Shown here piece after piece: positions 1 through 38,064 of a DNA stretch of 38,064 nt. A model generated the notes under the pieces. It saw only the letters and a program-made list of their open reading frames with translations. It was not told the origin of the DNA and searched no databases. Source of the DNA: a virus (taxonomy: Duplodnaviria; Caudoviricetes); IMG/VR virus record IMGVR_UViG_3300038829_000037, positions 1 through 38,064 of that record; one strand, written 5' to 3'. The stretch's first letter is position 1, and each line of letters starts with the position of its first letter. The translations under genes were made by a program, and so were the position numbers.

Positions 1-126
1 AATTTCAAAACTAGATGTGGGAAACTGCAAAGGAAAGTGCATACTCTCGGTAAGCAACGGAAAGATGACAAGAGAACGAGTGTTGATGCCTAACACTGCA
101 TTTCGTTTGTTTAGCAAGTCAAGGAT
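1..126. repeat. Terminal direct repeat (left copy); circular assembly overlap
   Basis: 1-126 identical to 37938-38063; the next base differs (G127 vs C38064). Confidence 0.95.
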
Positions 127-173
127 GCAGAGAGATATAGCTTTGAAAAATGTGTCCATGTTGTTTTTTTGAT

Positions 174-827
174 ATGAGTTACGCAACTAGAATGAATCTT
201 GCCAGAATGCATCTGGGAAACATCGGGAGAAAACAGTCGGCGGAGACTATTGCAAAACGAATAGCAAAAACGACTGGGATGAAAAGAACAGCAGAACAAA
301 GGAAAAGAATGAGCGAGGCGGCGAAGGGAAGAGTCTTGTCTGAAGAGCATAAAGAGAAAATGAGAAGTTTTCGTTTGGGAAAGAAAGCGTCAAAAGAATC
401 AAGGTTAAAGATGAGTGAATCCGCAAAAGGAAAGAATACTTGGAGTCGTGGAAGAAAGTTGAGTGAAGAAACGAGACGAAAGATGAGTGCCTCACGAATG
501 GGGGGAAAGCATTGGAATTGGAAGGGCGGATATGAGCGGGTGCTTATGTATAACAGGAATAGAAGAATAAAGAAGTTGGGTAATGGCGGTTCCCACACGC
601 TCGCTGACTGGGATGCGCTCAAGGATTTCTATAACCACATGTGTCTTTGTTGCAAGCGATACGAGCCAGAGATTAAACTAACGGAAGACCATATCGTTCC
701 AGTATCAAAATGCGGAAGTAACGACATCTCCAACATTCAACCACTTTGCAAGTCGTGTAACAGCAGGAAACAGGATAAATACATTGACTACATAAGTAAT
801 TATCAGACGTCTCAACTATTTTTCTGA
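174..827 (+). CDS. NUMOD3-repeat HNH homing endonuclease
   Basis: Repeated basic SEExxxKMS motifs, HWNWKGG, C-terminal [22 protein letters not shown]/Zn core; ATG 174 follows the upstream stop (TGA-T-ATG). Confidence 0.9.
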
Positions 828-828
828 T

Positions 829-2652
829 ATGGCAATGCCTTCTACTATCGTTGATTACGTCAAAGAGCAGGAAACTGCATTTGAGACTCAGCAAGTACAA
901 ATAGGTGATAATTGGTTGTGGTCATTTCGTTATCATGTCCAAATAATCTTTCATCTTAAAAATGGAATCTTTTTCACTGGAGAGAATAAATGGCTTCGTG
1001 CGTTCAAGAACATCATGGAGCCTATTCTTAACCTCGCCTATTGGTCGGAGGATATTGAGGTAAAGGACGTTATCTTCTACGAAGACGAAGGAAGTCGTAT
1101 TAATTCATTTCTGATAAAGAAATACCACGACGAAGTGTATGTAAAAGAAAACAACCTAGATACTCTTTTTGATGAAATTACCGAGTGCGATGTTGATTTT
1201 GGTGGGGTTCTAGTTCAAGAGACAAATACCCCAAAACCAGAAGTGTTGGAACTCCAATCCATAGCATTCTGCGACCAGACGGATATTCTTGGTGCGCCGA
1301 TAGCATTTAAGCTAAACTTTGCACCAGAGAAACTCCGTGCAATGAAGAAAAATGGCTGGGGTAGTGAGAAGAACGGCGCGACTATTTCCATAGAAGATTT
1401 GATTGTGCTTGCAGACGCGAACAAAACACCCGCAGGAATGCCTGGGAAACCGAATAAGAGCACTGGCAAGAGTGTGGAAGTGTATATCATTCGAGGTAGT
1501 CTTCCTGAACATTATCTCAAAGATAATGACGATATGGAGACTTACTGCTACCAGTTGGAAATAGTCGCGCTCTACACTGACAAAGACAGCAATAAACAAG
1601 GCGTAATTCTGTATCGAAAAGAAGAAGATGAGGATAAGATTCTTTTCCACACCTCAAAGAAGGTATATGGACGGGCACTCGGTAGAGGCGTCGGAGAGAC
1701 ACTTCTACACCCACAAATATGGACGAACTTCCTGGAGATTCACAAGATGAATATGCTGGAAGCTGGCTCCAAAGTTCCACTCTATACCGATGATCCGACA
1801 TACACACAAAAGAATAGGATTCAAGATATGGAGAATCTTGAAATCACCACGATTGAGGATAATAAGCGTATTTACCAAGTACCTACAGTAGCCCCTGCTA
1901 ATGTTCAGTTGCTTGATAAGGCGATAAACGAGTTCTATGAGCACGCGCAGCTCGCTGGGGCGGCATTTGATCCGCTTATGGGCAAGGAACAAGTGTCGGG
2001 AACGACATTCAGGGGGCAGGAACGTGCCGTACAGCAAGGGAAAGGGCCGCATGATCGCAAGCGAGGGCAACGCGCAAAGTTTATTGAGGAAATCTATCGC
2101 AAGATGATTATTCCGAAGATGAAGAAAGAAATACTGAAAGGAAAGAAGTTCCTCGCCGAACTCTCAATGGATGAGCTATCGTGGGTCACGGAACAGTTGG
2201 TTACAAATCAAACCAATCAAATGGTGAAAGATAAGATTTTGAATGGTGAATTGATAACCCAGGAAGAAATAGACGCATACAAGCAGTTGGCAACCGAGAC
2301 GTTTAAGAAGAAAGGAAACAAGCATCTCTTAGAAATCCTGAAAGGAGAAATGGAAGGTATTGAAATTAAAATGGGTATAAATATCGCTGGTAAACAGAAA
2401 GACCTCGCCGGACTCTCCGATAAAGTCTTGTCTATCTTCCAGTTCGTTCTAGGTAATCCGCAGATTCAACAGACAATGCAAGCAGTCCCTGGTCTTGCGA
2501 AGAGCTTTAACGACATTATGGAGTACAGCGGCATTTCCCCCGTAGACTTCGCCACATTCACAACGATGCAACCACAAATGGCACAAGAGCAACAAATGCA
2601 GCCACAGAAAGTATCACAAGTGCTTCCTAGTCCGATCCCCAGCCCCGTATGA
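829..2652 (+). CDS. Portal protein (putative)
   Basis: 607 aa, lies between terminase (across the join) and scaffold/coat; GRALGRGVGE segment and Q/P-rich tail typical of podovirus-type portals. Confidence 0.75.
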   Translation: MAMPSTIVDYVKEQETAFETQQVQIGDNWLWSFRYHVQIIFHLKNGIFFTGENKWLRAFKNIMEPILNLAYWSEDIEVKDVIFYEDEGSRINSFLIKKYHDEVYVKENNLDTLFDEITECDVDFGGVLVQETNTPKPEVLELQSIAFCDQTDILGAPIAFKLNFAPEKLRAMKKNGWGSEKNGATISIEDLIVLADANKTPAGMPGKPNKSTGKSVEVYIIRGSLPEHYLKDNDDMETYCYQLEIVALYTDKDSNKQGVILYRKEEDEDKILFHTSKKVYGRALGRGVGETLLHPQIWTNFLEIHKMNMLEAGSKVPLYTDDPTYTQKNRIQDMENLEITTIEDNKRIYQVPTVAPANVQLLDKAINEFYEHAQLAGAAFDPLMGKEQVSGTTFRGQERAVQQGKGPHDRKRGQRAKFIEEIYRKMIIPKMKKEILKGKKFLAELSMDELSWVTEQLVTNQTNQMVKDKILNGELITQEEIDAYKQLATETFKKKGNKHLLEILKGEMEGIEIKMGINIAGKQKDLAGLSDKVLSIFQFVLGNPQIQQTMQAVPGLAKSFNDIMEYSGISPVDFATFTTMQPQMAQEQQMQPQKVSQVLPSPIPSPV

Positions 2653-2876
2653 TAAACAAAAATAAAGTTAAGGACTTCATATATGACAGTGCTATGTCAG
2701 GTTCCGTATATGAAGTCCTCATGGCGTTCTTCCTTAAAAAGAGAGATACGAAGGACGTGCAAATGCTCGCGGCTGAAAGAATGTCGGCTCTTATGTTGGA
2801 AGACGCGTGGCGTGAGTTAGAGAAGTTCAAAACGGAACCAAAAGAACCGAAAGAGTCAGGGAATGTAGGTTTATAA
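2649..2876 (+). CDS. Hypothetical protein
   Basis: ATGA overlap with the portal stop. Confidence 0.7.
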   Translation: MINKNKVKDFIYDSAMSGSVYEVLMAFFLKKRDTKDVQMLAAERMSALMLEDAWRELEKFKTEPKEPKESGNVGL

Positions 2877-2878
2877 CA

Positions 2879-2917
2879 TGGGGATAAATCTACTTGACAG
2901 AAAAAGCATGGTAAAAT
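2879..2917 (+). promoter_or_regulatory. Promoter with DnaA-box-like element
   Basis: TGGGGATAA 2879-2887, TTGACA 2894-2899, TGgTAAAAT 2909-2917. Confidence 0.6.
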
Positions 2918-2941
2918 TACAAGGACTAATTAAAAACTAAT

Positions 2942-3379
2942 ATGACTTTACAGAAAACCTCTTTATACGGAATTGTTATCGCGTTAGTTCTAGCGGTAGT
3001 TTATTTAATGGGTTCGCAAGCTCAGACATTCACGGCAGAAGCGAGCACAATTATGGGGAATGATTACATGGCTACATCTTCTGCCGCAAGTAACATATTC
3101 GGGGCTACAACAGTTGGTAGAATAATCAAAACTGGTTCAGGGACACTATCGGCAGTTGTTATTATGGGAGCGAATACAGGAGTGATGAACTTCTATAACG
3201 CAACCACGACAAATATCCTTGCGAGAACAGGAAATACGTCAACGTCGTCGGTACTCATTGCTTCATTCCCAGCCAGTATTGCGGCTGGAACGTATACCCT
3301 TGACGCAGAGTTTAACGCTGGGCTTCTGCTGGAACTCTGGTCAGGGAATATGGCGACCTCGACTGTCGTATATCGGTAG
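2942..3379 (+). CDS. Putative virion-region protein with N-terminal signal/TM helix
   Basis: Hydrophobic YGIVIALVLAVVYLMG followed by a beta-rich T/S/G domain. Confidence 0.75.
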   Translation: MTLQKTSLYGIVIALVLAVVYLMGSQAQTFTAEASTIMGNDYMATSSAASNIFGATTVGRIIKTGSGTLSAVVIMGANTGVMNFYNATTTNILARTGNTSTSSVLIASFPASIAAGTYTLDAEFNAGLLLELWSGNMATSTVVYR

Positions 3380-3402
3380 ATTAACAAAATAACTTATTAT
3401 TT

Positions 3403-3549
3403 ATGTCAACACTTAATGAAGCCCGCCAGCCAAGCCTAAAGGATAAACTCGCGGCACAGGAGAAAGCATTGATTAAGGAAGAGGTAGCTGTAGAGGTCGA
3501 ACTAGAGGCGGTAAAGAAGGCTAAAAAGCGTGCGGGGAAGAAAAATTAA
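3403..3549 (+). CDS. Small charged hypothetical protein (48 aa)
   Basis: Own translation MSTLNEARQPSLKDKL...KKRAGKKN; fills the gap in the operon. Confidence 0.6.
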   Translation: MSTLNEARQPSLKDKLAAQEKALIKEEVAVEVELEAVKKAKKRAGKKN

Positions 3550-3557
3550 CAGGTAAT

Positions 3558-4124
3558 ATGAACAATATGAAAAACAACATTGTAGCGGGTGCACTCGTAG
3601 TTATTGCAGTTCTCGTGAGTTCGTTCTTATTCAAGCCAGTGGTAAACGTAACAGTTAATCCCGAACGGCCATTCGGTGTAGCCCCAGGTAACGATTTCAC
3701 TAATCAGGTTAATTTCTCTGGCGGTGTTATAAATAGCCGTCAGGTGGCAACATCATCTCAAGGGTCAGTTACTGTCGCAGTAAACGAATTCAGGGATTGG
3801 GCGAATGGTTCAATAGTTTCTTATGCGCCTGGTCTTCTTGCGGGGGGTACGCTTACGCTTCCAGCGTCTTCAACTATTCCCTCACTTGTACCAAGGGCAG
3901 GTGATAGGCAGACGTTCTGTATTCGCAATGCTACGACGACAGCAGGTGTAGTTGTAACGCTTGCAGGAGGCACTGGAACGAATCTTGTCGTAGCTTCATC
4001 TTCAGCGTCGGCGGTTGGTTCAAAAGTTCTTCTCACTGGGAAGGTTGGATGTATCACACTCATACGTCAAGCATCAACTGCCACATCATTCGATATAGAT
4101 GCTCTTCTGACTATATTTAATTAG
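3558..4124 (+). CDS. Putative capsid decoration-like protein with N-terminal TM helix
   Basis: IVAGALVVIAVLVSSFLF anchor; TLTLPASST..GD..F.IRN beta domain. Confidence 0.6.
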   Translation: MNNMKNNIVAGALVVIAVLVSSFLFKPVVNVTVNPERPFGVAPGNDFTNQVNFSGGVINSRQVATSSQGSVTVAVNEFRDWANGSIVSYAPGLLAGGTLTLPASSTIPSLVPRAGDRQTFCIRNATTTAGVVVTLAGGTGTNLVVASSSASAVGSKVLLTGKVGCITLIRQASTATSFDIDALLTIFN

Positions 4125-4233
4125 TTAGATAAGGGTTTTTGGTTCTTGCCCTCACAAAGAAGCCCGCGGTTCTCAATCCGTCAAAAATTGGATTGCACTA
4201 TCATTAGTGTTAATTAATGAAAACAAAAACGTT

Positions 4234-4794
4234 ATGGACACGGAAACAACCGAAACAGGAGTTACTACTGAAACAGGTAACGGAGAAGGCGAGCAGGGTG
4301 CAGAGACAATCGCAGTTTCTAAAAAGGACTACGAAACTCTCAATCAGACACTCGGCTCTCTCAAGCGAGAACTCAAGGACTTGAAAAAGACCAAAGATAC
4401 CGCGACAGAAACTCCTACAAAAACCAAACCAGAGGAATTTGGTCTATTGCAAAAATCGTTCCTTCGTGCGGCTGGAATCTCCGATGCCGAAGAAGTAGAA
4501 CTTGCTCTTTTAACCGCTAAGAAATGGGGAGTAGAGATTGACCAAGTGGTTGATGATGAGGACTTTAAGGTAAAACTTGAACGTCATCGAACATCAAAAT
4601 CTAACGCTCTCGCAACATCTAATGTTCGCGGAAGTGCTGGCACCACGCAAGCTAAACTCACACCAGAGTATTGGATTTCAAAAGGTGCCCCGCCTACCAA
4701 GGCAGACATCCCAGATAGAAAAACCCGCGCCAAAATTGTGAGAACGATGATGGCGAAGGCAAGTACCGGAGGAAAGACATTCTACAACGATTAG
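4234..4794 (+). CDS. Capsid scaffolding protein (putative)
   Basis: Acidic T/E-rich N-terminus, coiled coil, immediately upstream of the coat gene. Confidence 0.65.
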   Translation: MDTETTETGVTTETGNGEGEQGAETIAVSKKDYETLNQTLGSLKRELKDLKKTKDTATETPTKTKPEEFGLLQKSFLRAAGISDAEEVELALLTAKKWGVEIDQVVDDEDFKVKLERHRTSKSNALATSNVRGSAGTTQAKLTPEYWISKGAPPTKADIPDRKTRAKIVRTMMAKASTGGKTFYND

Positions 4795-4805
4795 GCTCGA
4801 CAATA

Positions 4806-4906
4806 ACTGATCTTCTGTGATTAGCAGGTTCTAATCAATTTGATGTAAGTTCTTCGTTATCATTAACGAGTTCGTAAAATCAAGTTAAACTTATCACAGA
4901 CACAGT
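4806..4906 (+). ncRNA. Structured, probably pseudoknotted cis-RNA directly 5' of the coat reading frame
   Basis: ACTG4806/CAGT4903; TCTGTGAT4814/ATCACAGA4893; GATTAG4819/CTAATC4831; AATTTGAT4837/ATCAAGTT4879; TTCGTTA4853/TAACGAG4864; TAAGTT4846/AACTTA4888 crossing pair; mismatches resolve as G-U on the + strand. Confidence 0.7.
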
Positions 4907-5762
4907 AAACGTCATCACGTATGAAACAACATACGATGATGTACTTCAGGACAGACTAGATCATCCAACGACCTTTAAGGAGATGTGCAATATTACGATA
5001 ACCGACACGCGCGTTATCTCATCTTCTTACATGTCCACGACACCTTCGGTAACTACAGTTACCCGAGGCACTGGACATGACCTTACTCTCTACGAGGAAA
5101 CCGCAGAAACTCTGACGATTTCTACCGGACGAGATTTGGGTATCTTCATGGATTGGGGCGATATCGCACAGTCTCCGTGGTCAAAACCCGCAGAGCTGTT
5201 CGATAGAATTGGTGCTTTGCTGAATGAATACATTGAAGGAGCTGTCCTTGGGCAACATGCCGAGTGGACTGACTTTGACAATGCTTCTATCGGCGGCGCG
5301 GCTGGGAACATCACTGTTTCCGCTTCCAACATCGACGACATTATCCGTGGCGTGAAGCGGGAAATCCGCGAAGGCAACGGTGGGTCGAAGATGAACCAGT
5401 TCGGCGTAGGTTTCGTGTGGCGTGCGGCTGACTTTGAGTATCTGGAAGCATTCGTGCAAGCAAACGGCTTCACAACCGCTGACCAGGCTCTCAAAGAAGG
5501 CACAGTAGAAGGATTGCACTATCTTGGTGCAGACCACTATTGGTCAAACGAGCACACAGCAAACCACGTCTTCGCTGGCGTGAAGAAGACACAGCGACTC
5601 GGTATTCTCCGTGGAACGTATGGTCGTGCACACACGATTGACTTCCCAGCGAGTTCCGAGAACAACTTCCTATCGGGACAGGCATATTACTCGCGTGTAG
5701 ATATTGGTTTGCTCCATCCTACCGCGCATAATGCGCTCAGTTACGATGTGGCAGTTGCGTAG
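4902..5762 (+). CDS. Major capsid protein, P22-coat-like (start uncertain, probably non-canonical)
   Basis: Frame open from 4878 (after TAA 4875): ..TVNVITYETTYDDVLQDRLDHPTTFKEMC..; first ATG only at 4983; position after scaffold and sequence style fit coat proteins. Confidence 0.8.
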   Translation, partial: TVNVITYETTYDDVLQDRLDHPTTFKEMCNITITDTRVISSSYMSTTPSVTTVTRGTGHDLTLYEETAETLTISTGRDLGIFMDWGDIAQSPWSKPAELFDRIGALLNEYIEGAVLGQHAEWTDFDNASIGGAAGNITVSASNIDDIIRGVKREIREGNGGSKMNQFGVGFVWRAADFEYLEAFVQANGFTTADQALKEGTVEGLHYLGADHYWSNEHTANHVFAGVKKTQRLGILRGTYGRAHTIDFPASSENNFLSGQAYYSRVDIGLLHPTAHNALSYDVAVA

Positions 5763-5772
5763 TGCTTCATCT

Positions 5773-5881
5773 TTGTCCATTTCTTCGGAAGTGGGCAAGA
5801 TATGGGACACAACCATAAAATCACGAATAGAGTATGGGAAAGAAAATACGCTGTGGTGGCGTTTCTTTCCCGCACTCTATT
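5773..5881 (+). terminator. Hairpins 3' of the coat gene (terminator or mRNA stabiliser)
   Basis: TTGTCCATTTC-TTCG-GAAGTGGGCAA (cUUCGg loop) 5773-5798 and a long stem 5826-5881. Confidence 0.65.
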
Positions 5882-5899
5882 TATGAATAATTTTTAATT

Positions 5900-6640
5900 A
5901 TGCAGGTCTATAACACGGGTAGTACAGAAAACTCTCTCATACACGAAGCGTGGGACTTGGTAGATGCGGATATTACCTCCTACCCTCTTGCAAGAGTCTT
6001 CAGGCGGTTTAATTTTGCATTAGAAAAGCTTGTTGGAATTGCCATCAACACGGACGGAGTATTTGAATACGATGATACTAATTATACCAATTTACCTGTA
6101 GGAACAGGGACTCTTGTTGAGGGACAAGAAAGCTATTCGTTCTCCTCTGAGTATTTGAAAATCAAGCGGGTCAAAGTTAAAGACACCGATTTACAGTGGC
6201 GACTATTGACACAAATAGACCAGAGCGACTTACAAGCACAGGGACTTACGATAGAAGAATACTTTGGACTTGACAGCAGCGGAAATGCTAAAAAAGGATT
6301 CCCCACGTATTATGACATCCTGGGAGATACGATACGACTCTATCCCGCTCCGACTTCAACATCGGTAACATTAGCCGCAGGATTAAAGATTGATTTCGTT
6401 CGGACGGCTGACCTATTTACGGTCGCAGACACTACGCAAGAGCCAGGACTTCCTTCAATTTTCCATTATCTTCTTCCAACATGGGCGGCTCTTAAATATG
6501 CACAGTCATACAAGAAAGATCGCGTAAACGATTTGCGGATTGAATGGGAAACGGGCGTAAAAGATTTTATAAAGCATTTCTCAAAGAGGAATCCTGACCG
6601 CAGAGATATTATGACTCCAAAACGTATCCTATATATTTAA
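5900..6640 (+). CDS. Head-tail adaptor protein (putative)
   Basis: Follows coat; G.PTYY..I.LYPAP motif typical of phage adaptor proteins. Confidence 0.65.
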   Translation: MQVYNTGSTENSLIHEAWDLVDADITSYPLARVFRRFNFALEKLVGIAINTDGVFEYDDTNYTNLPVGTGTLVEGQESYSFSSEYLKIKRVKVKDTDLQWRLLTQIDQSDLQAQGLTIEEYFGLDSSGNAKKGFPTYYDILGDTIRLYPAPTSTSVTLAAGLKIDFVRTADLFTVADTTQEPGLPSIFHYLLPTWAALKYAQSYKKDRVNDLRIEWETGVKDFIKHFSKRNPDRRDIMTPKRILYI

Positions 6641-6642
6641 TT

Positions 6643-6831
6643 ATGGCTGTTACCCTCACACCAGAAAATAAATCAACTCTCACGATAACGAATGAGAGCA
6701 AGCCCTCTAGCGGAAAGTGGAACTCCGACGCTACTCGCACGTGGGGAGATGGTGGAACGTGGGGACAGCCGGGAACTTTTATTCTAAAAGAGACAAAGAA
6801 TACTTTAGCAATAAATAACGAAACAAAATGA
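6643..6831 (+). CDS. Small hypothetical structural protein
   Basis: Tightly coupled ORF with repeated (T/N)E.K and TWG motifs. Confidence 0.6.
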   Translation: MAVTLTPENKSTLTITNESKPSSGKWNSDATRTWGDGGTWGQPGTFILKETKNTLAINNETK

Positions 6832-7874
6832 CTTATATAATTTCAGCTGTCGTTAGTGCAATCCTCCTTGTAACGGCTCTCAACGTACCTGCTCATATCT
6901 TTTCTGTAAAAAACCTGTTCCCGAACCAGATATTTGGCGCATTCACGCAAATAACATCAACCGATAACCTCGCGGATTTTCCCACAACATACAACGCAAA
7001 TCTAAACAAAACGATTGAAGTCGGGACAACTTCAGTGGCTTCTATAACTACGCTAGCAAACCTTTCGACGCTAGGAACGATTACTTCGGGGATATGGAAC
7101 GGCACAGTGATAGGCGTAGCCTATAACGGCACAGGCACGACCTCTCCGACATTAAATCAAGTAATGCTCGGAAATAGCTCTAGCGGATTCAAGGTAGTAT
7201 CAGGTTTCGGCAATTCTGGGCAATTCCTCACTTCAGGCGGCGCGGCAACCCCACCGACTTGGACGACATCGGCGATAGACCAAGCGGCGAACTATACTTG
7301 GACGGGGCATCATATATTTTCCTCATTGTTCGCAACCGCAGCTTCAAGCACGAACGCAACCACGACGAATATGTGGGTCACAGGACTTGGCACGGCTGCA
7401 GGTACATTGGTTGCAGCGAATCCCCTCGGACAACTCATCGCTACAAGTACACCAGTCTCTTCGTATGTAGGAACAACTATTGCGACGAGTAGTAGTGCCG
7501 TAAGCGTTACCTACTCCTCGGATTATACTTACACCACCCCATTTCAACCGACAACAATCATCCTGCATATAAAAGGATTAGGTCGAGATAGTAGTGGAGC
7601 TGTAAAATACACGATAGGCACTAACTTATTCTCTGGCACATCTTGTGTCAGCGGTCTGATTATGAAAAACAATGAAACGGCCGACACGATGCTTCCGTCG
7701 GGTACTACCGTCGGTTGTTCTCTCCAAGCAGGAGACAGTGCAACAAACTGGTCGCAGATGACCGTATCTATTCCAAGTATTACGGCGACAAGTTTCACTG
7801 TGAGAGTAAGTTATTCCTCTGGCATAACTGGGGGGTCTTCCAGTATGAATATAGCCCCAGTAGCCAACCGATAA
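6828..7874 (+). CDS. Thr/Ser/Gly-rich fibre-like protein with N-terminal TM/signal
   Basis: YIISAVVSAILLVTAL; TLGTITSGIWNGT..GTG and ASSTNATTT motifs. Confidence 0.7.
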   Translation: MTYIISAVVSAILLVTALNVPAHIFSVKNLFPNQIFGAFTQITSTDNLADFPTTYNANLNKTIEVGTTSVASITTLANLSTLGTITSGIWNGTVIGVAYNGTGTTSPTLNQVMLGNSSSGFKVVSGFGNSGQFLTSGGAATPPTWTTSAIDQAANYTWTGHHIFSSLFATAASSTNATTTNMWVTGLGTAAGTLVAANPLGQLIATSTPVSSYVGTTIATSSSAVSVTYSSDYTYTTPFQPTTIILHIKGLGRDSSGAVKYTIGTNLFSGTSCVSGLIMKNNETADTMLPSGTTVGCSLQAGDSATNWSQMTVSIPSITATSFTVRVSYSSGITGGSSSMNIAPVANR

Positions 7875-7876
7875 CT

Positions 7877-9352
7877 ATGGGACAAATCATACCAACAAAA
7901 ATAGTGCGTTTTGATGGGGGGATGCAGAATGACATCCGTTCTGATAAATCGAATGGACTACGACTTGTAAAAAACGCTGATATTCTCACTTATCCATCAA
8001 AAATAAAACCGTACAATTCTTCTGAATCAGGGAACGATACGCCAGCGCGTGAATTTGCGGCATTTCTTTATGCGAACTCTCGTTTATATGGATTAGGTGT
8101 TCAAACAGGAACATCGAGAGTAAGTATTTTTTATAAAGATTCGTATACTGATGGGACTTGGAACGGTGTAGCTAATGGCGATTCTGGCGCATTTGCAAGA
8201 AAAACAGGGTTGTTTGTTTATTATAAAGGTGATATTTATGGGGCGCAAACGGATAGGATTTGGAAGTTTAATGCAGGGGTAGCTTTTGCTGATGCTGATT
8301 TATCTATTGCACATACCACAGTATCAAATGGCATAGTGCACTCGAAAGATGACCGTCTCTATATCGGAGTAGATAATAAAATAATAAGGAAAAATGATGC
8401 GACAACTTGGGACGCAACGGCAAGCGGTGTTGTTCTAACTCTACCAACTGATTATTATTTAACGTCAATTTGCGAGTACGGTAATTATCTCGCAATAGCG
8501 TGTGCTCCACTAACGACAGCAGGACGACAAAACTCACGAGTATTTCTCTGGGATAGGGACTCTTCACTCACGACACTTTCAGAATCCATTGACTGGGGTG
8601 CGGGAACACTTCTCGTTCTTGAAGAAATGGCAGGGGAATTGATTGGAATAATGCAACTCGGTTCACGGCTTATTGTAAAAAGATATGCTGGCATACAGGG
8701 AGCGCAAGTGATTATGGAATTTGTCGCGGATTCAACCATTGAATTAAAGCAAATCAAACAGATTCTCAATAATCGTTTGTATTTTATGTTGAAAGCAGTG
8801 ATAGACGGCACAACTCATTATGGGGTGTGGACGATAGGGAAAAACTCTGAAGGGGTATATGCACTATCTATTGACCGAACACCGAACAATGACACTGACC
8901 CTAATTCGCAAACTGGATTCTATATCGCGACAGTTTCAGGGGTAGATTATATGTTTATCGCATACTCAACAACCGTAACAAATGACAGTCTATCTAAAAC
9001 AAACGATTCTGCTACAACTTTTTCTCATAATACAACTATCGAATCTCTTATCTATGACGGTGGTGATGCGTCGCGGACAAAGAAACTCATTGGAGTAACT
9101 GTAATGTATGAACCACTCCCGACAGCGGGTTCGGTGACAGTGAAATATAAAAAAGACGAAGATTCGTCGTGGACGACCATATTCACCGACACAACGGATA
9201 ACTCCATTTCACACAGTGCGATAAATATAGAATCTTCAGGTGCGACGCTACCTGAATATAAAGAATGTCATTTACAAATCCTTGCCACAGGTGGCGCAGC
9301 GGTAACTGGGTTCTCGTTTGAAAGTGAGGTGGTGTCGAAACGAATATATTGA
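7877..9352 (+). CDS. Tail nozzle/tubular (beta-propeller-like) protein, putative
   Basis: Starts with FDGG motif, beta-rich, ~490 aa, after the adaptor as in podoviruses. Confidence 0.6.
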   Translation: MGQIIPTKIVRFDGGMQNDIRSDKSNGLRLVKNADILTYPSKIKPYNSSESGNDTPAREFAAFLYANSRLYGLGVQTGTSRVSIFYKDSYTDGTWNGVANGDSGAFARKTGLFVYYKGDIYGAQTDRIWKFNAGVAFADADLSIAHTTVSNGIVHSKDDRLYIGVDNKIIRKNDATTWDATASGVVLTLPTDYYLTSICEYGNYLAIACAPLTTAGRQNSRVFLWDRDSSLTTLSESIDWGAGTLLVLEEMAGELIGIMQLGSRLIVKRYAGIQGAQVIMEFVADSTIELKQIKQILNNRLYFMLKAVIDGTTHYGVWTIGKNSEGVYALSIDRTPNNDTDPNSQTGFYIATVSGVDYMFIAYSTTVTNDSLSKTNDSATTFSHNTTIESLIYDGGDASRTKKLIGVTVMYEPLPTAGSVTVKYKKDEDSSWTTIFTDTTDNSISHSAINIESSGATLPEYKECHLQILATGGAAVTGFSFESEVVSKRIY

Positions 9353-9353
9353 T

Positions 9354-9656
9354 ATGAACGAGGACACTGTACGCCGAATAGTGAAAGAGGAGATATCAGG
9401 TCTTTTCAGATTAGATGGCTATAGGTTTGAAAAACATCTACAACTGCTCGATGGACGGAATGTACAGACAGGAAGAACGACGGGAACGAAAATCGCTACT
9501 GCATCTGACCAACTTCTTGGTTTTTATGGCGCAACTCCCGTGGATAGGCCAGCAACAATTTCAGACCCGTCAGGTGGTGCAACGATAGATAGTCAAGCAC
9601 GAACGGCTATCAACACAATTATAGATCGATTGCAAGAACTTGGACTTATCGCGTGA
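9354..9656 (+). CDS. Hypothetical structural protein
   Basis: LGFYGATP..AINTIIDRLQELGLIA C-terminus resembles head-fibre-like small proteins. Confidence 0.6.
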   Translation: MNEDTVRRIVKEEISGLFRLDGYRFEKHLQLLDGRNVQTGRTTGTKIATASDQLLGFYGATPVDRPATISDPSGGATIDSQARTAINTIIDRLQELGLIA

Positions 9657-9675
9657 TATAATTATTAAAACACAT

Positions 9676-11148
9676 ATGCCTTCTCAAATCCTCAACAAAG
9701 AAACAATAGACCCGACAGGGCAGAAGTTGTATACGTCTGGCACTCCAGAAGGAGTCGCAATTACGGCGCAGAGTTTGGCACCGCAGACTCCTTTTACTCC
9801 TGTACAACCAACTACCACACCCGTCGCGTCAGTCGCAGGACTTAATGCGGAACTTGCGCCACTTCCACAAGAATCACAGCAGAGTGATTTGATAACACAA
9901 CTTCAAGGCTTAACGACACAAACAGTCGGTGAAGCAGGGTTTCAAGCAGAACAAGAAAAAGTACAGGGCATCCCTGAACTCCAAAAGACACAGAGCGACC
10001 TATCTGCACGACTCAAAACACTCCAAAACGAAGCTCTTGCCATCCCCTTACAACTCCAACAAGAAGCAATAGGAAGAGGAATAACTGCTGGCGGTCTCCA
10101 ACCGATTCAGACCGCCGCACTTCGTAATAACGCTATTCAAGCACTTTCGGTATCCTCCTTACTTGAAGCATCTCGCGGGAATCTTACTACAGCGCAGTCT
10201 CTTGCGGATCGGGCTACCGCGCAGAAATACGACCCTATAAAAGCCGAGATAAATGCTAAGTTATCGAACCTAGAGATTCTTTCAAAAGACCCAACGCTTA
10301 CACTTGCACAGAAAAATCGTGCTGATGCTCAAAAAGCGATACAGGAACAGCGACAGGCAGAAATCGCAAAACAGGAATCTGATTCAAAGGAAATAAACTC
10401 CACCCTCAATCTCGCCATAAAGTATGGTCTTACCAACACTGGTTTGATGGAAAAGATACAAAACGCAAGCACCCCAATAGAAGCTAAACAACTAGCTTCA
10501 CGATACTTGCAAGACCCTATGGCTCAATACGAATTAAATGCGGCAAAGGCAGATATTCTATTGAAACAAGCTCAACTCGCAAAGGTGCAAAAGGAAACTC
10601 GTCTACTTGGAGAAAAGACAGACAAAGAAATAAAGGAAGAAAAAGCTGCTCTTAAAAACGCACAGACAGCGATACCTATTTTGCAAGATAAGATTGACCT
10701 TATTGATGTCCTTAAAGATAGTCGTGGTCTTGCGGGTTCGGTTGGGGCTTATGGTATCGCTCGTTTTACTCCATTTGCTATTGATAAAGCAGATAGAACT
10801 AGATTCATCGCTGGTGTTCAGCAGTTGGTAAATAAGGAGACGATTGATACACTCGTCAATCTAAAAGAGCGCGGTGGGACTCTCGGCGCACTATCAGACC
10901 AAGAGCGCATTCTTCTTCAAAGCGCGGCTACTAAAATAGGAAGTTGGCAGTTGGTGGACGACACAGGAAAAGTATACGGATACGAAGTTGATGAAAAATC
11001 ATTCAAAGACGAACTGGAGAGTATAAAGAAACTCGCGCAACGCGCTCTCGTAAAAGCGAGTGGGAATGTCTTTGATGACGCTGAAACTTCCTTGCTTGAC
11101 GAACTTTACCAATCACAGGGTGTTCTCAGCCCTGCTTCATTCTACTAA
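9676..11148 (+). CDS. Putative internal virion/ejection protein
   Basis: Q/A-rich coiled coil with GALSDQE motif; position typical of podovirus ejection genes. Confidence 0.5.
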   Translation: MPSQILNKETIDPTGQKLYTSGTPEGVAITAQSLAPQTPFTPVQPTTTPVASVAGLNAELAPLPQESQQSDLITQLQGLTTQTVGEAGFQAEQEKVQGIPELQKTQSDLSARLKTLQNEALAIPLQLQQEAIGRGITAGGLQPIQTAALRNNAIQALSVSSLLEASRGNLTTAQSLADRATAQKYDPIKAEINAKLSNLEILSKDPTLTLAQKNRADAQKAIQEQRQAEIAKQESDSKEINSTLNLAIKYGLTNTGLMEKIQNASTPIEAKQLASRYLQDPMAQYELNAAKADILLKQAQLAKVQKETRLLGEKTDKEIKEEKAALKNAQTAIPILQDKIDLIDVLKDSRGLAGSVGAYGIARFTPFAIDKADRTRFIAGVQQLVNKETIDTLVNLKERGGTLGALSDQERILLQSAATKIGSWQLVDDTGKVYGYEVDEKSFKDELESIKKLAQRALVKASGNVFDDAETSLLDELYQSQGVLSPASFY

Positions 11149-11149
11149 T

Positions 11150-12694
11150 ATGGCCTTCAACCCACAAGAATTGGAAATAATAAAATACGGAGTGCAGAAC
11201 GGCAAAAGTCGCGCTGAGGTAGAAAGTGCCTTGTCTAAATTACGAACTGGTGTTGAGCCTAAAAAAGTGCAGGAAACACCTGATGCGGTTGATGCGGCTT
11301 CTCTTGGAGGCCGTGTTGTTTCTGGTATCAAACAAGCAGGTGAAAGGGTAGAGAGTGCTATTTCCGGCACAGGTGAATTTGAGGGAAGAACACCATTAAG
11401 GCGTGGATTTGAAGCAACTGCGACTGCTTTTGGTGCAGCACCAGCGATAGTCGCAGAAACGCTCCCTGAGCCAGTACGTGCTGGTCTGGGGAAGGCTGGA
11501 GAAGTAATTGGAGGGATTGTGCAGTTTCTTGGAGATAAAATAGGCAGTATACCCGCAGTACAAAATTGGGTTAGTAAAAATCCTGAAGCTGCAAAATCTC
11601 TTGAGGAAGTTGCGGGTATTGGTGCAGCTAGTGGGCAGATAGCCGGCACTATATTGGCTGCTAAAGGAGCGGCGGCTGGTGCGCAGAAAGTCGTTGATAT
11701 AACAAAAGTTGGAACTGCTAAGGCGGTTGAAACTATCGGTAGTGCGATAGACCGCGCCCGACCTGCGACCAAGGCTCTTTATAATCGCTCTAAGGAACTC
11801 GTCAAACCTTTGCCAACTCCTGCTAAAGCCGTTGGTGAAGTATTGCAAGGAACTAAACCAATCTCCCCTAGAGATGTAAAAGCGTTTAGAAGTATTGATA
11901 CCGCAAATGTAAAGACTTATGCAGACCTCAAGGCTCAAGTAGATGAGTCCATAGGCAAACTTTCTAATCAAGTAGATGATTATTTGTCTCAAGACCCAAA
12001 TCCTGTATCACTAAATAATCTTGTTACAAAAACAACCTCAGGCAGTGGGCGTTTGATAGAGAGGAACTTCGTCTCAACAGCCATCGAGCATCTTCGTGAG
12101 CTTTATCAAAAAAGTGCTGACGATGTTGGACTCGCTGATATTGATGATTTGTTGATTAAAGCAAAATCCACAGGATTGACTCGTCTTGAAGTGAATGACA
12201 TATCACGACTCTATAATTCAGAGTTTGGTTCAAAAGCCTTTTCTAAAGTAACAGGGGAGCCATTGACCAGTGTGAACGCGCAAGCATACGAAAATATCCG
12301 AACAGGATTAAAAAATGTCGCTCGTCAAAGCATGGGAGGTACTGAAGCAGCGGCTACAGATAAGATAATAAGCTCGCTTTACAACACTCGCGACCTCGTT
12401 ACTAAAAATGTTGCAGCGGTACAGAAACTACAGCAACGCATAGCAGAGCGCGGATTGTTTGAAAAAATCGGCTATACAGTCTCGAAATATGGGGACATAT
12501 TAACTGGCGGTTCTATACGAGGATTTATTGGGGGTATATTGCCTCGTGGAGCAGGGTATAAATTGCTTAATGCTCTAGATTTGGAACAGCGACTTTCGAA
12601 GAATCTTGAAATAATCAGAAAAGCATTAGAGTCTGGTTCTGATGATGCAATTATCAATGCAACAAAGAATCTAGGTGTTCCTTCCGTAAAATGA
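11150..12694 (+). CDS. Putative internal virion/ejection protein
   Basis: A/G-rich helical protein coupled to the previous gene. Confidence 0.5.
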   Translation: MAFNPQELEIIKYGVQNGKSRAEVESALSKLRTGVEPKKVQETPDAVDAASLGGRVVSGIKQAGERVESAISGTGEFEGRTPLRRGFEATATAFGAAPAIVAETLPEPVRAGLGKAGEVIGGIVQFLGDKIGSIPAVQNWVSKNPEAAKSLEEVAGIGAASGQIAGTILAAKGAAAGAQKVVDITKVGTAKAVETIGSAIDRARPATKALYNRSKELVKPLPTPAKAVGEVLQGTKPISPRDVKAFRSIDTANVKTYADLKAQVDESIGKLSNQVDDYLSQDPNPVSLNNLVTKTTSGSGRLIERNFVSTAIEHLRELYQKSADDVGLADIDDLLIKAKSTGLTRLEVNDISRLYNSEFGSKAFSKVTGEPLTSVNAQAYENIRTGLKNVARQSMGGTEAAATDKIISSLYNTRDLVTKNVAAVQKLQQRIAERGLFEKIGYTVSKYGDILTGGSIRGFIGGILPRGAGYKLLNALDLEQRLSKNLEIIRKALESGSDDAIINATKNLGVPSVK

Positions 12695-12800
12695 TAAGAC
12701 CTATGCCCCACCCTATTGCACTAAAAATCAATATAACAGGGAATGTAACTACGAGTGCAATAGTCCCGATTGCTAATAGCGCAAAACCTACTAGGTTCAT
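12654..12800 (-). CDS. Small membrane protein (48 aa) antisense to the structural operon
   Basis: MNLVGFALLAIGTIALVVTFPVILIFSAIGWGIGLIILRKE..; minus-strand TGgTATAGG and GGAGGT just upstream. Confidence 0.55.
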   Translation of the reverse strand: MNLVGFALLAIGTIALVVTFPVILIFSAIGWGIGLIILRKEHLDSLLH

Positions 12801-12836
12801 ACCTCCCCTATACCACGATACGCCTAAAAAAGCAAC

Positions 12837-13691
12837 ATGAACCCCAAACTCCAAAAATTACAAGAGATAATGAAGATGGTCAATGAATCTCTGACCCGCG
12901 AAGAGTTCGTCTCCGCCTTCAAAGCCGTCATCGACCAAGTGAAGCAAATAGAATCACAACTCATCTCTAAAATCGACAGTAAACTCTCCGACAAATCTTC
13001 AGCGTTTGATTCTGAAATAGCATCTGCTAAATCGGAAGTGCTTGTCGCAAAACAAGCAGTCCAGCAAGCAAAGCAGGATTTACAGCAAATCGTAAGAGAA
13101 ACACGCGAAGCCAACACCACAACCCTCGCTCAACTGCGTACACGGGCATTAGAGAGCATTGATTCGCTCTTTGGGAAGATGCGTCTCAACGCTCGCTTCG
13201 AGGCTCTTATAAGTGAATATGGGGATAAAGTCGACGAGCTAAATGCTAAAATAGAGAGTGTCCCTACAGTAGAGGAAATCATTGCGCAGATTCCTGAAGA
13301 CCCAGAAGAGACACCAGAGCAGACCCGTGACAAACTGGAAAGCATACAAGAAGAAGAAGAAAAACTCGCAATTTCCGCCATCGCACACCTCGAAGAAAAG
13401 TTAAAAGATTTAGAAAAGAAAGTTGGAATGTCTAGGGGTTCAGTAGGAGGATTCAATTATTCGTCAATGGATTTCCACATTTTAGACGACATTACTTTGA
13501 CAGGAACGATAAACGGGGTTAACACTGTTTTTACTCTGCCCAACGTACCAAACCCTGCGTCCTCATTAAAAGTCTACCGAGGAGGTGCGAGACAACGCAT
13601 CACCGAAGATTTTACGCTTTCGGGAGTAACGATTACTTTCCTTATTGCACCTCAAGTCGGTGAAATAATTCTATGTGACCTAAGAATCTGA
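12837..13691 (+). CDS. Coiled-coil protein with C-terminal beta domain (tail-associated, putative)
   Basis: Long helical N-part; GTINGVNTVFTL..LKVYRGG C-domain seen in virion accessory proteins. Confidence 0.6.
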   Translation: MNPKLQKLQEIMKMVNESLTREEFVSAFKAVIDQVKQIESQLISKIDSKLSDKSSAFDSEIASAKSEVLVAKQAVQQAKQDLQQIVRETREANTTTLAQLRTRALESIDSLFGKMRLNARFEALISEYGDKVDELNAKIESVPTVEEIIAQIPEDPEETPEQTRDKLESIQEEEEKLAISAIAHLEEKLKDLEKKVGMSRGSVGGFNYSSMDFHILDDITLTGTINGVNTVFTLPNVPNPASSLKVYRGGARQRITEDFTLSGVTITFLIAPQVGEIILCDLRI

Positions 13692-13693
13692 TT

Positions 13694-14266
13694 ATGATTT
13701 CTGAAATATCTCGTAAAAAGATGAGTGATGCCAAAAAAGGGAAAATGCCTAAGTTCATTCCTAACAATAAAGGGCGCGTGCATTCTAAAGAATCAAGAAT
13801 GAATATGAGTTTAGCTCATAAAGGCAAAAAACTCACAGAAGAAAATAAGAAAAAAATTGGTGAAGCTAATATAGGGAAGCATTTCAAAACGAGAGAGTGG
13901 AAAATGAAAATGAGTAGGGATAGAACAGGTTCTAAAAATCCTATGTATGGGGTATTTGGAGCAAGTCATCCACAATGGAAGGGGGGCGTTACACCAGAAA
14001 ATCATAGAATAAGAATGTCATTAGAAATGAAATTGTGGCGCAAATCTTGTATGGAACGAGACGACTTTACTTGTCAAAAAACAGGAGAACGAGGTGGAAA
14101 ATTGGTTGTGCATCATATAAATAACTTTGCTGATTTTCCTGAATTACGAACATCAATAACTAATGGCATTACACTTTCAAAAGAATCGCATCAAGAGTTT
14201 CACAAAAAGTATGGGAAGAGAAATAACACACGCGAACAGTTAAATGAGTTCTTACAAATGTTATAA
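13694..14266 (+). CDS. NUMOD3-repeat HNH homing endonuclease
   Basis: NUMOD3-like repeats, HPQWKGG, RDDFTCQ..VHHI..NGITL..H..FH. Confidence 0.9.
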   Translation: MISEISRKKMSDAKKGKMPKFIPNNKGRVHSKESRMNMSLAHKGKKLTEENKKKIGEANIGKHFKTREWKMKMSRDRTGSKNPMYGVFGASHPQWKGGVTPENHRIRMSLEMKLWRKSCMERDDFTCQKTGERGGKLVVHHINNFADFPELRTSITNGITLSKESHQEFHKKYGKRNNTREQLNEFLQML

Positions 14267-14273
14267 TACCGCT

Positions 14274-17240
14274 ATGAAAAAACTTTCTCTCATTCTTGTC
14301 GGACTTCTCCTCGGTGTCGGAGTTTCTGTTCAAGCCGCAACCACGCTCTTCCCGGGAAATGGAGGCACTGGCACTTCTACGCCACCCACATACGGAAACA
14401 TACTTGTTGGCAACTCCCAAGGCACTTATACGCTGACCGCAACTTCTTCTCTCGGTATAGTAGGCGCAGCTAGCTCCCCAGGCGGCTCCTCTGGTCAAGT
14501 ACAGTACAACGGCTCAGGTTCCTTCGCAGGTGTCGCCACCACCACCCTCACTCCTGGTACTAACGTAACCTTCACCGGCACACCGGGCTATCTCATCGGC
14601 GGGACGAATCTTACTATCAATGCGACGGGAGGTTCAGGAGCTTTTGAATGGACACCGCAATCATGGGGTAATTCAACCTCGACCACGCTCGGGTTCTTAA
14701 ATGGATTCATTTCTACGGCTTCCAGTACGATAAACGCTATTCTTCGGGGCAAGGACGCCATCTTTTCTTCGTACGTAGACGCTCCTTACTTTGTAGCGAC
14801 GAGTACCACGGCGACGAGTACGTTTGCGGGGGCAGTACAAATAGGGGGTACGGTGGGCGACCAGGCACTCAAAATCACCTCACGCTCTGGTGGATATCCA
14901 TCATCCGACTCTATTGGAGGTATGGTTAATCTCACCAACACAAATAACTTTGGTTCTGCTCTTACGATTTATTCCAATGCGGGCGTGGGAAGAACGAACG
15001 ACCTCTTGCGTATAAAATCAGACAACGTATTGAACGACCAACGGGGGCTATTTGTCACGCAAGACGGTACACGAAGTGCGGCACTATTTGACTGTACGAA
15101 CGCAACCCGCGTATCGGGCGGAGAGTGCGTGACTATCACTGACGTTGCGGGAGCGAATAGAACAACACTCGGTGTATCAGGTGCGCCGATAGGACTCGGA
15201 CTTCTTAAATTCACCGTCAATTCGGGAGCTGACACCAATGCTTCCGCTCTCTCCATGCAAATTGACGACACCGACCCTCAAGGAATATTTATTGATACGA
15301 TTGCGGGATACACAGGAAAATTCTTGAATATAAGAAATAACGGCACTGAATTATTAACCATGTTGTCTTCCGGCAACGTCGGCATCGGCACCTCTTCCCC
15401 CTACGCTAAACTCTCAGTAGTAGGAGAAACGGTAGCAAGTCATTTTACAGCCACTACAACAGCCACATCAACTCTCCCTCGCCTTGAAACCGCAGGACTA
15501 AATCTCACAAACTTCCTAACCTTCAACGGCGTAACAGGCTCCACATGGGCTTCTTTCTGCACCACAATTACAGGAAGTGCCGACCTCTGCGACGGAAGCG
15601 ATGCTTCGGGTGTAGGCGGTACAGGTCTATCAACAACCTCTCCAACTGCAAACGATCAAGTCCTCGTCTACAACTCTGCTGGTGCTGGCTCGGCATACAG
15701 TATTGCAACAACGTCGCTTTCTATAACAGGCCCGTTCACCATCGCAAATCCAATCGGTGTTCTAAAGAACGGCGCAGTTACCTATACTGGTCTTGCAACT
15801 ACTTCGCAGCCCTCCTCCTCTAACCTCCTGGTATCTAACGGAGGGTCAGGGGTGTTTGGGGTAGCTACAACTACTCCTACATTCGGGCTGGGTCTTACAG
15901 GCGGTGGAATATGGGATGTCCTTGGTTCTGCTCCAACACTGAATATAGCTACTTCATCGCTCTACAGCGGAACGACAGGGCAGTTCCCGTATTTCTCAGG
16001 AACAAATACCCTCACCGCCACCTCTTCATTATTCCTTGATACAACAGGGAAAATCGGTATAGGTACGACCACACCAGTCGGGGTGTTGTCTATATTGGCT
16101 GGAACTATTTCGGGTGCAACTGTTGGTTTGCAGCTTACTAATTCTGGTGCGTTCGCGGCATCAGAGCCAGCAATAGATTTTGTAAACTCGGCAGGGGGTA
16201 TCATCCATGGGCGTATAAGTTCAGTTCCAGGGACAAGTTATTTGAGTTCTGCAATGAAATTCTCGGTAGCAAATTCATCTAAAGTTATAACAGAGAGAAT
16301 GCGAATAGATGTGAACGGGAACCTAGGTATAGGCACTACTACTCCAGGCTCGCTTCTCTCCCTCGGCAACACCGGCAATGACACTATCAACCTCTCAACC
16401 ACCGCAACCTCAACCTTCGGCTCTGGCATAAACCTACGAACAGGCTGCTTTGCGGTGAATAGTGTATGTATAACTGGAGGCGGCGGTGTCACTGCCGTCA
16501 CGGGCACCTGGCCGATTATTTCCTCCGGCGGCACGGCGCCAAATCTCACGTGGGGAGGTCTCGCAACGTCGACCGCCGCGGTCATCGGCAACATTCCATA
16601 CTTCAGTGGGGCAAAAACCTTCGCAAACGTTGCTACCTCAACTCTCGCTGTGGGAGCGTCTATAAGCAATTCAGGAACGCTCGGATATCAAATCGGCGGT
16701 ACTGCTTCATCCCTCTCACTAAACATGGCAAACGCGAATACCTGGACAGCACTACAGACTTTCGCAGGTCTTTCAGCCACCAACGCCACGACAACAGGGA
16801 CACTCGCTATCCCTGTAGGTGCATCAGTCATTACTCCTGTCGCTGGAAACATGGCGATAGACACCACATCAGGACAGCTTCGGTACAGCGATATAACGGG
16901 TACGGTGAGAGTTATTTCTCCAGTTCGTGATTTGGGCTTTTCGTACGCTACGTCTACTTGGTCGGGTACTACCACACGTCGTATTGGGCCGGCACCAGCA
17001 AATATCACTGTCTCTGCTGTGTATTGCGAGACAAACGCAGGGACAGTCGGGGTATCATTGTATGACGGAACAAATAGAGCGAATTACGTCCCTACGGCTT
17101 CGTCAACGATAAATAAAAATCTATACACTTCAAACAATACATTTACCGCAGGAGAGACAATGCGCGTGGATTTAGGAACTCCTGCATCAAGTCCACAGGA
17201 ACTTTCTTGCAGGTTCTTGTATACCTACGACGCTGATTAA
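14274..17240 (+). CDS. Large fibre/adhesin-like repeat protein with signal peptide
   Basis: MKKLSLILVGLLLGVGVSVQA signal; repeated G(N/K)xGIGTxxP and ATSTTATST motifs. Confidence 0.8.
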   Translation: MKKLSLILVGLLLGVGVSVQAATTLFPGNGGTGTSTPPTYGNILVGNSQGTYTLTATSSLGIVGAASSPGGSSGQVQYNGSGSFAGVATTTLTPGTNVTFTGTPGYLIGGTNLTINATGGSGAFEWTPQSWGNSTSTTLGFLNGFISTASSTINAILRGKDAIFSSYVDAPYFVATSTTATSTFAGAVQIGGTVGDQALKITSRSGGYPSSDSIGGMVNLTNTNNFGSALTIYSNAGVGRTNDLLRIKSDNVLNDQRGLFVTQDGTRSAALFDCTNATRVSGGECVTITDVAGANRTTLGVSGAPIGLGLLKFTVNSGADTNASALSMQIDDTDPQGIFIDTIAGYTGKFLNIRNNGTELLTMLSSGNVGIGTSSPYAKLSVVGETVASHFTATTTATSTLPRLETAGLNLTNFLTFNGVTGSTWASFCTTITGSADLCDGSDASGVGGTGLSTTSPTANDQVLVYNSAGAGSAYSIATTSLSITGPFTIANPIGVLKNGAVTYTGLATTSQPSSSNLLVSNGGSGVFGVATTTPTFGLGLTGGGIWDVLGSAPTLNIATSSLYSGTTGQFPYFSGTNTLTATSSLFLDTTGKIGIGTTTPVGVLSILAGTISGATVGLQLTNSGAFAASEPAIDFVNSAGGIIHGRISSVPGTSYLSSAMKFSVANSSKVITERMRIDVNGNLGIGTTTPGSLLSLGNTGNDTINLSTTATSTFGSGINLRTGCFAVNSVCITGGGGVTAVTGTWPIISSGGTAPNLTWGGLATSTAAVIGNIPYFSGAKTFANVATSTLAVGASISNSGTLGYQIGGTASSLSLNMANANTWTALQTFAGLSATNATTTGTLAIPVGASVITPVAGNMAIDTTSGQLRYSDITGTVRVISPVRDLGFSYATSTWSGTTTRRIGPAPANITVSAVYCETNAGTVGVSLYDGTNRANYVPTASSTINKNLYTSNNTFTAGETMRVDLGTPASSPQELSCRFLYTYDAD

Positions 17241-17241
17241 C

Positions 17242-17646
17242 ATGGCAATCTTCATGATTAAATACACAGACAACACCAACGCAGACCCTGCGAAGGATGT
17301 CATGTGTTACAAGCGTGGGGACATCGTGCAGGTGCTTGATGACACCGCCCATGACGGGGACTTGGTTAGTAATCCTATTACTGGCCCGTTCATGCTCGTA
17401 AAGGTTCTTGGTCTGACTAAAGAGCAGGCGGAGAAATACATGTCGCAAGATGAGACTGACACGGTAGATGCGGAAGGAAAGACTGTGAGAACAATCAACC
17501 GGCGGAGACTGTATAAACTTCGTCTTGATGATGTTCCTTTAGCTATCAGGAATCAGTTGATTAACTTCAAGTATATTGAGGTTACGTTGAATCAGGTTCG
17601 TAATTATGTCCGTAATAAGGTTACAAACCTTGACGGAATAAACTAA
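17242..17646 (+). CDS. Hypothetical protein (tail accessory?)
   Basis: Coupled ORF with YKRGDIV motif. Confidence 0.65.
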   Translation: MAIFMIKYTDNTNADPAKDVMCYKRGDIVQVLDDTAHDGDLVSNPITGPFMLVKVLGLTKEQAEKYMSQDETDTVDAEGKTVRTINRRRLYKLRLDDVPLAIRNQLINFKYIEVTLNQVRNYVRNKVTNLDGIN

Positions 17647-17648
17647 TT

Positions 17649-18761
17649 ATGGCAACAAGATACGTTGACCCAAATTCAACAGCAGGTGGTGACGGCACCA
17701 CCAACGCTCTGACGGGTGCGAATAGGGCTTATGTTAGCCTGAGTGCTTGGGAAGCGGCGCGTCAAGCAGTGCTGACAGAGGTCGAAGAAGTCATCTGTTC
17801 GTCGGACGATGCTGGTTCTACCCACGCCGCTGACACTGCACAGTGCATTGTGGCAGGGTGGACGACGACGGCTGCGTTTTACATTGACATTAAGGCAGCA
17901 AGTACGAGTAGGGCATCCACCAAGTGGAATACCAACAAGTATCGGATGACCTATTCAAATGTATCTATTGTCTCCATCTTGGACATTAGCGGTGCGCCGT
18001 ATTGCCGAGTGGATGGGCTACAGATTGAGGTGAATTGCGCTGTGCTCGAAGCCGCTAGTCGTTCCGCCGTTGCTATCGTGTGCAGTCCAGCCGCAGGCGT
18101 GCTTGGTGCCGACCAGCGGGTAAGTAACTGCCACATTCGCCATATAGGTACGTTGCCGTTCAACCCAATGACTGGCAACGCGGCGTCGATATTGGGCGCA
18201 CCATCGACATTTGGTGCAGTACCCGTCCCAAACTTCTATATCTGGAACAATATCTGTAGTTGGGAGGCGACAGGAACGTGGACAGAAGCTACCTATCATG
18301 TAGGTATAAGAATAGAGCACAGAGACAACAACGCATACATCTACAACAACACTATTCGTGGAGCATGGACAGATGGAACTGGTGGGGACGACAATTCAGC
18401 CCGTCTTCATTATGTAAAAAATAATCTTTTTAGTGGGCCTGTAAATCCAACAAATGGAAGTCATGTCAACACACGGTGTAATTATAACTCCACCAACCAA
18501 GCTGCTCTTGGTTATACAGCGGGAGCAAATGACCGTGTATCTCAGACATTCACGTTTGTTGCGGCAGACGACTACGCACTCGGTTCTGGAGATGCTGGGG
18601 CAAAGGATTACGGGCTAACTGACCCTGGTTCGGGGTTGTTTTCTGATGATATAAATCGCGACACTCGTACTGCTCCGTGGGATATCGGCGCGGATGAGAT
18701 AGTTTCGGCTGGTGGTGTTTCTGCTCCTACTAACTATCAGGATTTTATAATTACATCATGA
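17649..18761 (+). CDS. Right-handed beta-helix virion protein (putative)
   Basis: IWNNI, IYNNTI, VKNNL repeats and C-terminal R..PWDIGADE. Confidence 0.65.
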   Translation: MATRYVDPNSTAGGDGTTNALTGANRAYVSLSAWEAARQAVLTEVEEVICSSDDAGSTHAADTAQCIVAGWTTTAAFYIDIKAASTSRASTKWNTNKYRMTYSNVSIVSILDISGAPYCRVDGLQIEVNCAVLEAASRSAVAIVCSPAAGVLGADQRVSNCHIRHIGTLPFNPMTGNAASILGAPSTFGAVPVPNFYIWNNICSWEATGTWTEATYHVGIRIEHRDNNAYIYNNTIRGAWTDGTGGDDNSARLHYVKNNLFSGPVNPTNGSHVNTRCNYNSTNQAALGYTAGANDRVSQTFTFVAADDYALGSGDAGAKDYGLTDPGSGLFSDDINRDTRTAPWDIGADEIVSAGGVSAPTNYQDFIITS

Positions 18762-18768
18762 CCTACCT

Positions 18769-18809
18769 TGTGGATAATCCAGAGTCATCAGGAGTATGTA
18801 GGGTATAAT
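18769..18809 (+). promoter_or_regulatory. Lysis-cassette promoter with DnaA box
   Basis: TGTGGATAA 18769-18777, 26 nt, TATAAT 18804-18809. Confidence 0.6.
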
Positions 18810-18820
18810 TGTCAATATCT

Positions 18821-19126
18821 ATGGACGAACACCGCCTCACCTCAGAAGAATGGATAAATCATCTTAAAAAAGACGAGGAATTCCAAGAAGCGCAACTTAA
18901 TTTTAATGATAAGGTGGAGCGAGTGTTATTTGGAGATGATATTAATGAATTGGGGATGAAAGCAAAAGTGGATGAAATGCACGAACTCCTCACACAAGCT
19001 AAAAATGTTGGTGGCTTCTTTGGTAGCATTGGAGGATTCGGCAGATGGATATTCACCATCATCGCACTCATTTCGATGTTTAAGTTATGGGGCATTTCTA
19101 TACTAAGTTTACTTGGAAACAAATGA
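18821..19126 (+). CDS. Membrane protein (holin/antiholin-like)
   Basis: C-terminal hydrophobic helix; first gene of the lysis region. Confidence 0.55.
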   Translation: MDEHRLTSEEWINHLKKDEEFQEAQLNFNDKVERVLFGDDINELGMKAKVDEMHELLTQAKNVGGFFGSIGGFGRWIFTIIALISMFKLWGISILSLLGNK

Positions 19127-19902
19127 ATAACCACGGACTACAAATCGAAGATCCGAAACCAGAAGATTACGTCTTCGGAGGTAATCAGTTAGGCGATTCC
19201 CCGATTCAACCTGACGCGAATTGGTCTGGCTACTTGCCCGATGTTGAGATTCAGAATCTTAATGGTATCGAACCGAGCGCATGTGTTACTTTCGCCACAT
19301 TAAACATCGTAGAAATCCTCGAACGTAAACTTTATGGCGGTACAAACAATTGGAGCGACAGATTCCTTGCGACGATATCGGGGACGAAAGAGCGTAAAGG
19401 TAATTCTCCAAATAACGTAGCCTATGTACTTAAGGATAAAGGGTGTGTCGAAGAACGAGACTTGCCTTTTGATTCTTCTATTACAACATACGACAGTTTC
19501 TATGCGCTTATTAAAGAATCTCTCCATACGCTAGCTCTACAGTTCAAAGCAGAGTTTGCCTTCGGGTATGAATACGTCAAACCAAACCATGATGACCTTA
19601 TGGATGCTCTTAAATACTCTCCTCTTGGGTTCTCTGTGTATGCGTGGATTCAAGATGAGAACGGGCTTTACTACCGTCCTAGTGGAGCCTCAGACGGGCA
19701 TTATACGGTCTGTATAGGATATGTAAGGAACAATTACTGGATTATCTTCGACAGCTATGCTCCTAACGGCTCGGCTATAAAACATGTAAAGTGGGACTCA
19801 CTTCCCCTAGTCGCTTATAGATACACATTACTTCGACAGGTTGCATCGGAGAGTGCGTGGGATAGATTCATCAAACTTCTAAGGAGTATACTTGGGGTAT
19901 GA
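19123..19902 (+). CDS. Papain-like (C1-family) cysteine peptidase
   Basis: Q..(8)..CVTFA catalytic Cys motif, GHYTVCIGY His motif, WIIFDSY. Confidence 0.75.
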   Translation: MNNHGLQIEDPKPEDYVFGGNQLGDSPIQPDANWSGYLPDVEIQNLNGIEPSACVTFATLNIVEILERKLYGGTNNWSDRFLATISGTKERKGNSPNNVAYVLKDKGCVEERDLPFDSSITTYDSFYALIKESLHTLALQFKAEFAFGYEYVKPNHDDLMDALKYSPLGFSVYAWIQDENGLYYRPSGASDGHYTVCIGYVRNNYWIIFDSYAPNGSAIKHVKWDSLPLVAYRYTLLRQVASESAWDRFIKLLRSILGV

Positions 19903-20525
19903 CACCACTAGCATTCTTTGGTCTTATCTTCGCCGCAATAGCAGGAGCTTTGACTGCATTTGCTCGTCAGTATAAGATAGGGCCTTTCATGCCATCGCTA
20001 GACCGTATACCCGACGATACACCCTATGTTCCTGCCTCTGTACCGCCCGTCATGGCCCCTACAGCGACCACTACGCCTCCTATTACCAATCCTACGGAGA
20101 CTAAGACTACAGAGCCTCCTGCGCTCTTGTGGGACACTCCAAAGCAAGCATTCCACTCGACAAGGGTGCTTTGTGATATTCATGAGCTTACTTACGACCA
20201 AAAGAATATCGTCTGCGCCTGTATTTTCCGTGAATCGGAGTTCAACAATAATGCTATAGGGCGAAACAAAGACCCTAAAACAGGCAAGGTTTGGTCTACG
20301 GACTGGGGGATCGTGCAAGTAAACGATACAAAAGGTTGGCATATCGGCAAAGGTCTACGCTTTTCTTCCGTAGAGGATGTCCTCGCAAACCCAGAGAAGG
20401 GTGTCCTGTGGATGATAGAGGAAATGAAAACCACAGGAAGACTCCAGCCGTGGTCAAGCTACACCACTAAAACTTATACACAGTTCCTTCCAAAGACCTC
20501 CCGAATGTGGAACCTTGCGGTATAA
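19899..20525 (+). CDS. Lytic transglycosylase/lysozyme-like endolysin with N-terminal membrane anchor
   Basis: ES.FNNNA catalytic motif, STDWGIVQVN, N-terminal hydrophobic helix, Pro/Thr linker. Confidence 0.8.
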   Translation: MTPLAFFGLIFAAIAGALTAFARQYKIGPFMPSLDRIPDDTPYVPASVPPVMAPTATTTPPITNPTETKTTEPPALLWDTPKQAFHSTRVLCDIHELTYDQKNIVCACIFRESEFNNNAIGRNKDPKTGKVWSTDWGIVQVNDTKGWHIGKGLRFSSVEDVLANPEKGVLWMIEEMKTTGRLQPWSSYTTKTYTQFLPKTSRMWNLAV

Positions 20526-20532
20526 TACCCCT

Positions 20533-20802
20533 ATGAATACCTCAGCAATATTGACGTGGATATCAACGAGTTCTGCTAACCCTGAGAAATTATCGTTAAC
20601 ACTTAAAAGTCTCGCGACTATATTGGTTCTGTTTGGCGTAGATAGTTCGATGGCAGACGAAGGAATCGGGGCGATAGTAAGCATCATAACCGCAATCGGT
20701 ATGTTCATCAGTGCCATCGGTATCGTTGTCGGTATCGGACGAAAGATTAAGCTCGGCAGGTGGAGTGCGGTTCCTAGCGACAATTATTCTACTGACGTTT
20801 AA
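20533..20802 (+). CDS. Holin-like membrane protein
   Basis: SSANPEKLSLTLK then two hydrophobic helices and a basic C-terminus. Confidence 0.6.
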   Translation: MNTSAILTWISTSSANPEKLSLTLKSLATILVLFGVDSSMADEGIGAIVSIITAIGMFISAIGIVVGIGRKIKLGRWSAVPSDNYSTDV

Positions 20803-21013
20803 GCTGCTTCCGCAACTCTAAAGGAAGTTCGTACCAACGGATCGTCTTCTTCTTATTGAAAAGACGAACAAGTTTTTTATGTAAATTGCGCTCGGCAAAC
20901 TGCTTTCTATTTCTATCCATCTTGCACTTGATGCAAGTAAATGGTGGTTTACTGCTGATTATTCTCTCCACATACTCACCGCAGACTTCAAAGAATTGGC
21001 ATTTGTGTTTCAT
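20789..21013 (-). CDS. Small Cys-rich (zinc-finger-like) protein
   Basis: CQFFEVC..CIKC; ATG at 21013. Confidence 0.55.
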   Translation of the reverse strand: MKHKCQFFEVCGEYVERIISSKPPFTCIKCKMDRNRKQFAERNLHKKLVRLFNKKKTIRWYELPLELRKQLKRQ

Positions 21014-21021
21014 ATATAGAT

Positions 21022-21114
21022 GACGAGGGAGCCATTCTTGGCTCCGCAGGTGAAGTGTAATGTTGGAGTATATAAGTGTGCTTTCCGCGTGATACTTCAC
21101 CCAGTGACCTCGTC
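21022..21114. ncRNA. Structured non-coding element
   Basis: GACGAGG21022/CCTCGTC21108; GGAGCCA21028/TGGCTCC21039; GGTGAAGT21049/ACTTCACC21094. Confidence 0.55.
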
Positions 21115-21133
21115 TCCTCTATCATAACTCATG

Positions 21134-21172
21134 AAAAGGGAGCTATTGAGTTTATCAACAGCTCCCCTTATT
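21134..21172 (-). terminator. Intrinsic terminator (possibly bidirectional)
   Basis: GGGAGCT21138/AGCTCCC21160 stem followed by TTTT on the minus strand. Confidence 0.7.
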
Positions 21173-21501
21173 CACATCTCTTTTTCCGACGGATTCCAAA
21201 TAAAAACCAGAGCACCGTCCGTATCCACTTCGACAGCGAACGAGATTTCACATACAGCAATGCCGTCGCCGTCTTGAAAGAAGACCCCTTCGAGGTACAA
21301 CCGATTGATGAAAATCGACCAGATGTATCCTGTCGGGTCTTGCTCACGGATCTCAATGGCAGCTCCTTTCTTTTGTGAGAGGATATTGGCAACAGGTTTC
21401 GGGATTTGATACGCCGTCTCGCACGTCAACGGCTCATTCGCCAGAGCTTGTACCGGATATACCAGTAAGACCAGAGCCAGTATATATTTCGCATGTTTCA
21501 T
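21172..21501 (-). CDS. Secreted hypothetical protein (109 aa)
   Basis: MKHAKYILALVLLVYPVQALA signal peptide; SD AAGGAGGGAGG. Confidence 0.7.
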   Translation of the reverse strand: MKHAKYILALVLLVYPVQALANEPLTCETAYQIPKPVANILSQKKGAAIEIREQDPTGYIWSIFINRLYLEGVFFQDGDGIAVCEISFAVEVDTDGALVFIWNPSEKEM

Positions 21502-21632
21502 GACCTCCCTCCTTTCCGAATACGTGTCTTCATGTGAGGACAACCTGACTCCGTACAATACGCTCGTATCTTGCCCATGCTGGGATTCTTATTGATACGG
21601 CAATAGTAGTAGAGCATCGGCAGAAGTTTCAT
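21498..21632 (-). CDS. Cys-containing microprotein (44 aa)
   Basis: Own translation MKLLPMLYYYCRINKNPSMGKIRAYCTESGCPHMKTRIRKGGRS; GGGAGG upstream; start and stop overlap the neighbouring genes. Confidence 0.55.
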   Translation of the reverse strand: MKLLPMLYYYCRINKNPSMGKIRAYCTESGCPHMKTRIRKGGRS

Positions 21633-21769
21633 CACTTCCCTCCCATGACATCGGTTCGTTCATGGTGGAGTTTGAAATATCTCTGTGCTTTAGCGCACCA
21701 GAACACTCGGTATCCGTCGATTATTTCGATGAGGTGATTGAGTTTGCAATACTCACAGGTTACAAACAT
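21632..21769 (-). CDS. Zinc-ribbon-like microprotein (45 aa)
   Basis: Own translation MFVTCEYCKLNHL..WCAK..GGK; AAGGAG upstream. Confidence 0.55.
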   Translation of the reverse strand: MFVTCEYCKLNHLIEIIDGYRVFWCAKAQRYFKLHHERTDVMGGK

Positions 21770-21770
21770 G

Positions 21771-22022
21771 TTAGAATCTCCTTCCTTTGTTGGACTTAAT
21801 CGCAATGCCCGTGTATTCCGTGTACTCCTTATACGCAGGAAGTGCTTTGACTTCTACATGAAGGACATGCTCGACACTCACCAACTTCTTGCAACGGCAT
21901 GAGCGTAACTCAAGGAAATTATGGCCGAACTCAACGAACGAATGGAACTCAAGCCTCCTCCAACCATCGAGGTCGTACTTGCGGCTGCAAAACGGACATT
22001 GGCGATATGTGGGGTCGGACAT
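21771..22022 (-). CDS. Cys-rich small protein (83 aa)
   Basis: CPFC..CRC; SD AAAGGAGGT 5 nt before ATG. Confidence 0.65.
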   Translation of the reverse strand: MSDPTYRQCPFCSRKYDLDGWRRLEFHSFVEFGHNFLELRSCRCKKLVSVEHVLHVEVKALPAYKEYTEYTGIAIKSNKGRRF

Positions 22023-22041
22023 GAGGCACCTCCTTTTGTTT

Positions 22042-22312
22042 GAAGGACTCGGCTCTGTGGTTCTTCAGACATTACGCGCAATAGTCTGAACGGGTCTGCC
22101 GCACCTTAGGTATTTCTCCTTTTGGGCGTTGTGGTATTTCCACACGACCACCACAGAATCGAATCCTCCAACTATTTCAAAGAGCCTAGAAACAACCAGT
22201 GTAGTACCCCTATTAGCTGGATTCGAGCTGACACTCTATAATATTTCTATAAAGTGAACTTGCCTTATTTTCGGCAACATCCTCCAATAGAGATACTGTA
22301 CTGGCGATTTCT
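22042..22312 (-). ncRNA. Two-domain structured leader RNA
   Basis: Domain 1 22188-22312 (stem 22203-22214/22286-22297 plus two inner hairpins); domain 2 stem 22042-22061/22150-22169 with inner hairpins; most mismatches are G-U on the minus strand. Confidence 0.7.
22175..22185 (-). promoter_or_regulatory. boxA-like antitermination motif
   Basis: GCTCTTTGAAA between the two RNA domains; resembles rrn/lambda boxA. Confidence 0.5.
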
Positions 22313-22318
22313 CTGCTT

Positions 22319-22444
22319 TTAATTATACCGCGCTAGAATTGAGGATGAGGTGTTATGCACAACTTCCCCCACCCAACCACACATTCGACACCACCACGAT
22401 TGACCTCTCACTTCCATTTCTGATGAGCAACGGGGGCAGGTCAT
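22319..22444 (-). CDS. Zinc-ribbon microprotein (41 aa)
   Basis: Own translation MTCPRCSSEMEVRGQSWWCRMCGW..; ATGA overlap. Confidence 0.6.
   Translation of the reverse strand: MTCPRCSSEMEVRGQSWWCRMCGWVGEVVHNTSSSILARYN
22322..22361 (-). promoter_or_regulatory. Promoter with DnaA-box-like element
   Basis: Minus strand TGTGCATAA (22361-22353), 25 nt, TATAAT (22327-22322). Confidence 0.6.
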
Positions 22445-22764
22445 GGTGTTTTTGTTATCTCTCTAAGACGGTTGGCGACGTCGGTGAGGGCAGTATGGTA
22501 TCCCATAGCAACAAGACTTTGAGGAGTAGTGTCGTGCGGGTCTCTATCGGTTTGTATCGTTATCTTTGTGTCTCGTGTCGGTAGCATCTTCTCCACCTCC
22601 TCCGCTGCCAGCAGGTAGGCTTCGCGAATACTAGAGTCTAAGACAGCCGCCAGCTTACCCTCTATCTCCTGTAGATCCTCAAGTGTGGGTGCTTTTGTAT
22701 AAGCATCAGAAAATGCTTCGCCAAGGGCGTTCTGGCTCTTCTGTAGGTGTTGGGTGGGGGTCAT
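22441..22764 (-). CDS. Hypothetical protein
   Basis: Coupled ORF in the leftward arm. Confidence 0.65.
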   Translation of the reverse strand: MTPTQHLQKSQNALGEAFSDAYTKAPTLEDLQEIEGKLAAVLDSSIREAYLLAAEEVEKMLPTRDTKITIQTDRDPHDTTPQSLVAMGYHTALTDVANRLREITKTP

Positions 22765-22907
22765 AGGGTTGGGTCTTTAATTATTTCCCAATGCCGAGTC
22801 GGTTCTTCAACGACAACCAACGGAGTGCCACAATGTGAACATCGCTTCTCATCCCCACCTTCCATTCCAACACTTCTTGTGTTTGATTGACAATTTGGAC
22901 ATTCCAT
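22761..22907 (-). CDS. Zinc-ribbon microprotein (48 aa)
   Basis: Own translation MECPNCQS..RCSHCGTPL.. Confidence 0.6.
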   Translation of the reverse strand: MECPNCQSNTRSVGMEGGDEKRCSHCGTPLVVVEEPTRHWEIIKDPTL

Positions 22908-22946
22908 ACTATTTCATTAATCTAATAACTCTCTCCAAGAAGGTGG

Positions 22947-23228
22947 TCATAGGGGTTCAGGGAATGAATATTTGCTTTCATCAAACTCGTTTTCACTTTC
23001 AAGGAGTTTTTTAATCTGATTTATATCGGTGAGTTCAAGAATCGGCGGATTCTCTGAAAACTGGACATACGGTGTTCCCTCTCCGTGCGGAAACTTGAAT
23101 ACAACATCACACACATCGCGTTCTGAATAATCAGGTGCAAAACCAGGCATACCTTTTACATCTTTGGTAAGTTTAATAGCATACCGAGTTCCCCGAATCG
23201 TACCCATTTTTTCGTAAGTTTCTTTCAT
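22947..23228 (-). CDS. Hypothetical protein
   Basis: ORF track; fits operon direction. Confidence 0.65.
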   Translation of the reverse strand: MKETYEKMGTIRGTRYAIKLTKDVKGMPGFAPDYSERDVCDVVFKFPHGEGTPYVQFSENPPILELTDINQIKKLLESENEFDESKYSFPEPL

Positions 23229-23240
23229 ACCCCCATCTTC

Positions 23241-23624
23241 TTAACTACCTCCTGTGAGGTCTGCATATTTTGTGTCAATTTGACGGAACCATCTATCAAC
23301 AAACTCTTTCGGCAGGTGAAATACACCATCGCTGTCTACCTCGCCTTTTGAGAACATATACTTCTGCCACCTCGCCCAGCGGTCGTGTTCAATATCAGCA
23401 CCTTTCTCTACAAACTCCTCAACAGACTGGCTCACGGGCGATTCTTCGGAAGAGAGTTTGGCGCAAGGATATGTTGCACCTTCTTCGTGTTTTTCTCCTG
23501 CTTCGCAATACTCGCACTTAGGTTCAGACTGGCTCACAGTGTGGCAGAATGGACAGTCTTTCATGTCCACAACATCGCTTGTTCTTTCGCACTTCTCACA
23601 CTTCGATGGCAGGGGATTGGTCAT
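23241..23624 (-). CDS. Hypothetical Cys-rich protein
   Basis: CEKC, CPFC, CEYC and EHDRWARWQ motif. Confidence 0.65.
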   Translation of the reverse strand: MTNPLPSKCEKCERTSDVVDMKDCPFCHTVSQSEPKCEYCEAGEKHEEGATYPCAKLSSEESPVSQSVEEFVEKGADIEHDRWARWQKYMFSKGEVDSDGVFHLPKEFVDRWFRQIDTKYADLTGGS

Positions 23625-23917
23625 GATTGTATAGGTGAGGGGGCAACGATGTCGCAGTACTTATTTACTTGTTTTTGAGTGAAATCATAGTAAATACCCA
23701 TGTGCGTTTTTGTCCCATTTGTACAGATTAGGTTAGGGTAAGTTAGCTTTTCTGGTGTTGGTGGGAAAAACTGCACTACTCCACCCATCCACATAATAAA
23801 CACTACTAGTCCATAGAAAGAGAAACAAAGGAGGGTAGCGAAGAATACCCGGAATCCCAATCCTTCCCAAGTAATCGGTGTCTCTCCTTTAGGAACGCTG
23901 CAAGTTTTATTGTTCAT
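23621..23917 (-). CDS. Hypothetical membrane protein
   Basis: Single hydrophobic helix. Confidence 0.55.
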   Translation of the reverse strand: MNNKTCSVPKGETPITWEGLGFRVFFATLLCFSFYGLVVFIMWMGGVVQFFPPTPEKLTYPNLICTNGTKTHMGIYYDFTQKQVNKYCDIVAPSPIQS

Positions 23918-23931
23918 AGTATATTATTTAA

Positions 23932-24084
23932 TTAAAGTCTCTCAAGCGCCCGTTCTAGTAAGTCGCTGTCTGATTCCTTGCGGAGTTTGCCGTTGTAGTG
24001 GACTCGTATCTTCTTCTTTTTGTACTGCGCCCACTTAGACGGCTTGAGTCGAGTGGCTTTGAATATGGTGCGGCGTTCGGTCAT
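23932..24084 (-). CDS. Small basic protein (50 aa), possibly DNA-binding
   Basis: Own translation MTERRTIFKATRLKPSKW..ESDSDLLERALERL; ATGA overlap. Confidence 0.5.
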   Translation of the reverse strand: MTERRTIFKATRLKPSKWAQYKKKKIRVHYNGKLRKESDSDLLERALERL

Positions 24085-24506
24085 ATGTTCTTTATTATTC
24101 GTACAAACTCTTCTGGACTCATACCACCAATACCAGTACCCGCGCCGTGGACAAGCAATTTCTCACCCTCCAAGAGCGTCGAATGTGCGAATCTTATAGC
24201 TTTCTCTACTTGTTCTGGTGTTGCTTTCAGAGTCTCATCTACAGTTATTGTGAAGCAGATATTTCCTATGCGCTCCATATCGCCTCCTACTATGCGTTTG
24301 AACTCACACAATTTAGGGAAATGTCTTGTGAAGTCGTAATCTATACCTCCGCCAAACGTCCAGTTAGGGTTGCTTGCGGTCATTAGAACACTGTGAGGCG
24401 TGCGATACGCTATAGAGAAATAATCCGCATGTATGAAGTCCAGTCCAGCGTTACTCGCGGCTTCGATGATTCTTGGATTCAGGTCTACGATAAGAATGTT
24501 TTTCAT
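24081..24506 (-). CDS. Macro-domain (ADP-ribose binding/hydrolase-like) protein
   Basis: ASN....GGGID and GAGTGIGG loops characteristic of macrodomains. Confidence 0.75.
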   Translation of the reverse strand: MKNILIVDLNPRIIEAASNAGLDFIHADYFSIAYRTPHSVLMTASNPNWTFGGGIDYDFTRHFPKLCEFKRIVGGDMERIGNICFTITVDETLKATPEQVEKAIRFAHSTLLEGEKLLVHGAGTGIGGMSPEEFVRIIKNI

Positions 24507-25231
24507 ACCGCGACAAATTTACCACCTGACAGTTTGTACCATACGTCCTCCTTGATTTTCTTCCCGTCTATTTTTGCAGATTTCACTCCTATGCAGAGAT
24601 ATCTGCCGTCTGTATATTCATACTCAGCAAGAGTAATCCAATCGCCCTTTTCCCCTTTTATTGTTCCATCGACTCCGATATTTGCCCCGACGTTATTTAT
24701 GCCAGTCATTTCGAGCTGGCTGTTGTCGCCCGAGGCGGCGAGCTTGCTGTTGTCGCCCGAGGCGGCGAGCTGGCTGTTGTAGCCCGAGGCGGCGAGCTTG
24801 CTGTTGTCGCCCGAGGCGGCGAGCTTGCTGTTGTCGCCCGAGGCGGCGAGCTGGCTGTTGTAGCCCGAGGCGGCGAGCTGGCTGTTGTAGCCCGAGGCGG
24901 CCTTTATTTTTTCGATAAGAGTCTTATGACTTGTTTTCTCAAACAGAAAATCTATAGATGCTTTAATAAAAGCAGACAAATCAAGTTTGACTCCTATTTT
25001 AATCTTGTCAGTAACACTCTTGGTACCATCGGTATCAATCTTTCCGACAGCTTCCACTTCTGCAAATTCGCTTGTCGTTAGGTCGTAATAATCCAATACA
25101 TCGAGCGGATTTTCACAAAAATGAAATCCTGTCCTACAGATTTCGGCATTGGATTCTTCATACGTTTCGCCTTTTTTATACTGGAATCCTTTGCAAGTAA
25201 GACCTTTGTCGAACGCTTTGTATCCTTTCAT
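24503..25231 (-). CDS. Phage protein with 9-aa tandem repeats (DUF7666-like)
   Basis: KGYKAFDKGLTC.GFQY..GFHFCENPLD N-terminus, AASG.NS.L repeats, IDGKKIKEDVWY C-terminus. Confidence 0.75.
   Translation of the reverse strand: MKGYKAFDKGLTCKGFQYKKGETYEESNAEICRTGFHFCENPLDVLDYYDLTTSEFAEVEAVGKIDTDGTKSVTDKIKIGVKLDLSAFIKASIDFLFEKTSHKTLIEKIKAASGYNSQLAASGYNSQLAASGDNSKLAASGDNSKLAASGYNSQLAASGDNSKLAASGDNSQLEMTGINNVGANIGVDGTIKGEKGDWITLAEYEYTDGRYLCIGVKSAKIDGKKIKEDVWYKLSGGKFVAV
24712..24900. repeat. Seven tandem 27-bp repeats
   Basis: CGAGCT(G/T)GCTGTTGT(C/A)GCCCGAGGCGG x7. Confidence 0.95.
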
Positions 25232-25259
25232 GTTTCTTTTCTATTATGGTTATAAGCTA

Positions 25260-25301
25260 ACTCTATCATTAGTAACGCGTTACGCAACTGGGTTGTCCAC
25301 A
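25260..25301 (-). promoter_or_regulatory. Leftward promoter with DnaA-box-like element and palindrome
   Basis: TGTGGACAA, TTGCGT, TGaTAGAGT; perfect palindrome GTAACGCGTTAC 25272-25283. Confidence 0.55.
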
Positions 25302-25401
25302 AGTGCCTGATATTGAGCTGCGAAATAAGCAGCCCATTTCTCTTTATCTGGCTGATCGTCTCGAAGGATTACTTTACGAGGGGGGTTGTAGATTTCCATA
25401 A

Positions 25402-25875
25402 TTAGTCTGTTCTAGTTGTTGCTTTAATATATTCTTCTTCGGTTTTGTAGTGCGGCCATTCTGGTGATTCAAAACTAAACTTCTGCGCTAGATGTCTGGT
25501 CAACACTTTCTCGACTTCCCCTACTTGGAGTTTAGTCATGCGAGCTGTTGAGTCGGTTTCAAACATTGCTTTCTGTATCGGTGCCCATAGATTCTTCTTC
25601 GCGGCTTCTTGTGTCCAAGGTATCTCTACTTCTGGCTTTAGCACTTTGCGTTGGTCGAGTCCCGCTAGATTAAGAGTATCCGCGAGCATTGTGAGCCATT
25701 TATAGAGTGCACGATTCTGGCGTGGGCTTCTTTTAGGCGAGACTTCCTCGATAGTTATCCTGACATTACAATCTGCGTACCCTTTGATTATCGAGCGAGC
25801 GTAGGGTTCGTTATAAGTTAGGACACCGTCCTTTATATTTCCTCGCAGAATGAATGTGGATAGCTTCTTAGACAT
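25402..25875 (-). CDS. NinB-like recombination accessory protein
   Basis: RSPRQNRALYKWL..STARMTK motifs. Confidence 0.6.
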   Translation of the reverse strand: MSKKLSTFILRGNIKDGVLTYNEPYARSIIKGYADCNVRITIEEVSPKRSPRQNRALYKWLTMLADTLNLAGLDQRKVLKPEVEIPWTQEAAKKNLWAPIQKAMFETDSTARMTKLQVGEVEKVLTRHLAQKFSFESPEWPHYKTEEEYIKATTRTD

Positions 25876-26143
25876 ATGTAAGTCTTGGCTTCCGTACTCC
25901 ATCTACTAGGTCGTACACATATACAGCTTTCTTCGGCTCGCTCTTCAATACATGTCTTGCGAATCCAAACTCATCGGTTTCAGGAAGTGTCTCTATCTCA
26001 TACCCTTCACCCCTCAGCTCGCTAATTCTCCCATTACATTCTGAAATTAAGAGCGTCTGCTTGAAATACCTTGAGCTGATAGGTGCTCCGTCAGCATCTC
26101 GAAAGGCTTTGAGTATCTTTTCCTTTTGAGTTGGCTTTTTCAT
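25868..26143 (-). CDS. Winged helix-turn-helix protein
   Basis: TQKEKIL..RISELR.EGYEI. Confidence 0.65.
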   Translation of the reverse strand: MKKPTQKEKILKAFRDADGAPISSRYFKQTLLISECNGRISELRGEGYEIETLPETDEFGFARHVLKSEPKKAVYVYDLVDGVRKPRLTYV

Positions 26144-26144
26144 G

Positions 26145-26753
26145 TCAGAATCCCGAAAGATTGGCTACTATGTTGTTAATTTCTGTAAGAGTGTCTTGCT
26201 CGTACTTCAGATATTCTGAGACTTCATCCTTTACTGATTCGCGATTCATTTCAATCCAAAAGAACTCTTTACAGGGGATACGGGGATCGTAGAAGCAGAC
26301 GTAAAGAGTTTCTAACTCATCACTACAGACGAAATACTGTAAGGCTTGGTCTTTATATTCGTCAGGAATCTCCTGTGTGAGCCATGCTTCAATATGACTC
26401 GCAGAGGATAGGCACTTCATTTCAACTGCCTCGGTTTTCCCAATGAATCCATCGGGTGATATTGCGATAGAACTATTATCATCTCGTTCCCATATCACGA
26501 GACTAGTATCAACTTCCTTGCCAGTCGTCTCGATGAACTTCTGCACACCCTCGGCTTCGAGGCGCGTACCCCTATCCATAGGAGTTTCTTCGGTGTCAGG
26601 CTCTACAGCAAGGCGTTCCGCAATTAATTCGTAGTACGCCTTTTTCTTTCCTGTACCGCGTTTCACTATCAAGTCCTTTACACGAGTACCTGTTATTTTT
26701 CCTCGTCGAGCCGCGAGCCAATCTTCCCGATTCTCAAATGTTTTCGTAATCAT
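26145..26753 (-). CDS. YqaJ/lambda-exonuclease family protein
   Basis: WLAARRGKITG, RG..LE, SPDG, E.KC, Y..Q..Q motifs. Confidence 0.9.
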   Translation of the reverse strand: MITKTFENREDWLAARRGKITGTRVKDLIVKRGTGKKKAYYELIAERLAVEPDTEETPMDRGTRLEAEGVQKFIETTGKEVDTSLVIWERDDNSSIAISPDGFIGKTEAVEMKCLSSASHIEAWLTQEIPDEYKDQALQYFVCSDELETLYVCFYDPRIPCKEFFWIEMNRESVKDEVSEYLKYEQDTLTEINNIVANLSGF

Positions 26754-26755
26754 AC

Positions 26756-27253
26756 TTATTTCGTTAGCTTTACTTTCATCGTCTCTTTCAAGTCTGCAAG
26801 TGCAGTCTTAGCCTCGACTGATATTTCCGCCCATGCGGTTTTCAATTCATCGAGTGAAGTACAGCCCTCTAGTTTCTCCTGCGCCGCGAAAAGCATTTCC
26901 TCTTCTTTTTGCTTCTTGTATGTCTCAAACTCCTCCATTTCTTCCGATGAAGCGATTTCGCCGTCTGCCGCATAGCCAAGTAGAGCAAGAGCACGTCCAA
27001 CGGCTATAGTTTCGAGTTTCTCAAATGCTTTAGTGCCTTTATTCTCCCCTAGAGCGTGTCCAGTAGCCTCTCCTGATGATTCTGTAGCCTTATCCTTCAA
27101 GATACGCGCCTTGAACAAAATAGAGCCGTCTGGTTGCACTGTCGGGGTAGTTTCTATGAGAGCATTGGGGTTAGCGGTGCGAAACTCCATAAGCCGATCT
27201 GCAACACGGGCGTATTTTTTTACCTGTCCGAATGCGATTGTTTTTGTTGCCAT
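26756..27253 (-). CDS. Putative single-strand annealing protein
   Basis: Y..V.DRL..F and EK.ET.AVGRAL..LG motifs; adjacent to the exonuclease. Confidence 0.6.
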   Translation of the reverse strand: MATKTIAFGQVKKYARVADRLMEFRTANPNALIETTPTVQPDGSILFKARILKDKATESSGEATGHALGENKGTKAFEKLETIAVGRALALLGYAADGEIASSEEMEEFETYKKQKEEEMLFAAQEKLEGCTSLDELKTAWAEISVEAKTALADLKETMKVKLTK

Positions 27254-27254
27254 A

Positions 27255-27485
27255 TTAGAATCTATTAGGCGAGTAAGTCTGAATCCCCAAGTCTTTCATC
27301 ATCTCTCGAAACTCTTTACCGATGGGAGTTTCTTTTCCGATGACAGGATGTTCGACTATTCCACTATCGAAGTACACTCCCTGTCTTGCTAATTCTGCGA
27401 GACGAGCCGGTATCATCCTTTGATTGAATGGCCGATGTTTCTTGTTCCACTTATTCGGAACGGAGAGCAAGTCTTTTGTTACCAT
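27255..27485 (-). CDS. Hypothetical protein
   Basis: Coupled ORF. Confidence 0.55.
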   Translation of the reverse strand: MVTKDLLSVPNKWNKKHRPFNQRMIPARLAELARQGVYFDSGIVEHPVIGKETPIGKEFREMMKDLGIQTYSPNRF

Positions 27486-27688
27486 GTTGCGATTTCTTTT
27501 AGACTCTTATACAGAGCGTATCCTGCGATGATTGCGATGGGGAGGAATGTTTCCATGTAGTAGGGTTAAATTGTTTCTTCCTCTAAATCCTCGTCTACTC
27601 CGTTTTCTCGTTCCGTAAAGTCGTAGGGCATTTTAATTTCGTTGTCGCTTTCCATGGGTGTGAGTGGTGGCATAAGTGTGTTTGTCGC

Positions 27689-27728
27689 TCTGTTCTTCCG
27701 ACGGCTAATAACACATCGGAAGAACAGA
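27689..27728. terminator. 13-bp perfect hairpin just downstream of the HNH gene
   Basis: TCTGTTCTTCCGA/TCGGAAGAACAGA; no clear U-tract on the minus strand. Confidence 0.45.
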
Positions 27729-27733
27729 AAGTA

Positions 27734-28111
27734 TTAGCTGAGTTTATAATGTATTTGTTTATGGTGTAAATCGCACAACCACTTTACTTCTAAGGGTTTC
27801 GAGTAGTCTTCGTGGTGTGCTTGTGCTTTTTCTTTTCCACAAACTTCACATGGAAGTCTCTCTATCTTGCCAATCTTGACTGCGTATCTGAGTTTGTTTC
27901 TAGAGGACTCTTTCTCAGGGAACTTGTTTCTTTTTTCTACAGACAAAAGTCTCTCATGTTCTCTTACCTCGGGTCTCTTTTGATTTTCTTTTCTAACACT
28001 CTTTCTTTCTTCTCGTGTTCTATCTAAGTATTCTCTATACTTATCTGTCTTCCTATAATTCTTCGACCATTCTTTTTTATAGTTTAGTCGTTCTATTGTT
28101 TCTTTTTTCAT
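27734..28111 (-). CDS. HNH endonuclease-like protein
   Basis: CEVCG..AHHEDYSKPLEVKWLCDLHH. Confidence 0.8.
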   Translation of the reverse strand: MKKETIERLNYKKEWSKNYRKTDKYREYLDRTREERKSVRKENQKRPEVREHERLLSVEKRNKFPEKESSRNKLRYAVKIGKIERLPCEVCGKEKAQAHHEDYSKPLEVKWLCDLHHKQIHYKLS

Positions 28112-28139
28112 TTGACAAGTCCTGTGTGTTTATCCACTC

Positions 28140-28390
28140 AGGCGGGAGAAATCTATTTCCGCTACATGGGTTTGTGTTACTTGGGCAGTTCTCACTGTTG
28201 CAATCCCAAGCCTTGATTTCTCCCGTCTAAGCAGATAACTCTTTTTAGACGGCGAATCTATTTTGCAAGATTCTAAAGTTATTGCTGGGGATGAGATTCG
28301 TATGATTCTCTGGTGGGGTTAGGCTCCGCGCGACACGAGTTTCCTATACAGTAGTCGTATAACCTTCCCCCATCAAAGAACCTACCAATC
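28140..28390. ncRNA. Structured non-coding region
   Basis: AGGCGGGAGAAATC28140/GATTTCTCCCGTCT28215; CCGTCTAA/TTAGACGG; TGGTGGGG/CCCCATCA stems. Confidence 0.55.
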
Positions 28391-28426
28391 TGTCCCTGCC
28401 TTCCCTCTGATTTAGATACTAGCGCA

Positions 28427-28591
28427 CTATTTCTTAACGCGCAAGTCCGCTATGTGGACAACCTTTTTACGCTTCTTTCTTGGTCTTTTGGCAAGAGCTG
28501 ACATCCGGCGCGAACGCTCTTCTTTAGTTACTCCTTTCCATGAAGCGCGACCGCCAAGTGCGGCGACTTCGGCTATTGTTTTAATGTTCAT
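28427..28591 (-). CDS. Small basic protein (54 aa), possible regulator
   Basis: Own translation MNIKTIAEVAALGGRASWKGVTKEERSRRMSALAKRPRKKRKK..; ATGA overlap. Confidence 0.6.
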   Translation of the reverse strand: MNIKTIAEVAALGGRASWKGVTKEERSRRMSALAKRPRKKRKKVVHIADLRVKK

Positions 28592-28881
28592 ACTTCCAAA
28601 CGAGACAAAATACTTTTTATTATATAAGCAGAATTACTAATAGAATAACGAATCCTTCTTAATTTATCTACTGCCGGAACAAGATCTTCTTCAGGAGTGC
28701 CGGTATTCTCAACTGATCCTGGTTGCGTTCGTAGCACTAATTCCAAACGAGTATGGAGTTCATTTACAAGGGCGCTCAGATTCTCAGATTCTTTGTCTAA
28801 GGCGCGAGTTTCTTGTTCGAGGTGAGAACTCTTATTTGTATTTGTCTGTCCAGCAATTCCAGCATATTTTGATTCTTCCAT
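28588..28881 (-). CDS. Hypothetical coiled-coil protein
   Basis: First gene of the leftward arm. Confidence 0.65.
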   Translation of the reverse strand: MEESKYAGIAGQTNTNKSSHLEQETRALDKESENLSALVNELHTRLELVLRTQPGSVENTGTPEEDLVPAVDKLRRIRYSISNSAYIIKSILSRLEV

Positions 28882-28907
28882 ATTTATTATTTATATTTAA
28901 TATCCCC

Positions 28908-28954
28908 ATACTACTACAAAACGCTCTTGTGCGCAAGCGGTATCTGTGTATACT
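28908..28954. promoter_or_regulatory. Overlapping divergent promoters
   Basis: Minus: TTGCGC-17-TAGTAT; plus: TTGTGC-16-TATACT; shared quasi-palindrome CTTGTGCGCAAG 28926-28937. Confidence 0.6.
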
Positions 28955-28960
28955 GTGTAT

Positions 28961-29248
28961 ATGAAAACCACCAAAGAACAACTAATCAAAGAGAACGCTG
29001 TGTTGACACAGAAGTTAGAACTAGCCAAAAGGAAAGACGAGGAGGTGCGAGAGAACCTAACCTCAATTCTTTTGTACAGTCCGCAAGTCTATAATAGCTA
29101 CTCGCAAAAACCAAAAATAATGTCTTGGATTGATATTGCATTCAATATGGGAGAACTCCGCGCAGATGCAAACTACTCAATGCTCATAGATTCCCGCGAA
29201 GAATTGAAACGCGAGATAGAACTTCTAAAGAACCCGAAACCTTTATGA
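28961..29248 (+). CDS. Hypothetical coiled-coil protein
   Basis: ATG 6 nt after TATACT (leaderless-like). Confidence 0.65.
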   Translation: MKTTKEQLIKENAVLTQKLELAKRKDEEVRENLTSILLYSPQVYNSYSQKPKIMSWIDIAFNMGELRADANYSMLIDSREELKREIELLKNPKPL

Positions 29249-29288
29249 CCCAAACATCAAATGGCGAACATAGTGTAGGAGAGGAGAT

Positions 29289-30251
29289 ATGACGCATGAA
29301 AAAATCACGCACATTGACCTCTTCTCTGGCATCGGTGGATTCGCCCTTGCCGCAGACAGAGTCTTCGGAAACGTCGAGCACATCTTCTGCGACAACGAAC
29401 CTTTCGCCCAAGAAGTCCTCAAGAAGCACTGGCCGACCAGTAAAATCTATGGAGACATTCGCACTTTTAGGAACACCGAAGTCAACGTGGTGGGCGAGAC
29501 AATCGGAGAAGTTCGCAGGGAACAGAGCACCAACACCGAAGATGGCCGTGGAGTCTTTATCCTTACAGGTGGCTTCCCCTGCCAGCCTTTCTCCCAAGCT
29601 GGACGAAGACGCGGAGAGGAAGATGACCGCTTCCTCTGGCCAGAGATGCTACGAGTCATACGAGAGTTTTCTCCACTATGGGTCATCGCTGAAAATGTGC
29701 GTGGCCTCCTTACTCAAGGCGGAGGTGTGGTATTCGAGCGTGTCTGCACTGACTTGGAAGCCGCTGGTTACGAAGTCCAACCGATTATTATTCCAGCTGT
29801 CGCCGTCGGTGCGCCGCACAGGAGAGATAGGGTCTGGTTTGTCGCTCATAGGAACGCCGACAGTGACGGACGCATCGGATGGACACCGCAAGAGTACACA
29901 GCAGAAGCCAGGGAGTCGGCACTCAATGACTCTCAAGGACGACATAAGGATGGCGGCGATGCTCCCGACACCAGCGACACGGGATTGGAAAGGAGCAGTA
30001 GACCCAAAACGGACTCACGAGAAAGTAATGAGGGGGGAGAGGGCGCACCAATGGGCATTGGACAACTTCGTGACATATCAGAGCAGCGAGAGTGGAACCA
30101 AAACTGGCTTGAAGTTGCAACCCGCCTTTGTCGAGTGGATGATGGGCTTCCCCGAAGGATGGACAGAAATCCCCGACTCAAGGCTCTTGGAAATGCGATT
30201 GTCCCGCAAGTTGCGGAGGAAGTGATGAGGGCAATAAAGTATGGAAACTGA
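29289..30251 (+). CDS. C5-cytosine DNA methyltransferase, alpha-type chain
   Basis: Motif I FSGIGG, IV GFPCQ, VI ENV, VIII HRRDRVW, X LGNAIVP. Confidence 0.9.
   Translation: MTHEKITHIDLFSGIGGFALAADRVFGNVEHIFCDNEPFAQEVLKKHWPTSKIYGDIRTFRNTEVNVVGETIGEVRREQSTNTEDGRGVFILTGGFPCQPFSQAGRRRGEEDDRFLWPEMLRVIREFSPLWVIAENVRGLLTQGGGVVFERVCTDLEAAGYEVQPIIIPAVAVGAPHRRDRVWFVAHRNADSDGRIGWTPQEYTAEARESALNDSQGRHKDGGDAPDTSDTGLERSSRPKTDSRESNEGGEGAPMGIGQLRDISEQREWNQNWLEVATRLCRVDDGLPRRMDRNPRLKALGNAIVPQVAEEVMRAIKYGN
29296..30225 (+). CDS. Nested alternative-frame ORF: beta-type chain of the C5 methyltransferase (start uncertain)
   Basis: 309 codons open in the +1 frame; PTPATRDWKG and LQPAFVEWMMGFPEGWT (motif IX-like). 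Confidence 0.75.
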   Translation: MKKSRTLTSSLASVDSPLPQTESSETSSTSSATTNLSPKKSSRSTGRPVKSMETFALLGTPKSTWWARQSEKFAGNRAPTPKMAVESLSLQVASPASLSPKLDEDAERKMTASSGQRCYESYESFLHYGSSLKMCVASLLKAEVWYSSVSALTWKPLVTKSNRLLFQLSPSVRRTGEIGSGLSLIGTPTVTDASDGHRKSTQQKPGSRHSMTLKDDIRMAAMLPTPATRDWKGAVDPKRTHEKVMRGERAHQWALDNFVTYQSSESGTKTGLKLQPAFVEWMMGFPEGWTEIPDSRLLEMRLSRKLRRK

Positions 30252-30507
30252 AAACTCCCTATCCTCCTTCGCCTCTCTCCTCGCTCAAAGGAAACCCACA
30301 CCAGTAAAGTCTAAAGTACAATACCGCGCCGCAGTAGGAGAACTAGCAGAACTGATCGGAGCTAACGACAAACGTGCTCTAGGTAAAATGCTTTCAAGGA
30401 TAAAAGGTAAAGACATCTACGCTGTTCTTTCTGAAGTAAAAAGTGAGATGGCGAGAGGAAAGACAGCTGTTCACGCGTTCAATTTAACAACTTATGTAAA
30501 GAAATAA
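30241..30507 (+). CDS. Hypothetical protein
   Basis: Overlaps the MTase stop. Confidence 0.6.
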   Translation: METENSLSSFASLLAQRKPTPVKSKVQYRAAVGELAELIGANDKRALGKMLSRIKGKDIYAVLSEVKSEMARGKTAVHAFNLTTYVKK

Positions 30508-30509
30508 AC

Positions 30510-30896
30510 ATGATTACAGCAATAATTTGTAGCGTAGTTATCGGGTTGCTTATCGGTTCAATTATTGGCGGTGCAATAATGAGTCCAAGTGATTATCCGT
30601 TTTCCTTAGAAGACTTTGAGCGCGTGCGGAGAATAAGAGCCGAACACGATGCGATGAAATTCTATATAGACTTAGAGAATATGCGTCGCGATAATCTACG
30701 ACTTGCTAGTTTTCCCCTGTATAAGACACGTAATTATGCTTCTTTTGAGATACAGAAACTTCCACGAGCGGAATCCCTAAAGGACGCCGAAGAAAAGTAC
30801 GGAAAGTATTGGAATGTAACGGACGGAATAATCGGGAAGCTCAACGAGACCATAGATAGTGTGAATAAGCTAGATTCTCTGAACCAAAAGACCTAG
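30510..30896 (+). CDS. Hypothetical membrane-anchored protein
   Basis: N-terminal TM helix. Confidence 0.6.
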   Translation: MITAIICSVVIGLLIGSIIGGAIMSPSDYPFSLEDFERVRRIRAEHDAMKFYIDLENMRRDNLRLASFPLYKTRNYASFEIQKLPRAESLKDAEEKYGKYWNVTDGIIGKLNETIDSVNKLDSLNQKT

Positions 30897-30954
30897 TGAG
30901 GACGGGGAAGAAGGGGACGGGGATTCATGCTTTTAACAACGTAACGTACACAAA

Positions 30955-31173
30955 ATGCAAAGAAGCAAAGCAATAGAAGATATGCGAGAAAGAATGTTAT
31001 CCAGTTTCCTAGGTGGACTTGATGAACTCGCGTTCGTGAAAAGTACAAATAGTGTTACCGGAGAAGTAGAAGAATATCCACCAGCAACAGAAGACCTTGA
31101 AGGCACGATACGAATCCACGGCGAGTTTGATAGAGAAGACTTGATGGACTTTATTGTGTCTCGTGCAGGTTAG
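30955..31173 (+). CDS. Hypothetical protein
   Basis: ORF track. Confidence 0.55.
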   Translation: MQRSKAIEDMRERMLSSFLGGLDELAFVKSTNSVTGEVEEYPPATEDLEGTIRIHGEFDREDLMDFIVSRAG

Positions 31174-31200
31174 CCACCCTTAACAGTTAAGAACCACTCT

Positions 31201-31356
31201 ATGAAAGAAGACAAAGTAGAAATGATAAGTTTGCGCTGTTTGGAATGCGGGCAAGAAACTCCTATATCCGCAAATAGTGTTTATTTTACCGTCGCAGGAC
31301 TAAATTACTTTTGCCACGATAAGGATTGCGAAGATAGGTACGCTTTCAAACAATAA
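31201..31356 (+). CDS. Zinc-finger microprotein (51 aa)
   Basis: Own translation ..CLECGQ..FCHDKDC.. Confidence 0.55.
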   Translation: MKEDKVEMISLRCLECGQETPISANSVYFTVAGLNYFCHDKDCEDRYAFKQ

Positions 31357-31379
31357 AAATCGGAACCCCTCCCTCACCA

Positions 31380-31509
31380 CAGGGAATACAGACTAAGAGC
31401 AGTGAAATACTTTCGGCGAGGGATAGCCATTACAGCAATCTCGGGTTGCTCTGTACAAAGCAGTGTCCGTTTACCCCTCCGACAACATTCCACTTCCCAT
31501 ATTTTACCA
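31380..31509 (-). ncRNA. Structured RNA downstream of the HNH gene, partly complementary to its start region
   Basis: Minus-strand TGgTAAAAT 31509-31501; stems 31418-31425/31472-31479 and 31447-31453/31456-31462 (G-U on minus); 31400-31410 is the inverse of 32229-32239. Confidence 0.5.
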
Positions 31510-31520
31510 CACCCTAGGCA

Positions 31521-32237
31521 CTAGGATAGGCGGGAGTGGGGTTGCTTTTTGTCTTCTATGAAAGCCATTGTCTTGCGAATCATATCTCTCTGAACACCGT
31601 TTTCCTTGTGATACTCTGCGTGGTGATCTTTGCAAAGAGGTACTAAGTGCTCGTCCGGCTCATTCCCAAAGTTCCCATAATGCATATGGTGGAGATGGAT
31701 ATATTTTGCCGTATCGCAAATAGCACAACGCCTAGAGTATGATTGCCAGAACTTGTTACGTCTCTGTTCCCATTCCTTTGAGTTTATGTATGTTTCGTAT
31801 TGAGAGAACTTACGAGTTTTCTTATTTTTAGTACGCCGCTTGAGAAGTCGTGCCTTTCTTTTTTCCCATTTCCCAGCTTTTGGATATTTCTGATTGACAA
31901 GCCAGCACAATGAATCCCATTCTTCGGGACTCAATTTCGGTTTCTCTAGTCTACGTTCCTTTTTGCTTCTAAATCTATTTATGTCTTGTTCAGTATATTT
32001 CTCAAGAAGTCGTGTTTTTACATTTTGAACTTTCTCTTTCCTTTCTTTTTTCAAAAGAGCACCACCGCCATTAGGATTTACTTTCTTCTCTGAAACATAA
32101 CTCGCACCAGCTATATTACTTTTAATACAACTAAATACTTCCTCTTGGAATAGAGTATCTCTTAGTTTCTGACTAGGTTTGTTATTGCTTATTACTTTTG
32201 GTAATAATTTCTTAGGTCTGTATGTTTTGTATTTCAC
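31521..32237 (-). CDS. HNH endonuclease with long basic N-terminal region
   Basis: Y..YINSKEW..R..CAIC..HLHHMHY..LVPLCKDHH; GTG start. Confidence 0.8.
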   Translation of the reverse strand: MKYKTYRPKKLLPKVISNNKPSQKLRDTLFQEEVFSCIKSNIAGASYVSEKKVNPNGGGALLKKERKEKVQNVKTRLLEKYTEQDINRFRSKKERRLEKPKLSPEEWDSLCWLVNQKYPKAGKWEKRKARLLKRRTKNKKTRKFSQYETYINSKEWEQRRNKFWQSYSRRCAICDTAKYIHLHHMHYGNFGNEPDEHLVPLCKDHHAEYHKENGVQRDMIRKTMAFIEDKKQPHSRLS

Positions 32238-32239
32238 TG

Positions 32240-32543
32240 TCTATGCTTAGGTTAGGGCAATTCGTCCCCTAACCCCAATGTGTGAATTGAAGGCTAGAGA
32301 ACGGACTGTTCTCTCTGCTTGAGGTTGAGGTACTATTCTGCTAAGAAATTGTCGTGCTCCCAGCTTGTCCCACACGCCGCCTATAGCGGTATTCTGTTGT
32401 TATGAAAAGCACAAAACCGCCAGAACGGGCGGTTAGAAATCAAACACTATGTATCGCAGCACAGAAACTAAGATTTGCCGTCAAAGTAACCACGCTGCGC
32501 TGCGATACGCAATATTCGATTTTGTGTGAATTACTTGACGGCA
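32240..32543 (-). ncRNA. Structured leader with alternative stems and an internal terminator
   Basis: Stem A 32531-32543/32476-32489 crosses stem B 32495-32523/32437-32464; terminator-like 32415-32434; hairpins 32250-32274 and 32296-32314. Confidence 0.65.
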
Positions 32544-32550
32544 TATCCAT

Positions 32551-32626
32551 ATCATACAACACCCACAATCACAACAATACCTAGCCTGTGGATAACACTC
32601 GAAAACAAGAATCAATCTGCTACTAT
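32551..32626. promoter_or_regulatory. Divergent promoters sharing one perfect DnaA box
   Basis: TGTGGATAA 32587-32595; plus TGcTACTAT with -10 at 32621 (25 nt); minus TATGAT at 32556-32551 (30 nt). Confidence 0.6.
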
Positions 32627-32632
32627 TAAGAC

Positions 32633-32782
32633 ATGAAGAAAGCGATGAAGAAACTCCAGACATTCCAGTGCCAAGAGTGTTTTAAAATGAAAACAGGTTC
32701 AAGATTTGCTGATATTGCAAAGGAAGGGGGGAAAACTGTCGGACGCTGGATCTGTAATTCTTGTTATTTAGCGAAGAGATGA
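32633..32782 (+). CDS. Zinc-finger microprotein (49 aa)
   Basis: Own translation ..CQEC..CNSC..; ATGA overlap with the next gene. Confidence 0.55.
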   Translation: MKKAMKKLQTFQCQECFKMKTGSRFADIAKEGGKTVGRWICNSCYLAKR

Positions 32783-33180
32783 AAAAGACTAAGGGCATGA
32801 AGGGCGGAAAGAAGCGTATAAAGCCTCGCCTATGGTCTTTGAAGAAAGCAGATGATGAATTTAGTCTATTTATAAGAGAAAGAGATGGGAAATGTAAACG
32901 ATGTGGCAAATTGAAATCACCAGACAACCCATTAACTTGCTCTCATTTTTGGGGACGGCAACACAAGGGTACAAGATTTGACCCAGAAAATAATGATGCA
33001 GCATGTTGGATGCCATGCCATAAGTATTATTGGGAAAAAGAAAAACAAGGTGATTATAGGGATTTTAAGATTAAGCAATTAGGCAAGAAAAAATATGATG
33101 CTATGGAGAAACGAGCTAGGGGGATTTACTCGCAGGACAGAGCAATCATGGACTGCATGACTCTTTTAGGTGCATTATAG
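32779..33180 (+). CDS. NinG/Rap-like endonuclease
   Basis: FSLFIRERD..CKRC..CSHF.GR...TRFDPEN...C...CH. Confidence 0.8.
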   Translation: MKKTKGMKGGKKRIKPRLWSLKKADDEFSLFIRERDGKCKRCGKLKSPDNPLTCSHFWGRQHKGTRFDPENNDAACWMPCHKYYWEKEKQGDYRDFKIKQLGKKKYDAMEKRARGIYSQDRAIMDCMTLLGAL

Positions 33181-33232
33181 TTATCCCCAATGAGTATTTA
33201 AAATGTAGTGAATAGGTGTATAATTGGCTTAT

Positions 33233-33679
33233 ATGGTATACATTCGCAAAGAAGAGGTAAATACCCAATGTGAAGTTTGCGGAGAGATTTTTGGCACTGC
33301 GAAAAGCAAGAAGACGTGTTCTGAAGATTGTCAAATAAAGAGGGTCAGAAGATTGACGGGCAGGGAAGCACATCATCAATTATTACCCTCAGCGACTGTC
33401 GGGGCAATGAGTGAGATGATAATTGCCATTGAATTAATGAAAAAAGGATATGCGGTGTTCCGAGCTTTGTCTGCTGCGTGTTTTTGCGATTTGGTGGTAT
33501 CGAAGGGAAATTCCATTTATAAAATAGAATGTAGAACTGGATATTTAAATATGCAGTCAAAATCTTTGGCATATTCCACAAAAGTAAGAGGAGATATAGA
33601 TTTATTTGCAGTGTATGTATACACGGATAATACGATTCGTTATCTTTATCCAGATGGGAAGACAGAGTTTAAAATATGA
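33233..33679 (+). CDS. PD-(D/E)XK endonuclease with N-terminal zinc finger
   Basis: CEVCG..CSEDC; G..SE.....L.KKGY.V..DLVV....IECRT. Confidence 0.7.
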   Translation: MVYIRKEEVNTQCEVCGEIFGTAKSKKTCSEDCQIKRVRRLTGREAHHQLLPSATVGAMSEMIIAIELMKKGYAVFRALSAACFCDLVVSKGNSIYKIECRTGYLNMQSKSLAYSTKVRGDIDLFAVYVYTDNTIRYLYPDGKTEFKI

Positions 33680-33740
33680 AACACGTCGCTAGAGAGGCGA
33701 AGAGGTTGATTTTTAAGAAGAAAAATGCTAAGATATAAAC

Positions 33741-34400
33741 ATGAAATACATCACAACCCTCATTGTCGGTCTGTTGATTCTTCCAAGTGTTTCGTTTGCT
33801 ACTCCTCTTACCCAAGATCAAGCAAATAGTCTTATAGCTGTAGTTCAATCATCTCCGACTACCCCAGCGAGTGCCTTTGTCCCTCTCATAACTAATTTCT
33901 CTAACATCACTGTCCCACAAGCGGAGAGTCTGATAAACGTCGTTCAGCAAGCCCCTGGCGTTCCGGCGAATGCTTTTGTTAATCTCCTCGTCTCATTCAC
34001 TCAGGAACCAGTGATAGCTTTAGGCGGCACAACAGTTACTACGACTCCAACAGAAACAGCACCGACGACTACCCTTGTGGATAACCAACCAGCACCGATA
34101 CAGCCTGTGGCACAATTACCACAAACATTGCCAATGAAAGAAATACGAATAATTAAGACACGCATGGGCGCGTCTTGGAATATAGAGATACACCCGATAG
34201 TCGATGGGAACCCTGTCGGCAAAGGGATGCAAACTACTCTCACAACTCAGAGTGGAACTATAAAACATTTGGCGAATCTGGGTGAGGAAGGTCTGACGAG
34301 CCGTGGAGGATACGCGGACTATCTTTTCACCCCAACAGATACAGAGACGATACTTACCGCGACAGCGAACGGAATCACGAAAGAAATAGTGCTGAGATAA
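33741..34400 (+). CDS. Secreted hypothetical protein
   Basis: Signal ..LPSVSFA; duplicated T..QA.SLI.VVQ..P..PA.AFV.L helices; Thr/Pro linker. Confidence 0.7.
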   Translation: MKYITTLIVGLLILPSVSFATPLTQDQANSLIAVVQSSPTTPASAFVPLITNFSNITVPQAESLINVVQQAPGVPANAFVNLLVSFTQEPVIALGGTTVTTTPTETAPTTTLVDNQPAPIQPVAQLPQTLPMKEIRIIKTRMGASWNIEIHPIVDGNPVGKGMQTTLTTQSGTIKHLANLGEEGLTSRGGYADYLFTPTDTETILTATANGITKEIVLR

Positions 34401-34620
34401 CCTGTGCATAACTTTTACTACCGCGTTAATTCGTGAGAGTTGTAACTCTACGCAGTATCTGAAATAACTATGGAAAAATTAAACAAAAGAGGAGATACGA
34501 GGGGGTTTAATAAAAAGAATCCACCAAAGAATCACCCGTGGAGAAAAACATGGGTAGAGACCCCACAAGGTTATCAACGTGCTGTAAAGAACGGCTATAG
34601 ACCTATGGTACAATTTGATT

Positions 34621-35025
34621 ATGGAAAACAAACCTAAACATGCGGGTGGTCGTCCGTCAAAGTATGACCCTAAATACATCCTTTCAGTAGACGAGTATCT
34701 AGAGACTCGCAAAGACGAAATAGACTACAAAGGAAATAAGACAGTTCGTCTCCCGATGATAGAGACGTTTGCATTATTCATAGGAGTAAATAAGACAACA
34801 CTTTATGAATGGGAGTCAAGACATGAAGAGTTTTCCAACGCATTAGACAAGATTCGCATAGAACAGCAAGAGCGGCTGCTAAATAATGGCTTATCTGGTG
34901 CATATAATTCTGCTATCGCAAAGCTGGTACTTTCAGCGAATCATAATATGAGAGAGAAGAGTGATACAGATATCACCTCAGGTGGTGAGAAGATAACTGG
35001 TGTCGATGTTTCCATTAGGAAATGA
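34621..35025 (+). CDS. terS: Terminase small subunit
   Basis: GGRPSKY, HTH with TLYEW..H.EFS.A, DITSGGEK; upstream of TerL. Confidence 0.85.
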   Translation: MENKPKHAGGRPSKYDPKYILSVDEYLETRKDEIDYKGNKTVRLPMIETFALFIGVNKTTLYEWESRHEEFSNALDKIRIEQQERLLNNGLSGAYNSAIAKLVLSANHNMREKSDTDITSGGEKITGVDVSIRK

Positions 35026-36308
35026 AGGTAGCATTTCAAGTCCACGAATCGCATATCCCTTTATGGGAGAATAAAGACTGGCGATATGCTGTTATTTGTG
35101 GTGGGCGCGGTAATGGGCGGTCCGGCACAGCTTCTCGTTATGCTGTTTCCCAACTTCTTTCAAAAGAATATACCCGTGGTGCGATAATGCGTGCCACTAG
35201 AGAAGACATACGCGCTTCTTGTTGGGGTGAAATCATGGATAGATTGAGAGAGCAAGGTATCGAAGAGCAGTTCAGGATTGCGGACAATGACATGTTTATC
35301 GAGAGAGGAGAAAATAGTCTCCGCGCTCATGGTTTCAGAGCATCAAGCGGCTCACTCACGGCCCGTCTCAAATCCTTGGCTGGGTATAACTTCATTTGGA
35401 TAGAAGAAGCGGAAGAAATTGGAGAGAATGAGTTTAGGACGCTTGACGACACGCTGCGTACTGTTAAAGGGCGTATACGGATTATATTCTCACTCAACAC
35501 GCCACCTAAGAATCATTGGATATTGAAGAAGTGGTTTAACCTTACTCCTAGCACAGAAGCTCCTGGGTTTTTTATTCCAAGTCTAAAATCCGAAGCAACT
35601 GATACGATTTTCATTGGTGGAACATTCAAGGAGAATGAGGTAAATTTGGACAAGCATACGATAGACCGATACGAAGCGTATAAATTCTTAAATCCGTCAT
35701 ATTACTGGCAAGTCATTCGTGGATTGTCACCGGAAGAGGTGCGAGGGAAAATATACAATGGGTGGCAGATTATTGACTCAATTCCACAAGGAGCGCGATT
35801 GGTTAAATTTGGGTTGGATTGGGGGTGGTATCCCGATCCTGTTTCTGTCGTCGCTGTATATTACTGGAATGGCTCTTATATCATTGATGAGGTTATACAC
35901 GGAACGAATCTAGACGACGAGTTCGTTGCCAACGAGATAAAGAAAACAAAAGGTTGGGAGACGGTTTATGTAGTCTGCGGAGCTGACGAACCAAAAAGCA
36001 TCGAGATGCTTAGAAAATATAGGATTAGAGCTGAAGCGACCGACAATAGAAAGGGAAGTGTGAGCTACCGGATAAAGACTACTTCGACTAAGAAGATTCT
36101 AGTAACGAGACACAGCACAAACGTATGGGCAGGATATGAGGTTTACAGGTGGGCAGAGGACAAAGACGGCAATCCTAAAGGCGAGCCGGAACATGAAGGG
36201 AGCGACTCAATGGATGCGCTGTCTTATGCTGTTGCCTCAATGCACAATAAACAGCATGATATAATTGCTCAAAATAAACCGAGAGAGCGTGTTAATGTTG
36301 GAGTATGA
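35022..36308 (+). CDS. terL: Terminase large subunit (PBSX-like)
   Basis: GGRGNGRS Walker A, WIEEAEE Walker B, GLDWG nuclease Asp, D.MDAL.YA. Confidence 0.92.
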   Translation: MKVAFQVHESHIPLWENKDWRYAVICGGRGNGRSGTASRYAVSQLLSKEYTRGAIMRATREDIRASCWGEIMDRLREQGIEEQFRIADNDMFIERGENSLRAHGFRASSGSLTARLKSLAGYNFIWIEEAEEIGENEFRTLDDTLRTVKGRIRIIFSLNTPPKNHWILKKWFNLTPSTEAPGFFIPSLKSEATDTIFIGGTFKENEVNLDKHTIDRYEAYKFLNPSYYWQVIRGLSPEEVRGKIYNGWQIIDSIPQGARLVKFGLDWGWYPDPVSVVAVYYWNGSYIIDEVIHGTNLDDEFVANEIKKTKGWETVYVVCGADEPKSIEMLRKYRIRAEATDNRKGSVSYRIKTTSTKKILVTRHSTNVWAGYEVYRWAEDKDGNPKGEPEHEGSDSMDALSYAVASMHNKQHDIIAQNKPRERVNVGV

Positions 36309-36444
36309 ATTGGGACTTAATACCTCGTAGAGAATGGCCGAACATGAATGAAATACGAACTATCTGTCCTCGTGCGGAGATGATTCAGACGTCTTTTGGC
36401 GCAGAGCTAAGGCTTAACAACGGAACAGGCATTATTTACTTCCT

Positions 36445-36858
36445 ATGAAAATCCTCATTGAGCAACCGCCTAATATCGAAGACATTAGAAAAGTGTTTAC
36501 TATAAACGACACCACCGTCTTCACATACAAAGACACCATCTACAATCCTCACAACTGCCCGATAGATATTCCTATCATGGCACATGAGGAAGTGCACAGT
36601 CGACAACAAGGTGAAGACCCTGAAGGTTGGTGGAAGAAGTATCTTGAAGATCCTGTATTCAGAATCGAGCAGGAAGCAGTAGCGTATTCTATGCAGTATT
36701 GGATGCAATGCCAATTCATCAAGAACAGAGACACCCGTGCACTTAACTTGCAAAGACTCGCAGAGACACTAGCAGGGGACATGTATGGTAAAATGATGAC
36801 GGTAGAAGAAGCTAAAAAATGGATTCTATGGAAGAAACCGAAAACAAAGAAGAAGTAA
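36445..36858 (+). CDS. HEXXH zinc-metallopeptidase-like protein
   Basis: AHEEVH..Q followed by E.EA.AY. Confidence 0.65.
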   Translation: MKILIEQPPNIEDIRKVFTINDTTVFTYKDTIYNPHNCPIDIPIMAHEEVHSRQQGEDPEGWWKKYLEDPVFRIEQEAVAYSMQYWMQCQFIKNRDTRALNLQRLAETLAGDMYGKMMTVEEAKKWILWKKPKTKKK

Positions 36859-36988
36859 ACCTGGTATTTGGAACAACACCAGCTCCGCGCGTGGGGAGTA
36901 TTATTATTCCACAGTGTTGCGTAGAAGGAAGAGATGATTGCAAGCATGTCTCTCAGAAAGAGAGGAAGGTGAAAACTAACATAGGCTT

Positions 36989-37240
36989 ATGAGGAAATAT
37001 CTGATCCCACATCCTACTGACAGAATGTTTCACTACGGGAGAGCTTTCATCGTTAGTAAATTGTACTCTACATTTGACGGGAGTTACGGGCAGATAATTT
37101 CAAAAAGAGAGGTATGTGATGATTGTGAAGGCGGTGAACATTTTGTTGTGCAGATAAATAGTGGGGAGAATAATAGGTGCATTACCTGTATCTCACCCAA
37201 AAACATGATGCTTTTATCGTTTCATGGCATGGCAATATGA
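36989..37240 (+). CDS. Cys-rich hypothetical protein
   Basis: CDDC..CITC; ATGA overlap. Confidence 0.5.
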   Translation: MRKYLIPHPTDRMFHYGRAFIVSKLYSTFDGSYGQIISKREVCDDCEGGEHFVVQINSGENNRCITCISPKNMMLLSFHGMAI

Positions 37241-37557
37241 AAGAACAAGAAGATAAACCCAAACTGGAGGATATCAAAAAGGCTGTCGCTACTCCGAAGC
37301 CCAACATTCTTACTGGACTACCAGCGTACCTAAAAGACCCTGGAGTATATAAAAAGATACAGAAAGCATCATACGAGATATTGGGAAGTATTTGCGGGCA
37401 TAGTGAAATGTCTGAATGGGCAATGTGCGTGAAATGTCAAAAGAAAGGTAAAGATCACGCAGACTATCTTCGCAAGCTGGGGTTTACCAGTCCTGCTCAA
37501 TACTACGCATGGAAACTTGTTCATGCGAAAATAGAACGAAGGGTGAAATTAAGATAG
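37237..37557 (+). CDS. Hypothetical protein
   Basis: C.H..CVKC, LGF.S.AQY..WK. Confidence 0.6.
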   Translation: MKEQEDKPKLEDIKKAVATPKPNILTGLPAYLKDPGVYKKIQKASYEILGSICGHSEMSEWAMCVKCQKKGKDHADYLRKLGFTSPAQYYAWKLVHAKIERRVKLR

Positions 37558-37558
37558 G

Positions 37559-37596
37559 TGTGGATAAACTGATTTGACAAAAAATTGTGGTATAAT
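37559..37596 (+). promoter_or_regulatory. Promoter with perfect DnaA box
   Basis: TGTGGATAA 37559-37567, TTGACA 37574-37579, TGgTATAAT 37588-37596. Confidence 0.65.
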
Positions 37597-37603
37597 TTCA
37601 AAA

Positions 37604-37825
37604 ATGAACACACATAACTGTATTAAATGCGGTGCACAGTATGAAGATTCCGAGGTAGATAATTATTATTGTGCAACGTGCCTAGTTGAAAAGAAAAGAA
37701 TCGCAGCTGAAGTGGACGCGAAATTAGCTGGTAGACCTCGGAAGCAAGTCGTTAGTCGTTTTTCCGCGAAGGACTTCAAAGGAAAGAATGGACGTATTTT
37801 CTTTAATGCCAACGATATTTTATGA
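37604..37825 (+). CDS. Zinc-finger small protein
   Basis: CIKCG..YCATC. Confidence 0.6.
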   Translation: MNTHNCIKCGAQYEDSEVDNYYCATCLVEKKRIAAEVDAKLAGRPRKQVVSRFSAKDFKGKNGRIFFNANDIL

Positions 37826-38064
37826 AAAAAACTATTAAGAAGATAGTCAAAAAGTCAGCAGATAAGCCACAGTTTACAGCCATTGCTACAGTAATGGGAA
37901 AGAAGTACGCAGCGGAAGGGACGACAGTATCCGAGGCAATTTCAAAACTAGATGTGGGAAACTGCAAAGGAAAGTGCATACTCTCGGTAAGCAACGGAAA
38001 GATGACAAGAGAACGAGTGTTGATGCCTAACACTGCATTTCGTTTGTTTAGCAAGTCAAGGATC
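37822..38064 (+). CDS. Hypothetical protein spanning the circular junction (continues to TGA at 170-172; 95 aa)
   Basis: [30 protein letters not shown] reads without a stop through the join. Confidence 0.75.
   Translation, partial: MKKTIKKIVKKSADKPQFTAIATVMGKKYAAEGTTVSEAISKLDVGNCKGKCILSVSNGKMTRERVLMPNTAFRLFSKSRI
37938..38063. repeat. Terminal direct repeat (right copy)
   Basis: Identical to 1-126. Confidence 0.95.

Follow-up and report, generated by a model that had tools for sequence, protein, structure and literature searches.

A phage capsid gene that very probably starts at ATC, behind a leader element that may descend from a homing endonuclease cassette

Background

Where does translation of a phage coat gene begin when its reading frame offers none of the usual start codons near the beginning of the protein? 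The question is raised by virus record IMGVR_UViG_3300038829_000037 (38 kb), which is present in two groundwater runs from one sample. The window analyzed here is the whole stretch of 38,064 nucleotides, and features lie on its plus strand unless marked otherwise. It carries, in order, a portal-like gene, small genes, a scaffold-like gene, the coat gene, an SU10-type adaptor gene and a terminase gene, an order that points to a tailed phage. The gene upstream of the coat (4237-4794) is likely the capsid scaffold, judging from its position; Pfam and PHROG gave no match for it. It ends TTC TAC AAC GAT TAG, that is, in the FYND/FYNS-stop motif of the family, and the same end precedes most related coats. 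Downstream, the coat frame is closed by TAA at 4875-4877 and then runs through 35 sense codons without ATG, GTG or TTG until ATG 4983. A first-pass annotation had already noticed this gap, which our reading of the frame confirmed, and had attributed it to structure-driven initiation at a non-AUG codon or to ribosomal bypass.

Related coats were found in 10 GTDB contigs, four of them titled Patescibacteria, Parcubacteria, Saccharibacteria or Peribacteria; of 401 genomes from the phylum presumed to include the host, 8 contain one as well. Since relatives of the coat occur in contigs and genomes of that phylum, the host of the phage is likely a member of the Patescibacteria, an assignment drawn from relatives for which misbinning is possible. 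Initiation factor IF3 is present in all five of the metagenome-assembled genomes (MAGs) that carry related coats (5/5). A distant coat relative lies deep in a large contig (L417, G208:C1, near 724 kb) of a genome that belongs to the same phylum as G001; it is possibly an integrated prophage and would then be useful for host assignment.

No tRNA genes were found in the window. At its left end (1-827), a NUMOD3/HNH endonuclease gene (150-827) stands immediately before the portal-like gene; the sequence upstream of it resembles a group I intron core by eye, and Rfam gave no match there. Past the terminase gene, three short conserved frames with homologues in related phages occupy 36436-37825, and are possibly one gene split by introns.

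Results

The capsid gene and its first codon

By its predicted structure, the protein encoded at 4893-5762 is an HK97-fold major capsid protein of 289 amino acids. The model reached a pLDDT of 86.9 overall (33 in an earlier fold made from 23 close sequences), its best Foldseek matches were phage capsids (E 2.7e-13, and 5e-10 for HK97 1ohg), and its ESM Atlas neighbours include PF19821/PF25209 clusters. Sequence searches against PDB, Pfam, PHROGs and INPHARED returned no match.

The closest coats among the 120 homologues listed start MTDTVNVITY, which places the methionine position at ATC 4893-4895. The suspicion that the residues upstream of ATG 4983 form a genuine coat N-terminus was thus borne out, residues 1-30 being conserved in homologues rather than homology being confined to Met 4983 onward; the methionine equivalent itself moves from the ACA at 4902, where it had been placed, to ATC 4893. 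Among the eight members of the clade sharing T-D-T-V-N, the codon at this position is ATG, TTG, ATC or ATT in two members each (for instance ATG in L002 and L004, TTG in L020 and L024, ATC in L001, ATT in L010 and L018); codons after it vary synonymously, and those before it are unconserved. We conclude from these alignments that the capsid gene very probably starts at ATC 4893. The codon follows an A/U-rich spacer, AAACTT (4887-4892), which holds no Shine-Dalgarno (SD) sequence.

A sequencing error, a dead phage or a true start at ATG 4983 would each make this codon illusory. Gene callers do give a 259-amino-acid product, and read depth in the window is about 6. A second assembly (L021) agrees with the window leader letter for letter, and a Logan contig of run X1, the run to which confirmation by reads applies (runs X3, X5 and X6 do not cover the leader), spans 4754-5200 with no differing letter, so that no assembly error hiding an ATG was seen; both confirmations may share one sample. 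Residues 1-30 are conserved with synonymous variation, residues 21-30 of the model have a pLDDT of 86, and 17 other non-redundant phages show the same pattern, which leaves such an artefact extremely improbable. Because the two assemblies agree and independent phages behave alike, the missing canonical start is real. It is also peculiar to this gene: among 16 plus-strand frames of the window with homologues in other genomes, the coat is the only one without a canonical start, as it is in G006; the other flagged frames are antisense. Ribosomal-protein genes taken from 27 genomes of the phylum presumed to include the host start at ATG or GTG in 178 of 179 cases, the exception being a parsing slip.

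Unusual starts accompany long leaders

To survey the family, 168 leaders were gathered. Protein searches and N-terminal pattern searches supplied loci L001-L120, and a search with the coat motif only supplied the others. Loci from AAGTT-directed scans, one of which was mostly noise (2 coats in 120 loci), are excluded from the tally; 8 of 12 metagenome matches were not coats. Six intron-split or non-coat loci, three that were too short, L110, and loci with less than 130 nt upstream or no N-terminal match were left out before counting. Merging of 12 leaders at 85% identity led to 155 non-redundant leaders, window included; manual placement was used for the starts of L117, L278, L335 and L338, as well as for first exons where a gene is split by an intron.

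The coats start at ATG (119), TTG (9), GTG (9), ATC (8), ATT (8), ATA (1) and ACT (1). The tabulation of methionine-equivalent codons advocated at first pass therefore reveals 18 of 155 leaders, about one coat in nine among those sampled, with a start other than ATG, GTG or TTG, mostly ATC or ATT; 17 of these 18 codons are one base away from ATG. Median leader length is 44 nt before ATG and 87 nt before non-canonical starts. With long leaders defined as at least 58 nt, a cut chosen after looking, they precede 16 of 18 non-canonical starts, 10 of 18 GTG/TTG starts and 11 of 119 ATG starts (Fisher 6e-10). The link holds in each subset, including the coat-motif-only set (10/12 versus 11/66, p 1e-5), and all 17 disjoint pairs drawn from the tree agree with it. 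Among the 118 short leaders, just two have a non-canonical start (L330 and L336, both ATT). On a FastTree tree of 149 coats (six were too short), 15 changes account for 17 odd-start tips, against a mean of 16.4 with shuffled labels: odd starts are as scattered over the coat tree as shuffled labels. In 151 of the 155 leaders no 4-nt SD match was found, and ordinary leaders hold one hairpin.

Several single loci deserve mention. L117, a MAG contig, has ACT at the methionine position (region 2428-2500), the closing stop being followed by no in-frame ATG, GTG, TTG or ATH codon; among its relatives (L336, L278, L383), the sister has ATT and a cousin ATG. This ACT may reflect a mistake within an (ACT)n repeat; otherwise it is a methionine-independent start. 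The leader of L330 (1415-1455) measures 41 nt and precedes ATT; its ordinary hairpin is enclosed by a stem and a GACG/TATAA loop, and the motif may be an independent invention. The first 12 nt past the scaffold stop recur as GGTCGG(A/C/T)AATAG in L001, L002, L004, L018, L085 and L087. Finally, among the infC genes of Patescibacteria-labelled MAGs (L265-L268), L266 and L267 seem by eye to lack a canonical start close to where the N-terminus should lie, as in autoregulation by IF3.

The survey bears directly on the proposed bypass, a hop from the last scaffold codon, GAT 4789, to the coat codon GAC 4899 that would yield a fusion protein. The GAT is followed by a stop, an in-frame Asp codon stands at +2 in the window, L001, L010 and L018, and in T4 gene 60 a bypass rides on an HNH cassette (bioRxiv 2022.08.31.505936). 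The stop after GAT, however, is what stands at any gene end, and a matched codon near the coat start occurs in 7 of 18 non-canonical cases over a background of 22 in 119 ATG leaders, being absent in 11 of 18. Four of the seven belong to the T-D-T-V-N clade, whose ATG and TTG members carry the same Asp. The gaps to be crossed range from 41 to 692 nt, may hold a whole gene and take all three values modulo 3, and a hop leaves unexplained why the methionine codon is one step from ATG. We therefore regard bypass as very improbable.

Folding of the window leader

Several helices are predicted in the window leader. The outer one joins 4806-4809 to 4903-4906 (4 bp, pair probabilities 0.93-1.0). The region 4814-4837 corresponds to the ordinary leader hairpin of the family, and within it TCTGTGAT (4814-4821) is predicted to pair with 4893-4900. 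This helix, the strongest predicted (0.9-1.0) and absent from the first-pass list of stems, buries ATC, and its anti-start strand reads GAT, matched to that codon. Locally, GATTAG 4819-4824 could instead pair with CTAATC 4831-4836; the listed 4819/4836 hairpin is thus complementary, but it excludes the 4814-4821/4893-4900 helix and is absent from minimum free energy folds, whereas the other listed helices, 4806/4906, 4837/4886 and 4853/4870, were recovered. Pairing that covers the start is stronger than in shuffled sequences for the window, for 4 of 18 non-canonical leaders and for 19 of 114 ATG leaders, and is therefore optional in the family, which suggests that the predicted start-burying helix may be an optional coupling to the upstream gene. 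In many ATG leaders (such as L315, L342, L280 and L270), GCCAT occurs soon after the upstream stop and complements the ATGGC of the coat start, likely also a coupling helix.

Between this hairpin region and the start lies an extra element (4837-4886). It comprises stem P2 (4837-4844/4879-4886, the 4837/4886 helix; pair probabilities 0.61-1.0), stem P3 (4853-4859/4864-4870, the 4853/4870 helix; 0.3-1.0) and an internal loop (4845-4852/4871-4878), 8x8 in the window, that contains TAAGTTC and CGTAA. Fold stability z-scores were -1.33 for 4780-4990, -2.47 for 4795-4910 and -3.66 for 4837-4886, the bounds of the last two having been chosen after looking.

A structured RNA recurs in long leaders

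Long leaders of the family add to the ordinary hairpin a stem P2, a purine-rich loop (5' RAARY, 3' YAUAA), a variable stem P3 and then a spacer, an element of about 50 nt, most often separated from the start by about 10 nt. Of 20 anchored cases, 17 have the UAA at a distance of 15-19 nt from the start, a figure to be read with the descriptor, which was scanned 11-20 nt upstream only and fixed the AA columns; six of the cases were anchored by hand. Across 11 aligned elements, 83% of the cells are paired, against 30-44% in slid registers, and 9 of 10 pairs change on both sides. These stems do covary, and loop bases and spacing are kept while the stems turn over. RNAalifold gave no structure on the first MAFFT alignment, because the stems were out of register.

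The descriptor, made after seeing the data, matches 14 of 34 long leaders where shuffles predict 1.4, and none of 108 short ATG leaders; the window element passes it with a score reached by none of 1000 shuffles. A covariance model, R1, was built from 11 relatives, excluding the window. Searched at E<=10, it did not find the window element, whose membership consequently rests on the post-hoc descriptor, on its position and on its 5' arm, AAGTTCTT, which it shares with the cassette arms described below. Across 93 loci R1 found only the L010 element (E 1.1) and missed those of L001, L018, L067, L271 and L365. The best R1 match in the window, at 33820-33864 on the minus strand, was non-significant (E 8.4; arms GTAGTC/TATAAGACTAT). 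Rfam gave no window match at gathering level or at E<=1, and none at E<=5 for the element at 14 loci; an L20 leader or another Rfam cis-element was thus considered and set aside for want of a match to a curated model. The element may resemble the L20 leader and the UAA/GAN site of 23S H40.

The idea of structure-linked non-AUG initiation fared well in one part: a non-AUG start is indeed tied to RNA structure upstream. The pseudoknot invoked for it fared less well. TAAGTT and AACTTA in the window are complementary, but the crossing helix is unconserved and AACTT has a nested partner, AGGTT 4826-4830 (0.6-0.7); full pairing of AAGTT with the linker before the start occurs in 3 of 20 elements, against 12 of 108 short ATG leaders by chance.

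These observations also weigh on a methionine-independent, IRES-like entry, in which the RNA would place the ribosome and an elongator tRNA (Ile for ATC/ATT) would read the first codon. ATC and ATT form the codon set of tRNA-Ile(GAU). They account for eight starts each, and ATA for only one, though G-to-A is an easy mutation, and the ACT of L117, with no near-cognate codon in frame, would agree with such entry. The L117 case, however, comes from one MAG contig and lies within an (ACT)n repeat, a single base change separates 17 of the 18 odd codons from ATG, and the same element also precedes TTG, GTG and ATG. The element has no conserved pseudoknot and measures about 50 nt, whereas intergenic region (IGR) IRESs have three pseudoknots and a length of about 150-190 nt. 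In E. coli, S1 and an SD-like element were found to account for the activity of an IGR IRES (PMC9458429). We consider this mode of entry improbable.

RNA splicing or editing that restores AUG was weighed as well. Group I introns are common in the 5' ends of these coats (RF00028 in L067), and joining ATG 4843 to ACA 4896 would yield MTDTVN. That ATG-TAA at 4843 exists in the window only, however, and the leaders of L018, L117, L276 and L330 have no ATG, GTG or TTG at all; 50 nt is too small for an intron core, and Rfam found none in the window while detecting the real intron of L067, so that splicing is highly unlikely. Inversion of DNA between the outer inverted repeats was discarded, since by inspection it does not restore an ATG.

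HNH cassettes occupy the same position

In relatives the element can hold an endonuclease gene. HNH genes lie inside it in L080, L408 and L411 (Pfam), and in the P3 loop in L080, L271, L280 and L282. The cassette flanks pair into a duplex of 35-40 bp that also covers the HNH start; the arm duplexes (-38 to -45 kcal/mol) lie beyond all 200 shuffles in four of four cases. A scan of IMG/VR with a cassette arm found eight records, all of them before a coat and all with a non-ATG start (ATT 5, GTG 2, ATC 1), five of the eight being one lineage; their ORFs are intact in six (192-225 codons), broken in one (119) and cut to 10 codons in one. The loop of relatives thus holds an HNH gene that is intact, broken, reduced to 10 codons or fully deleted, and L323, L285 and L294 are read, from their sequences, as further probable cassette deletions.

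Filled and empty alleles occur in close relatives (L315 versus L323 and L285). L315 (ATG) and L323 (ATC) are about 99% identical, all flanking bins matching at 26-30 of 30 nt; where L315 has 9 nt including ATG, L323 has 78 nt ending in ATC. In L090, an HNH gene without such arms accompanies an ATG start, and the GTG cassettes L080, L280 and L282 have no UAA loop strand. No HNH-bearing allele was found in the T-D-T-V-N clade of the window, whose element holds no HNH ORF. Taken together, we think it probable that the window element at 4837-4886 is the remnant of a mobile HNH homing cassette.

Group I introns, many with HNH genes, occur at several sites in the first coat codons (L012, L056, L067, L072, L074, L076, L084, L090, L095, L108, L110 and L114); that of L067, confirmed by Rfam RF00028, accompanies an ATT start.

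AAGTTC lies about where the -35 box of an HNH promoter would be, and its conservation could thus be explained at the DNA level. The conserved letters might then be promoter boxes left by the cassette (AAGTTC near -35, TATAAT at -10), with a late transcript of short leader using ATC. TATAAT-like hexamers do occur 12-18 nt before several starts, and cassette arms have TGCTATAAT before the HNH ATG. The distance from AAGTTC to the hexamer, however, can be as short as about 10 nt or exceed 100 nt, and compensatory stems lie in between; the last T of the hexamer is often G, A or C, and a promoter scan found no site in 4795-4893. Promoter boxes are, on balance, quite improbable.

Discussion

The reading that we favor, if only by a little more than an even balance, combines a start at ATC 4893 with help to initiation from an RNA that descends from a cassette; for the window it is a proposal read from sequence. 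An HNH cassette would have replaced the ancestral ATG region of the coat gene. Its endonuclease presumably cuts near the conserved coat start, so that loss of the ATG, the presence of the insert, or both, would protect the carrier. In late mRNA the paired cassette arms would keep the HNH gene looped out; that gene would then decay, leaving the stem-loop-stem and spacer. The A-rich internal loop would likely dock on the 30S subunit or on S1, taking the place of the missing SD at a set distance (15-19 nt from the loop UAA to the start codon), and ATC 4893 would be read by initiator tRNA. Decoding by that tRNA is suggested by the 17 of 18 odd starts that are one base from ATG and by GTG and TTG starts behind the same element. 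The helix over ATC (4814-4821/4893-4900) would have to melt, for example by the action of ribosomes finishing the upstream gene.

Whether the predicted RNA helps actively is, to us, evenly poised. A passive remnant is the main rival: the fold would only loop out the endonuclease, and the weak codon would be tolerated through translational coupling to the upstream gene or an abundant late mRNA, or would act as an infC-like brake that eases as IF3 activity falls. Once leader length is taken into account, the motif brings no significant further signal (13 of 26 long leaders with non-ATG starts versus 2 of 11 with ATG, p 0.14), elements also precede ATG in three cases (L314, L357 and L388), and the start-covering helix is found in ATG leaders too; infC itself starts at AUU or AUC, is regulated by IF3 and is still well expressed (PMC5499595). 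Passivity would sit poorly with the anti-start GAT matching ATC in the window, with the loop bases and spacing kept despite stem turnover, and with the persistence of non-canonical starts in many endonuclease-free lineages but hardly ever in short leaders. Odd starts have been kept in many lineages after the nuclease was gone, almost never without the extra RNA, which makes help from that RNA the likeliest reading; a passive remnant we rate as unlikely.

The nearest parallel is the MobA element of T4 gene 60, an HNH homing endonuclease with a 50-nt bypass cassette (bioRxiv 10.1101/2022.08.31.505936). There as here, an HNH cassette has entered an essential phage gene more than once at a single site, a device at the RNA level offsets the damage, and the RNA part stays when the endonuclease decays or is lost. 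Unlike gene 60, the present insertion replaces a start region instead of splitting a coding region, and its device would act at initiation, matched take-off and landing codons not being conserved. The T4 seg/mob endonucleases (PMC2988022) are likewise intergenic HNH genes with their own promoter; their cleavage sites lie hundreds of bases away, and replacement of a start codon is not described in the portion of that source consulted.

As for the start codon, infC (PMC5499595) resembles the coat in having an AUU/AUC start in a well-expressed gene of bacterial type. IF3 treats such starts as non-canonical, and in one phage example output from them was about 5%; infC is nevertheless well expressed from AUU (same source). 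The coat differs in being a phage capsid gene with a mobile structured leader, no SD and repeated gain and loss. In the split ribosome-binding sites of T4 genes 25 and 38 (PMC3014915), leader hairpins also improve late-gene initiation, but they bring an SD close to AUG, and the coat leader has neither. The dicistrovirus IGR IRES (PMC9458429, PMC10275262, PMC12221177) is similarly an intergenic RNA before an AUG-less capsid ORF; the coat element has no conserved pseudoknot, is one third the size and is followed by a first codon nearly always near-cognate to AUG. Its core (5' RAAR / 3' YAUAA) resembles the GAN:UAA and GA:NAA internal loops (PMC3035441), which act as A-minor donors and thereby offer, as a proposal, a route for docking of the element loop; unlike those loops, that of the element appears to be 5x5, and the window has an 8x8 version.

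Conclusions

In the open literature and Rfam we found no report of the coat-leader element; its component parts are of known kinds and their combination appears new. More tentatively, and with doubt prevailing, the element can be pictured as a portable 50-nt RNA, by which a selfish element would destroy the AUG of its host's most abundant protein, evade its own nuclease and recruit ribosomes by shape at AUC or AUU. Were this so, bacteria would have a natural ribosome entry site that is driven by structure, and the element would represent a new route to harmlessness for homing elements beside introns, inteins and bypassing; in its extreme form (ACT in L117) it would be a start without methionine. 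The one cross-domain claim of structure-driven initiation in bacteria was explained by S1 together with an SD-like sequence (PMC9458429). The family provides a ready allelic series: alleles are empty with ATG or filled with ATC, ATT, TTG or GTG, the endonuclease is intact in some and decayed in others, and one pair is 99% identical. Such a series makes natural structure-driven initiation in bacteria testable with simple reporters. For annotation, the 18 of 155 sampled coats without a canonical start are ones that gene callers would truncate. For biology, the finding bears on how starts are chosen in SD-less phage mRNAs, likely those of Patescibacteria.
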